Source of the DNA: Desulfurococcales archaeon
GTDB taxonomy: Archaea; Thermoproteota; Thermoprotei_A; Sulfolobales; NBVN01
Direction: 5' to 3'
Assembly: GCA_015523295.1 (NCBI GenBank)
Contig: WAKQ01000010.1
Coordinates: 59,021 to 123,020 of the forward strand
DNA: 64,000 nucleotides
Part shown: positions 1 through 64,000 of the stretch, in pieces
How the letters are laid out: each line of letters starts with the position of its first letter
Position numbering within the stretch: the first letter of the stretch is position 1
Notes under the pieces: generated by a model
The model's database searches: none
What the model was told of the DNA's origin: nothing
The model's input: the letters and a program-made list of their open reading frames with translations, nothing else
Translations under genes and position numbers: made by a program

Positions 1-20
1 AAGAAAAACATTTAATTCAC

Positions 21-1319
21 TTGCATTATATATTCACGTGGTGCCCTGCAATGGGCTTCTGGAAAAGATACCTTGAATTCCCTGTAATTTGGAAAATTAC
101 TATCGGCTTCATAATAGGGATTATCGTCGGCTTAATAGTAGGTCCTCAAGCAGTAGTGCTGCAGCCTCTAGGCACATTCTTCCTAAGGCTCTTGAAGATG
201 ATAGTGATGCCGTTAATATTCTTCACATTAGTATTAGGTGCTGCCTCGATAAATCCGAAGACTTTGGGTAAGGCTGGAGGTGTAGTGATAGTAATATATA
301 TCATAACTTCGTTTATAGCGGCCACTATAGGCATCTCGCTAGCTCTAGCCTTCCATCCTGGTCAGGGGTTCACGTTAGCTGGTGTTACGTATAAGCCACC
401 TAAGCCGGTGAACTTCCTTCAAACAGTCCTTTCATGGATACCTACCAACCCCTTCGGGGCTTTAGCCCAGTTTCAAGTCATACCTACGATAATATTTGCC
501 TTGTTTGTTGGGATATCTCTAGCTTACCTGAGGGTCTCTGAGGTAAGCAGGATTAAAGAAGCGGCTGAGGTCACGTATAAGGTCTTTGATGCGTTATCGG
601 AGGTTATGTATAAGATAGTTAGGTTTGTGCTGGAGGTGGCTCCTTACGGTGTCTTTGCTCTCATAGCAATAAATATAGGGAAGGTGGGTATAGGCCTCCT
701 CATACCTTATGGCAGATTAATCGGCGTTGAGGCCCTGGGCGTGGCCATACAGATAGGTGTGGTGTATACGTCGATACTGTTGATAGGGAGGATAAACCCG
801 ATTAAGTTCTTCAGGGCGGCGGCAGAGCCTATGGTCACAGCCTTCGTAACCAGGAGTAGCTCTGGGACGTTGCCCGTTACGATGAGGGCCGCTGAAGAGA
901 AGCTAGGTATAGACAGAGGTCTGTATTCGTTCACCCTGCCCTTAGGTGCTACGATTAACATGGATGGCACAGCTATTTACATGACGGCGGTCGCCGTCTT
1001 CGCTGCGGATATCGTCGGGAGGACTTTGACTGCAGGCGAGATTGCCACAGTAGTTACTGCCGCTGTGATGGCTTCAGTGGGTGCTGCAGGTGTGCCTAGC
1101 GCAGGTCTGATAATGCTTACAGTAACCCTAGGTTCTGTAGGCTTGCCCTTCGAGGTCATCGGTCTTGTGGCAGGGATTGACGTCATCCTTGACATGATTA
1201 GGACTATGAATAACGTGACTGGTGACCTAACCGTGACGACGTTCACGGCTAAGCTCTTCCATCTAATAGACTTCAGTAAAGGTGTGTGGGCTGAAGGTAA
1301 AAAGGAGGAGGCAGCCTAG
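21..1319 (+). CDS. Dicarboxylate/amino acid:cation symporter (DAACS, GltP/GltPh family)
   Basis: 432-aa polytopic membrane ORF. Family motifs RSSSGTLPVT, NMDGTA and DMIRTMNNVTGD are present. The real start is probably the ATG at 51 (MGFWKRY). Confidence 0.85.
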   Translation: MHYIFTWCPAMGFWKRYLEFPVIWKITIGFIIGIIVGLIVGPQAVVLQPLGTFFLRLLKMIVMPLIFFTLVLGAASINPKTLGKAGGVVIVIYIITSFIAATIGISLALAFHPGQGFTLAGVTYKPPKPVNFLQTVLSWIPTNPFGALAQFQVIPTIIFALFVGISLAYLRVSEVSRIKEAAEVTYKVFDALSEVMYKIVRFVLEVAPYGVFALIAINIGKVGIGLLIPYGRLIGVEALGVAIQIGVVYTSILLIGRINPIKFFRAAAEPMVTAFVTRSSSGTLPVTMRAAEEKLGIDRGLYSFTLPLGATINMDGTAIYMTAVAVFAADIVGRTLTAGEIATVVTAAVMASVGAAGVPSAGLIMLTVTLGSVGLPFEVIGLVAGIDVILDMIRTMNNVTGDLTVTTFTAKLFHLIDFSKGVWAEGKKEEAA

Positions 1320-1367
1320 GTCATTATTTTTAACTCTAAATTATCAAGTACAAAGTGGTAGGTTTCC

Positions 1368-2561
1368 GTGCTGGATGAATGGTTCTCAGCTTTATCTATC
1401 CTTAGATGCACACGTTGCGGTAAGACTTACGACCCTAACGAGTTGAACACTGTTTGCCCTGCATGTAAAGGGGTTCTCTACGCTGAATACGATATCGAGA
1501 AGGTTAAGGAGAGACTGACATGGGATGTTATTAAGAGTAGGCCGAGAACCCTTGGGCTCTGGAGGTATTATGAGCTCCTTCCGGTTAGGAGGCGTGAAAA
1601 CGTGGTGAGCTTGGGTGAGGGGGCGACACCGTTGCTTAAAGCAGCCGGTTTGGGTAAGGCATTAGGGCTCAGCAACCTCTATATAAAGGATGAGTCGCTA
1701 AACCCTACGGGGACCTTCAAGGCTAGGGGTGTGGCTGTAGCTCTTTCTAAAGGTATTGAGTTAGGAGTTAGGAAGTTTGCAATGCCTTCAGCTGGGAATG
1801 CGGGTGCTGCCTTAGCGGCATATGCCGCTAAGGCAGGTGTGGAATCAGTCATATATGCACCTAAGTCAACCCCCATAGCGATGATTACGGAGATAAGGGC
1901 CTATGGCGCCAGGCTAACCCTTGTGGAGGGCTCCATCTCGGATGCGGCCAGAGAGCTGTCAAAGAGGGAAAAGGACGTCTTCGACATAACTACGATGAAG
2001 GAGCCTTACAGGGTTGAGGGTAAGAAAACTATGGGCTTCGAGATCGTTGAGCAGTTGGGTAGGGCTCCAGATGTTGTAATTTATCCTACGGGGGGAGGCA
2101 CGGGCCTCCTAGGGATATGGAAAGGGATGCTTGAATTGAGGGAGGCAGGCCTGTTAAAAGATGAGAGTATGCCTAGGATGGTTGCAGTGCAGTCTACAGG
2201 ATGCAACCCTATAGTTGAGGCGTTCAGGAAGGGTTGGGAGGAGGTGAAACCGCCTTCCAACCCCCAGACCATAGCAGCAGGCATTAGGGTTCCTAAGCCC
2301 TATGCAGATTACCTTATTCTTAAGGTTCTTCGTGAGAGCGGCGGTCTAGCTTTGGAAGTTACTGATGCTGAAATAATTGAGGCAGTTAAGGAGATGGCGA
2401 GGTTTGAAGGCCTCCTTCCATGCCCCGAAGGGGCTGCGACATTAGCAGGTCTCAAGAAGATGGTGAATGCCGGACAGATAGATAAGAGTGAGGAGGTAGT
2501 TCTGATTAACACAGGCTCAGGCCTCAAGTATATGGATGTTTTCTTGAGATATGGTCTTTAA
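1368..2561 (+). CDS. thrC: Threonine synthase (fold-type II PLP enzyme) with N-terminal Zn ribbon
   Basis: CTRCG..x..CPACKG zinc ribbon. PLP-lysine motif NPTGTFKARG, then SAGNAG and the glycine loop PTGGGTG. 397 aa. Confidence 0.85.
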   Translation: MLDEWFSALSILRCTRCGKTYDPNELNTVCPACKGVLYAEYDIEKVKERLTWDVIKSRPRTLGLWRYYELLPVRRRENVVSLGEGATPLLKAAGLGKALGLSNLYIKDESLNPTGTFKARGVAVALSKGIELGVRKFAMPSAGNAGAALAAYAAKAGVESVIYAPKSTPIAMITEIRAYGARLTLVEGSISDAARELSKREKDVFDITTMKEPYRVEGKKTMGFEIVEQLGRAPDVVIYPTGGGTGLLGIWKGMLELREAGLLKDESMPRMVAVQSTGCNPIVEAFRKGWEEVKPPSNPQTIAAGIRVPKPYADYLILKVLRESGGLALEVTDAEIIEAVKEMARFEGLLPCPEGAATLAGLKKMVNAGQIDKSEEVVLINTGSGLKYMDVFLRYGL

Positions 2562-2633
2562 TATGGGTTAAGGTTTTGGATGTGAATAGATTGATTGCTT
2601 GGGAAGGCTCCTTTCCTCTCATATAATAATTAG

Positions 2634-4085
2634 TTAGTGGCGACGTTTGAGTGATGTAGTTAGAAGTATTCCTATTATACCTCCAACAAGTATAATTATT
2701 ATTGCTGGGATCAGGTGGTCTTTATACACTACGTTTACATGTTCTGGGTTTGATGATGAGTTAGCTAATGAGGTTTGCTGAGATGTTGTTGGGATGTTGG
2801 TGGTTCTAGACGAGCTATATGGTGTAATGGAAGTTGTGCTTGAGGGTGTGAATTCGCTTCCATTATTCAATTGAGGTTGGGTGGTACTTACAGCTGTTGA
2901 AGTGGTTGTGTTGAAACTAGTATGCGTTGTTGGCGTGGTCGTAGATGAGACGTTGATTCTTGATGAGTTTTGCGGCGGGGTTTCAGCAGTTAGCGCTTCC
3001 TTGATCAACTGGATATACTTGCTAATCTTAGGATAAAGTACTGTGCTGAGGTTCCCCGTCTTTAAGGCATTGAGGAGGTCTTCCGGTACGGAACCTTCAG
3101 GATACACTTCCAGTATTTCAGCATACCTGTAGAGACTTAACTCCTGCTTCAATTCTTCAACTTCCTTGCTAGTTACATTAGCCTCCGTGGTCTCACCTGT
3201 TATTATGGAGGGGTATTTAATCAATGCACCTGCCAGGAAGTCGAGTGATATCCATCCCTTGCCTGGAAGGTACATCAGCACATATGCATGCGGACCGGCA
3301 TTTATATAGGTGATGTACGAGCCTTCAACATCGAAGGTGGAGTTGAATGGGAGGTAGACATAGGAATACTGGATCTTCGCAGGTATGCCGTAGCCCCATA
3401 GGAGGTTAATGAGGACTCTTGACATGTCGTCGCAGTCGCCTGTCCTATTCTCCACGACGTCTTCGATGGAGCGCGGTAGGGCTGATGCACTGTATTTTAT
3501 ATAATATTGCCCGTAGATAAAGATAGCCGCAGCTACACCTAAGAAAGCTTTAGACACATTGCTTGGAAGGTAACTGTTCTTCTTTAGCCAAGACTCGAAG
3601 GCACTTCTAACTGTGGTGTTCACTATGGGTAACGGCTTCTTAATATATTTCGACGTTATCTCATGCGGAGTATTATTGTAGATCCCTGAAAAAATCAAGG
3701 GATTCTTCACTATCTCAAACACTAATCCTGAGATGTTCTTCACCTGCTGTGTTATTTTGAGGACCACATAGCCGTAGGTGTTATTGCTCATGTTCATCGC
3801 GTATGGCGGGGTATTGTTCACTACCCTCGCCTCACCCCCTATCGCTATAGTGGTGACCGTCTGGTTTACAGTGCCATCACTATAGTTTATCGGGGTCTCG
3901 AAGTAACCGGGGGACTCATTGTTGCTGTAAACCACGTACGCATAGTCAAAGTAGTAGAACACGTTCCTGCTTATTGAGTAGCTGGTCTGTCCTGCACCAC
4001 CACTGCTCACGTTTAATGAGAGTAAGAGAATAAAGAGGAGCAGTAAACTCATAGACTTGCTAAATACTGTGCGACTATCTTTCAA
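2634..4085 (-). CDS. Secreted transglutaminase-like (Cys-protease fold) protein with Ser/Thr-rich stalk and C-terminal TM anchor
   Basis: N-terminal signal-like segment (LLLLFILLLSLNVSS). Transglutaminase-core-like GDCDDMSRVLINLLWGYGIPA with a downstream His/Asp. About 90 aa of S/T/P-rich sequence, many NxS/T sequons, and a terminal hydrophobic helix followed by KRRH. Confidence 0.55.
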   Translation of the reverse strand: MKDSRTVFSKSMSLLLLFILLLSLNVSSGGAGQTSYSISRNVFYYFDYAYVVYSNNESPGYFETPINYSDGTVNQTVTTIAIGGEARVVNNTPPYAMNMSNNTYGYVVLKITQQVKNISGLVFEIVKNPLIFSGIYNNTPHEITSKYIKKPLPIVNTTVRSAFESWLKKNSYLPSNVSKAFLGVAAAIFIYGQYYIKYSASALPRSIEDVVENRTGDCDDMSRVLINLLWGYGIPAKIQYSYVYLPFNSTFDVEGSYITYINAGPHAYVLMYLPGKGWISLDFLAGALIKYPSIITGETTEANVTSKEVEELKQELSLYRYAEILEVYPEGSVPEDLLNALKTGNLSTVLYPKISKYIQLIKEALTAETPPQNSSRINVSSTTTPTTHTSFNTTTSTAVSTTQPQLNNGSEFTPSSTTSITPYSSSRTTNIPTTSQQTSLANSSSNPEHVNVVYKDHLIPAIIIILVGGIIGILLTTSLKRRH

Positions 4086-4153
4086 TACTGGATACCTTAA
4101 GAAAAAGGTATCTTAAGCCCCTTAAACTATTTTGCCTTCCTTGAACTGATAAC

Positions 4154-5089
4154 ATGATATGTTGGGGTGCGGTAATGGTGATGGATGAGTTCTCAGCTAT
4201 TAGGAGGTTCTTAAAGCCTCTTGCTGAAACATATAAGAAAGGCGGAATTGGCTTCATGGATGATGCGTATGCGATACGCTTAGGTGAAACCTTAGTATTC
4301 ATTAAGATTGACGGCACCTCAATTAAGTCATCAATGTATCCTTGGATGGGTTATGACGACCTAATCTATAGGGTGGCAGCTGGCGCCATAGTAGACGTTA
4401 TCGCTAAGGGTGGGAGGCCTACAGTCATTACCGCGTCTATTGGGTTACCAGCAGATGAGTTGCCTAAGTCATTAGATCCCTTAAGTAATGGTTTATCAAG
4501 GCTCATAGAGAGATACGGCCTTATTTACGGAGGCGGAGATCTCAACTCATCCATCGGAGATGGGTGGATTGATATAGGTGTATTAGGTTATGGGGACAAG
4601 TTTATCCCTAATAAACCTCTCAGACCTGGGGACAAGATCTTTATCACTGGCTGCCTGGGGTTATCTGCTATCCCAGCCTTAATTCATTACAAGGGCCTGG
4701 AAGATAAATATATTAACAGGGTGAAAGGGAGAGTTGTTAACCCACATATTCCAGTGGAATTTCTAAGCGTTAAGAATAAAGTAAGGGCATCCACTGACAT
4801 CAGCGATGGATTAGAATCCTTAAGGAAAGCCCTTAACTTAAGCGGTGTGGCACTAAAAATTTCTGAGGAACCCCCCCTCTGCAAGGAGGCAGTAGAGTTC
4901 GCAGAGATGTACAGTCTAACAGTAAGTGATATCTTAGGGTATTTGGGTGAGGAGTTCGTTATCGCTTATGTCAGCGAGGAAGGGAGACATTACCTTGGTG
5001 AGATAGTGGAAGGTCCTTCAGGCCAGATACTATATAAGGATAAGGTTTTAAGAGGGGGCTGGGACAACTTCCTCGGCTTCATGAAGTAG
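4154..5089 (+). CDS. thiL: Thiamine-monophosphate kinase (AIR-synthase/PurM-like fold)
   Basis: Motifs GFMDDAYAI...FIKIDG and GGGDLNSS, with a size typical of ThiL. The likely start is the internal ATG at 4175 or 4181 (MDEFSAI). Confidence 0.65.
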   Translation: MICWGAVMVMDEFSAIRRFLKPLAETYKKGGIGFMDDAYAIRLGETLVFIKIDGTSIKSSMYPWMGYDDLIYRVAAGAIVDVIAKGGRPTVITASIGLPADELPKSLDPLSNGLSRLIERYGLIYGGGDLNSSIGDGWIDIGVLGYGDKFIPNKPLRPGDKIFITGCLGLSAIPALIHYKGLEDKYINRVKGRVVNPHIPVEFLSVKNKVRASTDISDGLESLRKALNLSGVALKISEEPPLCKEAVEFAEMYSLTVSDILGYLGEEFVIAYVSEEGRHYLGEIVEGPSGQILYKDKVLRGGWDNFLGFMK

Positions 5090-5153
5090 CTAAATAGTTT
5101 ACATCAGTAGATAACTTTTAATTTTAACACTGTATAAGTCATTACAGAGGTAC

Positions 5154-8100
5154 ATGAAGATGGGTACAGAATCCAGTAGTTCTGAAGGTGCATCGAAAAG
5201 CAAGGCCCCTCTTAAAGTGTCTGTGTTCGATCCGATAAGGAGAGTTGTTAGGATAGCAGATAGGGAGATCAAAATAGGTGGGCCCCTCCCTAAGGTTAGG
5301 GAAGGGGAGAAGCTGATAAGATACACTCAGTCCATCTGCCCCTACTGCTACAGACTGCTTCCTGCAATAATAGTGGAAAGAGACGGGAAATTCTATATAA
5401 GAAAAATATGTCCAGAACATGGTGAGATTGAAGAAGTCTATCAAGGAAGCTCTGAGTGGGCTAAGCGCATAGAGAAGTTCTTCATAGAAGGTAGAGGAAC
5501 CCGCTACGTCTATACTGACTTTACAGCACCATGTCCCTTCAGCTGTGGGTTATGCCCACTACACAAAAACCACACAGCTCTAGCAAACCTGGTGGCTACT
5601 AACAGATGCGACCTAGATTGCTGGTATTGCTTCCCTGAATGGGAGGAAGCTCTGTTTAAGGTTAATGGGAAAATTCAGCTGGTTAAGTTCGGGGAACTTG
5701 CGAAAAGGTTCGGATTTGAGCATAAAGTCGAGATAGATGGGTTCAGGGGGGAGTACTCAATACCAAACGATTTATACGTGCTTTCACTGCGAGGCGGTAA
5801 GGCTGAATGGGTTAGGGTAACTAAGTTCCTTAGAAGAAGGCATGAAGGCGATCTTGTAAAGATAAAGACAAGCTCAGGTAGAGAAATTCATGTAACCCCA
5901 GAACACAAGATTATGGTTGAGGGCCCTGAAGGCCTTGTGAAGAAAAGAGCTGACGAGGTGGAGATAGGGGATAGAGTTAGGATTCTATGCAGCATGAGTC
6001 AAGAAGGATCTATTAGACGGGTAAACCTTTTAGAAGCTTTTAAAAATCTTCCCGAGGAGGAGCAAAGGAAGATTTACGTCCATATCGGTAAAGGGCAGGA
6101 TCTCTCTGTTCTTAAAGAAATCTACGGTGAGAAGGTCTACTCCTGGAGAAGTCAAGGATCAGTGCCTTTGGAAGCTTACTATAAGATGAGCTCTAATTTA
6201 GCCATGGATCCTGAGCTGGGAAGAGATGCCACATCATATACGATGCCTTCCATAATCGAGTTAACTCCTGACTTAGGAAAGCTAATAGGATACTTCATAG
6301 CTGATGGGCACTATACGTACAAGGATCTAAGAATTACAGTAGGTGATGATGATGTTGAGAAGGAAATCTTAGGAATACTTGAAAGGCTTGGACTTCCCTA
6401 TAGCTTTATTGAATGGGAAGGTAAGGCGAGACAGATAGTTATAGGAAGTAGGCTTATGAGATTAGTGTTTAAGCATGTGTTCAAAATACCTGAGGGTGCT
6501 GCTGATAAGAGACTACCTGAGAGGTTCATGGAGTTCCCAAGGGAAGTTAAGTTAGCTATGTTGAGTGGTCTCTTTAACGGAGACGGGTACGTGGAGAAAG
6601 GCACTAGGCATCTCGCAATAGGTTATGCAAGCGTTTCAAAAGGACTGATCAGAGATCTCCTCTACCTCCTTACATCATTAGGCATATTTGCAAGAGTGAG
6701 CAAGGTACCTAAAGAGAAGATGGCTCTAGCAAAACATGATCTTTACAAGATAAAGATCTCAGGGGAGGAAATCAATAAATTCCTCGAGCTGGTAGAGCTG
6801 GTGCCACGACACCTTAAGAAGCTTGGGGTGGTTGGGAAGAGGAGGCCAGCACGTGTTAAGAAGATAGGTGACTATTGTGTTGATACTGTTAAGGAAATTA
6901 CCAGGATTCCCTACAGCGGCTATGTTTATGACCTGGAAGTCGATTCAGAAGATCACTACTTCATCGCTTCAGACGGTCTGCTAGTAAGCAATTGCTTCTT
7001 CTTTGCGGAGAAAGCTGGTTATGTGTATGAACCAACACTTGAGCAGATAGAACACATGGTTAAGGAATATCTGAAGCAGAGGGTGACCCCTGTTATACAG
7101 ATTACCGGTGGTGAGCCAACAATAAGAGAGGATCTTGTGGATATAATTAAGTTGTTGAAGAGGCTTGGTGTCAAGCATATTCAACTGAATACTAACATCA
7201 CTAAGTTCGCTAAGTTATATATTTCTCAAGGGGAGGAAGCAGCTGTTAGATATGCAAGGGAGATCAGGGAAGCGGGGGTAAACACTGTATATATGAGCTT
7301 TGATGGAGTTTCACCAAAGGCCAATCCTAAGAATCATTGGGAGGTCCCCTTTGCGTTCGATGCCTTCAGGAAAGCAGGCATGACTAGCGTTGTTCTGGTT
7401 CCGACAGTGATTAAAGGCGTTAACACAGAGGAATTAGGTGATATAATAAGGTTTGCAGCTATGAATAACGATATTGTTAGAGCGGTTAACTTCCAGCCCG
7501 TGTCCCTTACTGGAGCGATCAAGCGTGGCGATAGGGAAAAGTTGAGAGTCACGATGTATGATACTGTAAAACTTATTGAAGAGCAAACCGGTGGCCAGAT
7601 AACAGTCAATGACTGGTATCCTGTGCCAGTGACTGTATCCATATCTGAGTTCGCTGAGGCCTTAGCAAATGGATTCAAGTTTGAGATGGCCAACCATCCT
7701 GAATGCGGTGTCGGAACCTACGTCTATTATAGGAAGAAAGAGAATGGAGAAGGTTATGAATACATACCCATAACGAGAATGATCGATGTTGAAGGCTTTC
7801 TCACCTACCTCATGGAAAAAGCGATGGAGCTGAAGTCGGGCAAGAGTAAACTACTGGTAGGGACTAAGACGCTCTTCAACATATTTACGAAATTCATCAA
7901 GTGGGATGGCGTTCCTCCAGAGTTAAAGAAGACGCTGCCTAAAGTGTTATACAATATATTCACGAAGCAGTCCTATGAGGCGTTAGGTGAATGGCACTAC
8001 AAATTCATGTTCTTAGGGATGATGCACTTCATGGACTTATACAACTACGATGTTGAGAGAGTCATGAGATGCAACATTCACTACCTCATGCCAGATGGCA

Positions 8101-8366
8101 GGATTATACCCTTCTGCACGTTTAACGTCCTTAACGATATCTACAGAGACTATGTCCAAAAGAAGTATATGATACCACTGGATGAGTGGAAGAAGCTCAA
8201 GGGAGAAAACACTGTGGGTGAACCCATAAAGTATAGAAGAAACTTGGAACTCATAAAGAAGATGACCTCTCACCCACTCTACCTTAAGACATACGGACCC
8301 TTCATCCATAGGTGGAGGAAGCTGTATCCATGGCTCAATATTGAGGGTACTGAGCTGAAAGAGTAA
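5154..8366 (+). CDS. tes: Radical-SAM protein of the tetraether lipid synthase (Tes / GDGT-MAS, MJ0619-like) type, interrupted by an intein
   Basis: N-terminal 4-Cys knuckle CPYC..x..CPEHG and auxiliary-cluster motif CPFSCGLCPLH. The radical-SAM motif CDLDCWY|C is split by a 455-aa insert. Conserved C-terminal region MHFMDLYNYD..RCNIHY..PFCTFN. The spliced product would be about 615 aa. The radical-SAM assignment is firm, while the Tes family assignment is from memory of family motifs. Confidence 0.6.
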   Translation: MKMGTESSSSEGASKSKAPLKVSVFDPIRRVVRIADREIKIGGPLPKVREGEKLIRYTQSICPYCYRLLPAIIVERDGKFYIRKICPEHGEIEEVYQGSSEWAKRIEKFFIEGRGTRYVYTDFTAPCPFSCGLCPLHKNHTALANLVATNRCDLDCWYCFPEWEEALFKVNGKIQLVKFGELAKRFGFEHKVEIDGFRGEYSIPNDLYVLSLRGGKAEWVRVTKFLRRRHEGDLVKIKTSSGREIHVTPEHKIMVEGPEGLVKKRADEVEIGDRVRILCSMSQEGSIRRVNLLEAFKNLPEEEQRKIYVHIGKGQDLSVLKEIYGEKVYSWRSQGSVPLEAYYKMSSNLAMDPELGRDATSYTMPSIIELTPDLGKLIGYFIADGHYTYKDLRITVGDDDVEKEILGILERLGLPYSFIEWEGKARQIVIGSRLMRLVFKHVFKIPEGAADKRLPERFMEFPREVKLAMLSGLFNGDGYVEKGTRHLAIGYASVSKGLIRDLLYLLTSLGIFARVSKVPKEKMALAKHDLYKIKISGEEINKFLELVELVPRHLKKLGVVGKRRPARVKKIGDYCVDTVKEITRIPYSGYVYDLEVDSEDHYFIASDGLLVSNCFFFAEKAGYVYEPTLEQIEHMVKEYLKQRVTPVIQITGGEPTIREDLVDIIKLLKRLGVKHIQLNTNITKFAKLYISQGEEAAVRYAREIREAGVNTVYMSFDGVSPKANPKNHWEVPFAFDAFRKAGMTSVVLVPTVIKGVNTEELGDIIRFAAMNNDIVRAVNFQPVSLTGAIKRGDREKLRVTMYDTVKLIEEQTGGQITVNDWYPVPVTVSISEFAEALANGFKFEMANHPECGVGTYVYYRKKENGEGYEYIPITRMIDVEGFLTYLMEKAMELKSGKSKLLVGTKTLFNIFTKFIKWDGVPPELKKTLPKVLYNIFTKQSYEALGEWHYKFMFLGMMHFMDLYNYDVERVMRCNIHYLMPDGRIIPFCTFNVLNDIYRDYVQKKYMIPLDEWKKLKGENTVGEPIKYRRNLELIKKMTSHPLYLKTYGPFIHRWRKLYPWLNIEGTELKE
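5628..6992 (+). mobile_element. Intein (Hint domain plus LAGLIDADG homing endonuclease), 455 aa, in-frame within the radical-SAM gene
   Basis: Cys1 (CFPEWEEALFKV). Block B IHVTPEHKIMV (TxxH). LAGLIDADG motifs LIGYFIADGHY and LSGLFNGDGYV. Blocks F/G YVYDLEVDSEDHYFIASDGLLVSN followed by the +1 Cys. Excision restores CDLDCWYC. Confidence 0.85.
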
Positions 8367-8401
8367 AAGCCAAGCTTTTTCAAAGTTTTCGCTTTACAGA
8401 T

Positions 8402-9763
8402 TCACTTCTTGTATAACCTAGCTCTATACTCACTGAATAGGTCATCCACCCTACTGACCCAGGCTTTCAATCCCTTACTTTTTTGCGGGTAGTTCATGTA
8501 GGCATCCTTGACTTTACCCATGTAATCCGCTACTATCTTGAGCTGGAGGAGGAGGGACGGCCTTCTCAGTCCGGCAAGGAGTCTCATGGCCTTATCAACA
8601 ATGCCCAGTTCCAGGTCGCCTTTAAGCGATACAGTATTAAGGTCTTCCTCCTTAATCAACTTTTTCCTCATACCGTATTCCAGTTCTTCATCACTTAATT
8701 CCTGAAGGAACATTCTAAAAACATCTAGAGCTGCCTGCTTAGCACCGTATCTGCTCATATAGCATTTATTTACCTCCCATAGGGCGTCATTATCCCATTT
8801 ACCTTGGGCTTCTTCAAGAGCGTGAGAAAGACACCAGGCGGAGAGCATAGCTGAGCCCTTTCCTCCACCATGTATTGGATTTACTGTGTAAGCAGAGTCC
8901 CCTATTGCTGCTATTCCATTCCACACAAGAGTGTTGATAGGTCTCCTTGTGGGAACTGCAGCACCGCCTGACTCAATAACCTTGCTTTCACGAAGTTCAG
9001 CCCTGTTCAGTACTTTGGTATACAATAGGTCCTTCGGATGGGGATAGCCCCTCCCTCCCTGAACGCCTAAACCTATATTAACAGTGTGAGGCTCCATCGA
9101 GTAGGGGAAGAACCACCAGTACCCTCCAGGGGCTTTATCCTTAGAGACGTAAATCCTAAGTATCTCAGGCTCTTCAATATCTTTCTTCAATTCCCGTATC
9201 TCCCTGTAAGCGACATTCATTTCAGTAGGATTCAGCTCATCCCGTATGGGCCACTCACGCGGTAACTTTCTTATAAGTGCTCTAGACATTCCCGTGGCAT
9301 CGACCAGGAGGTTGGTGCTAACTTCCCATGAACCTTTCCTCCTACTCCAAAGGACAGCTCCTTTAACTATGCCGTCCTTGATAACGGGATCCTTGACCTG
9401 GGTTTCTTGGAAGTATTCAGCACCGTTATCAATAGCTAGCCTGATGAATCTCTGTGTGAAGGCAACTCGGTTAACCTCGAAGCCCTCCCCAAGAACCCTA
9501 TACTTCATCCCCTCTGAAGGGGAGTAGACGTCAATACCTCTTACTAAACCCTCAAGTTCCCCATTCCTGGGATACTCTATGCCAAGCTCATCTAAGTGAT
9601 GTTTTCCAATAGCATCTCCGCAGGGCTTATCACCGGCGCGGTGGAAGGGCTTCACATCAGCTAACAATACCTTAAACCCCTTCCTGCTGATGAAGTAAGC
9701 AGCTGAGGCACCCGCTATACCTGCACCAGCTATGACAACATCATATTTTTCCATTAAGGCCAC
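8402..9763 (-). CDS. Geranylgeranyl reductase family flavoprotein (digeranylgeranylglycerophospholipid reductase-like)
   Basis: N-terminal FAD fold YDVVIAGAGIAGASAAY, PCGDAIG motif, GDSAYTVNPIHGGG. 453 aa. Confidence 0.8.
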   Translation of the reverse strand: MALMEKYDVVIAGAGIAGASAAYFISRKGFKVLLADVKPFHRAGDKPCGDAIGKHHLDELGIEYPRNGELEGLVRGIDVYSPSEGMKYRVLGEGFEVNRVAFTQRFIRLAIDNGAEYFQETQVKDPVIKDGIVKGAVLWSRRKGSWEVSTNLLVDATGMSRALIRKLPREWPIRDELNPTEMNVAYREIRELKKDIEEPEILRIYVSKDKAPGGYWWFFPYSMEPHTVNIGLGVQGGRGYPHPKDLLYTKVLNRAELRESKVIESGGAAVPTRRPINTLVWNGIAAIGDSAYTVNPIHGGGKGSAMLSAWCLSHALEEAQGKWDNDALWEVNKCYMSRYGAKQAALDVFRMFLQELSDEELEYGMRKKLIKEEDLNTVSLKGDLELGIVDKAMRLLAGLRRPSLLLQLKIVADYMGKVKDAYMNYPQKSKGLKAWVSRVDDLFSEYRARLYKK

Positions 9764-9928
9764 CTCAATTAAAGTGTTGAAAGGAATTAATAATTAATCA
9801 TTCAGTCAATGAAGGTCCCCGTCGCTCCATCCACATCATCACTCAGTGAGTGTCGTCAGGTCATCCCTAAAACCATTTAATGGTACATCACTAAAAAATC
9901 CGAGGGTTTAGAAATCAGAAAATGCGAG

Positions 9929-10234
9929 GTGTGCGAGGACAAACCAGCTGTCGCGAAGTGCAAGATTTGTGGGAGAGAGGTCTGCGAGGATCATATAGCT
10001 GACGGCATATGCAGCGTGTGCAGGGACCTTATGGTTATGTATAAAGGAAAATTAAAACCTGCAGTAGGTAGGTGCCCCTTCTGCGGCCGTTTAATTTGCA
10101 GAGAATGCTCTGTGGAAATAGAGCCTGGAGTCAGAGTTTGCAAGGACTGTTTTCAGAAGCTTGACGAATATTTTAGAAAGTACCCGGTTTTAAGGGGATG
10201 TTACTCGAGATATCTGAGGGTGCTTAAAGCTTAA
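9929..10234 (+). CDS. Small Cys-rich zinc-finger protein (cross-brace / B-box-like plus a second CxxC cluster)
   Basis: C-x2-C-x8-C-x2-C-x4-C-x2-H-x5-C-x2-C pattern, then CPFC-x4-CREC-x10-CKDC. The first CxxC spans the annotated GTG, so the true start may lie upstream. Confidence 0.5.
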   Translation: MCEDKPAVAKCKICGREVCEDHIADGICSVCRDLMVMYKGKLKPAVGRCPFCGRLICRECSVEIEPGVRVCKDCFQKLDEYFRKYPVLRGCYSRYLRVLKA

Positions 10235-10269
10235 AACTTTATAATAGTAACTCACACCTAGGTGGTAGC

Positions 10270-10791
10270 ATGTCGTTTGCTGAAGCTGCGAAGATGATGG
10301 AAACCATTAATGAAAGGTTTAAGTCTACTAGGGAGGAGGCCGTAAAGGCTGTCAGCGCTCTCAAGATCTCAGCCTTTCATCTTCTAGGAGACTCCATATC
10401 TAGGCTTACAGAGGCTGTAGAGTACCTTTCGGAGATAGAGCGGGCAGCTGGAGTGAGCGGTACCGTTGGAAAAATATGTGACTCTTGGAACTACGTAAAT
10501 TATGAGAAGATCACTTCTGTAAGCAAACTGAAGCCTGCCCTAGCTTTGATGCATGACTCTGAAAAGAATCTTCTCAAGGTTTCTATGCCTGTTTTAGCCT
10601 TCGAGCTACAGCCTAGTAAGGCGTCAATAATCTATCGGGGTAATAGGATAGAAATACCCCTTACTTTGAAGGGTGTTGAGGAAAAAGCCGACCTCATTAA
10701 GGCCTTGGGTTCTAAGATCCTTTACCTAGTGGATGCGGTAAGCAGTAGGGTTGAGGCATGTGGGAAGATAAGGTATGGCGTAAGGATCTAA
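10270..10791 (+). CDS. Hypothetical protein
   Basis: 173-aa ORF with an ATG start just after the previous gene. I recognised no motif. Confidence 0.4.
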   Translation: MSFAEAAKMMETINERFKSTREEAVKAVSALKISAFHLLGDSISRLTEAVEYLSEIERAAGVSGTVGKICDSWNYVNYEKITSVSKLKPALALMHDSEKNLLKVSMPVLAFELQPSKASIIYRGNRIEIPLTLKGVEEKADLIKALGSKILYLVDAVSSRVEACGKIRYGVRI

Positions 10792-10795
10792 AGCA

Positions 10796-11263
10796 TTAGG
10801 TCTTCGCACTCCAAATAACTTCATTTCCGCAGAGAATGAAAACAATTCGGTAATTACTCCTCCTCTCACTGGAGAATCTTTTTACGCGGGGGAGGATAGT
10901 TTCCAACCAATCAAAACTACCGCTCCTTAAACGGCAACCCAGTAGTTGGTCATCGTTATCGCCCGTACATTGAATTATTGGCTTATTTATGAATGGCAGT
11001 AAGGGCCCTCTATACACTTCAAGGTAGTAGCCTTGCCTCCCGGTAGGTGTAGGGCCATTAACCATTATGCCTGTGAACATGCTTTGACGGCATTTAGCCG
11101 GTACTTCAATAATCTTGGTGGCAGTAGGCTTTAAGAGATCCTTGAGGCTCGGTGGCATCTCCTCAAGCAGAGATTTGATCTCATCCTCCTTTGCTAGGAA
11201 AGGGATCCCGTTAGCTAGGTACCCAAACCTGATGTGCAAAGCCTTATCCTCCAACACCTTCAC
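10796..11263 (-). CDS. Hypothetical protein
   Basis: 155-aa ORF, convergent with the previous gene across a 4-nt gap. I recognised no motif. Confidence 0.4.
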   Translation of the reverse strand: MKVLEDKALHIRFGYLANGIPFLAKEDEIKSLLEEMPPSLKDLLKPTATKIIEVPAKCRQSMFTGIMVNGPTPTGRQGYYLEVYRGPLLPFINKPIIQCTGDNDDQLLGCRLRSGSFDWLETILPRVKRFSSERRSNYRIVFILCGNEVIWSAKT

Positions 11264-11303
11264 TTAATTTAAAATTGTATATCTTGCTTTTTAATAAGAG
11301 TCG

Positions 11304-12155
11304 GTGATGGCGATGATCGGTATAGTCTATAGTCTCTCCGATCCTGCGGGGTCTGGCATCGCCGAATATATTAAGGAAACGTGCTCAGCGGATGAGATCG
11401 ATGTATTAAGGGCTAGAGGAGCATGGAAAATTAAAGGACTTGAAGCTGTGTTGGCTGGCTTTGCAGAGGACGTTATTTACTTCGACTTCTTAGACGAGGT
11501 TTTTCCAGATGCTCAATACTTCGTTTTTCTCTCAAGGCATTCTTCTTCTGCACATGTCAAGTCACTGACCACCCATCACACAGGAAATCCTCGAAGTAGG
11601 GCTGATGCTGGAGGGAAGCCATATGAGTTGTCAGTCTCTAACCCCCCACTCGCATGGTCCTTCCTTAAAGGTCTCTACAACCGTGTCAGTTCATCAAGTC
11701 TGCGAGATTTCCAGGTGACTTACGAAGCAACTCATCACGGCCCTACAAGCCTCAGCAAGCCATTAACTTTCATTGAGATAGGTTCATCTCCTGAGGAATG
11801 GAGGCTTAGGAAAGCCCATGAACTAGTTGGGGAGGTAGTCATAGAGGCGTTGAAGGAGGGGCTTGAAAAAATCTCCTGTAAACCTACAGCCGGTTTCGGA
11901 GGCCAACACTATGCAGAGAAATTCACGAGAAGGGCCTTAGAACTAGGAGAGTGCTACGGGCATATAATACCGAGATACGCTCTGAAGGAGCTGAGGGATG
12001 ATTCCCAGAACTTGAAGAGGGTTGTTCGCTCAGCCCTGACAAAGTCGTCAGTGAAGATAGAGCGAGCGGTAGTTCTGAGGAAGGCTGGAGGAGTTGTTAG
12101 GAGGGCAGTAGAGGAGATGGCTCAAGAGTTTTCAATCGAGGTCGTCAGGGATTAG
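11304..12155 (+). CDS. dtdA: D-aminoacyl-tRNA deacylase, archaeal type (DTD2)
   Basis: About 280 aa. N-terminus IGIVYSLSDPAGSGIA, with SRHSS...LTTHHTGN and EATHHGPT motifs characteristic of archaeal DTD2. Confidence 0.7.
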   Translation: MMAMIGIVYSLSDPAGSGIAEYIKETCSADEIDVLRARGAWKIKGLEAVLAGFAEDVIYFDFLDEVFPDAQYFVFLSRHSSSAHVKSLTTHHTGNPRSRADAGGKPYELSVSNPPLAWSFLKGLYNRVSSSSLRDFQVTYEATHHGPTSLSKPLTFIEIGSSPEEWRLRKAHELVGEVVIEALKEGLEKISCKPTAGFGGQHYAEKFTRRALELGECYGHIIPRYALKELRDDSQNLKRVVRSALTKSSVKIERAVVLRKAGGVVRRAVEEMAQEFSIEVVRD

Positions 12156-12229
12156 TTCCGTATATTTTAAACTACGTTTCCGGACGTCATTCTTTAAAGC
12201 TCCTCTTACCCTATTAGTGAGGGTAGCGT

Positions 12230-12907
12230 GTGAGAAAGGTAGTGCTTAAGTTAACGGGTAAACTTTTCAGGAAGGAACACGCCAATAAAATAAATGAGAT
12301 AGTCGGGTATATCACTGAATTTGTAGGGAGTGGAGGGAGAATAGCGGTTGTTACTGGAGGGGGTCAACTGGCAAGGGACTACATAGAATTAGGGGCTGAG
12401 GCAGGATTAAGGAGTAGGTCATGGCAAGATGTTATAGGGGTTGCCGCGTCCCGCCTTAATGCGTTACTATTCGCTTCCCTTCTGGATGAACACGCATATC
12501 TGCCTATACCTGAGTCTATCGAGGATTTCCTTCAGGCATGGTCGTCAGGGAAGGTCGTAATTATGGGTGGCCTGCAACCTGGTCAGTCGACAAATGCGGT
12601 AGCTGCTGCAATTGCAGAGCTAATTGCTGCGGACGTACTCATAAATGCCTCAGTGGTTGACGGTGTATATAATAAAGACCCTAACAGATTCGCTGATGCT
12701 AGGTTACTTAAGCATGTTAAGGTTGAGAAGCTCAGAGAATATCTTCAACAGTCCTTCATGCCCGGGAAGTATGAATTACTAGATCCCGTAGCTCTAGGAA
12801 TTATAGAGAGGTCTAAGTTAAGAGTTGTTTTCTTAAACGCCTTAAAACCCTTGAAAATTAGGCACGCCCTTAAAGGAGATTTCTCGGTAGGCACTTTAGT
12901 TGAATAA
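12230..12907 (+). CDS. pyrH: Uridylate (UMP) kinase, archaeal type
   Basis: Amino-acid-kinase fold: VVLKLTGKLF, VVTGGGQLARDY, STNAVAAAIAE, DGVYNKDP. 225 aa. Confidence 0.85.
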   Translation: MRKVVLKLTGKLFRKEHANKINEIVGYITEFVGSGGRIAVVTGGGQLARDYIELGAEAGLRSRSWQDVIGVAASRLNALLFASLLDEHAYLPIPESIEDFLQAWSSGKVVIMGGLQPGQSTNAVAAAIAELIAADVLINASVVDGVYNKDPNRFADARLLKHVKVEKLREYLQQSFMPGKYELLDPVALGIIERSKLRVVFLNALKPLKIRHALKGDFSVGTLVE

Positions 12908-12954
12908 TAGCTTAAGGCGCAAACCTAAATACCTCCTAACGCCTTCTTTCTTGG

Positions 12955-13064
12955 GCGGGGGTGCCCGAGCTCGGCCAAAGGGGGCGGGCTCAAGACCTTC
13001 CGGCTATGCGGGAGAGACCCGCTGGCGTAGGCCTGCGTGGGTTCGAATCCCACCCCCCGCACCA
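12955..13064 (+). tRNA. tRNA-Leu (CAA) with 22-nt intron at 37/38 and encoded CCA
   Basis: Acceptor GCGGGGG/CCCCCGC with discriminator A and CCA. Anticodon stem GCGGG/CCCGC with loop CUCAAG[intron 12995..13016]A. Long variable arm UGGCGUAGGCCUGCG. T arm GUGGG-UUCGAAU-CCCAC. Confidence 0.85.
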
Positions 13065-13084
13065 AAAATAAGAGGGTATAAAAG

Positions 13085-14101
13085 TTGGCTAGGATCAGGG
13101 CTCTTACGCTGATGATCCCGGAGATAAGCGGTTGTAGCTCATTATTTAATGAAGTAAGGAAACTTACCTCCTTGAAGAGGGAGCTAAGAGATGTTTGGAC
13201 TATCAGGGTATCTGTGGGAGGGGTCTTCGCTGAGAGATGCATAAAAGAGATAGCAGAGAAAGGTGTTCTCATAGCTTCCTATCATTCTCACCTTAAGGAA
13301 GTTGAATTAAGGGGCCTGGTAAACTACTTGAGTTATGGTAACACGTATGCTTCCTTGAAGGTATCTTCTAACCAAGAACTGGATCTTATCCCAGAGATTC
13401 TTGAGAGCCTTTCAAATATATTAGGCGCTGACTCGCTTACCAGAGTTGCATTTTCCATCGGAGGTGAGGTTGAGAGTCCCTACTTTCCTTTATCCTTCCC
13501 TAAGAGGTACGGTGTAGCTGTATCCCTCAGATATGCGGATGAGTTAAAAGGTCTTCACCCAGATGACTACGTGAAAAGAGTTAGCAGTGTTTTGAGCATG
13601 TATAGCAATGAGGTTGAAGGTAAGTCCAAGAGGTTAGGAGTTCCCTACCTGGGGGTTGATGCATCACTCTCTCCATGGATGGATGAGTCAGTAGTTCCTA
13701 TAGTTGAGGCAGCCTCAAGGGCTTCAATTCCTTCGGTAGGTATTGCAAGCGGTATTAGAGCAATCAATAAGGCTATTGAGGAAGCGGTTAAGAGGGCCTC
13801 AATTCCCTCGCTAGGCTTTAACGAATTAATGCTTCCCGTGGGTGAGGATAACATACTTAAGAAGCTCGTAAGCGAAGGGAAGCTAAGATTACATCACCTA
13901 ACCATGTATCCTGCTTACTGTGTGGCTGGGCTGGATATGGTAGGTGTACCTAAAGATAAGGAGTTAATAGTTAGAGCTGGAAGGGATTTGATTACTGCGC
14001 ATGAAGTTAAGGGAAGACCGGTGGGTATGAGGATAATAATTACTGAAAGGCCTCGCATTGAGATTAAGCATTTCGGAGTTATACCAATGGCTCTACCGTG
14101 A
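13085..14101 (+). CDS. DUF711/UPF0210-like protein
   Basis: 338-aa ORF. The C-terminal region CVAGLDMVGVPKD resembles the conserved G-LDM motif of the UPF0210 family. The assignment is tentative. Possible starts are TTG 13085 or ATG 13112. Confidence 0.45.
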   Translation: MARIRALTLMIPEISGCSSLFNEVRKLTSLKRELRDVWTIRVSVGGVFAERCIKEIAEKGVLIASYHSHLKEVELRGLVNYLSYGNTYASLKVSSNQELDLIPEILESLSNILGADSLTRVAFSIGGEVESPYFPLSFPKRYGVAVSLRYADELKGLHPDDYVKRVSSVLSMYSNEVEGKSKRLGVPYLGVDASLSPWMDESVVPIVEAASRASIPSVGIASGIRAINKAIEEAVKRASIPSLGFNELMLPVGEDNILKKLVSEGKLRLHHLTMYPAYCVAGLDMVGVPKDKELIVRAGRDLITAHEVKGRPVGMRIIITERPRIEIKHFGVIPMALP

Positions 14102-14278
14102 AGATAGACTGTTAAGTAATTTAAGCAATGAATAAGATAAATAAAACATCAATAATACGCATATCGGTATTATTATTGAACCTAAATCCAGTATTACTAC
14201 ATGCAATTGAGGGCTTACTTGATCATTAAGCGTAGTAATTGACCAATACTTATTACTTGAAGGATCAAATATCAATAG

Positions 14279-14545
14279 GTGATGCTTACGAAGATTATCG
14301 AAATTGATATGAAACAGACTAGAACGATTACATTAAGAATATCTAGGAATCTCAATGATGAGATTGAAAGAATTGTTAGGGAAAAGGGATACTTTTCTAA
14401 AAGTGACTTCATAAGAGACGCACTTAACGAGTTTCTCAGTGAATTTGAGAAAAGCGCTGCGGTAGATCCTAATTATAAACAATTTGAAGCAGATGACGGC
14501 TCCCAAAACTTGGTTGACAACCCTAATCTCGTCGTGATCTACTAG
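14279..14545 (+). CDS. Ribbon-helix-helix (CopG/Arc-type) DNA-binding protein
   Basis: RTITLRISRNLNDEIERIVREKGYFSKSDFIRDALNEFL gives a beta-strand, helix, helix pattern followed by an acidic tail. It lies in an AT-rich islet. Confidence 0.6.
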   Translation: MMLTKIIEIDMKQTRTITLRISRNLNDEIERIVREKGYFSKSDFIRDALNEFLSEFEKSAAVDPNYKQFEADDGSQNLVDNPNLVVIY

Positions 14546-14677
14546 CTTAAGCCCTTTTAGAGATTGATAGTGCCCTCAAATAAAAGGAAAGTATTTTACA
14601 TTAAGGAATCTAATACATTAATTTGTTTATTTCTTAATTAGCTCAAAGGTAGATACCTAGTAAATGGTGGTTATGAG

Positions 14678-15640
14678 GTGAGAGAATATGAAGACACTGT
14701 TATTTACCTTGCCCTAAAGAGAGATAAGAAGGCATTGGCTAGGATAATCTCCTTGATTGAGAGAGATCCTGATAAGGCTACGTTATTGCTGAGGAAATTA
14801 TGGCCTAGAAACCCTCGTTCCCACGTAGTAGGGTTTACAGGTCCGGGGGGAGTTGGGAAGTCAACTCTAATATCATCAGTTATTAAATTACTCACAGATT
14901 TAGGGAAAAGTGTCGCTGTTCTGGCCATTGATCCCTCCTCGCCTATAAGCGGAGGGGCTTTGCTTGGTGACCGAGTGAGAATGAGGGATGTTAGGGGAGA
15001 TGTATTCATAAGGTCTATGAGTACGGCTGCTGAGGAGTCATTGCCATGGAAGGCCTTGATAGCGGTTGAGGTTTTAGAGGGGGTGGGCTTCGATTATATC
15101 CTGTTAGAAACTCCGGGCGTCGGTCAATTCAATGTTGAAATAATGAATGCTGTTGATACGGTAGTTTTAGTCTTAATGCCTGAATTAGGGGATGAGATAC
15201 AGTCGCTAAAGGCTGGTCTGATGGAGATAGGTCATATTTATGTGGTTAATAAGGCAGACCTTCCAGGAGCTGATTTAATGGCTTCCCAAATAGAGGCTTC
15301 AGTAAGTGGGGTGTTAGTAAATGGATGGAAACCATGCCTAGTCAAAACTATTGCTTTTAGTAAGGAAAGGGTACGTGGCCTTGTTGAAGCTCTTTTCAAG
15401 AGGGATGAATACTTGAGAAAGCGTACTGACCTCCTCCATAAAAAGAGGGCAAACAGATGGTTGCTTGAGGTAAGGCTCATTACGGAAGACACCTTCAAAA
15501 ATAAGCTTCACGCGTATCTATCGAAAGGCACTGTTATGAGAAATTTACTGAACGAAATCCTATCTAAAGGTCAGGACACGATAACGCTCTCGAATCTGGT
15601 TCTAAAGGAATTGAGTTCGATGATACAGGAAAATAAATAA
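14678..15640 (+). CDS. meaB: MeaB/ArgK-type G3E GTPase (methylmalonyl-CoA mutase accessory protein)
   Basis: P-loop GFTGPGGVGKSTLI, then DPSSPISGGALLGDRVRM, ETPGVGQ and NKADL. 320 aa. Confidence 0.85.
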   Translation: MREYEDTVIYLALKRDKKALARIISLIERDPDKATLLLRKLWPRNPRSHVVGFTGPGGVGKSTLISSVIKLLTDLGKSVAVLAIDPSSPISGGALLGDRVRMRDVRGDVFIRSMSTAAEESLPWKALIAVEVLEGVGFDYILLETPGVGQFNVEIMNAVDTVVLVLMPELGDEIQSLKAGLMEIGHIYVVNKADLPGADLMASQIEASVSGVLVNGWKPCLVKTIAFSKERVRGLVEALFKRDEYLRKRTDLLHKKRANRWLLEVRLITEDTFKNKLHAYLSKGTVMRNLLNEILSKGQDTITLSNLVLKELSSMIQENK

Positions 15641-15667
15641 AAAACCCCTACATGAGAAAACGGTTAG

Positions 15668-15765
15668 GGGGCCGTAGTTTAGCTTGGGAGAATGCGGGGC
15701 TTGGGTCCTCACTCACACGGCAGGAACCCCCGTGGTCCGGGGTTCAAATCCCCGCGGCCCCACCA
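15668..15765 (+). tRNA. tRNA-Pro (UGG) with about 21-nt intron at 37/38 and encoded CCA
   Basis: Acceptor GGGGCCG/CGGCCCC plus A-CCA. Anticodon stem CGGGG/CCCCG with loop CUUGGG[intron 15706..15726]C. T arm CGGGG-UUCAAAU-CCCCG. Confidence 0.8.
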
Positions 15766-15896
15766 ACTCCTTGCCTAGTTGAAAAATTTTATACGTCTAG
15801 ATTTTTTCTGGGATATGTTCAATAATCAGTGAATTGGTTAAAAAGACCGATGAATTAATTAACTCCACGGTTTTATCCTTTTAAGGATGTATCAAA

Positions 15897-17690
15897 ATGC
15901 AACGTGTTATCCCACCCCTTGAAGAAATAACTCCTGAGAAGTTTAAGGAGACATTCCAAAGGATAATTGAGTTGAAGAAAAAGGCAGGCTTAATAGCTTT
16001 AAGAGATAATCCCCCAGACCTCTTCGAAAGAGCTAAGATGTACGGGATGCAATACAATAACGGCTCCTGGAACTGGGCTTCCAATATATGGAGTAGATCA
16101 GCAGCTAATACCGTAGTGATAGAGAACGATGATGAGATAAGGACGGAGCACAAGCTCCTTATGATGAGAGTACTTGAACACGTTCTAGCCCAAGGCCCGT
16201 TTATTAAAGTTGACGGGTATGCAGGGAAGCCAGGCACTAAGGCTCAGATGCATACCGCCGTGTATGTAGACCCTCAATTCCCCGACCTCGCCTTGAGGTG
16301 GAAGGCTTTAGTCTTCCCAGCCCCGCCGGATGAAAAACCTGATGTCGAGGTCTTCGTAGTCCCTCATTATTTGGGCAACCCTAACATACCCGGTACAGAC
16401 AGAATGATGATGGTTATGAGGTTCCCCCACCACAACTTCACGATAGTGACGGTCTCCTCCTATCAAGGAGAAGTTAAAAAAGCGGTTCTCACACACTGGA
16501 TCTACCATGTTTATAAACAGGGAGGTACGGGGGAACACGCAGCTCTCAGGGAGTTCACGGTCAAGACAGTTGATGGTGAATGGAAGAGGATCATTATGGG
16601 TGTGTGGGGTCTTACAGGGACAGGTAAGTCAACACACGGGCTATACGTATGGACACCTGAAAACTCGCAGAAGTACATTAAAGACTTCGGCGTAAATCCT
16701 TTGGACTATGTGAAAGATCAAGCTATTAAGAATGATGACATTATAGGAATATTTGAGGATACAGTCATAGGGTCAGAGGCAGGAAGCTGGACCAAAACAG
16801 AGGATCTAACTCCTGAGCAGGTAGCTATATGGCGTGCGGCAAACAGCCCTCATGCATTACATGAAAACACTGAATTCGATGAGAAGGGGTATCCTTCATT
16901 TAAGGGGGAGCTCTTCCAATACTTTGGGGCCCCTAACAAAAACGCCAGATCCGTGCTTAGACTTGAAGACACGGGTTACTTTGACGGTGATGTTCAGTCC
17001 AGTGGGCCGTTAAACACTGCTATATTTCTGAGTCCTGGGTACTTCACAGAGTGGGCATGGGTTAAGATAGTGGATCCAGCGCTAGCAGCTAAAGCCTTAG
17101 CGGACGGGAGGACAATAGGACATCCTGCGCAGGCGAAGGAAGTAGTAGGTAGGCTTAGATTCGTTGCGAGATTCGCTTTGCCGTTCACCATGGGGGTACC
17201 CAGCACGGCTCATGTGGTAAGGTTCTATCAGTTCCTTAAAAAGAGGATAGAGAAAGGAGATCCCATAGAGGTTTACATGTTCAACACTACTGGTAGGATA
17301 ATAGCTAAGTACAAATGGGTTGAGAAGAAGCTAGGTAATAAGGTAATTGAGGCCCCAGAACCTATACTTGTCGAGAAAGAGGGGAGGCCGAGGCCCGTAG
17401 GAGGTGAGAGACCCACTATAGAGGAAACAGAACTCTTCATCCTTCAGGCAACAAGGGGAGCTGTAGAATATAAGCCTCATCCCGTATGGGGTGAGAAGGT
17501 GTTAATACCTAAGGACGTGCCCGGATTAACTCAAGAGAGATTAAAGCAGCTTGACCCGACGAATTATCTTACCTTAGAGGAATTCAGGAAGCTCTTAAAG
17601 GCTCAAATAGAGGAAAGCAAGTACTGGCTAGACAAAAATGTTCCTGATCTTCCTAAGGAAATTTACAATGCAATGGATTTTGAAGATTGA
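15897..17690 (+). CDS. Divergent phosphoenolpyruvate carboxykinase (ATP)-like protein
   Basis: P-loop GLTGTGKSTHG parallels the PEPCK-ATP kinase-1a motif GLSGTGKTT. IKNDDIIGIF..GSEAGSWTKT parallels IGDDEHGW..FEGGCYAKT. NKNARSV parallels ENTRVSY. The rest of the protein is strongly diverged. 597 aa. Confidence 0.45.
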   Translation: MQRVIPPLEEITPEKFKETFQRIIELKKKAGLIALRDNPPDLFERAKMYGMQYNNGSWNWASNIWSRSAANTVVIENDDEIRTEHKLLMMRVLEHVLAQGPFIKVDGYAGKPGTKAQMHTAVYVDPQFPDLALRWKALVFPAPPDEKPDVEVFVVPHYLGNPNIPGTDRMMMVMRFPHHNFTIVTVSSYQGEVKKAVLTHWIYHVYKQGGTGEHAALREFTVKTVDGEWKRIIMGVWGLTGTGKSTHGLYVWTPENSQKYIKDFGVNPLDYVKDQAIKNDDIIGIFEDTVIGSEAGSWTKTEDLTPEQVAIWRAANSPHALHENTEFDEKGYPSFKGELFQYFGAPNKNARSVLRLEDTGYFDGDVQSSGPLNTAIFLSPGYFTEWAWVKIVDPALAAKALADGRTIGHPAQAKEVVGRLRFVARFALPFTMGVPSTAHVVRFYQFLKKRIEKGDPIEVYMFNTTGRIIAKYKWVEKKLGNKVIEAPEPILVEKEGRPRPVGGERPTIEETELFILQATRGAVEYKPHPVWGEKVLIPKDVPGLTQERLKQLDPTNYLTLEEFRKLLKAQIEESKYWLDKNVPDLPKEIYNAMDFED

Positions 17691-17753
17691 ACAAGTAAGT
17701 AGGTGTGCTTTTTAAATGAAAAGTCAACGCCTTGTTTTCTAGCAGATTGAAAA

Positions 17754-18272
17754 CTACATCGTTGTTGTAGTCGATTCTCTACCACTTCCTTTAGGTATTA
17801 TAGGAAAGTCTTCATTAAATGTTGAGACTATTATGAGGAATGAGTTTACTAACACCATGAGTTTACTGAGTAGTCTAGGTTTAAAAGCTTCGTCAACTTC
17901 ATCATCAAAAATGGTCAACCCTACACTGACCCCCTTAGGGTCTATGGGATTTGGCTGGATAGCTATGCTGCAAGTATTGCAAGCGGTTATCAATCTTGAA
18001 AGAAGTTTAGATGAGAACTTAAGTCTTCCCTCGTCTTTCAACCTTGCTAATGCTGCCTGATGCTCCGGTGAGACCCCAACACCTAATAAGAGTATCACCC
18101 TGTCCGGCCTCTCATCAGGCTTGAAGATTTTAATGTTAACCCTTAAGGGTGGAGGTGTGAAGACATCTACGCCCCACTTAAACCTCACCTGAGGCGATGG
18201 AGTAAGTTTCTTCACCTCGAAGCCCTCATCAATCAACCACTTAGTTATTAAATTCTGAACCTTGTCACTCAA
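17754..18272 (-). CDS. Hypothetical protein (conserved-archaeal look, function unknown)
   Basis: 172-aa ORF with no catalytic motif recognised. Confidence 0.4.
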   Translation of the reverse strand: MSDKVQNLITKWLIDEGFEVKKLTPSPQVRFKWGVDVFTPPPLRVNIKIFKPDERPDRVILLLGVGVSPEHQAALARLKDEGRLKFSSKLLSRLITACNTCSIAIQPNPIDPKGVSVGLTIFDDEVDEAFKPRLLSKLMVLVNSFLIIVSTFNEDFPIIPKGSGRESTTTTM

Positions 18273-18432
18273 CTTTACCTACCTATCCTTAGAGTGAGTG
18301 GCGAATTAAAGATGTTAGCCTTACTCAATTAACGTCCCGGTAATTGACTTCCCTTAGAACTGCATGAACTACTAAATCTTATATTAATCATAAGCTAACT
18401 ATGCTTAAAGGCATTGCAAAGGGGACATCAGT

Positions 18433-19044
18433 TTGAAGGATCTCCCAGAGGAATTCATTGATTACGTATTTAGAAGACGTAAAGCATCCGTTCTCAAAAT
18501 GGTAGAGGGAGGATTAACCGATAAAGAAATTCTTCTTGAGTTCACAAGGACAACACCAGCTGTGATAACTTATGGACCTGCTGGTCTAAGCGGCTCAATT
18601 AAAATGGTTGGCTTTCTCCCTAAAGCAGGCTCATTACCTACGGTAGTTAAAAATATTAGAGAATTGCTCAGTCATAAGTCCTCAATGTCTTTTAAGGAAT
18701 TCATGGTTAGATTTGTGACCATGGTATATGACGAGAACATCATGGATCTTGGACGGTTTGGAGGGCTTGAGATGGCGTTTAGGCATTCATGGAATAACAT
18801 TAGAGCCACAGGCAAGGCAACATTGCTATTCTATACTCCTCCTACAATATCTTATGAAGTGCGATGCAGTGTAAAGGTACATGAGGGTGATGGGATTTAC
18901 GAATATCTCAACCTCTTACACGATGTTTTCCACACACCTGATACTGGGAGAAGCGAATACCCTGCATATGAGTTCCTCGTTAATGAAATATATGATCAAT
19001 CCGCCACTCCTCAGGGCTTTGGAAGGCTTATCTACAAGGCCTGA
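18433..19044 (+). CDS. Hypothetical protein
   Basis: 203-aa ORF with a TTG start. I recognised no motif. Its stop codon abuts the stop of the convergent gene. Confidence 0.4.
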   Translation: MKDLPEEFIDYVFRRRKASVLKMVEGGLTDKEILLEFTRTTPAVITYGPAGLSGSIKMVGFLPKAGSLPTVVKNIRELLSHKSSMSFKEFMVRFVTMVYDENIMDLGRFGGLEMAFRHSWNNIRATGKATLLFYTPPTISYEVRCSVKVHEGDGIYEYLNLLHDVFHTPDTGRSEYPAYEFLVNEIYDQSATPQGFGRLIYKA

Positions 19045-20028
19045 CTACTCAACCTCCACTAATTTTAGAAGATTTACTACCGTGCGCATCTCGCCTGGAG
19101 TTCCAATGGATACTCTCACGAATTTATTCAGCCTACCCGTCAAATCCTTGACATCGATTCCATGGCGCCTGAAGTAGTTTGCAAGTGTTCTAGAGTCATA
19201 GTTTTTCTTATTAATTAGGACGAAGTTAGTTAAGGTGTTGATGACCTCTGTGCCATCTATTCTCCTCACCTCTGCAATGAACCAATTTTTAGTCTCCTTT
19301 ATCTTGGAAACTGTCTCCCTCATGTAGTTCAAGTCCTTTAAGGCACCTATCGCTGCGGCCATGGAGAGAAGGGAAACGTCGTAGAGTCTCCTCGTCCTTA
19401 GAAGAGCATTCCTAAGTTTTGCAGCTCCTAAGACATAGCCTACACGGGCCCCAGCTAAGCAGAACGCCTTCGATAGGGTTCTCAGGATCAGTAAGTTATC
19501 ATGTTCTTCAAGAAGGTCAGCACATGTTAGATCGCTGAATTCATAATATGATTCGTCGAGAATCACGGCTCTATACATCCTTAAGAGCTTAGGTAAAACA
19601 TCGCAATCAAGTACTTTCCCCCCTGTGGGGTTGTTAGGGTTAACTATGTAGAGAATACTCTCTCTGCTTCCAGCCTTAGAGATCTCCTCTATGTTCAATC
19701 TGTAATCCTCATCCAATGGCACGTCCTTCAACTGCACCCCTCTCATCTTAAGGTCCTCTATTGCTGGAATGAATGTAGGTGATGAATAAACTAAAGTGAG
19801 TCCTAAACTCCTTAATGCTTCTGACATGTAGATGAATAAGGCCTCAGACCCAGGCAATACTTCAATAAATCCTTCCGGTAAGCTGGTATAGTTGGAGAGC
19901 TCCATCATAAGTTCTTTGGTAAGCTCGGGAACCTCATATCTGTTTACGAACTTTACATATTTTCCAAGATATTCTAGTACTTTAGGGGACGGAGGATAAG
20001 GACACTCATTCCTGCTCAACACTATCAA
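19045..20028 (-). CDS. Class I/II aminotransferase, histidinol-phosphate aminotransferase-like
   Basis: NECPYPPSPKV near the N-terminus, NPNNPTG, and the PLP-lysine motif LSKAFCLAGARVGY. 327 aa. Confidence 0.7.
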   Translation of the reverse strand: MIVLSRNECPYPPSPKVLEYLGKYVKFVNRYEVPELTKELMMELSNYTSLPEGFIEVLPGSEALFIYMSEALRSLGLTLVYSSPTFIPAIEDLKMRGVQLKDVPLDEDYRLNIEEISKAGSRESILYIVNPNNPTGGKVLDCDVLPKLLRMYRAVILDESYYEFSDLTCADLLEEHDNLLILRTLSKAFCLAGARVGYVLGAAKLRNALLRTRRLYDVSLLSMAAAIGALKDLNYMRETVSKIKETKNWFIAEVRRIDGTEVINTLTNFVLINKKNYDSRTLANYFRRHGIDVKDLTGRLNKFVRVSIGTPGEMRTVVNLLKLVEVE

Positions 20029-20188
20029 TTTCTAACTCCTAAGTGTAGATAGGGATTTCAAGGAAATTAACTTAAACTGGGGGAGGGGGTCATGTAACGC
20101 TGATAATCAGTTCTGTTATCTAATGGAGGGCTTAGAAACGGTCAAGATATTCTGTAAGTAGGAAAAAGGTTTTCTTTTTAATACAGAT

Positions 20189-20638
20189 TTATACAGCCAG
20201 TGAAACATTAGCTTCTTTACTTATAGATAATAGTGCATAGAGCCCAGCTATCAGCATTATCCAGCCTAGGATGAAGAGCGCCGTAGCTATCGGGAAAGGC
20301 AACATGAAGTATGGTGCGTAAGCAGTGACCACATATCCCAACCCCATAGAAGTCGATATCCACAGGGACTGAATTGTGGGTACGGCAATCCCTTGAGGGT
20401 TACCGGGGTCTCTTTTATAGACAACCGGTATATACACGATCGAAGCAAGAACTATTATAGTTCCTAGAGTTAGCGAAAGGTAGAACCCCCTGTAGTTACC
20501 TGCCATGGTTCCCATGGCTAAGGTTATAAGTCCCAGCACTAGCATGAAAGATAGCATACCTAAGGATTTCTTCTTGAGTGCATTCCCTTTATCCATTAGC
20601 CCCACCTCAGAATCCTGTTTCCTTCTCAATCCACTCAC
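20189..20638 (-). CDS. Small integral membrane protein (4 predicted TM), likely accessory to the upstream permease
   Basis: Hydrophobic 149-aa ORF. The likely start is the internal ATG at 20596 (MDKGNALKKK), which removes the overlap with the permease gene. Confidence 0.45.
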   Translation of the reverse strand: MSGLRRKQDSEVGLMDKGNALKKKSLGMLSFMLVLGLITLAMGTMAGNYRGFYLSLTLGTIIVLASIVYIPVVYKRDPGNPQGIAVPTIQSLWISTSMGLGYVVTAYAPYFMLPFPIATALFILGWIMLIAGLYALLSISKEANVSLAV

Positions 20639-21983
20639 CCACCTCCCATTTGATACCGGCCTTTGCCATGGGTATTGCTATTAGTAAATAGAGGAAGAAC
20701 GCGGATAGTACTCCATTCACTACTGGTGTTCCGAGGCCGTAAACCCCTGAGAGCCATGCGATAATGCCTCCTAGGAGAGTTGCCGTTAATCCTGGAATGT
20801 TTATTGCTGCGTATTTGGTGCCTGGCCCAAACTTATACCTGGTCTTTATATCTTTGAGCCCTAACACATAAGGCCGGAATATGTAGAAGTCTGCAATGAG
20901 TACTGCACCCACAGGTGGTATGAAGTAACCCAACAACGACGCGAATTGGATGAAGGGATCTAAGCTCATACCCCATAGGCCTGCCCATACGCCAGCTATC
21001 AAGGTTCCTATAGTACCCAAGATGAGCACCCATGCCTTCTTGTTCAGCTTGCCTGTAGTGTTTATCCATGCTAGAGCGGCGCTCCATACGTTGTTGTCGT
21101 TGGTGGTCCATTGCCCTAGAATTGCTAGGAGGAGTGCACCTACACCTAGGCCTATTTGAGCTATTGCTACTATTACGTTAGGCGTTTTAGTCAGTAGAGT
21201 CATTACTCCTCCAGCAAACAGAAGTGCAGTCATGAAGATAGTCACATGCGTCGCCCAAGCTACAGCACCAGACCAAGGCTTCCTACCATACCTTGCAACG
21301 TCCGAAGTTATCACTGAACCCGACGCGTAGACTCCAACCACGTAGGTGATTCCTGCTCCTAGAGGGGCTATTACCTCAGGCCTTACTGTCCATACCTTGC
21401 TAAAGCCACCGGCTAGGTCTATAGAAGCGAAGAACCCTATAACTACTAAAGTGTACCAGAAGGGGACGGTTATATAGCTAAGTATTGCCATCGCCCTAAA
21501 TCCATAGTATGCAGTGATCATCATTAGAAAGCCACCCCATAAGGAGGCGGCAGCTATCGAAGTAAGGACATTATGGGGATAGATTACATTAACGGTTATC
21601 CCAAAGAGCCAGGTCTCGACAGCGAACCATACAATCAGTGGTATGGCGGATACTATCAAGTTGCCAATTATGGAGCCAATTCTTCCCAAGGGGTATCGTA
21701 GGATCATGTATGTGTTTGCCCTTGTTGAACCTCCAATATAAGCGATGAGGCCGCCGAAGATAGCAAGGATGATATTCCCTAACAACGCTACCTCCAGCAT
21801 CGTTGCTGCATCATACATTTGGGCTAGGCCTGAACCAGCGAAGATTGCTGCAACGACCGCGAGAACGCCCATGTAGATCATGAAGATGTTCAAGGTTGAC
21901 TTGGTTTCACTTTCAGGGATGGTTAATGTTGCGTAATCACCGTACACATCTTTTCTTTCAGCGTGCTTCTCGGCCTGTGACAT
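20607..21983 (-). CDS. NCS1-family (purine-cytosine / hydantoin / allantoin type) permease
   Basis: 458 aa with about 12 TM. The topology and glycine- and tryptophan-rich helices are typical of CodB/Mhp1-type transporters. Confidence 0.7.
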   Translation of the reverse strand: MSQAEKHAERKDVYGDYATLTIPESETKSTLNIFMIYMGVLAVVAAIFAGSGLAQMYDAATMLEVALLGNIILAIFGGLIAYIGGSTRANTYMILRYPLGRIGSIIGNLIVSAIPLIVWFAVETWLFGITVNVIYPHNVLTSIAAASLWGGFLMMITAYYGFRAMAILSYITVPFWYTLVVIGFFASIDLAGGFSKVWTVRPEVIAPLGAGITYVVGVYASGSVITSDVARYGRKPWSGAVAWATHVTIFMTALLFAGGVMTLLTKTPNVIVAIAQIGLGVGALLLAILGQWTTNDNNVWSAALAWINTTGKLNKKAWVLILGTIGTLIAGVWAGLWGMSLDPFIQFASLLGYFIPPVGAVLIADFYIFRPYVLGLKDIKTRYKFGPGTKYAAINIPGLTATLLGGIIAWLSGVYGLGTPVVNGVLSAFFLYLLIAIPMAKAGIKWEVGEWIEKETGF

Positions 21984-22202
21984 TCAGGTCACACCTTAAG
22001 GGGTATTAAATGTATATATTTTTTAAGTGTTATTAAACAAAATTATTGTAAAAACATGATTAGCATCCCAGAATGAATATTTGTATAGTTAGATTAATGT
22101 TTAGCAACAATTGAATAAATCCTTCAATCTTGTGGATTTTTTCCTATTAGAGAATAAGATTTTTTAGCCCGTAGCTCTCCCCACTAACGTAACTGGGTCG
22201 AG

Positions 22203-23297
22203 GTGGTAGTCACGAAGTTAACTCGTCAGGATATTGAAGACCTTGCTTTAGGCGCAACTGTTTTAGGTACTGGAGGGGGAGGCGATCCCTACATTGGTAA
22301 GTTGATGGCTATTCAAGCCCTCGAGAGAGGAGGCGAGATTGAGTTGATGGATCCTGATGTGGTTGATGATGACGCGTTTGTGGTGGCTGTGGCAGGGATG
22401 GGAGCCCCCGTAGTGATGATTGAGAAGACTCCTAGCGGCAAGGAAGCTGCTGCCTCACTAATTAGTTTAGAGAAGTACTTCGGTAGGAAGGCGGATTACA
22501 TCATAAGTATTGAGGCGGGGGGACTTAACTCGACAATACCCTTAGCAACGGCTGCTGAGCTGAAGAGGCCAGTTCTTGACGGGGATGGCATGGGGAGAGC
22601 ATTCCCTGAGCTGCAGATGGTAACCTTCCATCTTTATGGGGTGAAGGCGACACCGATGTCTATGGCTGACGAGAAAGGAAACTCAGTTATCCTCGATACC
22701 GTAGATAACTTCTGGGCTGAGAAGATCGCTAGGGCTATCACCGTGAAGTTTGGCGGTGTCGCCTGGATATCCATATATCCGATGAGTGGGAGAAAATACA
22801 AAGAGGCGGCAGTTAAATATTCCCTAACTAAAGAAATAGAGATTGGAAGAGCATTAAATGATGCCAAGAAGCAGGGAAAGAACCCGCTAGATGTTCTTCT
22901 TGACGTAACTCGAGGTTACCACCTTTTCACAGGAAAGATTGTTGACGTTGTGAGGAGAGCGACAGGTGGGTTTGCTAGAGGAGAGGCTGTCATAGAGGGT
23001 TTGGAGGATTTCAAAGGCTCTAAACTTGTGATCAGATTCCAGAATGAGAATCTCATAGCTATTAGGGATGGTGAAGTCCTGGCTTCAGTCCCTGATCTAA
23101 TAACCGTTGTAGACAAGGATAGTGCAAGGCCTATCACTACTGAGAGGCTTAAGTACGGATTGAGGGTCGCTGTATTAGGAATACCCTGCGATCCTAAATG
23201 GAGGAGTGAGAAGGCGTTAGAGGTTGTTGGCCCTAAGTACTTCGGATATGATATTGAGTACGTACCCATTGAGGAAGCTGTGAAAAAGTGGGGGTGA
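22203..23297 (+). CDS. DUF917-family protein
   Basis: N-terminal LGTGGGGDPYIGK motif and DGDGMGRAFPELQM. 364 aa. Translationally coupled to the next gene by a 10-nt overlap. Confidence 0.65.
   Translation: MVVTKLTRQDIEDLALGATVLGTGGGGDPYIGKLMAIQALERGGEIELMDPDVVDDDAFVVAVAGMGAPVVMIEKTPSGKEAAASLISLEKYFGRKADYIISIEAGGLNSTIPLATAAELKRPVLDGDGMGRAFPELQMVTFHLYGVKATPMSMADEKGNSVILDTVDNFWAEKIARAITVKFGGVAWISIYPMSGRKYKEAAVKYSLTKEIEIGRALNDAKKQGKNPLDVLLDVTRGYHLFTGKIVDVVRRATGGFARGEAVIEGLEDFKGSKLVIRFQNENLIAIRDGEVLASVPDLITVVDKDSARPITTERLKYGLRVAVLGIPCDPKWRSEKALEVVGPKYFGYDIEYVPIEEAVKKWG
22872..22925. repeat. 54-bp segment inside the DUF917 gene, duplicated exactly in inverted orientation at 26352..26405
   Basis: cagggaaagaacccgctagatgttcttcttgacgtaactcgaggttaccacctt is the exact reverse complement of 26352..26405. 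Confidence 0.9.
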
Positions 23298-24874
23298 AAC
23301 CGATGGCTAAGGTAAGAATCGGGATAGACGTAGGAAGCACTCACACAGACTCTGTAGCCATTAATGAGAGAAACGAGGTTATCCACGCAGTTAAAGCTAG
23401 GACAACCTCAGACGTGACCTCAGGCATTATAAAGAGCTTGCGCAAGCTCATCATAGGGGGTAACCTAAAAACTGATGATGTAGTCGCCGTAATGTTCGGA
23501 ACAACTCATATCCTTAACGCAATAGTGCAGAGGAAAGGCTTGAGCAAGGTTGGGGTGTTGAGGATCGGTGCCCCTGCAACAACAGCTATTGAACCTATGC
23601 TTGACTGGCCTGAAGACCTTAGAGTTGCAGTTGAAGGAGCAAAATACATTGTCAGAGGAGGCCATGAGTATACTGGTGATGAGATAGCACCATTAGATGA
23701 GGAAGAGGTTAGGAAGGCAGCTATGAATTTCGCTGAAAGAGGTGTAGACTCAGTTGCGATAACCGGTGTATTTTCTATAGTAAACCCCGAGCATGAGTTG
23801 AGAGCATCCGAAATTATAAGAGAGCTTCTCCCTAGCATCCCTATAGTGATGTCGCATGAGATAGGGAGTATGGGTCTCCTTGAAAGAGAGAATGCAACAA
23901 TCCTTAATGCTGCATCCATTGGCGCTATGAGGAAAGCTATAAGAAGCCTGAGAGAAAGCCTTAATGATCTCGGGCTTCAGGACACGCCAATGTTCTTTGC
24001 TCAAAACGACGGTACTACGGCTAGAGCCGACTTCATAGAAAAGTACCCTATATTCACGGTAGTTGCCCCAATTTCAAACAGCCTTAGAGGCGCATATGTT
24101 CTAACAGGGATTAAAGACGCGATAGTTGTAGATACAGGGGGCACTACAAGCAATATAGGTGTCCTGACTAAGGGCTATCCTAGAGAGGCCCTCGAGATAG
24201 AGATAGGCGGCGTTAGAACTAACATTCGTTCCCCTGACATAGTTGCTATAGGTCTTGCAGGGGGCTCCATTGTGAAGGTATCTGATGGTAAGGTAAGGGT
24301 AGGTCCCGTAAGCGTTGGATATAAGCTTATAGAGGAAGGTATTTCATGGGGAGGGAGCACAATAACGGCCACAGACATAGCGATAGCTAAAGGGGTTATG
24401 AAGATCGATGATCCTGGATGCGATCCTGAGAGAGCTAAGAAGCTTATACCTCCTGAAATTGTGGAGAAGGCCTATGAGTACATGGTGAGCAAGCTAGAGG
24501 AATCCATAGATAAGGTTAAGACCTCTCCCGAACCGGAAACAGTTATCCTTGTAGGTGGCGGTTCACTCATGTGGCCTAAGAGGCTAAGAGGGGCAAAGGA
24601 AGTCATCAGACCTAAATACGCACAGTCAGCCAACGCGCTAGGGGCTGCGACAGCATTGGTAGGAGGGCTTGTTGAGAAGGCATTCTCATATGATCACATA
24701 AAGAGAGAGGATGCCATCAAGATAGCTTCAGAGGAAGCTACGAGGAAGGCTATCATGGCTGGTGCCGACCCGACTACGGTAGAGATCATGGAGGTAGAGG
24801 AGATCGCTCTCCCATATCTTCCAGGAAATGCCGTGAAGATAAGGGTTAAGGCAGTAGGCAAGCTCAAACTTTAA
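23288..24874 (+). CDS. Hydantoinase/oxoprolinase-family (HyuA-like, ASKHA ATPase fold) protein
   Basis: N-terminal RIGIDVGSTHTDS, VDTGGTTSNIG and LVGGGS motifs. 528 aa. Confidence 0.7.
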   Translation: MGVKPMAKVRIGIDVGSTHTDSVAINERNEVIHAVKARTTSDVTSGIIKSLRKLIIGGNLKTDDVVAVMFGTTHILNAIVQRKGLSKVGVLRIGAPATTAIEPMLDWPEDLRVAVEGAKYIVRGGHEYTGDEIAPLDEEEVRKAAMNFAERGVDSVAITGVFSIVNPEHELRASEIIRELLPSIPIVMSHEIGSMGLLERENATILNAASIGAMRKAIRSLRESLNDLGLQDTPMFFAQNDGTTARADFIEKYPIFTVVAPISNSLRGAYVLTGIKDAIVVDTGGTTSNIGVLTKGYPREALEIEIGGVRTNIRSPDIVAIGLAGGSIVKVSDGKVRVGPVSVGYKLIEEGISWGGSTITATDIAIAKGVMKIDDPGCDPERAKKLIPPEIVEKAYEYMVSKLEESIDKVKTSPEPETVILVGGGSLMWPKRLRGAKEVIRPKYAQSANALGAATALVGGLVEKAFSYDHIKREDAIKIASEEATRKAIMAGADPTTVEIMEVEEIALPYLPGNAVKIRVKAVGKLKL

Positions 24875-25028
24875 AACTGGTTCATTAACTCATTTGACCT
24901 TCACCTTCATTATCTTTCGAGACTAGGAATACAATTTATCTTTATGTTAACTTTAACTTTCCTTACTCGTAATTATATTATCGGGGTCATTCATAAAAGT
25001 AAAGATTCTCGGAAGCGAGAGCCTAGGT

Positions 25029-26000
25029 GTGAGGGGGCTTTCATGTTTAATCGAAACTAGGGATGCTAGGATTCTCATAGACCCTGGTATTGCCTTAGGC
25101 TTCACAAGATGGGGTCTTCATCCACATCCTGTCCAAGCAGTGGCGGGTGATATCATTCGGAAAGAGATCATTGACGATTGGAGGAGTGCGGACTATGTAG
25201 TTTTGAGCCATATGCATGGAGATCACGTTCCTCTCTTTAATGCTAATCCTTTTCAGCTGGATCTCAGCAGATTAACCTGTAGGGAGGGTTTGAAGATCAT
25301 TGCCCCGCCAGGTGGTGGCCCCTCTCGTGTTCAAAGAGAAAGACTAAGTAAGATAAAGTCATTGGAATGTGTTAAAGTAAGTGAGGTAAGGGGGACTGAA
25401 TTCTCAGAAGGTCCAATAACTGTCTACAGACCATATGCTCATGGATTGTCCAATAGTTCAACTGTAATGATCACTCTCATAGACTCAGATGAGAGGATAG
25501 TGCATGCTTCAGATACTCAGCTATTAAATTCAGAGGCTGCCCACCTCATAAATAGGCTCAAGCCTGATTTAGTAATAACTGATGGACCTCCAATATATAG
25601 GTACTTGAGCAGGCCTGAAATCATGGATACATTGCTGAGAACTGCTGAGAGAAATCTCAAAATAATCACCTCTCAAGCCTCTAAAGTGATCATAGATCAC
25701 CACCTTCTCAGGCATGACGAAGGCTATCAATGGCTTGCAAAGATGAAAAAGGCCTTAAAGGACACACTGATACAATCAGCTGCAGAATACATGGGTAGAA
25801 AGCCACTCCTGCTTGAGGCGTGGAGAAGAACGCTCTACTACCACTATCCCGTAAACAATAATTGGTTTATCAGCATGTATAGGCCAGAAGTAGAGAAACA
25901 TTTCCCGATATACGTTGAGATCGTGAAGGCTTCTCCCAAACTTAACGAGATCTCTGAAAAAAGTTTTGATAAGCTTTTATATACACTCGAAAAACAATAA
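25029..26000 (+). CDS. Metallo-beta-lactamase-fold hydrolase
   Basis: LIDPG and HMHGDH (HxHxDH) motifs. The reading frame stays open upstream and encodes a typical first beta-strand (IKVKILGSESLG), so the N-terminus is probably mis-set. Confidence 0.65.
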   Translation: MRGLSCLIETRDARILIDPGIALGFTRWGLHPHPVQAVAGDIIRKEIIDDWRSADYVVLSHMHGDHVPLFNANPFQLDLSRLTCREGLKIIAPPGGGPSRVQRERLSKIKSLECVKVSEVRGTEFSEGPITVYRPYAHGLSNSSTVMITLIDSDERIVHASDTQLLNSEAAHLINRLKPDLVITDGPPIYRYLSRPEIMDTLLRTAERNLKIITSQASKVIIDHHLLRHDEGYQWLAKMKKALKDTLIQSAAEYMGRKPLLLEAWRRTLYYHYPVNNNWFISMYRPEVEKHFPIYVEIVKASPKLNEISEKSFDKLLYTLEKQ

Positions 26001-26048
26001 AAAATAGATGGAAATTCTTAAAGAATATAATTATTTACAGATGTATTT

Positions 26049-26127
26049 TGGTGGGCCCGCGGGGATTTGAACCCCGGACCTCCGCCGTGTAAGGGCGGCA
26101 TCCTAGACCAGGCTAGACGACGGGCCC
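26049..26127 (-). tRNA. tRNA-Val (UAC), intron-less, encoded CCA
   Basis: The minus strand reads GGGCCCG-UC-GUCU-AGCCUGGUCUA-GGAU-G-CCGCC-CUUACAC-GGCGG-AGGUC-CGGGG-UUCAAAU-CCCCG-CGGGCCC-A-CCA. Confidence 0.9.
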
Positions 26128-26351
26128 TGAACTCAATCAGAATTCTATTTAGATTAGCATTAAATAATTTAATGGATTCTTTATGACGAGAGGAACCCTC
26201 TATAGGAATTACAGCTCTCATTAACATAGTTAGCTAGGTCAGTAGCTAATATGAGAATCATTCTGGCTACCTCATCTGGGATCACGCATTCTCCCTTGGA
26301 GCAGTTTATTCTTGAAAATGACGCCTGGTTTGATAATGTCTAGTTTTAACT

Positions 26352-26405
26352 AAGGTGGTAACCTCGAGTTACGTCAAGAAGAACATCTAGCGGGTTCTTT
26401 CCCTG
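26352..26405. repeat. Orphan inverted copy of a 54-bp internal DUF917 gene fragment, in non-coding DNA
   Basis: Exact reverse complement of 22872..22925. The corresponding reading frame is closed by stops on both sides. Confidence 0.9.
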
Positions 26406-26535
26406 ATTTTAGGGATTACTTCTTCCTCAGTTTTTCTACACAAGTGAGAGACTGATTTACTGATGGATATCAAAAAACTCTCACCAAATCAACTAAGGTA
26501 ATATATGGTTGATGTGCAGAGCGAATATTTCGGAT

Positions 26536-27102
26536 TTAGTAATGCGTCCTTGGCTTTAGTAACTCTTTAATAAGGCTTTTCAAAAAACTATAGTATTTAT
26601 TTAGAGGTTCCCTTTCAATAAGAGACCAAACAAAAGCTTCAGTATTTTCAACTATCTCCTTAACATCGTTATAGCCCGTTTTTAAGTATCTAGCGCCTTG
26701 CAAATTAGTTGATAAATTATCTGCGAGCTTAACAATACAAGCCTCAAGGGATTTACAATCATTTAGCTCCTTGATTAACGTTGCATAGTCCTCCAGGCCT
26801 AATTCTCTTAGTGCTTCAAGGTCTAATTTGCTTGAAAGGGAAGAAGTGATATGATCTTTTGACCACTTCACTATGTCTCCGCTTATAGACTCAGGTAGGT
26901 CATGTATTATTGCTATCTTTAAGGCTTTTCCTTGATCAATGTCTATTCCGTGCTTCGCTAATGCTTCAGTAATGAGTAAAGTTAAGAAAGCTACCTCGAA
27001 AGTGTGTTCGGCTACACTCTCCGCCACTTCGTGGGGAACACCTCTTAACATCCAACCTGTTCTAGCAAGAGCTTTTAAATTCATGATTTTCTCGTAGTCC
27101 AT
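26536..27102 (-). CDS. HD-domain phosphohydrolase (YfbR-like 5'-nucleotidase type)
   Basis: RTGW...ESVAEHTFEVA and IHDLPESISGD motifs. 188 aa. Confidence 0.7.
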   Translation of the reverse strand: MDYEKIMNLKALARTGWMLRGVPHEVAESVAEHTFEVAFLTLLITEALAKHGIDIDQGKALKIAIIHDLPESISGDIVKWSKDHITSSLSSKLDLEALRELGLEDYATLIKELNDCKSLEACIVKLADNLSTNLQGARYLKTGYNDVKEIVENTEAFVWSLIEREPLNKYYSFLKSLIKELLKPRTHY

Positions 27103-27138
27103 GTCGTTGCATCCGTTAAGGATTGCAAGGTAGTGATT

Positions 27139-27867
27139 TTAAGCTATAGGCAGTATGTCAACGTAAGGCCCTTCCTTAAGAAGCTTAACCTTAATCCCAT
27201 AGAGCTTCGCAATAATCTTCTCCTTAAGAAACTCCTTTGCAGGCCCTGTAAAAAAGAGCTCACCACCTCTAAGCGCTATCACGTAGTCAGCGAAATTCAT
27301 TATGGGGTTTAGCTGATTAGAAGCAATTAATACGATCTTACCTTCTCTCCATGCTAACTCCCTTAACTCCTTAAGCACTCTTACTTGGTACCGGATGTCG
27401 GTATGGGCTAGGGGTTCATCGACTTCATAAATTGCTGAATTCCTTGAAAGCCCTCTAGCTATGAGGGCCCTTTCAAGTTCTCCACTACTTACTTCCCATA
27501 TCCTTCTCTCAAGCAGGTGATTTAAGTCGAGGAAGTTGACATAGTAATTAAGCCTACTCCTATCCATGGATGTGTCCACAAGGAGAAGATCACCTATGGT
27601 GATGTCAGGCAGTGCGGGAACATAAGGAGGTATGTAGGTTATTAATTTCATCCTTTCGCTGGGGTGGAGTGAGGAGATCTCGTGGTTGTTGAAGACCACG
27701 CTACCCTTATAGGGGACAATACATGCTAATGCCTTTAGGAGGGTTGACTTTCCTGCACCATTAGGTCCTATGAGGACAGTAACACCTTCACCTAATTCTA
27801 GGTCAATATTTCTTAATGCTTTTACAGCCCCATAATCAACTGAGAGCCTCTTAACCTCTAGTTTCAT
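27139..27867 (-). CDS. ABC transporter ATP-binding protein (FepC/BtuD iron-siderophore/B12 type)
   Basis: Walker A GPNGAGKSTLL, signature SSGELERA, Walker B IYEVDEP. Confidence 0.85.
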   Translation of the reverse strand: MKLEVKRLSVDYGAVKALRNIDLELGEGVTVLIGPNGAGKSTLLKALACIVPYKGSVVFNNHEISSLHPSERMKLITYIPPYVPALPDITIGDLLLVDTSMDRSRLNYYVNFLDLNHLLERRIWEVSSGELERALIARGLSRNSAIYEVDEPLAHTDIRYQVRVLKELRELAWREGKIVLIASNQLNPIMNFADYVIALRGGELFFTGPAKEFLKEKIIAKLYGIKVKLLKEGPYVDILPIA

Positions 27868-28909
27868 GCTTCAACCCCATCAGAATCGTAGCTAAGGCAG
27901 GCCCTCCAACTAGCGAAACTATTATATTTACAGGGATCTCCACAGGATAAATGATTGACTTACCCACAGCATCGGCGGCTACAGTCATGAGAGAGCCGAA
28001 GATAAGCGCTGGAGGCAGGACGAACCTTACATCACCTGATTTTATGAGTCTTCGAGAAACGTGAGGGGATGCTAGACCTACAAAGCCTATGATCCCATAC
28101 CAAGCTACGGTGAGCGATGCTATGAGAGATGCTATAAGGGTGAGGAGCTTCCTTAGCATCGCAGGGTCCTCGCCAAGCTCCCTTACGAAATCGTCACTGA
28201 TGTTCAAAGCGTTCATCACATCTACAAACTTATACAGGATTAGAAGGGATATAACCAGTGAGAGGAATATCATTGTCTCACCAAGGGGCTCAGGGTCTAC
28301 AAAGGAGCCTTGGCTCCACGCGAACAATTGATGAATGTTCTGAATGATTAAGTACTGGGGAAGTAAGCTGGCTGAGTACAGAGTTGTGCCTACTGCAACC
28401 CCTGCGAGAACTAAGGAAGTTGTAGTCATCCCTGCCTTGGATGCTATGGCAAGGGTTAATAAGTACGCGAGAACCCCTCCTATGAAGGCTGCGATAGGTC
28501 TCAAAACTAAGGTATATAGGGGTATTAAGGGCAGGGCGAAAGTTAGAACTACCCCGAAAAGCGCTCCTGACGAGATGCCCAAAAGGTAAGGGTCTCCTAA
28601 AGGATTTCTTGATGCTGTCTGTATCAGCAGCCCTGAAAGGGCGAGTGCCATGCCTCCAAGTAGTGAAGCGGTAAGCCTCATTACACGGTAGGAGGCTATC
28701 CCTGGATATCCATGAAGGATCTCTGAAATAGCTTCACTCATTATTTTGAATGGGTTCTCTGTACTTGACCCCACGGATACGTGAATTAAAGCAAGTGTTA
28801 TTAAAAGGCTGAGGAGGGTGAAGGTAACAGTGAAAAATCTCCTTTTCCTAACCTTAACGTATTCCTCAACACTTCTCATTTTCAGCCCGCCGAAAGACTT
28901 ATTCCCCAT
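27851..28909 (-). CDS. FecCD/BtuC-family ABC permease
   Basis: 352 aa with about 9-10 TM. Conserved RNPLGDPYLLGISSGA motif. Confidence 0.85.
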   Translation of the reverse strand: MGNKSFGGLKMRSVEEYVKVRKRRFFTVTFTLLSLLITLALIHVSVGSSTENPFKIMSEAISEILHGYPGIASYRVMRLTASLLGGMALALSGLLIQTASRNPLGDPYLLGISSGALFGVVLTFALPLIPLYTLVLRPIAAFIGGVLAYLLTLAIASKAGMTTTSLVLAGVAVGTTLYSASLLPQYLIIQNIHQLFAWSQGSFVDPEPLGETMIFLSLVISLLILYKFVDVMNALNISDDFVRELGEDPAMLRKLLTLIASLIASLTVAWYGIIGFVGLASPHVSRRLIKSGDVRFVLPPALIFGSLMTVAADAVGKSIIYPVEIPVNIIVSLVGGPALATILMGLKHETRG

Positions 28910-30276
28910 GACTCTAGTACAGTGTCGTTAATTGTTTGCGGTACTCCCTTAAGGTTGAAGGCTTGAGGATAGAAGATCCTTGCAAGCGCTGCAACGCCTA
29001 TCGCTACTCGAGGCCCTGGTCTATCGATAATGTCCTCAAGGGTTCCCTGTATTACGTATATGTGGCCTTTCTTAACAGCTGTGATATTGCTCCATCCCTG
29101 CCTGGATATGATGTGGTTAATGAGTTCCTGTGGGTTGCCGAACTGTCCGTAGTTATAGTTAGTTAGAATTATTTCGGGGTCATCCTTGAGTATTGCCTCA
29201 GGAGATGCGACGAAGTACGCATTAGTAACGTTGCTGAAGATGTTTTCCCCGCCTGCAAGCTTTATCACATCGTTAATGTATGATCCGCTTCCGACAGTCC
29301 AGTAATCAGGGAATATCTCATAGTATACCTTAACAGGCTTAATTCCCCTAGTATTTAGGTAGGCTATAACCTTCTCATGGGTCTCTAGGATCGTTTCTCT
29401 CATGTTGTTAACGACGTCTACAGCTTTATCCGGATGTCCCGTCACAACTCCCAAGGTTAAGATATCGTTGAACACGTCGGAGATTGACGAGGTCCTCATC
29501 ACTATGACGGTTAACCCCATATCTGACAGTTCTCTAGCGTACTTTTCTTGAACACCTGTTGACGTTATTACGAGGTCAGGTCTGAGCTTAAGTATTTCTT
29601 CAATGTTAAGCGTTGAGAAGCCCCCAATGACCTTCAAACTACCGTTTTTCTTTAACTCATTAACTATTGGAGGATAATTCGAGAATTGGTCCACGCCAAC
29701 GACCTGGCTTCCAGCCCCTATCATGAATAAAGTCTCAGTGATTGAGGGTGCTGTAGAAACTATTCTTAATGGTTTATGGGATATAGTGACTGATCGGCCT
29801 AAAGCATCAGTAATTGTAATGGGGTATTTAGCTTCTTCAACCTTCTTCTCAAGATCCAGTATTTTACCCTCTAAGGAGCTCTCCTTCTCACTAAGTAGCG
29901 AAAGCTTTGAAGAGAGCTCACTTATCCTCGACTGAACTCCTTTAATGTTGGTAGACAGCTTACTCACATTTTCCTTAATGCCGCTCACTTCTTCCTTCAA
30001 CGAAGCTATATGAGATGATATGCTTTCCAACCTTGCTGATTGGCTTGCAATCAGGTTAGTTACCGCTTGTGTCTGTGCATATATTATATAGAGGGCTATA
30101 CCGCTCACAACAACCGCTATCAGGGAAATGCCTATCAGAAGCCATGTGTAACCCTTCAACTCATTGGACACCCTATCCAATAATTTCAGGGGGAATAAAA
30201 GCTTATCTGGCGAATAAAGTGTTGGTAATACATGGTTAGGGGAATACTTTGAGGTGCTCCTCCTCGTTTCTAACAT
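28882..30276 (-). CDS. Periplasmic-binding-protein (BtuF/FepB class) anchored by an N-terminal TM helix and coiled-coil stalk
   Basis: TM segment WLLIGISLIAVVVSGIALYII, then about 85 aa of heptad-like Ser/Leu/Glu/Lys repeats, then the binding-domain pattern RIVSTAPSITE...DLVIT. Confidence 0.75.
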   Translation of the reverse strand: MLETRRSTSKYSPNHVLPTLYSPDKLLFPLKLLDRVSNELKGYTWLLIGISLIAVVVSGIALYIIYAQTQAVTNLIASQSARLESISSHIASLKEEVSGIKENVSKLSTNIKGVQSRISELSSKLSLLSEKESSLEGKILDLEKKVEEAKYPITITDALGRSVTISHKPLRIVSTAPSITETLFMIGAGSQVVGVDQFSNYPPIVNELKKNGSLKVIGGFSTLNIEEILKLRPDLVITSTGVQEKYARELSDMGLTVIVMRTSSISDVFNDILTLGVVTGHPDKAVDVVNNMRETILETHEKVIAYLNTRGIKPVKVYYEIFPDYWTVGSGSYINDVIKLAGGENIFSNVTNAYFVASPEAILKDDPEIILTNYNYGQFGNPQELINHIISRQGWSNITAVKKGHIYVIQGTLEDIIDRPGPRVAIGVAALARIFYPQAFNLKGVPQTINDTVLESWGISLSAG

Positions 30277-31030
30277 AGATCTCTATGTGTTTATCCAGAC
30301 CGCTTGTCATGATCTTTGGTTTTAGCACGGCCTCTATCTGGAAAAGTCCTGCCTTATCGTTCATGTGGACCTCTATTCTCGCCGGTCTTTCCCTTCCCTC
30401 CAGGATTTCCACCTTCTTTATGCTGATGGCTGATACTGCATGCATATCAAGCTTCCCTAACTTGTAAGGAATTCTCGCTCTACCCTCCGCCATGTCGGTA
30501 CCATCAGCTATTGTAACTACTCCTGCCTCCATTGTTAGAGCTCTTGTATTCATTTCCGTGGCATAAATGGCATGCATAACCTCTTGTCTTAGCAGGTACT
30601 TTCTAGAGCCTATGGAGGGTATCACCTCTGGAATAAGCCTGTCTAGAATATCCTTCGCCAGTAACGCCCCTATCATTTCATGATTCACTCTGTGCACAGC
30701 ATTGCCTATATCGTGGAGATATGCAGCTAGGAGGACTACAAGCTTAGCTTCCTCAAGATCCTTTGCAGTACCGTAGGCAATAGTGGTTGGCTTTATGCCG
30801 GCCTTCAGAAGGATCTCGAACAGCTCTAAAGCTGACCCACTCACTATCCTTGAGTGTACAATTCCATGATCATTATATCTCAACCTACCTACGGCCATAA
30901 TATTAGCCATCTTTATCAGCTCTTGAACCTCATCATCAGATTCTAAGATCTCATATGCTTTTCTAAGCAGTTCTGACCTGCTGATATGCTTGCTTATTAG
31001 TGTAGGAGATACTACCACCACTTCAACCAC
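30236..31030 (-). CDS. HD-domain metal-dependent phosphohydrolase
   Basis: HGIVHS and LHDIGNAVHRVNHE motifs. 264 aa. Confidence 0.65.
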   Translation of the reverse strand: MVEVVVVSPTLISKHISRSELLRKAYEILESDDEVQELIKMANIMAVGRLRYNDHGIVHSRIVSGSALELFEILLKAGIKPTTIAYGTAKDLEEAKLVVLLAAYLHDIGNAVHRVNHEMIGALLAKDILDRLIPEVIPSIGSRKYLLRQEVMHAIYATEMNTRALTMEAGVVTIADGTDMAEGRARIPYKLGKLDMHAVSAISIKKVEILEGRERPARIEVHMNDKAGLFQIEAVLKPKIMTSGLDKHIEIYVRNEEEHLKVFP

Positions 31031-31071
31031 CTTATCAACTTAAGGTTTGAGTACTTATTAAGTGAGACTGA

Positions 31072-31130
31072 ACCTCAGTCGAGGACAATACAATCATTAA
31101 ATCATTCCGGCTCTTCCTCATCATCATTTA
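31072..31130 (-). ncRNA. Candidate C/D-box sRNA (minus strand)
   Basis: The minus strand reads AUGAUGA (31124..31118), a 12-nt guide GGAAGAGCCGGA, D' AUGA, UUUA, C' AUGAUUG, a 12-nt guide UAUUGUCCUCGA, then D CUGA (31078..31075). The 12/12 spacing is canonical, but C' and D' are degenerate. Confidence 0.4.
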
Positions 31131-31167
31131 ATTAAAGGGGCTAAAATCTAATAAAACAGTGATGGTT

Positions 31168-31236
31168 TAGCTGATGATGACGAGAACCACCTGATATATT
31201 AGAAAGTATGTGATGAACCTAGACCAGCCTGAAACT
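31168..31236 (+). ncRNA. Candidate C/D-box sRNA (plus strand)
   Basis: C box cUGAUGA/aUGAUGA (31171..31180), a 10-13 nt guide, D' CUGA (31191..31194), a 15-nt spacer, C' GUGAUGA (31210..31216), a 12-nt guide ACCUAGACCAGC, then D CUGA (31229..31232). Confidence 0.45.
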
Positions 31237-31310
31237 CTATAAATTTGGGATTTTACTACTTACTCATTTATTCGAACATACATTATTAACTAATAACTCA
31301 TATATTTAGG

Positions 31311-31592
31311 ATGCTAGGATATATTATAATGGTGTCCACTATCTTGATAGACGCTGATGACGTGCTTAACTGGATTAGGGATAGGAAGGAGTCCTTCGTG
31401 AACTCCAGAAAAGTGGCTAAGAGGTTCCGGATAAGCACGAAGGCGGCTGGGCAGATCCTTAAGAAGCTAAGCGAGAAAGGTTACCTCAAGCTCCACAGAA
31501 GGAGGAGGGGTCGTTTCAACATCTACAAGGTCAGAGAGTCTGTTATAGGGTTGAAAAGCAGAACCCATCTCTCCAGAATAAGGAAGAAGTGA
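31311..31592 (+). CDS. Small winged-helix DNA-binding protein
   Basis: RKVAKRFRISTKAAGQILKKLSEKGYLKL gives an HTH followed by a basic wing. 93 aa. Confidence 0.45.
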   Translation: MLGYIIMVSTILIDADDVLNWIRDRKESFVNSRKVAKRFRISTKAAGQILKKLSEKGYLKLHRRRRGRFNIYKVRESVIGLKSRTHLSRIRKK

Positions 31593-32543
31593 TTGGGTGC
31601 GGATTACTTGCCGCCGTTGGAAGGGGATGAATTAATTCTTAAGGATGGATCTATATGGATCGTTAAAGGATGCTATCACCCACCGAAAAAATACGTTGCG
31701 ATGCCCCGTAGAGTAGAGGGTAGGAAGGTTAAAACATTCAAGGAGTCCCTCGCCTTAGTGAAAAGATACTATCGGCATTATCTCCAGAAAATCCCTGAAA
31801 TCGATGATAAAGTCCCTGTAGTTCCTCAGGAAGATGTCCTCGTATACAGGGAGGCGCTTGCTTGGAAACCAAGTGACTTGAAGAAACCCATTGAATGTGT
31901 AGCAGAGGAGCTGATAACATTCCTGAGGGATGAATGCAACCTCACCTGCGGCATAACAGGTAGCCTGCTCGGAGGTTACGCCACCAAGACATCTGATATT
32001 GACATAGTATGTATGGATAGAGAGGGGGCGTATGAGTGTTTAAGTAAGTTGAGAAAAGAGGGCCTCATCCAGCCTCTCTATCCTCAATACACGGTAAAGG
32101 AAATCGGGGAAGTTAAGGAGGTGATCTCTCAGCAATTGCACACTGTGTTAGCCTCGCGAAGGTTAACTCAAGGGATATTTAAAGGCTATCCATATACTAT
32201 GAAAATCGTTAACTGCAGGAGAGGTAAGGATCTAAATGTTAAGCCTATTTACAGCCTCACCTCTGAATTAACTATAATCCTCAGGGGAAGTGATTATCGA
32301 TGTCCATCCATATATCCAGCAGATTTGCTAAGCACATCAACCGTGCTTAAGAAGGCATACCTTCTAACGTTTAGAACTAGGTTAACTGAGCTTAAAGAAG
32401 GCACAATACTTAGAGGTGTGGGTTACATAATGTATTACGAAGATCTAAATCACGCCCTGATAAGTTTCGACAGGCCTCCATCATTTATTAAATACCTAAT
32501 TACTCCCTCCGAATGTATAGGTAATAGCCCAACACCGTTATAG
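31593..32543 (+). CDS. Pol-beta-superfamily nucleotidyltransferase domain protein
   Basis: The GITGSLLGGYATKTSDIDIVC motif (GS...DxD) sits about 130 aa from the N-terminus. The TTG start follows the upstream TGA directly. Confidence 0.55.
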   Translation: MGADYLPPLEGDELILKDGSIWIVKGCYHPPKKYVAMPRRVEGRKVKTFKESLALVKRYYRHYLQKIPEIDDKVPVVPQEDVLVYREALAWKPSDLKKPIECVAEELITFLRDECNLTCGITGSLLGGYATKTSDIDIVCMDREGAYECLSKLRKEGLIQPLYPQYTVKEIGEVKEVISQQLHTVLASRRLTQGIFKGYPYTMKIVNCRRGKDLNVKPIYSLTSELTIILRGSDYRCPSIYPADLLSTSTVLKKAYLLTFRTRLTELKEGTILRGVGYIMYYEDLNHALISFDRPPSFIKYLITPSECIGNSPTPL

Positions 32544-33240
32544 TTAGGACGAAAGCCAAGCCACCCACAATAATTAAAAGTATGTTAAACCACGGATAGG
32601 AAGCATTATTATTCTCCGAGGTCTTAGTGATTGTCTTCACGCCCCCTCCTAGAACGTACTCAGCTTCATCTATAGCACCCGTTAGGGCTTCCTTGCTACT
32701 TTGTATCAAAGCCATTGCCATAACCGTCCCGTTTGTTAAGCCTTGAAATCCTTGTGGCGCCTTAGCAGTGATAATTAATCTAGTCCCTTCTACATGTATC
32801 GATGCTTTAGACATGTAGGAGAACCCCTTGCCAACAATACTTAATGATGATACCTTATCTATGGAGGGAGCAGTATTATCATAGCTAACTGTTAAATACG
32901 CTGGAGAGCCGTTTACAAGGGCTGGAGCCATAAGAGTATATGAGAATATGTAATGGGACTTATTTCCTAACCCAGCATCCTCAATCTCCAAAGGATATCC
33001 GTTTAATTCAAACACTACCTCTATAGCCCCCTTTTCTAAGGCAATTTCAACCTCCGTTATGTCAATAGAGCTAACAGAAACGTTTGGGAGAGCGCCAAAG
33101 TTAGAGATTTTCACATCACCGATTTCATCGTGTATTACTATATGAGTCCATAATTCCCATGCTGTTGGTGTAATTGCTTCCGACAGTGCTAGGATGAGTA
33201 GGCAAGTGACGACCAAAGCCCTCATATTTAAGGTCATCAA
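32500..33240 (-). CDS. Secreted protein with signal peptide and C-terminal TM anchor (unknown function)
   Basis: N-terminal hydrophobic signal (ALVVTCLLILALSEA) and C-terminal helix IVGGLAFVLTITVLGYYLY followed by IRRE. Its 3' end overlaps the convergent gene by 44 nt. Confidence 0.45.
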   Translation of the reverse strand: MMTLNMRALVVTCLLILALSEAITPTAWELWTHIVIHDEIGDVKISNFGALPNVSVSSIDITEVEIALEKGAIEVVFELNGYPLEIEDAGLGNKSHYIFSYTLMAPALVNGSPAYLTVSYDNTAPSIDKVSSLSIVGKGFSYMSKASIHVEGTRLIITAKAPQGFQGLTNGTVMAMALIQSSKEALTGAIDEAEYVLGGGVKTITKTSENNNASYPWFNILLIIVGGLAFVLTITVLGYYLYIRRE

Positions 33241-33464
33241 TTCACCTAAATTATGAATAATAGATATGCTATTTATTTTAAGTTATGTATTATATTATTA
33301 GGTTATATGGTTATCCGGAAAAGGAACGTCTATGAGAAAAGTCTATGGGCTGTTAGTCACTCTCTAGGCTTCTGTCAAGCTTTTAAACGTGTTTAAGGAG
33401 TTGTTATTACCGGGTATCGTTGGGAAGGCCTTAGATTGGATGCCTTAACAATTAGTTCCTGAGG

Positions 33465-34199
33465 GTGGTATGTGTGAACACTAAAAGAAAACGTGTGAAA
33501 GCATACGTTGATGCTATAAGTGAACTCATTCTCTCGAAAGACTGGAGCAGGGAGAAAGCAGTAGAGCTTGTTAAAAGGAATCTTGAGTCAACAGGGGTTG
33601 AGCCATTTAGAGGTGCATCCAAGCCTGAAGACATTTATGATAAGGAGCTGATAAGTTTATTCATTGTAGGGACGAGAGGTTTAGGCATAAATAAGGAGTT
33701 TGAAGGTGTTTTTAAAGAAGTGTTTAGTAAGGAGATGAAATATGAGGCTGTGATAAAGGCGCTTGAGAGCGATCAGCCTGTAGAGCAGGTAAGGACAACG
33801 ATCAAATCGCTTTTTCCTGAATTGAGTGAGAATGATGTGGCCAGAATCCTAAGGTTTGCCGTGACCCTCTACTATCTTGACTTCAAGCCCTATGACTTCG
33901 TAACTAAGGTAATAAGAAGGTTGAATGAGGCCCTCCCAGAGTACTCTGAAACTATAAGGAGGTTCACCAGATTCTTCATAGCTATTAAGTTGGCTGAGGA
34001 AATCTTTACAGGAAATATTAAGACTAAGGTGGATAAGGAGATTAGAAAACAGGTGATTTCTCTTGAGACCGGTATAGAGAGATCCACGCCATCCGATGAT
34101 TATGTCAGAAAGGTGGCGCAGGTAGCATACGAGATACCTGAGCAGGTGTTAAGGGGTATCTTCACCCAGAAGGAAGGTAAAAGGGATAGCAGGGGCTGA
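33465..34199 (+). CDS. Hypothetical protein (helical, conserved-archaeal look)
   Basis: 244-aa ORF with no motif recognised. Confidence 0.4.
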   Translation: MVCVNTKRKRVKAYVDAISELILSKDWSREKAVELVKRNLESTGVEPFRGASKPEDIYDKELISLFIVGTRGLGINKEFEGVFKEVFSKEMKYEAVIKALESDQPVEQVRTTIKSLFPELSENDVARILRFAVTLYYLDFKPYDFVTKVIRRLNEALPEYSETIRRFTRFFIAIKLAEEIFTGNIKTKVDKEIRKQVISLETGIERSTPSDDYVRKVAQVAYEIPEQVLRGIFTQKEGKRDSRG

Positions 34200-34238
34200 C
34201 AAGATAAATTTAAAATACCCGCACTCAGAGTAGTGTAG

Positions 34239-34514
34239 GTGACTGACTTGCTAAAAGCTCTTAGAGAAGCAGTCTACAATGTACGGCGTGGTAGGGAGGA
34301 AATGGTTATCGAGTTAATGCGAACCCCTGGTGGAAAGAGCTATGTTGTAATACATAAGACTCTGAGAGGTGCGTACGAGGCAGGTGAAGGAGAGAAGAAG
34401 GAATGGGATCTACTTGAAAAAGAGGGCTTTAAGGAAGTAAAGGATTCGCAAATTGAGTATAAAACCCTATCTCCTGAGATTAGGAAAGCTATTTCATCAG
34501 CCTTTAGATACTGA
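34239..34514 (+). CDS. Hypothetical small protein
   Basis: 91-aa ORF on the same strand, just downstream of the previous gene. Confidence 0.35.
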   Translation: MTDLLKALREAVYNVRRGREEMVIELMRTPGGKSYVVIHKTLRGAYEAGEGEKKEWDLLEKEGFKEVKDSQIEYKTLSPEIRKAISSAFRY

Positions 34515-34609
34515 GTCCCAAAACATTAATGCGTTCAATTAACATCAGATATAATAAGCTAGCAAATCAATTCTTAATTCTTCTAAACTATGTGCTGATG
34601 GTGTAGACA

Positions 34610-35572
34610 TTGAATCCCGTAACAAGACTTAAGGCATCGATGATTCTCGCCTTAGGAGGGGTTATAACCTTATCCACGCTTCTCCTTACTGCGCTATTGT
34701 TGATTATAGCTCCGGGTGGGAATGTAGGTGCTTTTATCACTTTAACGCTGGGTGTTGTAGTAACTTTCCACTTTATTCAATGGCTTGCAGGACCTAAGAT
34801 AATCGAGCTAGCCTATAATGTCAGACCCTTGCAAGATGGGAAGTATACTTGGATTAACGATTTATTGGATAGGCTCTCAACTGCCTCAGGCTTGAGTGAA
34901 AAACCAAAGCCGATGATCGCTGACGTGGTTGTGCCAAACGCCTTCGCTTATGGCAACATCCTCACAGGGTATAAGGTGGCAGTAACGAAAGGGTTGCTTG
35001 ATTTTCCTTATGAAGAAGTGGAGGCGATACTGGGGCATGAGCTTGGGCATATAAAGCATAGAGATGTCGAGCTAATGATGGTGATCAGCCTGTTACCAGC
35101 ACTGATACTATGGCTAGGCCGATCCCTAATGCTCATGGGATGGTTTGGAGGCAGTGATGATGAGAGTGAGGCCTCTCTCCTACCTATAGTAGGAATCTCT
35201 TTAATAGCGGTATCATTCGTTTTTAACATCATAGTTCTTTACGTAAGTCGCCTCCGTGAATACTACGCTGACTCACATTCCGCTAAGGTCGTTCCGGATG
35301 GGGCTAGGAAACTGCAGAGAGCTCTCGCAAGAATTCTTTTGATCTCTGGGGAAGTGAAGAAATTTAACCCAAGGCTCATCAGCGATGCCAGTAAAATGAA
35401 GGCGCTGCTCATTTCAGACCCCGAAGTAGGTTTGGAAAGAGGTGGCTGGAGGGGAGACATTCAGGATGTGGTGGAATGGATCAAGTCAAGGCCAAAGCTC
35501 ATGGCATTAGAGATCTTTGCAACCCATCCAGACCCTGCCAAGAGGCTCAGATTTCTCGATACTCTATGTTAG
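34610..35572 (+). CDS. htpX: M48-family zinc metalloprotease (HtpX-like)
   Basis: HELGHIKHRD (HExxH), flanking TM helices, and a downstream EYYADSHSA motif. Confidence 0.8.
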   Translation: MNPVTRLKASMILALGGVITLSTLLLTALLLIIAPGGNVGAFITLTLGVVVTFHFIQWLAGPKIIELAYNVRPLQDGKYTWINDLLDRLSTASGLSEKPKPMIADVVVPNAFAYGNILTGYKVAVTKGLLDFPYEEVEAILGHELGHIKHRDVELMMVISLLPALILWLGRSLMLMGWFGGSDDESEASLLPIVGISLIAVSFVFNIIVLYVSRLREYYADSHSAKVVPDGARKLQRALARILLISGEVKKFNPRLISDASKMKALLISDPEVGLERGGWRGDIQDVVEWIKSRPKLMALEIFATHPDPAKRLRFLDTLC

Positions 35573-35606
35573 AACTTGGAATAAAGAAATAGTAAGTAAT
35601 TGAATC

Positions 35607-36350
35607 TTAAAGAAGTATTCTCAATGGCGTATATGTTTTTGCTGGAATATAGGGAAGAACGTGGCGTGTTGTCTTTGGTGGAAGAACACCTCCGTTTTTG
35701 ACAATGCTCATAATCTCTTTCTTGCTAAGGGGACGACGCACTAATACAGATAGAACCTCACTTTTTTCTAGATCCTGAAGTGCGTCCTCAAGCAGTCCAT
35801 ACCATGCTAGTGAGATTAAGCCCTTCAAATTCAGTCTATCCAGTTCCTTTAGAATTGCTTTTTGCTCGTCAATCCCTCCAGGCACTTCGAAGCATGAGTC
35901 ATTACCTAAGACAATGAATGCCCGTCCATCAAGGTCTCTTGGCTTAAGTTTTCCTGGATCATGGCTGCATTGAAGAGCCCTTAGATGAACGCTTTTTGCA
36001 ATATTAGCAATGAATATCGGTGGACGGTCGGTGGCTGGATACCAGGTATAAACCTTTACAGATGGGTCGAAGTAGTCAATTATTATTGCTGGGATTTTGG
36101 ATGCTCCAAGGCGCTTAAGTGCTGCCCACCTATGGTGCCCGTCAACGATGAGATATTTCTTTGTTCCTGGAATGGGTGAGGCTATTATTGGCATGTCTAC
36201 TGCTTGCATTTTCATTATTGACTGCATGACTGAGTTAAGTCTCTCACTAACGATCTCCTCGTGAGGGAGTAGGTCATTAACGTTTAGCAATATTGGGGTG
36301 ATCCTCTTCACAGGAAGGTCGTACTTCGGAAGTCTTATCTTAAGTGACAA
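35607..36350 (-). CDS. ParB/sulfiredoxin-fold protein, candidate ADP-dependent serine kinase (SerK-like)
   Basis: KYLIVDGHHRWAALKRLG motif (DGHHR). 247 aa. It starts 6 nt downstream of the SerA-like gene in the same operon. Confidence 0.5.
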   Translation of the reverse strand: MSLKIRLPKYDLPVKRITPILLNVNDLLPHEEIVSERLNSVMQSIMKMQAVDMPIIASPIPGTKKYLIVDGHHRWAALKRLGASKIPAIIIDYFDPSVKVYTWYPATDRPPIFIANIAKSVHLRALQCSHDPGKLKPRDLDGRAFIVLGNDSCFEVPGGIDEQKAILKELDRLNLKGLISLAWYGLLEDALQDLEKSEVLSVLVRRPLSKKEIMSIVKNGGVLPPKTTRHVLPYIPAKTYTPLRILL

Positions 36351-36356
36351 TAGGCA

Positions 36357-37289
36357 TCACCGAGTTTCCTTCTGGAAAAATTCGATGAGCTTACTAGCCA
36401 CCTCTATGCCTGCCCTAGCCTGAGCCTCTATGGTTGAGGCCCCTATATGAGGGGTTAGAACAACATTGTTCAGCTTTGTGAGGGGATGTCCTTCGGGAAG
36501 AGGCTCCTCTTCATAGACGTCGAGGCCCGCACCAGCTATCCATCCCTCTTTAAGAGCTTTAATCAGAGCGTTGGTATCGACTATCCCGCCTCTAGAGGTA
36601 TTAATAAGTATAGCTGTTTTCTTCATTAGCTTAAGCCTACGCTCATTCACTAAATGATATGTTGAGTCTAGTAGAGGAACGTGAAGAGATACTACGTCAG
36701 CCCTTCTGAAAACTTCATCAAGCTCCAGCCTTAAAGCTTCCAGTGCCTTTACTATATCTTGAGGTGGTTCGACCACATCGTAGAAAATCACCTTCATTCC
36801 TAGCCCGAACTTAGCGATTCTCGCAACTTCCCTTCCTATCCTTCCGAAGCCAACAATTCCTATGGTCTTACCGTAAAGCTCATATCCCAAACATTCTTTT
36901 TTAACCCACTTGCCTTCCCTCAGATTTCTGTCGGCATAGGCAATCTTTCTGGCAACCGCTAGGAGCAGGCCAATGACGAGCTCAGCTACACTTCTAGATG
37001 GTGCAGCTGGAGCGTTGAATATGGCTATCCCCCTCTTCTTCGCCTCACTGACGTCTATATTATCCAACCCAACACCTGCCCTGGCAATGGCCTTAAGCCC
37101 CTTCCCTGCGGCGATTACCTCCTTAGGTACTTTTGGCTTACTCCTAACCACTAGCGCATCAGCGTCTTTTACAAGGTCTTTTAACTCTTCAACGCTTGGG
37201 TATTCCCTGTAAACAACATCAAATCCTGCCTCTTCTAGCATTTTAATGGCATCTGGATGTATGGGTGCGGCTACGAGGATCTTGACCAT
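36357..37289 (-). CDS. D-isomer-specific 2-hydroxyacid dehydrogenase (3-phosphoglycerate dehydrogenase or hydroxypyruvate reductase type, no ACT domain)
   Basis: NAD-binding motif GIVGFGRIGREVA, catalytic-region motifs SRGGIVD and LTPHIGAST. 310 aa. Confidence 0.8.
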   Translation of the reverse strand: MVKILVAAPIHPDAIKMLEEAGFDVVYREYPSVEELKDLVKDADALVVRSKPKVPKEVIAAGKGLKAIARAGVGLDNIDVSEAKKRGIAIFNAPAAPSRSVAELVIGLLLAVARKIAYADRNLREGKWVKKECLGYELYGKTIGIVGFGRIGREVARIAKFGLGMKVIFYDVVEPPQDIVKALEALRLELDEVFRRADVVSLHVPLLDSTYHLVNERRLKLMKKTAILINTSRGGIVDTNALIKALKEGWIAGAGLDVYEEEPLPEGHPLTKLNNVVLTPHIGASTIEAQARAGIEVASKLIEFFQKETR

Positions 37290-37295
37290 TGATTA

Positions 37296-38456
37296 TCACC
37301 TTCTCAATTCCTCTATTACCTTGCCAAGCTCCTCAAGCATTTCATCAATGTATTCATTGGGCATATAGCCCATATGCCCTATTCTGAAGCTCTTATTCTT
37401 TAGCTCGCCATATCCTTTAGCAAGTTCGTAACCTCTCTTTCTCATGGCCTCATATACTTCCAATCCATCTACACCTTCAGGTGCTCTCACACAGGTAATC
37501 GTAGGTGATTCAAAGCCTTTTCTAGCCAGGATCGATAGCCCGAGTTTCTTGACCCCTTCTCTAACCTTAGCCGCCCTTTCCTGATATAGGCTCAACCAAG
37601 CGTACTTACCTCCTATTTCATCAATAATTCTGAGTACCACATTAAGGGCAATGATCTGAGGTATGGGGGGTGTTGATGGAGTTGACCACTGTTTCTCCTG
37701 GTACTTCACGTACTTCAAGATATCGAAATACCATCCTCTGTTGGGTATATTCTCAGCTTTCTTTAGAGCGGCCTTGCTGAAGGCTCCAATAGCCAACCCC
37801 GGTGGTAAGCCAAAGGCCTTCTGACTACTGCTGAAGACGACGTCCACTCCCCATTCATCGAACTTTATATCTGCAGCACCCATAGCTGATACCGCATCAA
37901 CAAATACCAGTTTCCCATGCTCCTTAGCAACAGAGGCTAGTTCCTTAAGAGGATTGAGCACTCCAGTACTGGTCTCATTATATGTGATAGTAACGGCCTC
38001 CACAGATGGATTCTTCCTTAGGGCATCATCCAGTTCCTCAGGCAGGACGGGCTCCCCAAGACCTTTCTCTAAGACCACAGCCTTTCTTCCATTGCTTTCA
38101 ACTACTTCCCTGTATCTTTTCCCGAACGCTCCGATAACTGTAACCAAAACAGATCCATTTGGGGAAACAAAATTCCTAACGGAGGCCTCCATAATTCCAG
38201 TGCCGCTTGCTGGGAATAGAAGAACTATAGATTCTTGAGCTTCAAGAAAGGATGTGAGCCTTAGAATAGTGTCCTTATGTAGCGTTTGGTACTCCTTGGA
38301 TCGGTGGCTGAACATTTGGAAACTCATAGCCTGGAGGACTTCAGGAAAGCATGCAACAGGTCCTGCTGTAAATAGTTTGAGTGGCTTAGGCCAGACCATA
38401 TCCTTAACTTCATTAACGACCTCATTAAACGAGGTTTTCAATATTACATCACCCAT
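37296..38456 (-). CDS. Class-V aminotransferase (serine-pyruvate / phosphoserine aminotransferase type)
   Basis: PLP-lysine motif SSSQKAFGLPPG. The size and N-terminal FTAGPV pattern are typical of the class. Confidence 0.8.
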   Translation of the reverse strand: MGDVILKTSFNEVVNEVKDMVWPKPLKLFTAGPVACFPEVLQAMSFQMFSHRSKEYQTLHKDTILRLTSFLEAQESIVLLFPASGTGIMEASVRNFVSPNGSVLVTVIGAFGKRYREVVESNGRKAVVLEKGLGEPVLPEELDDALRKNPSVEAVTITYNETSTGVLNPLKELASVAKEHGKLVFVDAVSAMGAADIKFDEWGVDVVFSSSQKAFGLPPGLAIGAFSKAALKKAENIPNRGWYFDILKYVKYQEKQWSTPSTPPIPQIIALNVVLRIIDEIGGKYAWLSLYQERAAKVREGVKKLGLSILARKGFESPTITCVRAPEGVDGLEVYEAMRKRGYELAKGYGELKNKSFRIGHMGYMPNEYIDEMLEELGKVIEELRR

Positions 38457-38600
38457 GGTGTATTGTGTGAGGCCTTATTTATTGATTATTTTACAGAGTG
38501 GAGTAATTGATTAATCTACTTTGGCTTTTCACATAAATCTATATACTTTCATATAACCCTCCCTCTGAGGAAACTTTTTCCAGAATAACTTAAGTATACC

Positions 38601-38804
38601 TTGCCCTCCATACACCAACATGGTGTGAATGTGTTGAGAGTTGTGACATTTAAGTTGCCTGACGCCCTGCTCGAGGAGCTGGATATGTATGCTTTAAAGC
38701 ATGGGATGAGCAGGTCTGATGTTATTAGGTTAGCTATTAAGAACTTAGTTCTTCAATCAACTCGCAGACCTCGGTACAGGGTTAAGAGGATAGTGCTCAC
38801 GTAG
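38601..38804 (+). CDS. Ribbon-helix-helix (CopG-type) DNA-binding protein
   Basis: VVTFKLPDALLEELDMYALKHGMSRSDVIRLAIKNLV, followed by the basic tail RRPRYRVKRIVLT. The real start is probably GTG/TTG at 38625-38634. Confidence 0.6.
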   Translation: MPSIHQHGVNVLRVVTFKLPDALLEELDMYALKHGMSRSDVIRLAIKNLVLQSTRRPRYRVKRIVLT

Positions 38805-38964
38805 CCAAGCGGTCAGTCGGGGATTCTATCTTCATTAATTTTCTGCAGCGACGGCTTTCCTCATCCTGATCTGCTATCACTTTAAACCTTAATTAAGGTA
38901 GCCATTAATATTCATTTATAAGAGCCAGCACTTTTGGTTCAGATGTTAACGTATATATGATAAG

Positions 38965-40227
38965 ATGGGAAGAGAATTATTTAAGCCTAACATTCTAGAT
39001 CCCCCTGTGGTCAATATGAGAAAGATATCAAACCGAGTAAATGTTTTCAAACCATCCCCCCATAGAATGTTAGCTGCTAAGGCTGAGGAACTTGCGCGAG
39101 CTGGAAGAGATGTCTACAATTACTCGGTAGGGCAGCCAGGCCTGCCACCTTCATCGGAACTCATTGATATGCTCTGCACTAAGGCGAAGGAAGAGCCGTT
39201 CGTGCATTTTAAGTACTTCAGTGCGAGCGGTATGTACTCACTCAAGGAGGCTGTAAGCGCAGATCTTAAGAAGTATGGTGGTATCGACATACCTCCCTCG
39301 AATATCGTGATTACCACAGGCGGTATTGAGGCTTTTCACTTCGCTCTAGAGATTACAACGGATCCTGGGGACGAGGTATTCCTTTTAGATCCTTCATATA
39401 GTGTTTACTGGGATCTCCTCAAGTTCCTAGGATTGAAGATCAGGAAATGTCCGCAGACAGTTGACACAGGTTTCCAGCCAGATGAAGAATGTATTAAGGA
39501 AAATATTACTGATAAAACATCTGCGGTGATCATGGTTAGCCCTGATAACCCTACAAGCAGGATATTAGACGAGAAAATCCTTAAGTTGGTAGCAGATCTC
39601 GCTGCTGAGAAGAATACTTGGATAATTTACGACGAGGCATACAAGCACATAATATACGAAGGCGAGCATATCTGGATACATAAGTATGGGGATACCCTTA
39701 ACAGGCTTATAAGCGTGAACACCTTCTCGAAGGATATAGCAATACCTGGCTTCAGGCTGGGCTACATCTACGGCCCGAAAGAGGTGGTAACTCAGGCAGC
39801 AAAGCTAAAAGGCATACTTTCACTTACTGCCCCTGTACCCGGTCAGTGGATGGCTTACTATGCTCTTACCACAGACATTAAGGAGAAGTACTTGAAATAC
39901 GTACTCCCTATATACAAGGAAAGGCGTGATGTAGCATATGAGGCATTCAGGAGATACCTGCCCGAAGCTAAGATATGGAAGCCTCCTGCAGGTATGTATC
40001 TATTCCCTGACATGAGCTACTACCTAAGCAGGTTAGGTCTTAACGACATTGACTTTGCCTTCAGGCTTGCGGAGGAGAAGGCAGTGATTATGTTGCCTGG
40101 GTCTATATTCGGAGAGGCAGGGAGGAATCATCTTAGGGTTACCTTTGTGACTCAGGAACCCGAAAGGCTTGATAAGGGTATAAAGCTTATGGCTGAGTTT
40201 ATTGAGGAGAAAATAAATAAAATCTAA
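38965..40227 (+). CDS. Class-I pyridoxal-phosphate aminotransferase (aspartate/aromatic type)
   Basis: SPDNPTS and the PLP-lysine motif NTFSKDIAIPGFRLGY, with RVTF near the C-terminus. 420 aa. Confidence 0.8.
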   Translation: MGRELFKPNILDPPVVNMRKISNRVNVFKPSPHRMLAAKAEELARAGRDVYNYSVGQPGLPPSSELIDMLCTKAKEEPFVHFKYFSASGMYSLKEAVSADLKKYGGIDIPPSNIVITTGGIEAFHFALEITTDPGDEVFLLDPSYSVYWDLLKFLGLKIRKCPQTVDTGFQPDEECIKENITDKTSAVIMVSPDNPTSRILDEKILKLVADLAAEKNTWIIYDEAYKHIIYEGEHIWIHKYGDTLNRLISVNTFSKDIAIPGFRLGYIYGPKEVVTQAAKLKGILSLTAPVPGQWMAYYALTTDIKEKYLKYVLPIYKERRDVAYEAFRRYLPEAKIWKPPAGMYLFPDMSYYLSRLGLNDIDFAFRLAEEKAVIMLPGSIFGEAGRNHLRVTFVTQEPERLDKGIKLMAEFIEEKINKI

Positions 40228-40264
40228 AAATACTCCCTCTTTAAGCTTTAAGATTATTTCCCAT

Positions 40265-41188
40265 TCAGATGCCTAATACCTCTTTAATTAGTGCAGCTCT
40301 TGCAAACATGCCGTTCCTGGCCTGTTCGAAGTACTTGGCTTGAGGTAGCTCGTCTACGCTGGGATCCAGTTCCCATACCCTCGGCAACGGATGCATAATG
40401 ATGGGGATGTGTTTGAACTTAGACAGGAATTCCTTATCGATTTTGTAGGCACCCTTAAGCCTCTCATATTCCTCAGGATTACTGAACCTCTCCTTCTGTA
40501 ACCTTGTGACATAGAGCACGTCAAGTTCCTCAATCACATCCTCAGGCCTTCCAACCTTAACATACTTCACTTTTCCTTCTATCTTCTCAAGAATCTCATC
40601 TCTGATCTGTATCTGTTCAGGTGCGATGTAGTAAATTGTCACGTTGTTGAACCTAGTCAGCATGTATGAAAGGGATGAAGGCGTCCTCCCATATTTAAGG
40701 TCACCCATAATCCCAATTTTCAGGCCATCTATCTTACCGAGCTCCCTCCATATAGTGTAGAGGTCTAGCAGCGCCTGAGTGGGATGTTCGTTGGGGCCAT
40801 CCCCTGCATTTATTATAGGGGCTTTAACGATATCCTTAACCCTATGAGGGAAGAACGGTATTTTTTGCCTTATAACTATCACATCTGGGTCATAACCGTC
40901 TAAGATCTTCATAGTGTCCACATCGCTCTCTCCTTTAAGGACGCTTGAAGTGCTTACATCGAAATTAATTACCCGGCCGCCAAGTTTCTCCATAGCGAAC
41001 TGAAAGCTCAGCTTAGTTCTCGTGCTGGGTTCGAAGAATGCCGTCAACATTATTTTGCCCTTAGCATAGTCCAGAACTCCCCTCTCGGATATTTCAGTTC
41101 GAAGCTGATCAGCTAACTTGAACAACCTCTCAAGATCTTCTCTTTCAAAATCAAATGCTGATAATATGTCTTTTCCTTTCAAACTCAT
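40265..41188 (-). CDS. pyrB: Aspartate carbamoyltransferase catalytic subunit
   Basis: EPSTRTKLSF, HPTQALLD and MHPLPRV motifs. 307 aa. No pyrI is adjacent. Confidence 0.85.
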   Translation of the reverse strand: MSLKGKDILSAFDFEREDLERLFKLADQLRTEISERGVLDYAKGKIMLTAFFEPSTRTKLSFQFAMEKLGGRVINFDVSTSSVLKGESDVDTMKILDGYDPDVIVIRQKIPFFPHRVKDIVKAPIINAGDGPNEHPTQALLDLYTIWRELGKIDGLKIGIMGDLKYGRTPSSLSYMLTRFNNVTIYYIAPEQIQIRDEILEKIEGKVKYVKVGRPEDVIEELDVLYVTRLQKERFSNPEEYERLKGAYKIDKEFLSKFKHIPIIMHPLPRVWELDPSVDELPQAKYFEQARNGMFARAALIKEVLGI

Positions 41189-41267
41189 TTTATGTACACC
41201 TCGTACATATACCTAGCAAGCGTTTAAAGATTTTTGATTTAAAAATTAATTTATTTTAGTTAAAAAG

Positions 41268-41780
41268 CTATTCTTTGCTTATCTCAGCAACTTTTGTCGT
41301 CCCTTTCCTGAGCTCCTCAGCGGCTTTCATTGCAGCTTTTACGATGTTCACGTAGCCCGTGCATCTGCAAAGGTTTCCTCTTATATAGTCCCTGATCTCC
41401 TCCTCGGTTGGATTGGGATTCTCTTTAAGTAGCTTATCTATCATTATGACGAAGCCTGGGGTGCAGTAACCACATTGGACACCGGCCTCCTCTATAAGAG
41501 CCTTCTGCACTAAAGTTAGCTCCCTGCTTTTCGCAAGGCCTTCCACGGTAGTCACTTCATGACCGTCTACGTCAACTGCCAGAGTAAGGCATGAGAGGAC
41601 CGGCTCGCCATCAAGTAACACGGTGCAGGCCCCACATTCACCAATTCCGCAAACATATTTGGGTCCTGTATATCCGAACTTCTCCCTGAGCAGGTTTAGC
41701 AGTAGCTCGTTAGGCTCGACCTCTGTCCTGACTTTTTGCCCGTTAAGCGTGAACTCTATAGGTATCTTCATTTCATCCAC
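41268..41780 (-). CDS. Molybdopterin hydroxylase small subunit, [2Fe-2S] (CoxS/CutC type), cluster 1
   Basis: CGIGECGACTV, QCGYCTPGF and NLCRCTGY motifs. Confidence 0.85.
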   Translation of the reverse strand: MDEMKIPIEFTLNGQKVRTEVEPNELLLNLLREKFGYTGPKYVCGIGECGACTVLLDGEPVLSCLTLAVDVDGHEVTTVEGLAKSRELTLVQKALIEEAGVQCGYCTPGFVIMIDKLLKENPNPTEEEIRDYIRGNLCRCTGYVNIVKAAMKAAEELRKGTTKVAEISKE

Positions 41781-42706
41781 CCCTTAACAACCCTCTCGTG
41801 AGAAAGGATGAGCGCGTCCTCAACTATAACTTTAGAGACTTCTCTACGGTAAAACGCTGTTGACCTGACGTCGTCGATAGGGCTTATTTCCGTCTCAACA
41901 AGCTTTACGTTCTCCCTTATGACCTCGGGGGTGAAGGGTTTGCCTTTTAAGGCCTCTTCTGTTTTCCAAGCTCGTACTGGTGTGGGAGCAGCCGACCCTA
42001 TTGCTATCCTAGCGAACTTAATTCTGCCGTCCTCCACCTTCACTGCAGTTGCTGCACTTATTTTAGCTAGGTCCATTGCCGTCCTGGCCACCTTGATGAA
42101 CGCTGAACCTGTTCCTGGTTCAGGCTTAGGTATTATTATCTCTTTCAGGAGCTCGTCAGGCCTCATCACTGTCTTACCAGGTCCTTTGAAGAACTGGGTT
42201 ATTGGTACTTCTCTCTCCCCTTCCCTGCTCGCTAGTATTAGGCGTGCTTCAAGAACCATCAGCGGCGGGGCGCTGTCAGCTGCCGGAGAAGCATTACACA
42301 AATTACCCCCAATAGTGGCCATGTTCCTTATTTGAGTTCCTCCCATAGCCTTAACTGCATCGTAGAGTGCAGGGAAGTACTTCATTATTACGTCAGATCT
42401 CTCAAGCTCCCTCCACTTGGTGAGGGCCCCTATACGTACTTCACCGCCTTCATCGCGTATGTAGCTGAGTTCCTTAAGCTTCTTGATGTTGATCACGTAT
42501 TTCGGCTCGACAACCCTCATCTTCATCTTCACTAGCAGGTCAGTGCCACCTGCAAGAACTTTTGCCTCACTACCATACTTATTCAGTAATTCCAATGCCT
42601 CCTCAAGCGATGAAGGTGCGAAGTATTCGAACCTTACTGGTATTATATGCGTATTATACAGGTTATGTCTTGAAGGCCTTATATTGACTTGGGTCATGTC
42701 TTTCAC
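41768..42706 (-). CDS. Molybdopterin hydroxylase medium subunit, FAD-binding (CoxM/CutB type), cluster 1
   Basis: AGGTDL and GGNLCNASPAADS motifs, with C-terminal ISPIDDVRSTAFYRR. 312 aa. Confidence 0.85.
   Translation of the reverse strand: MKDMTQVNIRPSRHNLYNTHIIPVRFEYFAPSSLEEALELLNKYGSEAKVLAGGTDLLVKMKMRVVEPKYVINIKKLKELSYIRDEGGEVRIGALTKWRELERSDVIMKYFPALYDAVKAMGGTQIRNMATIGGNLCNASPAADSAPPLMVLEARLILASREGEREVPITQFFKGPGKTVMRPDELLKEIIIPKPEPGTGSAFIKVARTAMDLAKISAATAVKVEDGRIKFARIAIGSAAPTPVRAWKTEEALKGKPFTPEVIRENVKLVETEISPIDDVRSTAFYRREVSKVIVEDALILSHERVVKGWMK
42128..42319. repeat. Near-identical tract shared with the paralogous FAD-subunit gene at 50070..50261 (inverted orientation)
   Basis: 42179..42319 matches 50070..50210 at 139/141 nt, and both differences are synonymous. 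42128..42157 matches 50232..50261 at 30/30. The 21 nt between these blocks and the flanks outside them are strongly diverged. Confidence 0.9.
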
Positions 42707-45057
42707 CTCCCTTTCTTCTTAAGGGCTTCAAGGATTCTTTCTGGGGTTATGGGCAGCTCGTAGAACCGCACTCCTATCGCGTTGTAGATAGCGTTAGCGA
42801 CGGCCCCAGCAACCGAGTTAAGTGCGGCTTCACCCAGTCCCTTAGCTCCGTGAGGTCCTGTGGGTTCGTAGGTGTGAGCGAATATAACCTGGAAGTCATC
42901 TAATTTAGGCATGTCTGGCGCTGTCAGGATCTTGTAGTCGGTTATGAAGCCCTTATTCGTTAGCTCACCTGTTCTGGGATCGTATATCGTGTCTTCTAAT
43001 GTAGCCATCCCCCAACCCTGGGCAAATCCTCCATGGAGCTGTCCTGCAGCATAGTCTGGGTTTATCACGGTTCCAATATCGGCGCCTGCAATTACCTTAA
43101 CTGGCCTCACCTTCCCCGTGTATGTATCTACCTCGACCTCAACAAAGTATACTGTGAAGCTGGGCGGTGCAGCCTTAGACCTGTAGGTGACTGTAGTGGA
43201 TATTGTTCCCCAGTTTCTTTGCCATGCTATAGTTGCGAGGTCTTTAAGCGTTATCCTCATCTGCGGGTTATCTCTGACATACACCACTGCCTGCCCAAGT
43301 TCCTTATCATAGCCAAGCTCAAGCATGTCCTGATTTACCGCTTTATTCAGGACTCTTATGGCATAGTTGAATATCTTATTCTTTAATTCTCTAGCTGCCT
43401 GAACTGCAGCACCGCCTCCCACATAGGTACCTCTCGACGCATGCGTACATACGTCGTATAGCGTTGTTTGAGTGTCAGACCACACAAGGTTTATGAGGTC
43501 AGGTGGAACCCCAAGCTCCTCAGCAATTATCTTTACATGAGCGTCAAGTGTACCGCCTCCATGATCCTGTAACGCGGTTATATAGTCAATGGTTCCATCT
43601 TCATTCAACTTCAGTATAGCGCCTGTGTAGTCAATTGTCTCGCCGGAGATAGGCCCTCCTGCACCTGAGGTGTGGAAAGACCTGCCGACGCCTATACCTC
43701 TCCTATATCTCCCCGTCTTCTCAGAGGGTGGTCTCCTCCTCTCCCAGCCGATTAGTTCTTTACCCCTCTGCAGGAGTTCAGGCACTCCATCAGATCTTAT
43801 AATGCTCTTCACGGTAGGACCCTGTCCCCAGAATATATCGCCCTTACCCACATAGTTCTTAAGGCGGAACTCAACCGGGTCAATCCCAAGTTCCTCAGCC
43901 ATCTCATCTATTAGGGTCTCAACAGCCCAAGAGACCTGTGGTGCACCGTAACCTCTAAAGGCGCATGTTGGTACTTTATTTGTGTAGACCGCTTTACCAA
44001 CATATCTTATGTTCTTCCATTTATAGAGGGAGACAAACCATCCTAAAGCAGTTCCTAGTAATGGATATGCCTGAATCTGATGTGCCCCTATGTCCATGAT
44101 GTTCTCAAGTTCTCCGGCAATAAGCGTGCCATCACTTTTAGCTCCAGCACGTATCTTGAAATGCATCTGGTACGCAGCATGGTCATAAATGTCTTCTTCA
44201 CGTGTCATTGATATTTTAACGGGTTTCCTAGCCTTCAGGCATAATGCAACGCTAATTGGCACTACCGGATTTATCTGGATGCTTGACCCGAAGGAGCCTC
44301 CTATAGGCACCTTCACTACGTTGATCTTGCTCATAGGGATGTCAAAGATCTGGCTGATCAGAATTCTAGTGTTATGGATTGTTTGGGTCGTGGAGTATAT
44401 GGTGATGCTCCCATCACTATGGGGTATACAGACAGATGTCTTCGGCTCGAGTTGCATGTGGTACCTTCTGTTAGTTCTGAACCTTCTCTCAAGAACCACG
44501 TCTGCTTCCTTCAGTGCCTTATCTACATCACCCTCACTGTACTCGAGAGTGCATCCAACATTGTTTTTAACATCGATCCACTCATCTCCCTTCAATATCC
44601 TCTTATGTATTAATGGGGCGCTAGGTGACATCGCTTCGAAAGGATCGAGTATAGGTTCATACACTCTTTCGAATTCAACCTTTATTGCCTCAAGAGCTCT
44701 CTGGGCTGCTTCCTCCGTAGGTGCAGCGACCGCCGCGATCGCGTCTCCTAAGTAGCGAGGGTGCTTAGTTAGGACTCTGTAATCCTTGTAGGTCACTTCA
44801 AAGATGCTGACTAATCTAGGATTGAAGATTTTGTCAGGAACATCGTCAGGCGTTATCACGACAGCGCCCATCCTCTCAGCTTCTGAGGTGTCTATCCTCT
44901 TAACGTCTGCGAATGCGTAAGGACTCTTAAAGACCCTGCCAACCAGCATTCCCGGAACATAGATATCGGAAGAGAACTTCAGGGTTCCAGTTACCTTAGG
45001 GATACCATCCTTCCTAATTGTTTTCTTACCAATGAAGATATGTTTCGGTTCCTCCAA
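42703..45057 (-). CDS. Molybdopterin hydroxylase large subunit (xanthine dehydrogenase / aldehyde oxidoreductase / CutA family), cluster 1
   Basis: 784 aa. Family motifs include FRGYGAPQ, EVEVDTYTGKVR and GPHGAKGLGEAA. Confidence 0.85.
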   Translation of the reverse strand: MEEPKHIFIGKKTIRKDGIPKVTGTLKFSSDIYVPGMLVGRVFKSPYAFADVKRIDTSEAERMGAVVITPDDVPDKIFNPRLVSIFEVTYKDYRVLTKHPRYLGDAIAAVAAPTEEAAQRALEAIKVEFERVYEPILDPFEAMSPSAPLIHKRILKGDEWIDVKNNVGCTLEYSEGDVDKALKEADVVLERRFRTNRRYHMQLEPKTSVCIPHSDGSITIYSTTQTIHNTRILISQIFDIPMSKINVVKVPIGGSFGSSIQINPVVPISVALCLKARKPVKISMTREEDIYDHAAYQMHFKIRAGAKSDGTLIAGELENIMDIGAHQIQAYPLLGTALGWFVSLYKWKNIRYVGKAVYTNKVPTCAFRGYGAPQVSWAVETLIDEMAEELGIDPVEFRLKNYVGKGDIFWGQGPTVKSIIRSDGVPELLQRGKELIGWERRRPPSEKTGRYRRGIGVGRSFHTSGAGGPISGETIDYTGAILKLNEDGTIDYITALQDHGGGTLDAHVKIIAEELGVPPDLINLVWSDTQTTLYDVCTHASRGTYVGGGAAVQAARELKNKIFNYAIRVLNKAVNQDMLELGYDKELGQAVVYVRDNPQMRITLKDLATIAWQRNWGTISTTVTYRSKAAPPSFTVYFVEVEVDTYTGKVRPVKVIAGADIGTVINPDYAAGQLHGGFAQGWGMATLEDTIYDPRTGELTNKGFITDYKILTAPDMPKLDDFQVIFAHTYEPTGPHGAKGLGEAALNSVAGAVANAIYNAIGVRFYELPITPERILEALKKKGR

Positions 45058-45163
45058 TATCGGATCACGATTAAAACCTCATGAATTCTGTTAAAAGTAT
45101 TTCGTAGTTTATAAAAGGAAAACCTATTTATTTCACATTCATCTATGAAAGACGGTAATTGTT

Positions 45164-46504
45164 ATGAGCGGAGGAAGCATCCTACTTAAAGGAGGGATTC
45201 TGATAACTCCCTCGGCGTCCATCAAAGCTGACATAAAAGTTGTCGATGGTAAGATCGCTGAAATAGGGGCAGCGCTAAACAATGCAGGCGTTGAAGAGGT
45301 TCTTGACGTATCAGGAATGTACGTTTTTCCCGGTGTTGTCGATGAGCACGTGCATATGAGGGAACCCGGACTTGAGTATAAGGATGACTTCACCCATGGT
45401 ACTGCAGGAGCTGCTGTAGGGGGTGTTACTACAGTCTTGGAAATGCCTAACACTAAGCCACCTGTTGATTCAGCAACCATATTGGAGGAAAAGAAAAGGC
45501 TCCTCTCGCAGAAGGCAAACGTGGATTTTGGGCTCTACGGCGTCATCCATAATACTAATGCACATAACTTTGATGATATAGTTGCCGCAGGTGCAGTCGG
45601 TTTCAAAATATTCTTAGGACCCACTACAGGCAACATACCACCTCCCGACGATGGGACATTATATGAGGTGCTAGAGAAATCAGCTAAGTATGATGTCCCA
45701 CTAGCTTTCCACGCTGAAAACGCTGACCTGGTGAAGTACTTCACCCAGAAAGTGAGATCAAGCGGAAGAACAGATCCTTCTGCACACACCGATGCCAGAC
45801 CTCCTATATGTGAGGAGGAGTCGATAAGGAAGTTAATTATACTATCTAAGTGGACGAATGGGAGGGTTCATATAGTACACATAGCGGCTAAGGAGGGTGT
45901 CGAGCTAGTGAGGGAGGCTAAGCATATGGGATATAAAGTCACGGGGGAGACATGTCCACATTACTTACTACTAAACACCGAGGATTACAAGAAGTATGGG
46001 ACGGCGATAAAGGTGAACCCCCCTATAAGAGATAGGGAACATCAAGAGGCCTTATGGAAAGGAGTATTGGACGGTACGATATATACTCTAGGTTCAGATC
46101 ATGCACCACATTCAGCAGAAGAAAAGAAGGGAGACATTTGGAAATGTGCAGCAGGCTTCACAGGGGTGCAAACCTTTCTCCCCCTGATGCTCGACCAAGC
46201 GCTTAAGGGGAGACTCCCGATAAATAAGATCCCCCAACTAATGAGCGAAAACCCTGCAAAGCTCTTCAGGCTATGGCCTAGGAAGGGCGCAATCATGGTT
46301 GGAAGTGATGGCGACTTTGCAATTGTAGACCCCAATGGCACAACAACCATTACTAAGGAATGGCTGATTGCTAAATATCCAATAACTCCCTATATAGGGT
46401 GGAAACTGAAGGGAAGTATCAGATACACTATTCTCAGAGGGCAGATAATAGCGAAGGATGGCAAGCTCATTCAACCTAGGAAAGGCACTTTCATTAAACC
46501 TTAA
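45164..46504 (+). CDS. pyrC: Dihydroorotase (cyclic amidohydrolase superfamily)
   Basis: VDEHVHMREPG and EMPNTKPP motifs typical of type-I PyrC, FKIFLG (the carboxylated-Lys region), SDHAPH. 446 aa. Confidence 0.7.
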   Translation: MSGGSILLKGGILITPSASIKADIKVVDGKIAEIGAALNNAGVEEVLDVSGMYVFPGVVDEHVHMREPGLEYKDDFTHGTAGAAVGGVTTVLEMPNTKPPVDSATILEEKKRLLSQKANVDFGLYGVIHNTNAHNFDDIVAAGAVGFKIFLGPTTGNIPPPDDGTLYEVLEKSAKYDVPLAFHAENADLVKYFTQKVRSSGRTDPSAHTDARPPICEEESIRKLIILSKWTNGRVHIVHIAAKEGVELVREAKHMGYKVTGETCPHYLLLNTEDYKKYGTAIKVNPPIRDREHQEALWKGVLDGTIYTLGSDHAPHSAEEKKGDIWKCAAGFTGVQTFLPLMLDQALKGRLPINKIPQLMSENPAKLFRLWPRKGAIMVGSDGDFAIVDPNGTTTITKEWLIAKYPITPYIGWKLKGSIRYTILRGQIIAKDGKLIQPRKGTFIKP

Positions 46505-46857
46505 GTTAATATACGGAGTAATAAAATTAAATTCTCTAATTTCAAATTTATTTTCTGAATTATGTAGATGAATGCAAAAATAATTATATTATTATCTTGA
46601 TTAGAGTACATAATTTTCCTTAATCCTACTCTGAACTACTGCTTATCTTCCCCTAAATCTTAAAAAGCAAATTAGAAAAGCATCAGTGAATTGCTAATTA
46701 ATTCATCGTATTTAATTATATATTAATTTTAGGTATATGGAATAAGCTGCTGAAAGTGCCTTATACCTAGTCAGGAATGCTCCAAGGTAGAGAAAGCCTA
46801 GTTGCATAGATCTACAGGGAATCATTACTAAAAGAATCAACCATGTTACTGGGGATT

Positions 46858-47157
46858 TTACTCTCTATGCTCGAAGTCTGGAGCTATGTCTAACTTCTCT
46901 CCTTTCTTTACAGCTATGAGGAAGAGTTTACCGTTAAGGACAAGTGTCTCCTTAACTATATAGCCTTCCTTCCCTAGGTTTCTGAAGATGTGCTGGAGTC
47001 TGATAGGTATTAAGTCGGTTGTAATTACCCTAACATCATCTTCGCTAACTCTTTCTTCTTTGGCAGCGTTTTCAATTGCTTCATGTAGAAGCCGTCTCTC
47101 TTCATCTGTTAAACCTTCAGGCTCAGGTGAATAGGTGAGGCCTTCTTTGAATCCCAA
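46858..47157 (-). CDS. Hypothetical small protein
   Basis: 99-aa ORF isolated within a 0.9-kb AT-rich spacer. No motif recognised. Confidence 0.3.
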   Translation of the reverse strand: MGFKEGLTYSPEPEGLTDEERRLLHEAIENAAKEERVSEDDVRVITTDLIPIRLQHIFRNLGKEGYIVKETLVLNGKLFLIAVKKGEKLDIAPDFEHRE

Positions 47158-47385
47158 CTTAATACACCTTGAAATATTGGGTTTCCCTGTAATATTAAGC
47201 CTATGCTTCGATTCACCTGCCTCTTAAGTCTCTTCATACTAATTTATTTGATTAAATGAAAAAAACAGGTATTGTTTACAAGTCAGAATATCTGATTTAT
47301 ATTAATTCATGGTTAAAAAGTGAAAAGCTTTTTAACGCATAATCCTCCGTTACTATGGATATCTAAACTTTAAAGAGGTGATTTA

Positions 47386-49728
47386 ATGAGTGCAGCAGAA
47401 GATCCGTATACTTTAATGGAGAAATGGCTTAAGGCGAAGGAGTTCTTGGTGGTTGGCAAGGGCGTTAGGAGAGCTGACGCTATTGAAAAAGCTTTAGGAA
47501 TGGCTAGGTACGTTGAAGATTTCTATATGCCAGGCCATATGTTATTTGTTAAGCAGGTGTTAAGCACTGAACCCCATGCAAGGATATTAGGTGTGGATGC
47601 TTCGAAAGCCTTAGAGATTCCAGGTGTTGAGGGGGTATTCACAGCAAAGGATATTCCTGGGGAAAATCAGGTCGGCTATGCTCTGCCTGATCAGCCTCTA
47701 TTAGCTGATGGCAAGGTCAGGTTTGTCGGCGATCTTGTGGCCCTCGTAGCCGCCAGGGATTTCGATACAGCGATAAGGGCTGCTGAAGAGGTCAGGATTA
47801 AATATGAGCCTCTGCCCTATGTTCTAGATCCTCTTGAAGCTATGAAGAGAACCGACGTTTTAGTTCATGAGGAGGTCGGCTCTAACATAGCTTTTAGAAC
47901 CAAGGTAAGAAAGGGCAATGTGGAGGAAGGGTTTGCTAAGTCAGACGTGATCGTAGAGAACGAATATAGGACCCATCATCAAGACCACCTTTACTTAGAG
48001 ACAGAGGGCGCGTTAGCCCTTCCAGAGCTGGGAGACAGGCTTACTGTCATATCGGCAGGCCAGTATCCCCACCTAGTGAGGGCCATAGTGTCGAGGGTTG
48101 TAGGCCTTCCAGAGAGCCATGTTAAGGTGATAATACCCTATATGGGAGGTGGTTTCGGCGGTAAGGATGATGAGGGCCCCTTAGTTGCTGCTAAGGCGGC
48201 GTTGGTTGCAAGGCTTACCGGGAAGCCGTCCTTCCTTCTCTACACAAGGGAAGAATCCCTCATAATGCATCCTAAGAGAGAAGCTACTGTGATTAAGTAC
48301 AAGAGTGGCGCGTCAAAGGATGGAAAGCTGCAGGCCATTGATGTGCAAATAATTCATGATACAGGTGCATTCACTAATAGAGGACCTTTCATATTGTGGA
48401 GGGCGACAGTTCACGCTTCAGGGCCATATAAGGTGCCGCACGCAAAGGTAGACGGATACTGCATATATACCAACAAAGTATACCAAGGTTCCTATAGGGG
48501 ATTCGGAAATCCATCCGTGCAGTTTGCAGCCGAGGCCCAAATGGATAGACTTGCTGAGAAGCTTGGAATGGATCCAGTGGACTTCCGCCTTAAGAACCTT
48601 CTGAGACCTGGAGATACAACAATCACTAATCAGCTCCTAGACCATTCCGTAGGTGTGGCTGATGCAGTTGCAAAACTAGCTGAAACGGCTGGGTGGAGAG
48701 AGAAGAGGGAGAGGTACTCTAAGGAAAACGGAGGAAGGTATAGGAAAGGTATAGGGATAGGAGTCGCTTGGCACGGCATAAGCACCTCCAGAGGCGTGCC
48801 TGACTGGTCTAACGCCTTAGTGAAGATAGAGAAGGACGGGTCGGTTAGTGTGCATACAGGCATTGTTGAGATGGGGCAGGGCTCTCCCGTAAGCTCCCAC
48901 CGTCAAATAGCTGCCGAGATCTTAGGTGCACCCATAGATCTGGTGACTGTTGACTTCGGCACCACTGACGCTCCTGACACTGGGGCGACGCATGCATCAA
49001 GAGGTACAAGTATCGGTGCTATAGGCGTCTATGTAGCGTCAGCTAAGCTTAGAGAGAGGCTAAACAGGCTGGCGGCTGAGCTCCTCGAGACATCACCTGA
49101 CGACATAGTGATTAAGGATGGTAAGGCTTATGCTAGGAGCAATCCCAGCAAGAGTATTAGTTGGAAAGACCTCATCAAGGAGGCTTACGCTAGAGGAGTG
49201 GAGATGAGCGCGACAGGCTACTTCTTCCTACCTAAGGGTAAGTTCGATGACCAGAAAGGGCAGGGCTATGCCTATCCAGCCTTCAGTTATGTTGCTATGA
49301 TAGCTGAGGTCGAGGTAGATACATACACGGGGAAGGTGAGGGTTCTGAGGATATGGCCTGGCCTGGCTGCGGGGAAGATAATAAATCCAACTCAGGTAGA
49401 AGGGCAGGTAGAAGGAGCTGCAGTTCAAGGAATGGGCTATGCCCTAATGGAGCAGTTCGTCTTCGACGATAAGGGCAGGATACTAAACGCTGATATGACT
49501 GACTATGTGATCCCGACAGCTTTAGATGCGCCTGAAATAATGAAGCCTGTATATGTTGAAGACATATTCAAGTATGGACCCTTCGGAGCTAAGGGTGTGG
49601 GTGAGATGGCATTGATACCGGCACCCGCAGCAATAGCTAATGCAGTGTCGAATGCCTTAGGGATCAAGGTTACTAAGCTACCTCTAACCTCAGAGAATGT
49701 TTACTTCCTGATTAAGGGGAAGAGATAG
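47386..49728 (+). CDS. Molybdopterin hydroxylase large subunit, cluster 2
   Basis: 780 aa. Motifs GGGFGGKDD, YRGFGNPS, EVEVDTYTGKVR and GPFGAKGVGEMA. Confidence 0.85.
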   Translation: MSAAEDPYTLMEKWLKAKEFLVVGKGVRRADAIEKALGMARYVEDFYMPGHMLFVKQVLSTEPHARILGVDASKALEIPGVEGVFTAKDIPGENQVGYALPDQPLLADGKVRFVGDLVALVAARDFDTAIRAAEEVRIKYEPLPYVLDPLEAMKRTDVLVHEEVGSNIAFRTKVRKGNVEEGFAKSDVIVENEYRTHHQDHLYLETEGALALPELGDRLTVISAGQYPHLVRAIVSRVVGLPESHVKVIIPYMGGGFGGKDDEGPLVAAKAALVARLTGKPSFLLYTREESLIMHPKREATVIKYKSGASKDGKLQAIDVQIIHDTGAFTNRGPFILWRATVHASGPYKVPHAKVDGYCIYTNKVYQGSYRGFGNPSVQFAAEAQMDRLAEKLGMDPVDFRLKNLLRPGDTTITNQLLDHSVGVADAVAKLAETAGWREKRERYSKENGGRYRKGIGIGVAWHGISTSRGVPDWSNALVKIEKDGSVSVHTGIVEMGQGSPVSSHRQIAAEILGAPIDLVTVDFGTTDAPDTGATHASRGTSIGAIGVYVASAKLRERLNRLAAELLETSPDDIVIKDGKAYARSNPSKSISWKDLIKEAYARGVEMSATGYFFLPKGKFDDQKGQGYAYPAFSYVAMIAEVEVDTYTGKVRVLRIWPGLAAGKIINPTQVEGQVEGAAVQGMGYALMEQFVFDDKGRILNADMTDYVIPTALDAPEIMKPVYVEDIFKYGPFGAKGVGEMALIPAPAAIANAVSNALGIKVTKLPLTSENVYFLIKGKR

Positions 49729-49739
49729 GGGGTGAGAGC

Positions 49740-50626
49740 ATGTTCTACAGGATACCTGAAATAAACTACATATATGTCTCAAAACTTGATGAAGCCCTAG
49801 AGGTCTTACACACGCTGGACAACGCGAGAGTTCTAGCGGGTGGTACTGACCTAGTGATGGATCTGAAAATAGGCCGTATAAGGCCGGAGACCATTGTAGA
49901 CATATCTAGGGTTGACGAGCTTAAGTACATTAAAGATGAGGGGGATTATCTAAGGATCGGTGCTCTAACCACTCTTCAAGATATAGTGGAGTCAAGCCTT
50001 GTAAGGGCTAAAGCTCCTGTACTTGTAAAGGCTGTGAATGAGATGGCCTCATGGCAAGTCCGGAATGTTGCCACTATTGGGGGTAATTTGTGTAATGCTT
50101 CTCCGGCAGCTGACAGCGCCCCGCCGCTGATGGTTCTTGAGGCACGCCTAATACTAGCGAGCAGGGAAGGAGAGAGAGAAGTACCAATAACCCAGTTCTT
50201 CAAAGGACCTAGGAAAACTGAGCTCAGGAAGGACGAGCTCCTGAAAGAGATAATAATACCTTATGAGAGGGGTAGCGGGCAGCACTATATTAAGCTGGGA
50301 AGGAGGGATGCGTTCACTCTCTCCATAGTTTCAGTAGCGGCTTTAGTTAAGGTGAGTAATGGAAAGTTCAGCGATGTGAGAATAGCGCTGAACTCTGTGG
50401 CTCCAACACCTGTAAGAGCCTATGATGCTGAGAACGCATTAAAGGGTAGGGAAGTGAATCTAGAGAATATTGAGAATGTGTCGAAGCTGGTGCTCAACTC
50501 CATATCCCCCCAATAACTGACGTCAGGGCTTCAGCTGAGTACAGGAAAGAGATGTCAGTGGTTTTAACTCGTGATGCATTACTAGCTGCGTTAAAGGATT
50601 TAGGCATTAACTTAGGAGGTGAGTAA
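49740..50626 (+). pseudogene. Molybdopterin hydroxylase FAD-binding medium subunit, cluster 2, interrupted by a frameshift at a C6 run
   Basis: The annotated frame stops at 50514..50516 after ...LNSISPQ. The -1 frame continues as ITDVRASAEYRKEMSVVLTRDALLAALKDLGINLGGE* (to 50626). This is the conserved C-terminus of the family; compare ISPIDDVRSTAFYRRE in cluster 1. Confidence 0.7.
50070..50261. repeat. Partner of the near-identical tract at 42128..42319
   Basis: See 42128..42319. The shared tract encodes ATIGGNLCNASPAADSAPPLMVLEARLILASREGEREVPITQFFKGP, identical in both paralogs. Confidence 0.9.
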
Positions 50627-50628
50627 GC

Positions 50629-51096
50629 ATGGAGGTATTCTTCAAACTAAATGGTCAGCCTGTTAAAGTTGATGTAAAGCCTAACGAGGTGCTGCTAGAT
50701 GTCCTTAGGCTAAAGCTGGGGATCAAGAGTGTCAAGAGGGGATGTGAGAGGGCGGAGTGCGGAACCTGCACAGTACTTCTTGACGGCAAGCCAACATATT
50801 CATGCATGATCCTAGCGCCCTACGTTAATGGAAGGGAAGTAGCAACCATAGAATACCTGAAGGAAAACGGGGAGCTTAAGCCACTGGTTGAGGCCTTCGC
50901 TGATGTAGGAGCTGTCCAATGCGGATTCTGCACACCTGGGTTCCTCTTAACTGTCTATGCCTTCCTGAAGAAGAACCCCAGTCCTACTAGGGAGGAGATA
51001 AAGAAAGCTATAGAGGGTAATCTCTGCAGATGCACAGGCTATAAGAAGATAATCGAAGCTATAGAGCTTGCCAGTAAGAAGATGAAGTCCGGCTAG
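50629..51096 (+). CDS. Molybdopterin hydroxylase small subunit, [2Fe-2S], cluster 2
   Basis: CERAECGTCTV, QCGFCTPGF and NLCRCTGY motifs. A GGAGGTGA Shine-Dalgarno-like sequence lies upstream. Confidence 0.85.
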   Translation: MEVFFKLNGQPVKVDVKPNEVLLDVLRLKLGIKSVKRGCERAECGTCTVLLDGKPTYSCMILAPYVNGREVATIEYLKENGELKPLVEAFADVGAVQCGFCTPGFLLTVYAFLKKNPSPTREEIKKAIEGNLCRCTGYKKIIEAIELASKKMKSG

Positions 51097-51264
51097 CTAT
51101 AATAGTTTAATATGAGTCTACAAATAAGGCAAATGATTAACAAACTTTTTTTGTTTGAAATGATGTAAAATATTTTCAAATAATGAACATAATGAAGAAC
51201 ATATCCTAGTATAGATGGATGTAATATAAAACAAAAAATTTATTATAACAGATTAAACATTTAT

Positions 51265-52680
51265 GTGTGGTGTAGCTTAATGACAAGGAAATTCAGAAAA
51301 GCTTTATCAAAAGCGGCAACAGTCTCAATTATAGTAATTATAATAATAGCAGTCGCAGCTGGAATAGCTTACTATTACTACCAGTCAGCAGCACCGGCAC
51401 CTACTGCCACTACCACCACTTCCACTATATCATCGCCTTCACCCACGCAAACCACCACTTCCACTGCCGCTACTAAGCCTAAAATATCGGTGATTAAGAT
51501 AGGGTTGATTGAGCCTCTCACAGGATCGCATGCTGTCTTCGGTCAGGAGGCTAAGGAAGCAGCAGAGCTGGCTGTAGATGTAATAAACAATGAGTTAGGA
51601 GGTATCAAGTCACTAGGAGGTGCGAAGCTTCAGTTAATAGTTCAGGACTCTGGTGAATCACCCGATAACGCTAGGTTGGCGGCTGAGAAGCTGATCTCAC
51701 AGTATCATCCTAATATAGTGATAGGAGCCTACATAAGCAGATTAACTGCAGCGGTTGCTGAGGTGACGGAGAGATCACACACAATCCTCTTCATGGACGG
51801 CCTGGTCGACGACTTAACTCAACATGGCTGGAAATACGTGTTTAGAGCAGCTCCGAAGGCAAGCGCTCATGGTAAGTCAGCAGTTGACTTCATCATTGAC
51901 ATGGCTAAAAAGAAAGGCATTAAGGTTAAGACCGCTATAGTCCTGAACGAGGACTCAGTGTTCGGAACGTATGTGGGCAACGGCGCTACCCTAGAGCTAG
52001 TTAAGAACGGTATCAAAGTGCTTGACCATATAACATATCCATATGATATATCTGATGTGAGCTCAATAATCAACAAGATAAAGTCCGAGAAGCCGGATGT
52101 TGTCATCTCGGTACCATACTTCCACGATGCTGTCCTCATAGCTAAGGCGATAAAGTCTCAGGGCATACACCTTATGTTCATTGCTGGTGCTGGAGGTTGT
52201 GGCTACACGGATCCTGACTCAATTAAGGCCGCTGGAGATGCAGTGCTCTATTATACACAGACGTACAGCTTCAACCCGTTTAGACCTACAAAATGGGATC
52301 AGAAACTTGTAAGCATGTTCAAGGAGAAGTACGGTAAGATACCTACTGAGGCAGGAGGCATTATACTATACACGATGTTCACAATATATGCAGGCCTTGA
52401 GAAGGCAGGGCAGATGTATCCCAACGATCCACTCAATCCAGACAATCTGAGGAATGTCTTCCTCTCATTAGATCTGACAGACAATAACAGCATCGCAGGT
52501 CAGCTCTACCCGACAGGTCATATCAAGTTCCTACCTAACGGCGATAACGAGTATGCAGGAACTGCAATCTTGCAGGTGCAGAGGATTAACGGGACACTGC
52601 AACCAGTGCTGGTGTGGCCTGAGCCACAGCCCGGAGTACAGCCGGTCTTCCCGAGACCTGACTGGACACCTTCAGGTTAA
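51265..52680 (+). CDS. Liv-type (branched-chain amino acid / amide family) ABC substrate-binding protein, TM-anchored with Thr-rich linker
   Basis: N-terminal TM helix, the linker PAPTATTTTSTISSPSPTQTTTSTAATKP, then a type-I periplasmic-binding fold pattern (IKIGLIEPLTGSHAVFG). Confidence 0.8.
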   Translation: MWCSLMTRKFRKALSKAATVSIIVIIIIAVAAGIAYYYYQSAAPAPTATTTTSTISSPSPTQTTTSTAATKPKISVIKIGLIEPLTGSHAVFGQEAKEAAELAVDVINNELGGIKSLGGAKLQLIVQDSGESPDNARLAAEKLISQYHPNIVIGAYISRLTAAVAEVTERSHTILFMDGLVDDLTQHGWKYVFRAAPKASAHGKSAVDFIIDMAKKKGIKVKTAIVLNEDSVFGTYVGNGATLELVKNGIKVLDHITYPYDISDVSSIINKIKSEKPDVVISVPYFHDAVLIAKAIKSQGIHLMFIAGAGGCGYTDPDSIKAAGDAVLYYTQTYSFNPFRPTKWDQKLVSMFKEKYGKIPTEAGGIILYTMFTIYAGLEKAGQMYPNDPLNPDNLRNVFLSLDLTDNNSIAGQLYPTGHIKFLPNGDNEYAGTAILQVQRINGTLQPVLVWPEPQPGVQPVFPRPDWTPSG

Positions 52681-52828
52681 AATAAAATAACATGCTGAAG
52701 ATAAAACCTCAAAATGAAAAAAGGCTTATTTTTATCAATCTGCTTCAATTAAAAACTTTTAAAAACCACTAAAGCTTTTAAGTTAATTCTTAACAAGTTG
52801 ATAGAACTCATTCCAAAGAGGTTGAGTC

Positions 52829-53698
52829 ATGATGGATCCAATACTAGTAACGAATAACGTGCTTGACGGGCTCCTCATGGGCTTGCTCTACTCTCTAGTT
52901 GCATTGGGGCTAGCCTTAATCTTCGGTGTGATGGACATCATCAACTTTGCTCACGGTGACTTCGTCATGATTGGGGCATACACGGCATGGCTGCTGGCGA
53001 TGGCGTTCTGGGTGGATCCCTCAGTGACTGCCATAATTACTGTACCGTTATTCTTCATCATCGGAATAGGCATTTACAAGCTAGTGATCGAGCCAGTGCT
53101 AGGTGCTGAACCCTTAATTCAGATAGCTGTCACGGTAGGTCTTGGCTATGTGTTCCAGAATATTGCGCTGGCATTATGGCATGCAGAGCCTAAGTCATTC
53201 CCAGCTCCTTGGCTAAACTTCAGCATCTCTGCTGGCGGGATAACTCTCTCAGTGGCTAAGCTAATCGCTGGCGGGATATCAATTATCTCACTATACTTGA
53301 TACATTACATGCTTACGAAAACCAAGTTCGGTCTTGCAGTTAGAGCTACCTCAGCTAATAGAGAGGTCGCCCCTCTTATGGGTATAAACGTCAAGAAAGT
53401 GTATGCAATCACGTTCGGTATAGGGACAGCTCTCACAGCCTTAGGTGCCGCCCTGTATATGTCTTGGGGTCAGACGAACCCCTACCTAGGGCAATCCTTC
53501 AGCCTACTCTCGTGGGTTATAGTGGCTATGGGAGGCTTAGGTGGAGTTATAGGGGTGCTGTACTCCGGCCTCATCGTGGGGGTCTTAGAAGCACTTGGGA
53601 GCACCTTCATAACACCTAGTGCTAGGCTTGCAGTGGTCTACCTAGCGTTCTTCTTGCTTCTGTGGTTCAGGCCTAGAGGCCTCTTCGCTAGGAGGTGA
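52829..53698 (+). CDS. livH: Branched-chain amino acid-type ABC permease (LivH family)
   Basis: 289 aa, polytopic. The INFAHGDF motif is typical of LivH. Confidence 0.85.
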   Translation: MMDPILVTNNVLDGLLMGLLYSLVALGLALIFGVMDIINFAHGDFVMIGAYTAWLLAMAFWVDPSVTAIITVPLFFIIGIGIYKLVIEPVLGAEPLIQIAVTVGLGYVFQNIALALWHAEPKSFPAPWLNFSISAGGITLSVAKLIAGGISIISLYLIHYMLTKTKFGLAVRATSANREVAPLMGINVKKVYAITFGIGTALTALGAALYMSWGQTNPYLGQSFSLLSWVIVAMGGLGGVIGVLYSGLIVGVLEALGSTFITPSARLAVVYLAFFLLLWFRPRGLFARR

Positions 53699-54717
53699 TC
53701 GCGATGGCGCTCAGTGAATGGGTTAGGGAGAGTAGGAAATACATCCTCGGAACTATAATTCTGGTCCTGGTATTGGCATTCATCCCCTTCATCATAGGCT
53801 TCGATCAATACCTCCTCCTCATATTGTCAACTGCAGCAATATTCGCCGTATTTGTCGTGGCTTGGAACATCATAGGGGGATATGCTGGCCAGCTAGATCT
53901 AGGAGCTTTCGCCTATATAGCATTAGGCGGGATAGTAGCAGCTCAGCTTCTCGTAGTGTATAATATAACTCCCTGGATAGGGATGTTCGTAGGTGCTGGC
54001 GTATCCGCTGTACTGGCAGCGGCCATAGGTTACCCCACTTTCAGGTTCGGGATTAAGGAGGTATGGTATGCACTCCTGACAGCCGCCCTAGTTGTTATTC
54101 TGAATAATATCTTTCATCTCCCAGAGGTTCTAGGTTCCCTTGACCATTATCTACCACCCGCGAACGGTTGGTATTATCTGAAGTTCCCTGTTTATGAGAA
54201 CATATACTGGTTCATCTTAGCTATGCTGGCGATTGTAGTGTTCATCAACCTATGGGTAAGTAAGTCTAAGGTAGGATACTATCTAAGAGCTATACGTGAG
54301 GATGAGCTCGCCGCCGAGGCATTAGGTATTGACGTGAGGAAGTATAAGCTTGAGGCCCTAGTCCTCTACGCAGCTATCCTGGGTTTCATGGGTTACGTAT
54401 ATATAGTGATAGCAGGCACATACTCATACCATACATTCGACAGCCCTCATTCAATAGCTATTGCGATTATGGGTATCATAGGAGGCCTAGGCTCTATAGC
54501 AGGTGCCCTGACCTCTGCTATAACCCTGAAGGTGGTTGAGGAGTACCTGAGGGCGTCAATCGGAGCTACCATTCCCGGAATACATCTCCTGATTTACGGC
54601 CTCCTCCTAATAATAATAGGCATATTCAAGCCCGACGGGCTTGCAGGGATATATGAGTCCCTTAAAAAGAGGAGAACTTCTGGCAGAAAGAAGATTTCAG
54701 GAGGTGGTAATCCTTGA
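53695..54717 (+). CDS. livM: Branched-chain amino acid-type ABC permease (LivM family)
   Basis: 340 aa, polytopic. [10 protein letters not shown] motif. 4-nt overlap with livH. Confidence 0.85.
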
Positions 54718-55451
54718 GCGGTGGGGAGGAAATCCTGAAAGTCGAAAACGTGGTTAAAAGGTTCGGGGGGATTACAGCCGTCAACAGAGTATCCTTTAAT
54801 GTGAGGAAAGGCGAGATATTAGGGCTTATAGGCCCTAACGGTGCCGGTAAGACGACGCTATTTAACTGCATAACAGGTGTTTACAGACCTGAGGAGGGCA
54901 GGATAGTATTCTTAGGTGAAGATATCACTGGCCTGCAACCACACGTAATTGCAAGGAAGGGCATTGTAAGGACATGGCAAAAGGTCCGCCCATTTAAGAA
55001 GATGACAGTTCTCGACACAGTTACCGTGGGAGCACTGCTTAGAACAAACAGCGTTACAGAAGCTAAGAGAAAGGCCGAAGACATCCTTAAATTTATCGAG
55101 TTCCCTGAGGATAAGTTCGAGGTTATGGGGAAGGAGATAACATTGATAGAGCATAAGCTGGTGGACCTTGCAAGAGCTATAGCAACAGAGCCAACATTAC
55201 TTCTCCTAGATGAGGTGGCGGCAGGGCTAAGACCTAATGAGATGGAGAGGCTTGCGTCAATACTTAAGAAGGTTAATAAAGAGAGAAACCTGACGATGAT
55301 TGTCGTGGAGCACGTCATGCGTTTTGTTATGGGCTTAAGTCAGAGGATGATCGTGATGCATGAGGGTGAGAAGATAGCTGAAGGCACACCTCAGGAAATA
55401 GCGAATAATCCGAGAGTGATAGAAGCGTACTTAGGCACTAAGCCTTTGTAA
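54714..55451 (+). CDS. livG: ABC ATP-binding protein (LivG family)
   Basis: Walker [13 protein letters not shown], Walker B LLLLDE, C-terminal [10 protein letters not shown]. Confidence 0.9.
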
Positions 55452-55467
55452 GATGAGGTGAAGGGGA

Positions 55468-56181
55468 ATGGCTTCCATGCTAGAGTTGAAGAATGTCCAC
55501 GCAGGCTACGGGGAGTTTAGAGTCCTACATGGAGTGAATATGAGGGTAGATAAAGGTGAGATAGTCGCTCTTGTAGGCCCTAACGGTGCCGGTAAAACGA
55601 CGACTCTGAGGACTATACTTAATATGACTACCCGTTATGAAGGGGAAATAAAATTCCAGGGCAGGGACATTACCAGGATACCTACTCATAAGATAGTTGA
55701 GGAAGGCATAACGATGGTTCCTGAAGGGCGAGGGATTTTCAACCCACTCACAGTCTATGAGAACCTCTTAGCGGGTGCTTACACGAAGAGGGCTCAAGAG
55801 AAGATTGAGGACTCATTAGAGTTCGTGTTCTCCCTCTTCCCAAGACTTAAGGAAAGGAAGAACCAGATAGCCGGCACCCTCTCAGGCGGTGAGGCGCAGA
55901 TGCTGGCAATAGCTAGGGCGCTGATGGCAAGGCCTACGCTCCTAATGTTCGATGAGCCAAGCCTAGGCCTGGCACCTAAGATAGTGCTGGAGGTCTTCGA
56001 CGTTGTTGTTAAGTTAAGGGATTCGGGAGTGACTGTCCTCATAGTGGAGCAGCACGTGAAGAACTCATTAGAGGTTGCGGATAGGGCCTATGTTATGGAG
56101 ATGGGTCAGATAGTTCTCGAAGGTGAGGGTAAGGCGTTACTGAAGGATGAGAGGCTGAAGAAAGCCTACCTGATAATCTAA
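55468..56181 (+). CDS. livF: ABC ATP-binding protein (LivF family)
   Basis: Walker [12 protein letters not shown], signature LSGGEAQML, Walker B LLMFDEPS, C-terminal KKAYL. Confidence 0.9.
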   Translation: MASMLELKNVHAGYGEFRVLHGVNMRVDKGEIVALVGPNGAGKTTTLRTILNMTTRYEGEIKFQGRDITRIPTHKIVEEGITMVPEGRGIFNPLTVYENLLAGAYTKRAQEKIEDSLEFVFSLFPRLKERKNQIAGTLSGGEAQMLAIARALMARPTLLMFDEPSLGLAPKIVLEVFDVVVKLRDSGVTVLIVEQHVKNSLEVADRAYVMEMGQIVLEGEGKALLKDERLKKAYLII

Positions 56182-56210
56182 TGTTTTCTCACAAGAGCTT
56201 AAGGATGCTT

Positions 56211-56732
56211 TCAACCCCGCAAACCTCTTCTCATCTCATACTTAATTAACTCACTGAGAATGGACTCATATCTCTCTGAGGTGAGGGATACCCTAATAAA
56301 CCTCATTTGCCTGCCGGGCGGTTCTCCGGTGATGAGAGTGTGCAAGAGCTTTCTAGTTGTGACTGTTAAGTTAAGCCTTAAGGCATCTTTAAGAGGAAAG
56401 AACCCTATATCGAGGGATTCCTCGTTCGGGACAGGGTTTGAGGGTTCCACGTCTATAAGGTAGTCGAACATTATGTAATGATACATTAAATCATTTCTTT
56501 CCCCTACTTCAATATATTCAGTGATAGCATAGGGAATGACATTTACGGCCCTCAGCCCTGTTTCCTCCTTGAGCTCTCTAACGGCAGCTTCCTCAAGCGA
56601 CTCACCCGGCTCTACATGACCACCCGGCAAGGCCCACCTACCTGATGATGGATTAAACCTCCTCTTAACTAGGAGAATTTCCCCATCTTTAAGGACTATT
56701 GCGCCCACAGCAACTTTAGGCCAACCTGTCAT
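56211..56732 (-). CDS. NUDIX hydrolase
   Basis: Nudix box [24 protein letters not shown]. Confidence 0.8.
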
Positions 56733-56810
56733 GTCTTATCACTGAATACTAAAATCAGGAAGAGAAATATTAACTGGCGATAGAAGCTGGCTTCAGCAGC
56801 AATTACGTAC

Positions 56811-58127
56811 TTGAGATGCCTTAAGTGTGGCGAAAGATTCAACTCGGTAAACAAGGAAGTGAGGTGCCCGGTCTGTGGAGGGCTATTGATCCCTGCTTTA
56901 GAGGCGTCGACCTCCCTAAAGCCTTCCCCGGGTATTGGAGTGTGGATCTGGAGGAACTATCTTTTCAGTAGCAGATTGAGGGTTAACCTCTCCTTAGGGG
57001 AGGGCTTTACCCCCTTCTTAAAGCTTGAAAATCTCGGCAAGATCTATCGCTTAAGAAGGCTGTTCGTTAAGCTTGAGTCAAGGAACCCTACGGGAACGTT
57101 TATCGACCGCGGTTCGGCGACTCTTTTAAGTGTCGCTAAGGCCTTGAGGTTAAGGAATGTAGTAATAGCTGCTGCAGGCGATCTTGGCATCTCCATCTCA
57201 GCCTATGCAAGGAAGGCCGGCATAAAGACTAAGGTCTTCATGCCGTCAGCTACGACGACGGGCAAGGCAGCGAGAGCGGCTATTCTAGCTGATGACGTGG
57301 TATTCACGCAGGACTATGAGGAGGCTCTGAAGAAAGCGATAAAGTATGAGGGGGTTGACGGCACGTTGTTAGGAGTTCCCTATAATCCATACCTCATCGA
57401 CGGCTATAGGACTTTAGGATATGAAATCTTTCACTCTACATCCTCGCTGAACGGAAGGCTCAACATCCTGGTTCCTATAGGTAATGGAGCTTTAATGGTT
57501 GCTTTATGGAGTGCATTCAAAGACCTTAAGGGCAGGGCAAGATTCATAGGTGTGAAGGGGTGCTCTGACACACCCTTAATCAAGGATATATACGTTAGAA
57601 ACCCCCTTTTCGGAGATCTGGTGGGGGAAATTGTTGGTGAGACAGGAGGGGAGATTGTTGAAGTCTGTGAGGATGAAGCCCTGAAGGCTTCATCAAATTT
57701 AGCTAGATATGAGGGGATATTGGCGGGTCCGGTAGGCAGCTCCACTATAGCCGCCTTAAAAAAGCTTGACTTTATGCAGGAGGACATCATAGTTAGTGTA
57801 GTCAGCGGTGACTCACCGCCTGACCCAGCCGCTATTTATAGGATGCTAGAGCTTGGGAAGAGGAGGTTAAAGCGTGAAACCCCTCTGGGTCCCACCAAGA
57901 TTAAGATACTGGAGGTTATTGCGTTGAAGGGTCCAATACATCCCTACGAGATATGGAGAACTCTAAAAGTGGAGAATTCTTTCAGGCTTGGGCTAAGGAC
58001 TGTTTACCAGCATATCAACGAGTTGGAGAGTGCAGGGTACATCACTCTTTCAGGAGTGATTAACGTGAACGGCAGAAGAAGGAAGCTATACGACTTAACA
58101 CCACTTGCACTAAAGGCTTTAAGGTAG
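56811..58127 (+). CDS. Threonine-synthase-like (fold-type II PLP domain) protein lacking the catalytic lysine, fused to a C-terminal winged-helix DNA-binding domain
   Basis: N-terminal Zn ribbon CLKCG..CPVCGG. The motif reads NPTGTFIDRG where ThrC has NPTGTFKARG, with Ile98 encoded by ATC at 57102..57104. C-terminal residues about 352-438 (KIKILEVIALKGPIHPYEIWRTL...VYQHINELESAGYITL...GRRRKLYDLT) have an ArsR/MarR-like wHTH pattern. Confidence 0.7.
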   Translation: MRCLKCGERFNSVNKEVRCPVCGGLLIPALEASTSLKPSPGIGVWIWRNYLFSSRLRVNLSLGEGFTPFLKLENLGKIYRLRRLFVKLESRNPTGTFIDRGSATLLSVAKALRLRNVVIAAAGDLGISISAYARKAGIKTKVFMPSATTTGKAARAAILADDVVFTQDYEEALKKAIKYEGVDGTLLGVPYNPYLIDGYRTLGYEIFHSTSSLNGRLNILVPIGNGALMVALWSAFKDLKGRARFIGVKGCSDTPLIKDIYVRNPLFGDLVGEIVGETGGEIVEVCEDEALKASSNLARYEGILAGPVGSSTIAALKKLDFMQEDIIVSVVSGDSPPDPAAIYRMLELGKRRLKRETPLGPTKIKILEVIALKGPIHPYEIWRTLKVENSFRLGLRTVYQHINELESAGYITLSGVINVNGRRRKLYDLTPLALKALR

Positions 58128-58187
58128 GATGGAAAGAAGTTACAAGCTTTAAAGTAAAGACACACCCTAGATATTGAAGCTTATATT

Positions 58188-58994
58188 GTGGTTAACCTAC
58201 TAAAGCCCGCTAATGTGATTAGGCGGGGGAAGCACATGAAGTTTGATGTGATTAAGGCAACTCTCTATACGGCAGCTGTGTATGTAGCCACTGTTATACT
58301 GCAGGTCTCCACTCCGGCGACAGGAGGTTACTTCAATCTGGGTGAGACGGCCATCTATGTTGCCGCTCTCTTAAGCGATCCCCTGACAGCTGGGATAGCT
58401 GGTGGTGTAGGTTCGGCATTGGCGGACCTCACCACAGGGTACAGCTACTACGCGCCTGCAACGTTGGTGATAAAGTTTGTTGAAGGGTTCACAGTCTCCT
58501 GGCTAGCCCTTAAGCTTAGGGGTTGGAGCCTCTCACGAAGCAGGTATGCCTCCGCAATAACATCAGTTATTGTAGGTCTTGTGATAGCTGTAGTAGGTTT
58601 TTACCAGCTCTCAGGAGCATCGACAATATCATCAGCTCCTATTGAAGTATTAGGAGTAAAGTTGACCTCACTGCAGGTACAGGTATACCTTCCAGCAGCT
58701 TTCTGGACCGCTGTAGGCGTGATCGTGGCAGGGCTACTGTTCTACTTCACGGTCGTGAAGGGAGGTAGGAACGTTCACCTCACTCTCGCAATAGCTGTAG
58801 GAGGTTCACTCATGGTGCTTGGTTACCTCTTATACGAATATTTCATCGTTAACCCCATCATTCTTAAGTCACCACCAGTGCAGGCACTTACGGAGGTTCC
58901 AGTGAATTACGGACAGGTGTTCGTAGGGATGGCTGTGGCACTACCCATCACTTCCTTCGTCAGGGAGGCTTCAGGTAGTGAGGCTGAGAGTTGA
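58188..58994 (+). CDS. ECF-transporter substrate-specific (S) component-like membrane protein
   Basis: GGYFNLGETAIYVAALL...GVGSALADLTTGYSYYAPATLVIKFVEG matches the conserved S-component pattern of the riboflavin/queuosine-type family. It is longer than usual at 268 aa. The likely start is ATG 58233. Confidence 0.5.
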   Translation: MVNLLKPANVIRRGKHMKFDVIKATLYTAAVYVATVILQVSTPATGGYFNLGETAIYVAALLSDPLTAGIAGGVGSALADLTTGYSYYAPATLVIKFVEGFTVSWLALKLRGWSLSRSRYASAITSVIVGLVIAVVGFYQLSGASTISSAPIEVLGVKLTSLQVQVYLPAAFWTAVGVIVAGLLFYFTVVKGGRNVHLTLAIAVGGSLMVLGYLLYEYFIVNPIILKSPPVQALTEVPVNYGQVFVGMAVALPITSFVREASGSEAES

Positions 58995-60228
58995 AGGCCT
59001 TAGCGTCGCCTTCGGAAAACGCAAGGTACTTAACTCAGTCACTTTTTCCCTTGCAGATGGAGAGGCAATATTAATCGCAGGACCATCCGGATCCGGTAAG
59101 ACAACTCTACTTAGAACGCTAGCCGGTTTGACGGCTGGGTTCAAAGATTTCAGGGTGAGCGGCCGAGTAGAGCCGGGCCTCGTTGAAAGGCAGTCATATA
59201 TGGCCTACTTGCCTCAGGAACCTTGGTACGGCATTGCAACACCTTATGTATGGTCTGAAGTCACATCATTCAGTGGAGAGCCTGTTCAAAGAGTTGATGA
59301 GATATTATCAAGGTATGGGATGTCCGGAATGTCTATGAGGACTACCTACACCCTGAGCGCTGGTGAAACTCAGAGGCTTGCCACTCTCGTGGCTGAGAAG
59401 TCAGGTAAGCAGGTTCTCCTGCTGGACGAGCCAACCTCCCACTTGGATATAGGTAATGCCGAGAGAGTTAGGGAGGCTCTTAAAGCTTTAAGGGATGAAG
59501 GCAGGTCAATGATTATCGTTGACCATAATCCTGCATTCTGGGAAGGTATTGTGGACAAGAAGTACGTTATCTGGGATGGGAACCTCATCGATTACACTGA
59601 TGCAGTATATGCTGAAGCCATTAAGAGGTTAAGTGCTTTAAACCCTCCCAATAGCCGAGGAAGAGAGGTGCTCGACGTCCATGTGAGAAGATTCAGGCAC
59701 CCAGGCTCTAAGAGAGTTGTGATAAAGGAGTTTAGGCTTACCCTCCATAAGGGAGAGATAGTGTCTATATACGGTCCGTCTGGAGCTGGAAAGACCACTC
59801 TCCTTAAGGTGATTGCTTCATCATCACTTCTCCCGAGACCTGGCGCTGAGGTCACGCTTTCAGGTAAGCTGCTCTTCATCCCAGATAACCCTCTTCTCTT
59901 CTTCACAGCCCCCACATTAATGGAGGAGGTGGGTGAATCCAATGCATCCCTCCTTGAGGTGTTTCAGCTAACCAAGGTCGCCAATGTTCCCGTAGGCTTC
60001 CTTAGTACTGGTGAGAGAAGAAGGGGGGCGGTGGCTTCAGCCATCTCAAGAGGAGCCTCAGTAATTCTAGCGGATGAGCCCACAATAGGGCTCGACCCCC
60101 TAAACAAGGTTAACGTGCTTGAGTCTATAATTAGAGCTAGTGAAAAGGGTTGTGCCTTCTTAATAGCAACCCATGACCCAATCCTCCGCAACATCTCAAA
60201 CAGGGTGGTAGATGTTGGAAGTAGTTAG
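58978..60228 (+). CDS. Fused tandem ECF/CbiO-type ABC ATPase (A-A')
   Basis: Two Walker A motifs (GPSGSGKTTLL and GPSGAGKTTLL), two signature-like motifs (LSAGETQRL and LSTGERRR), and two Walker B motifs. Confidence 0.85.
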   Translation: MRLRVEGLSVAFGKRKVLNSVTFSLADGEAILIAGPSGSGKTTLLRTLAGLTAGFKDFRVSGRVEPGLVERQSYMAYLPQEPWYGIATPYVWSEVTSFSGEPVQRVDEILSRYGMSGMSMRTTYTLSAGETQRLATLVAEKSGKQVLLLDEPTSHLDIGNAERVREALKALRDEGRSMIIVDHNPAFWEGIVDKKYVIWDGNLIDYTDAVYAEAIKRLSALNPPNSRGREVLDVHVRRFRHPGSKRVVIKEFRLTLHKGEIVSIYGPSGAGKTTLLKVIASSSLLPRPGAEVTLSGKLLFIPDNPLLFFTAPTLMEEVGESNASLLEVFQLTKVANVPVGFLSTGERRRGAVASAISRGASVILADEPTIGLDPLNKVNVLESIIRASEKGCAFLIATHDPILRNISNRVVDVGSS

Positions 60229-60928
60229 GCATGTCCGCAACCTCCTCAACATAGCGACTGAGGTCGTATACCGGTCGATCTTCATAGGGGATGATCTACC
60301 AGCCAAGCATGTTAGCTTTGTAATCTACACCGCATATGCGTCCACCGAGATCCTACTTGCGAGGGAAGGGCTGTGTGGCATTGTAATAGCTACCATTTTC
60401 CTCCTTCTTCAATCGGGGCTTCAGAAAACTCATGAATGGCTAATATACTCCCTTCTTCTTGGAAGCCTCCCAGCAACATGGTACTTCATAACCACATTAC
60501 CCTTTACCTTATCGCCTCATTACTCCGGCTTAATTGCTTTAAGAGTCCTCATAATTTCTGCAGCCCTAACCTCCGTCCTGCAAAGACTTAATCCTATGGA
60601 GCTAGCATATATAGGCAGGAGGTTAGGGATAGGAGGGTCTTCTTTATATTTACCGCTTCTCTGGAAGGTCACACCTCACCTAATGAAGGACGTTGAGAAC
60701 GCGTTGACAGTGACAGCATTGAAAAGGGAGAAACTGTGGAAGGGCCTAGCGATCAGCTTCCTTGCCCTGGAAGAATACAGTGGCTACTACGAGGAAGGTC
60801 TTCATCTGAAGAAGGGGCTCTTCAGGCCAACATTCTGGTACGATTGGAGCGAGACTGCCCTGATGATTGCCCTACTAACTGCCTCTTCATTGACTTTAGC
60901 CTTCATGTGGTTCACTAGCATGCCATAG
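60212..60928 (+). CDS. ECF transporter transmembrane (T, CbiQ-like) component
   Basis: 238-aa polytopic protein that overlaps the ATPase gene by 17 nt. Its position and topology fit EcfT, but the motifs are weak. Confidence 0.5.
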   Translation: MLEVVRHVRNLLNIATEVVYRSIFIGDDLPAKHVSFVIYTAYASTEILLAREGLCGIVIATIFLLLQSGLQKTHEWLIYSLLLGSLPATWYFITTLPFTLSPHYSGLIALRVLIISAALTSVLQRLNPMELAYIGRRLGIGGSSLYLPLLWKVTPHLMKDVENALTVTALKREKLWKGLAISFLALEEYSGYYEEGLHLKKGLFRPTFWYDWSETALMIALLTASSLTLAFMWFTSMP

Positions 60929-60988
60929 CAGTTAAAGGATGAATTATTAGCTTCACATTGTTAATGATAAGGGGGTGATACTTAAGTC

Positions 60989-61369
60989 ATGAAGGTAGGT
61001 GATTCCTTCGAATACGTCTTTAAGACAGGGCATGAGCACTCCGCAAGGCATTTAGGTTCAGGAGATGTGGACGTCCTCTCAACGCCTTCAATGATCCTCT
61101 TTATGGAGGAAGCATGTAGGAGGTATTCTGATGAGGGGTTAAGGCCTAAGGAAACGACAGTTGGGATTCATGTAGACGTATATCATTTTAAGGCAGCGCC
61201 GACAGGCTCTGAAATAAAGGTCAGGGGGAAACTTCTCAGCATGGATGGTAGAAGGCTGACCTTCTGGGTTGAGGCTTGGTGGGGAGATGTCAAAATAGGG
61301 CAGGGGCTACATGAAAGGTACATAGTTAACAGAGAGGAATTCATTAGAAGGTTGCGTGGTGGGCAGTGA
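60989..61369 (+). CDS. Hotdog-fold thioesterase (FlK-like family)
   Basis: HLGSGDVDVLSTPSMILFMEEA...TTVG...H..AAPTG...GRRLTF pattern. 126 aa. Confidence 0.65.
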   Translation: MKVGDSFEYVFKTGHEHSARHLGSGDVDVLSTPSMILFMEEACRRYSDEGLRPKETTVGIHVDVYHFKAAPTGSEIKVRGKLLSMDGRRLTFWVEAWWGDVKIGQGLHERYIVNREEFIRRLRGGQ

Positions 61370-62088
61370 TGGTCTTGAGATGGTGTGAGTTAACAGGTAA
61401 GGATTTCGAGAAGCTGAAGCCTCAGATAGCGATCCTCCCGGTAGGGACTGTTGAGAGGCACGGAGATCACCTTCCATTAGGAACTGATAATATTGTTCCT
61501 GAATGGCTTGCTGAAAGAGTTGCTGAGAGGCTTGAGAATGCTGTAGTCCTACCTCCCGTCAAGTATGGGGTCTCAATAACGTTGGCTAAGTTCCCAGGTA
61601 CTATAAGCATACCACCTGAAGCCTTCATGAATTACGTAAAGCATATAATGCTTGAGGTGGTGAGGAACGGCATCAAGTACTTAGTAGTTATAAACGGTCA
61701 TGGAGGGAACACCAGGGAGCTTCAGGTCATATCTAAGGAAGTAGCTGCTGAGACGGAAGCTTCTGTATTGCTCATTGACTGGTGGCGTGACGTGGCTCAA
61801 GACAAACGGTTCAAGATATTCCAATATCCGGGGCATGCTGGAGAGGATGAAACGTCAGCGATTATGGCGATCAGGCCTGAACTCGTTAAGATGGAACATG
61901 CTGAAGATCATGTAATGCCTTATCCGAGGCTTAAGATCTACTCAAGAGTGCTGGAAGATAAGCTCTTCCCAAGGGCAGTGAATGGGAAGGCCACACTAGC
62001 AAGTGCGGAGAAGGGCAAAGAGTTCCTGAACGCGGTCATTGCTGATATAATTAAGGCTGTCGAGGAGTTCACGAAGTTAGTTGCTTAA
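61366..62088 (+). CDS. Creatininase-family amidohydrolase (ArfB-like formamide hydrolase family)
   Basis: LPVGTVERHGDHLPLGTDN, NGHGGN and GHAGEDETS motifs. TGATG coupling to the upstream gene. Confidence 0.75.
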   Translation: MMVLRWCELTGKDFEKLKPQIAILPVGTVERHGDHLPLGTDNIVPEWLAERVAERLENAVVLPPVKYGVSITLAKFPGTISIPPEAFMNYVKHIMLEVVRNGIKYLVVINGHGGNTRELQVISKEVAAETEASVLLIDWWRDVAQDKRFKIFQYPGHAGEDETSAIMAIRPELVKMEHAEDHVMPYPRLKIYSRVLEDKLFPRAVNGKATLASAEKGKEFLNAVIADIIKAVEEFTKLVA

Positions 62089-62130
62089 TAACGTCGGCAA
62101 GTAACTCAGGACATGATTAGGTGATCGGGG

Positions 62131-63210
62131 TTGGATGTAGAGGAGCGAGTAAATCTCATACTCCGAGATGTTGAGGAGGTGATAACTGAGAATGAGTTGA
62201 AGCATTTACTGGAAACCGGTGGTGGGAGCGGTTATCTTGGCTTCGAACCCAGTGGAGTGTTCCACATAGGATGGCTTGTCTGGGCTTTCAAGTTTAAGGA
62301 CTTAGTAGATGCCGGGATTCGGATGACCCTCCTGTCAGCAACGTGGCATGCATGGATAAACGATAAGCTTGGAGGGAATAGGGAGCTAATTAGAGCCTCA
62401 TCCGATCATGTAGTAGCTGTCCTCAATGCCTTAGGTCTGGAGAACCGTTTTAGCCTAGTATATGCTGAAGACCTAGTCAGCGACATGGATTACTGGGAGA
62501 AGCTGCTTAGGTCGGCTAAAGCCTCCAGCCTGGCAAGGGTTAGGAGGGCTTTAACCATAATGGGCAGGAAGATGGGCGAGGGCGAGACAGATTTTTCTAA
62601 GCTTATCTATCCCCTAATGCAGGTAACTGACATAAACTACCTAGGTGTGGACATTGCTTTGGGAGGAATGGATCAGAGGAGGGCACATATGCTTCAAAGG
62701 GATACTGCGGAGAAGTTAGGTTGGAAGAAGGTGATAGCGATACACACGCCTTTAATTCCTTCCCTGCAGGGAGCAGGGAGAATGGATCTTGGGACCCTCA
62801 CAAGTGAGGACCTCCTTGTTGAGGTGAAGATGAGTAAATCGAAGCCGGAGTCAGCGATCTTTATAATTGACAGTGATAGGGAGATAGCTAATAAGGTGAG
62901 AAAAGCGTATTGCCCTCCTAGGGTCGTAGAGAACAACCCGGTACTATCTATAGCTAAGCATATAATATTCAGGGGCAGGGAAAAAGACTTCATAATTGAC
63001 AGGCCATCAAAGTTCGGCGGGCCTCTAGAAGTTCATACATATCGTGAACTTGAAAACCTCTACAAAGAGGGGAGGCTGCACCCCCTAGACCTGAAGAACG
63101 CTGTAGCTAAGGAGTTAATCCATATAGTCTCACCCGTAAGGGAGAAAATAATGAGTGACCCAAGACTAAGATCCATTGTTGAAAGGTTGATGGCTTCAGT
63201 CACCAGGTAA
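62131..63210 (+). CDS. tyrS: Tyrosyl-tRNA synthetase (archaeal type)
   Basis: YLGFEPSGVFHIGW (HIGH region), YPLMQVTDINYLGVDIALGGMDQRRAHML, KMSKSKP, and KAYCPP..VENNPV. It is colinear with M. jannaschii TyrRS as I remember that sequence. Confidence 0.9.
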   Translation: MDVEERVNLILRDVEEVITENELKHLLETGGGSGYLGFEPSGVFHIGWLVWAFKFKDLVDAGIRMTLLSATWHAWINDKLGGNRELIRASSDHVVAVLNALGLENRFSLVYAEDLVSDMDYWEKLLRSAKASSLARVRRALTIMGRKMGEGETDFSKLIYPLMQVTDINYLGVDIALGGMDQRRAHMLQRDTAEKLGWKKVIAIHTPLIPSLQGAGRMDLGTLTSEDLLVEVKMSKSKPESAIFIIDSDREIANKVRKAYCPPRVVENNPVLSIAKHIIFRGREKDFIIDRPSKFGGPLEVHTYRELENLYKEGRLHPLDLKNAVAKELIHIVSPVREKIMSDPRLRSIVERLMASVTR

Positions 63211-63234
63211 AGTATTTATGCCAGGGGTGACCCT

Positions 63235-63276
63235 CCCCACCTCACAATCCCTCGGTACTCGAGGGCTTCAGTGGGG
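63235..63276. other. Nested hairpin in the convergent intergenic region downstream of tyrS
   Basis: Outer stem CCCCAC (63235..63240) / GUGGGG (63271..63276). Inner stem CCCUCG (63249..63254) / CGAGGG (63260..63265) with loop GUACU. Confidence 0.3.
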
Positions 63277-63357
63277 CCATGAATTCCTTGACCTAGTTGC
63301 TAATTAACTTTAATGTCCTACGTCAAGGAGCACGCCGTCTTACAAGTTATTTACTGA

Positions 63358-63792
63358 TTAAACGTTCCTACCGCCAGACCTTCTGCTCCTGAGGATTATC
63401 TCAGGTGACTCTAGTTCCCTAATCCTCCTCTCCAGCTCCTCATTCTTGGACAGGAGTTCATTAAGCATGGACTCCATAACAAAGAGCTTGCCCTTTAGGT
63501 AAGTGATCTCGTTCTCGTAATCCTTCATCTTACTTTGAATTGCTAGACCGTCCGACTTGAGATCGCCATGAAGCCCTTGCTTTATAAACATTTTCACCAG
63601 ATCAGTAATTTGAATACCCATACTGCTGGCAAGCTCCCTTAGCTCCTCATAGAGCCTTTCAGGCATCGATAAGTGGACTGTTGGAATGTCGTATCCCCTC
63701 AAGAGGAATACTGAAAGAGTAGTATTTAAAATTACCTCTAATATGTATTCCTCTTTAAAGAGGAATACATGACTCTGATTAAGTGGAGTCAC
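63358..63792 (-). CDS. Ribbon-helix-helix DNA-binding protein with C-terminal coiled coil
   Basis: PTVHLSMPERLYEELRELASSMGIQITDLVKMFIKQGL forms the RHH, followed by heptad-rich EITYLKGKLFVMESMLNELLSKNEELERRIRELE. The first 30 codons of the maximal ORF run through a TATA box and a palindrome, so the likely real start is TTG at 63702. Confidence 0.55.
   Translation of the reverse strand: MTPLNQSHVFLFKEEYILEVILNTTLSVFLLRGYDIPTVHLSMPERLYEELRELASSMGIQITDLVKMFIKQGLHGDLKSDGLAIQSKMKDYENEITYLKGKLFVMESMLNELLSKNEELERRIRELESPEIILRSRRSGGRNV
63745..63768. promoter_or_regulatory. Perfect 24-bp palindrome (candidate RHH operator) between divergent RHH genes
   Basis: GTATTCCTCTTTAAAGAGGAATAC equals its own reverse complement. 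A third half-site, AAGAGGAATAC, sits at 63701..63711 over the TTG start. TATA-like boxes flank it at 63723..63732 (minus gene) and 63810..63817 (plus gene). Confidence 0.55.
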
Positions 63793-63828
63793 TTAATCGA
63801 TTCTACGTGTTATATATCGGGAGAGAGT

Positions 63829-64000
63829 GTGAAGATCGTGACCTTCAAACTAGATGATAAGCTTCTGGAGAAGATCGATCGTATGGCTCAAAGAGAAGGT
63901 ATTTCTCGATCTGAGGTGATTAGGGAGGCGATTATTAACTACCTTAATGGTAACTTAAAGAGGGGGAAAAGAAACTCTATAAGGGTAAAATATGTTGTCC
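63829..64000 (+). CDS. Ribbon-helix-helix (CopG-type) protein, 3' end beyond the window
   Basis: (VKI)VTFKLDDKLLEKIDRMAQREGISRSEVIREAIINYL followed by the basic tail KRGKRNSIRVKYVV. It is a paralog of 38601..38804. GTG at 63838 fits the TATA spacing better than GTG at 63829. The frame is open to the window end. Confidence 0.5.
   Translation, partial: MKIVTFKLDDKLLEKIDRMAQREGISRSEVIREAIINYLNGNLKRGKRNSIRVKYVV

Follow-up and report, generated by a model that had tools for sequence, protein, structure and literature searches.

A threonine synthase-like protein fused to a PadR-type winged helix as a candidate vitamin B6-responsive regulator in archaea

Enzyme-derived vitamin regulators and the fused family

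Among the closest described systems is the bacterial regulator PdxR, of the MocR type, which combines a sensor derived from a PLP-dependent enzyme with a winged helix-turn-helix (wHTH) and acts on operators made of direct and/or inverted repeats. The genes under PdxR control are pdxST, pdxK and pdxU, the last an ECF S gene (PMC5320631), and they are of the same kinds as the genes found beside the family described here. In MocR proteins the wHTH is N-terminal and of GntR type, and the enzyme-like domain is a fold-type I aminotransferase in which the Schiff-base lysine is retained, whereas the present family is archaeal, not bacterial, and joins a fold-type II threonine synthase (ThrC) domain, usually devoid of the lysine, to a C-terminal PadR-type wHTH; the resemblance between them is one of convergence, not of homology. 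In archaea, the enzyme-wHTH fusion RbkR senses a cofactor and controls biosynthesis and ECF-type uptake genes via palindromic operators (PMC5397151). RbkR differs from the fused family in being bifunctional, its enzyme activity having been kept, as well as in its enzyme fold, its vitamin and its wHTH family, and only the rare lysine-retaining members of the fused family, P0237 and P0253, could be bifunctional in the same way. The archaeal thiamine regulator ThiR, said to have been described by Rodionov and colleagues in 2017 in J Bacteriol, reportedly consists of a ThiN-like domain and an HTH. It is also said to use a catalytically degenerate enzyme homologue as ligand sensor and to control vitamin synthesis and transport genes, while reportedly differing from the fused family in its ancestor, the thiamine-phosphate synthase ThiN, in its vitamin and in its domain order.

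The locus analyzed here lies in a window of 64 kb (the whole stretch of DNA under analysis) and centers on a gene whose product is a candidate B6-responsive transcription factor, both ligand binding and DNA binding being inferred. A protein identical to the 438-aa product, P0001, is found on a 286,919-bp MAG scaffold. The gene and the parts of its product are as follows:

56811..58127 (including the stop codon), plus strand: ThrC-like/PadR fusion gene, TTG start, 438 aa (ORF and translation, Pfam)
56817..56876, plus strand: N-terminal Zn ribbon C3-x2-C6...C19-x2-C22, read from the sequence and common to archaeal ThrC
56991..57809, plus strand: PALP fold-type II PLP-enzyme domain, residues 61-333 (Pfam PALP, E=3.8e-50), the presumed ligand sensor
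57102..57104, plus strand: codon ATC of Ile98, which takes the place of the Schiff-base lysine in the motif NPTGTFIDRG
57828..57890, plus strand: flexible linker, residues ~340-360 (AlphaFold2 pLDDT 55-67, below 50 at residues 351-355)
57891..58124, plus strand: C-terminal PadR-type wHTH, residues 361-438 (Pfam PadR and AlphaFold2 topology)

The first-pass annotation had called this protein ThrC-like on account of a Zn ribbon, the NPTGTF motif and the segments AAGDLG and GNGAL, all of which are present in it. Archaeal Zn-ribbon ThrC (EC 4.2.3.1) has in common with it the Zn ribbon, the PALP fold and the NPTG-F-DR, G-(N/D), G-x-G and (T/S)-G motifs, and the nearest structures to the PALP domain in a Foldseek search are the threonine synthases 6cgq, 2zsj and 1uin (E ~1e-20, TM 0.75-0.80). 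Matches of the ribbon to Pfam (Zn_ribbon_8 and DUF7129) are weak; across the fused clade, conservation of its residues C6, C19 and C22 is 90% or more. In contrast to ThrC, the fused protein has no Schiff-base lysine and carries about 100 additional residues of linker and wHTH, and the gene neighborhood of its family is one of B6 transport and synthesis, not of threonine biosynthesis.

The C-terminal wHTH claimed in the same annotation is supported by a match of residues 366-431 to Pfam PadR (PF03551; E=4.4e-8, 33.4 bits against a gathering score of 27) and by the AlphaFold2 model of the 438-aa protein (pLDDT 90.7), in which helices 361-373, 378-388 and 395-407, strands 411-419 and 422-429 and a last helix, 431-437, form a winged HTH; the claim can be refined to a PadR-type domain specifically. 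PF03551 is precomputed for most members of the fused clade, the recognition helix (~395-407) carries a conserved YQH, and Y379, Y399 and H401 do not vary within the clade. A canonical PadR regulator has an N-terminal wHTH followed by one or more C-terminal dimerisation helices, with about 100-180 aa in total. That build is not met here, where the wHTH is C-terminal and lies behind a 340-residue enzyme-like domain.

Loss of the Schiff-base lysine and conservation of the pocket

The bona fide ThrC of the window (1368..2561) reads NPTGTFKARG, with the lysine kept, as it also is in three other ThrC controls, and comparison with it confirms the replacement of this lysine by isoleucine that had been proposed from the ATC codon, which is two nucleotide changes from any lysine codon. 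The fusion protein also falls under every curated ThrC cut-off (NF004170, 155 vs 421; NF006050, 132 vs 303; TIGR00260, 77 vs 167), whereas the ThrC at 1368 passes NF006050 (510 against 303) and TIGR00260 (196 against 167). From Ile98 and the failed cut-offs we infer the absence of threonine synthase activity; the 438-aa fusion is most likely not an enzyme.

In a neighbor-joining tree, the fused proteins fall into a single clade, with divergence reaching ~28-30% identity. This clade is archaeal, and 255 of its loci come from reference genomes and 322 from metagenomes. When 1.84 billion representatives were searched with a profile, without bias, the Schiff-base column was other than lysine in 104 of 108 wHTH-fused sequences (lysine in two, gapped in two), while 41 of 44 unfused ThrC sequences from the same search had the lysine. 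The residues in the 108 fused sequences include Ile (37), Leu (24), Arg (16), Val (10), Thr (6), Met (5) and Lys (2). The loss is therefore conserved in nearly all of the clade, a point that the first-pass annotation had proposed to confirm, but it is not universal, since the Lokiarchaeota and Bathyarchaeota representatives P0237 and P0253 retain the lysine along with all catalytic motifs. The novelty claimed for the family holds in part as well. No description of a ThrC-like/PadR family was found in the searchable literature, which leaves most subscription journals out of its scope, but the architecture is already in databases, the NCBI "threonine synthase" model NF004170 spanning it end to end, wHTH included. 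The family is thus widespread in archaea and apparently undescribed.

These data bear on the possibility of a working threonine synthase, or of some other fold-type II enzyme, with a C-terminal domain that plays no regulatory role. Public sources name the fused family "threonine synthase" or PLP-dependent enzyme, NF004170 is the best NCBIfam match of the fusion protein, and the two lysine-bearing relatives do keep a full catalytic set; yet such an enzyme would have to be reconciled with an isoleucine two substitutions away from lysine, with scores far under the cut-offs that the neighboring ThrC passes, with a lysine loss that is clade-wide and with a PadR domain that is both above its Pfam threshold and confidently folded. 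We consider this possibility hardly tenable.

Although the lysine is gone, the pocket has been kept: little or no variation is seen across the fused clade at N92, P93, F97, D99, R100, G123, S128, P222, G224, G226 and T/S332. In the subclade of the window, the Asn that contacts O3' is replaced by Asp (N124D) and the phosphate loop often contains an Asp, so the ligand may not be PLP itself. The same two changes, which could disfavor binding of the PLP phosphate, together with the missing catalytic lysine, would fit a DNA-binding regulator whose defunct enzyme domain binds no ligand and serves only as a dimerisation scaffold, regulation then being constitutive or exerted through protein level. 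A mere scaffold, however, would not be expected to keep its pocket-lining residues invariant at such low overall identity, and PdxR and RbkR both use their enzyme domain as a sensor (PMC5320631, PMC5397151). A ligand-free scaffold is therefore improbable in our judgment, and we retain the reading of the ThrC-like domain as a presumed ligand sensor.

The adjacent ECF genes, a candidate operator and conserved neighbors

An ECF importer with S, A-A' and T components had been claimed downstream of the regulator gene, on the same strand. The corresponding genes, together with two elements upstream of them, are:

58170..58192, plus strand: candidate operator, direct repeat of ATATTGAAG (58171-58179) and ATATTGTGG (58183-58191) with a 12-bp period (PWM; no binding data)
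58198..58205, plus strand: TACTAAAG, putatively a TATA-like element in the promoter of the S gene, 6 nt past the operator (alignment only)
58236..58994 (longest ORF from 58188), plus strand: ECF S component of the PdxU/PdxU2 (HmpT) family (Pfam PF07155, E=7e-23)
58978..60228, plus strand: fused ECF A-A' ATPase, 416 aa, two ABC_tran domains in one polypeptide (Pfam ABC_tran, E=4e-36)
60212..60928, plus strand: conserved hydrophobic protein in the EcfT position, its identity as T unverified and assigned by position only

The claim stands for the S component and for the A-A' ATPase, an ABC ATPase being found at the +2 position in 18 loci, but not for T. The protein in the EcfT position is conserved in 17 loci at position +3 and recurs in the divergent locus L089, but it gave no Pfam, NCBIfam or PDB similarity, profile searches included, and no EcfT link among the collected ORFs; a protein search returned a single homologue, and the two-sequence AlphaFold2 model (pLDDT 39) was unusable. 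The lack of detectable EcfT similarity leaves position as the only basis for the T label.

The product of the S gene, which starts 60 nt (longest ORF, 58188) or 108 nt (ATG of the gene caller, 58236) beyond the regulator gene, is a candidate B6-vitamer binding subunit, for which binding and transport are inferred from homology. Its sole PDB match is 4HZU_S, which makes HmpT/PdxU2 its one solved homologue (E=1.2e-6 with the single sequence, E=2.7e-20 with the family profile). HmpT/PdxU2 is the pyridoxamine S component, with Glu41, His84, Gln87, Tyr120, Asn140 and Gln143 as pocket residues (PMC4860826), and both PdxU and PdxU2 belong to PF07155/COG4720, the substrates of which are largely unverified (PMC9997740), HmpT being the only case of verification. 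Compared with the HmpT pocket, the archaeal S family keeps Glu41 and Tyr120, carries invariant replacements of H84 by K and of Q87 by E, and has an N-x-x-Q motif that lies one residue off register in the alignment. Archaeal S proteins share the PF07155/COG4720 family with HmpT/PdxU2 and PdxU and differ by an insertion of ~80 residues, and the S gene of the window belongs to a dedicated operon with its own A-A' ATPase. Identification of the S gene as RibU was considered and rejected: PF07155 bears the label "riboflavin", but no RibU structure was matched and PdxU/PdxU2 are in PF07155 (PMC9997740, PMC5397151).

A PWM built from 12 orthologous sites, the window site not among them, gave 26.3 bits for the candidate operator, which is located 44 nt 5' of the S start codon. 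It is the sole strong site in the window, where the next-best match reached 15.8; in 30 random sequences of 64 kb, the best score was 17.8. No further operator in the window rose above this random range, and none was found for thrC (1368), for the Liv operon or 5' of the regulator gene. Orthologous sites precede the S genes of 18 further loci by 28-46 nt. Desulfurococcales have the motif as a direct repeat, and elsewhere it is an inverted one; 13 of the 14 occurrences of the exact CCTATATATAGG in 1.26 Mb lie at the start of the regulator, as do 32 of 36 in 0.67 Mb. In the alignment of orthologous regions, CCTAAAAA, CCCTTATT and CCTTAAAC occur at the same offset as TACTAAAG. A search of 56000..61200 for a riboswitch or other RNA element with Rfam gave nothing at E<=1.

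The link between regulator and transporter proposed in the first-pass annotation was borne out across phyla. An S gene adjoins the regulator in 49 of 82 genome loci (29 divergent, 20 tandem) and in 48 of 79 metagenome loci, in Thermoproteota, Nitrososphaerota, Bathyarchaeia, Asgard and Thermoplasmata, and the adjacency recurs in an Arg-type member with 27% identity. Where Asgard loci lack S, the regulator has the PLP synthase genes pdxS-pdxT as neighbors, with the same DNA motif in front of them, the arrangement being tandem in Baldrarchaeum and divergent in Borrarchaeum-type loci; this adjacency comes from few distinct organisms, about three or four. The guess that B6 is involved thereby gains two independent supports, namely the homology of S to HmpT/PdxU2 and the pdxS-pdxT neighbors with their motif, ligand binding remaining an inference. 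Neither S nor pdxST lies beside the regulator in ~35-40% of the loci, some of which are on short contigs, and a scan of the 64-kb window for pdxS/pdxT hallmark motifs found none, a weak test over so short a stretch. An AIR-synthase/HypE-like protein adjoins S in Nitrososphaerales. The NUDIX, Liv-ABC, FlK and creatininase neighbors were discarded as regulon members and treated as synteny because they are confined to close Desulfurococcales and lack the motif.

The AT-rich motifs lie across or against TATA-like sequence, which means that their conservation may in part reflect the promoter and not an operator. In its full form, this argument would make them core promoter elements (TATA/BRE) and the adjacency nothing more than inherited synteny. 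At 25-45 nt from start codons, the motifs have cores that resemble TATATA, and much of the Desulfurococcales neighborhood (NUDIX, Liv, FlK) is indeed plain synteny. Core promoters, however, would not leave an exact 12-mer palindrome nearly confined to one intergenic region in ~2 Mb with thousands of promoters; nor does plain synteny sit well with an S gene that keeps its place in two orientations and across phyla, with the recurrence of the motif before a different target, pdxST, or with a separate TATA-like element downstream of the Desulfurococcales repeat. We give this explanation little credence and take the motif as a candidate operator.

The regulator might instead sense a metabolite of the threonine pathway or another amino-acid metabolite (O-phosphohomoserine, threonine, homoserine or a PLP-amino-acid adduct) and control a transporter for a substrate other than vitamin B6. 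Descent of the sensor domain from threonine synthase, the Liv-type amino-acid ABC operon just upstream in Desulfurococcales synteny, the scarcity of verified substrates in PF07155 (PMC9997740) and pocket changes that could retune specificity (N124D and those in the S-T-G-N-T loop) are all compatible with such a sensor. Against this, the bona fide thrC and the Liv operon of the window have no operator, and the partners conserved across phyla are not amino-acid genes but pdxS-pdxT and the PdxU2-like S. Moreover, ThrC holds its substrate largely via the PLP aldimine, so the cofactor would be needed, and the residues conserved in the clade are those that contact the cofactor. An amino-acid sensor is unlikely on this evidence, though not to be dismissed.

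Proposed mechanism and meaning for archaeal B6 supply

Given that in other archaea the family lies beside pdxS-pdxT with a related motif, we propose that it is a B6-responsive regulator of B6 supply genes, derived from ThrC and functionally convergent with PdxR, a reading that we consider probable while leaving real room for doubt. It builds on the observed architecture, clade-wide lysine loss, pocket and neighbor conservation, motif specificity and S homology, and it infers the identity of the ligand, DNA binding, the geometry of the dimer and the sign of regulation. Control of the B6 genes (pdxST and the PdxU2-like S) is suggested by adjacency and the shared motif only, a context without expression data. 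As we envisage it, the ThrC-like domain, which has lost the lysine and kept the pocket, would most likely bind a B6 vitamer reversibly, either PLP or PMP/pyridoxamine, and would probably dimerise in the manner of ThrC. The flexible linker may then set two PadR-type winged helices on ATATTGAAG-N3-ATATTGTGG, abutting the BRE/TATA region of the downstream promoter. From this promoter a dedicated ECF importer would be expressed, consisting of a PdxU/PdxU2-like S, the fused A-A' ATPase and, probably, a T subunit; most likely, expression would be repressed while B6 is plentiful and released from repression when B6 runs short.

Transport of B6 in prokaryotes has been called poorly studied (PMC9997740), and the searchable literature holds no description of B6 sensing or regulation in archaea, for which the family provides a candidate regulator, operator and importers. 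The bacterial B6 regulator was made from a fold-type I enzyme and a GntR HTH, and archaea appear to have used a fold-type II enzyme and a PadR HTH for a convergent purpose. The lysine-retaining and arginine-bearing forms are still extant, in keeping with a trajectory from enzyme to sensor. A practical consequence concerns annotation. Curated "threonine synthase" models cover or admit proteins that lack the lysine (P0031 and P0035 pass TIGR00260, and P0031 passes NF006050 too), so reconstructions from archaeal MAGs, such as those of Asgard and of relatives of ammonia oxidisers, may wrongly credit ThrC and miss the regulator.

It is conceivable, at chances that we would put slightly below even, that the protein is the founding example of the principal B6 regulator of archaea, a pan-archaeal family (TACK, Asgard and some Thermoplasmata) that arose by fusion of ThrC with a PadR wHTH and subsequent loss of the lysine, the Lys and Arg forms marking the transition. 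Were this the case, hundreds of "threonine synthase" annotations would be wrong, the PF07155 S proteins would be the B6 importers of archaea, and further members of the regulon, for example the AIR-synthase/HypE-like protein of Nitrososphaerales, would be flagged as missing functions of B6 salvage.

Architecture of the fusion protein and the Schiff-base lysine

The regulator gene translates into exactly the 438-residue sequence transcribed in the first-pass annotation, which had described a threonine synthase (ThrC)-like protein with a C-terminal winged helix-turn-helix (wHTH) and no catalytic lysine. Its features are:

56811..58127 (+): regulator ORF, start codon TTG
Residues C3, C6, C19 and C22: Zn ribbon, all four present
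Residues 61-333 (+): PALP domain (fold-type II PLP enzyme), Pfam E=3.8e-50
57102..57104 (+): codon ATC, Ile98 at the Schiff-base position, motif NPTGTFIDRG
Residues 366-431 (+): PadR-type winged helix, Pfam E=4.4e-8, 33.4 bits (gathering score 27)

The ThrC-like architecture was confirmed by the zinc-ribbon cysteines, the PALP domain and the closest solved folds, which are the threonine synthases 6cgq, 2zsj and 1uin (TM 0.75-0.80); structure comparison found no solved structure spanning the whole fusion. In an AlphaFold2 model built from an alignment of 39 clade members (pLDDT 90.7), helices 361-373, 378-388 and 395-407, two strands and a last helix form a confidently modelled winged HTH behind a low-confidence linker (approximately 340-360), in support, together with the PadR match above gathering score, of the proposed C-terminal extension. 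The replacement of Lys by Ile, at least two substitutions from any Lys codon, also holds, ATC being two away from both. A second ThrC-like gene in the window, 1368..2561, has NPTGTFKARG and clears the NCBI curated ThrC cut-offs (NF006050, 510>303; TIGR00260, 196>167), whereas the regulator lies below every one of them (best NF004170, 155 vs 421). By these sequence criteria the window protein is not a threonine synthase: it lacks the defining Lys and falls short of the curated thresholds.

An initial protein search gave about 38 cluster representatives with PALP and PadR domains, all with I, L, M or R at the Schiff-base column, where Lys was found in 4/4 ThrC controls. Scanning one genome per species yielded 255 confirmed loci, distributed over Desulfurococcales, Zestosphaera, Njord-, Thor-, Prometh-, Baldr- and Borrarchaeota, Bathyarchaeia, Nitrososphaerota, Methanomethylicia and Thermoplasmata; its search pattern excluded Lys, so that it is uninformative on Lys loss. 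An unbiased test came from searching 1.84 billion representatives with a profile; its fused set comprised 107 representatives plus the window protein.

Residues at the Schiff-base column
wHTH-fused (n=108): I 37, L 24, R 16, V 10, T 6, M 5, F 2, K 2, gap 2, N, S, A and Y 1 each
Unfused (n=44): K 41

Aligned against ThrC, the loss of Lys is therefore conserved in 104 of the 108 fused proteins but not in all: two are gapped and two keep it. The three unfused exceptions all fall within the fused clade; P0268 is full-length without the wHTH, and the other two are truncated or resemble frameshifts. In a neighbour-joining tree without bootstrap, the fused proteins group in a single clade of 110 terminals, one long-branch outlier excepted, and this clade divides (again without support values) into an Arg/Lys-type subclade of 22 and a hydrophobic-type subclade of 88 that includes the window protein. 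The two Lys-keeping proteins, P0237 (Lokiarchaeota MAG) and P0253 (Bathyarchaeota, a 62-member cluster), are genuine, retain all other ThrC catalytic motifs and are placed inside the Arg-type subclade; they may combine enzyme and regulator functions, or be left over from an enzyme-to-sensor transition.

The remaining pocket is invariant or nearly so in the clade: N92, P93, F97, D99, R100, G123, S128, P222, G224 and G226, the last three of which we take to be phosphate-loop residues, and Thr/Ser332, presumably the pyridine N1 contact as in fold-type II enzymes. At the column assumed to contact O3', Asn is replaced by Asp in the window's subclade (clade-wide, D 32 and N 7).

Conserved neighbours and candidate operators

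The genes around the regulator are:

53695..56181, extending further upstream according to the homologous locus L001 (+): Liv-type (branched-chain amino-acid-like) ABC operon, just upstream
56211..56732 (-): NUDIX hydrolase, divergent from the regulator in 27-29 Desulfurococcales loci
58236..58994 (+): ECF S component
58978..60228 (+): fused ATPase, A-A'
60212..60928 (+): T-position gene
60989..61369 (+): FlK-like thioesterase, directly after the ECF operon
61366..62088 (+): creatininase family, its start overlapped by the thioesterase gene

Clustering of neighbours in 82 genome loci identified the family of the window's S component (PF07155) as the most frequent partner. S directly adjoins the regulator in 49 of these loci, divergently in 29 (mainly Bathyarchaeia, Nitrososphaerota and Asgard) and immediately downstream in 20 (Desulfurococcales), and an S homologue within 10 kb is always the adjacent gene (49/49). 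An independent metagenome sample gave adjacent S in 48/79 loci, and an Arg-type member with only 27% identity to the query shows the window's gene order (regulator, S, A-A', T-position gene) again. At about 35-40% of loci, neither S nor pdxST adjoins the regulator. The downstream ECF importer proposed in the first-pass annotation is supported by S homology; its T component is not, the T-position gene matching nothing in Pfam, NCBIfam or PDB even by profile. This conserved orphan family (orthologues at +3 in 17 loci, also L089:8381-9088) represents a highly diverged T component or else some other coupling protein.

The NUDIX, Liv-type, thioesterase and creatininase-family genes are kept among close relatives only, and around a 44%-identical homologue they persist while the ECF genes are absent; synteny is the likely explanation. 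For the NUDIX gene, plain synteny may suffice because the spacer it shares with the regulator yielded no operator-like site. The Liv-type operon is complete (binding protein, two permeases, two ATPases) and syntenic in relatives, ECF-less ones included. In the ECF-less loci L003, L008, L011, L026 and L074, the thioesterase gene immediately follows the regulator. Two divergent members (P0032 and P0051 loci) have glutamine synthetase genes nearby (L087:6607-7995 (+) and L089:3163-4446 (-), the latter together with an Lrp/AsnC regulator), a proximity that may be coincidental.

In the Desulfurococcales, the regulator-S spacer contains a direct repeat, ATAnTGAnG-N3-ATAnTGnnG, with a TATA-like element 6 nt further on. 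A 23-nt matrix trained on 12 sites, the window's excluded, scored 58170..58192 at 26.3 bits (runner-up in the 64 kb, 15.8; maximum in 30 Markov-1 64-kb random sequences, 17.8). In the retrieved loci, every match of at least 21 bits falls 28-46 nt ahead of an S gene. In the window, the matrix scan found no such site at either thrC or the Liv operon, nor ahead of the regulator gene, whose upstream region (56733..56810) has no operator-like repeat. In the S-less Desulfurococcaceae loci L011, L025 and L026, an operator-like direct repeat, ATATTGTAC-N5-ATATTGAAG, lies within 42-120 nt upstream of the regulator gene, which suggests, on sequence grounds, putative autoregulation in these ECF-less loci.

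Lineages with the divergent arrangement have the spacer motif ATATATAAG-N6-CCTATATATAGG, which also sits between pdxS and the regulator. Its exact 12-mer is nearly confined to the regulator start (13 of 14 copies in 1.26 Mb of genome loci, 32 of 36 in 0.67 Mb of metagenome loci) and is thus no generic TATA box. The half-sites ATATTGAAG and ATATATAAG are alike, the repeat being direct in Desulfurococcales and inverted in the divergent lineages, and we infer that the flexible linker might let the wHTHs fit both geometries. No Rfam RNA element matched in 56000..61200. Even without DNA-binding data, we consider it probable that the fusion protein regulates the adjoining ECF operon.

Vitamin B6 as the possible signal

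The 'riboflavin' label that Pfam gives PF07155 is misleading for the regulator-linked S proteins. Against solved structures, the window S protein matched only 4HZU chain S (E=1.2e-6), as did a profile of ten regulator-linked S proteins (E=2.7e-20, 76 bits), with no match to RibU or any other S component at E<=10 in either search. This chain is HmpT/PdxU2 from Lactobacillus brevis, for which pyridoxamine was identified as the bound substrate (PMC4860826); COG4720/PF07155 takes in both PdxU and PdxU2/HmpT, and just three prokaryotic B6 transporters, these two among them, have been characterised (PMC9997740). Of the six conserved HmpT pocket residues, Glu41 corresponds to a conserved Glu and Tyr120 to an invariant Tyr in the archaeal S family, Lys and Glu, both invariant, stand in place of His84 and Gln87, and an N-x-x-Q motif is present but one residue out of register next to a gap.

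Among loci without S, pdxS-pdxT (PLP synthase) adjoin the regulator in two Asgard lineages, in tandem in Baldrarchaeum (L080) and divergently in Borrarchaeum (L069) (Pfam SOR_SNZ 8e-101 and 2e-97; SNO 1e-58 and 3.5e-50). Metagenomes added four divergent cases (about two distinct sequences), and all pdxS detected in the retrieved loci adjoin the regulator. This evidence for B6 is independent of S homology, although it comes from few organisms. The bacterial PLP sensor PdxR regulates the matching gene types, pdxST, pdxK and pdxU (PMC5320631). In Nitrososphaerales, a 332-aa AIR-synthase/HypE-like protein (Pfam AIRS and AIRS_C; NCBIfam hypE 100 vs a cut-off of 251) is encoded in the S operon or in place of S beside the regulator, with the palindrome kept; it is the divergent neighbour in L038, L059 and L070. 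This protein may belong to the regulon as well, perhaps as an ATP-dependent B6-salvage enzyme.

L046:8098-9096 (-): AIR-synthase/HypE-like gene, downstream of S (L046:9121-9867)

With the Schiff-base Lys absent, no internal aldimine can form; the ThrC-like domain would then bind a B6 vitamer non-covalently, and such a pocket would suit reversible sensing of the free cofactor pool. PMP and pyridoxamine remain live alternatives to PLP, given the Asn-to-Asp change in the window's subclade and the pyridoxamine preference of HmpT. The protein is inferred to dimerise as ThrC does, which would let its two PadR wHTH domains contact the repeats. In Desulfurococcales the site abuts BRE/TATA, elsewhere it overlaps a TATA-like core, and uptake and synthesis genes alike carry it, so repression when B6 is replete would be the simplest logic; activation by binding immediately ahead of BRE remains possible. 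In the absence of ligand-binding data, and with the B6 status of this MAG unknown, we favor B6 as the signal, with less assurance than we attach to control of the operon.

Relation to known regulators and annotation of the family

ThiR reportedly joins an enzyme-derived cofactor sensor to an HTH over vitamin supply genes. The same holds for PdxR/MocR and RbkR (PMC5397151), and the fusion would work in a like manner. It forms a new family within a known class of systems. It lies outside MocR, from which it differs in PLP fold, HTH family, domain order and Lys status, and is not a canonical PadR, since its wHTH is C-terminal behind a large domain.

All public sources consulted name the family threonine synthase, PLP-dependent enzyme or hypothetical. 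The 'threonine synthase' equivalog NF004170 (PRK05638) aligns end to end with fused members, wHTH included (P0035, 401.5 bits), and Lys-less representatives exceed ThrC equivalog cut-offs (P0031, NF006050 350.6>303 and TIGR00260 211>167; P0035, TIGR00260 210>167). The supposed novelty of the architecture thus has to be qualified: it is already in databases, functionally mis-assigned and systematically annotated as an enzyme, although a literature search, with most subscription journals outside its reach, found no published functional description of the fusion. Architecture, Lys loss with the pocket kept, conserved partners, specific motifs and S-component homology are matters of observation; the finding is real, and the first-pass reading of a cofactor-sensing regulator holds for the most part, in sharper form. 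The family is of clear interest for archaeal physiology, vitamin metabolism and genome annotation.
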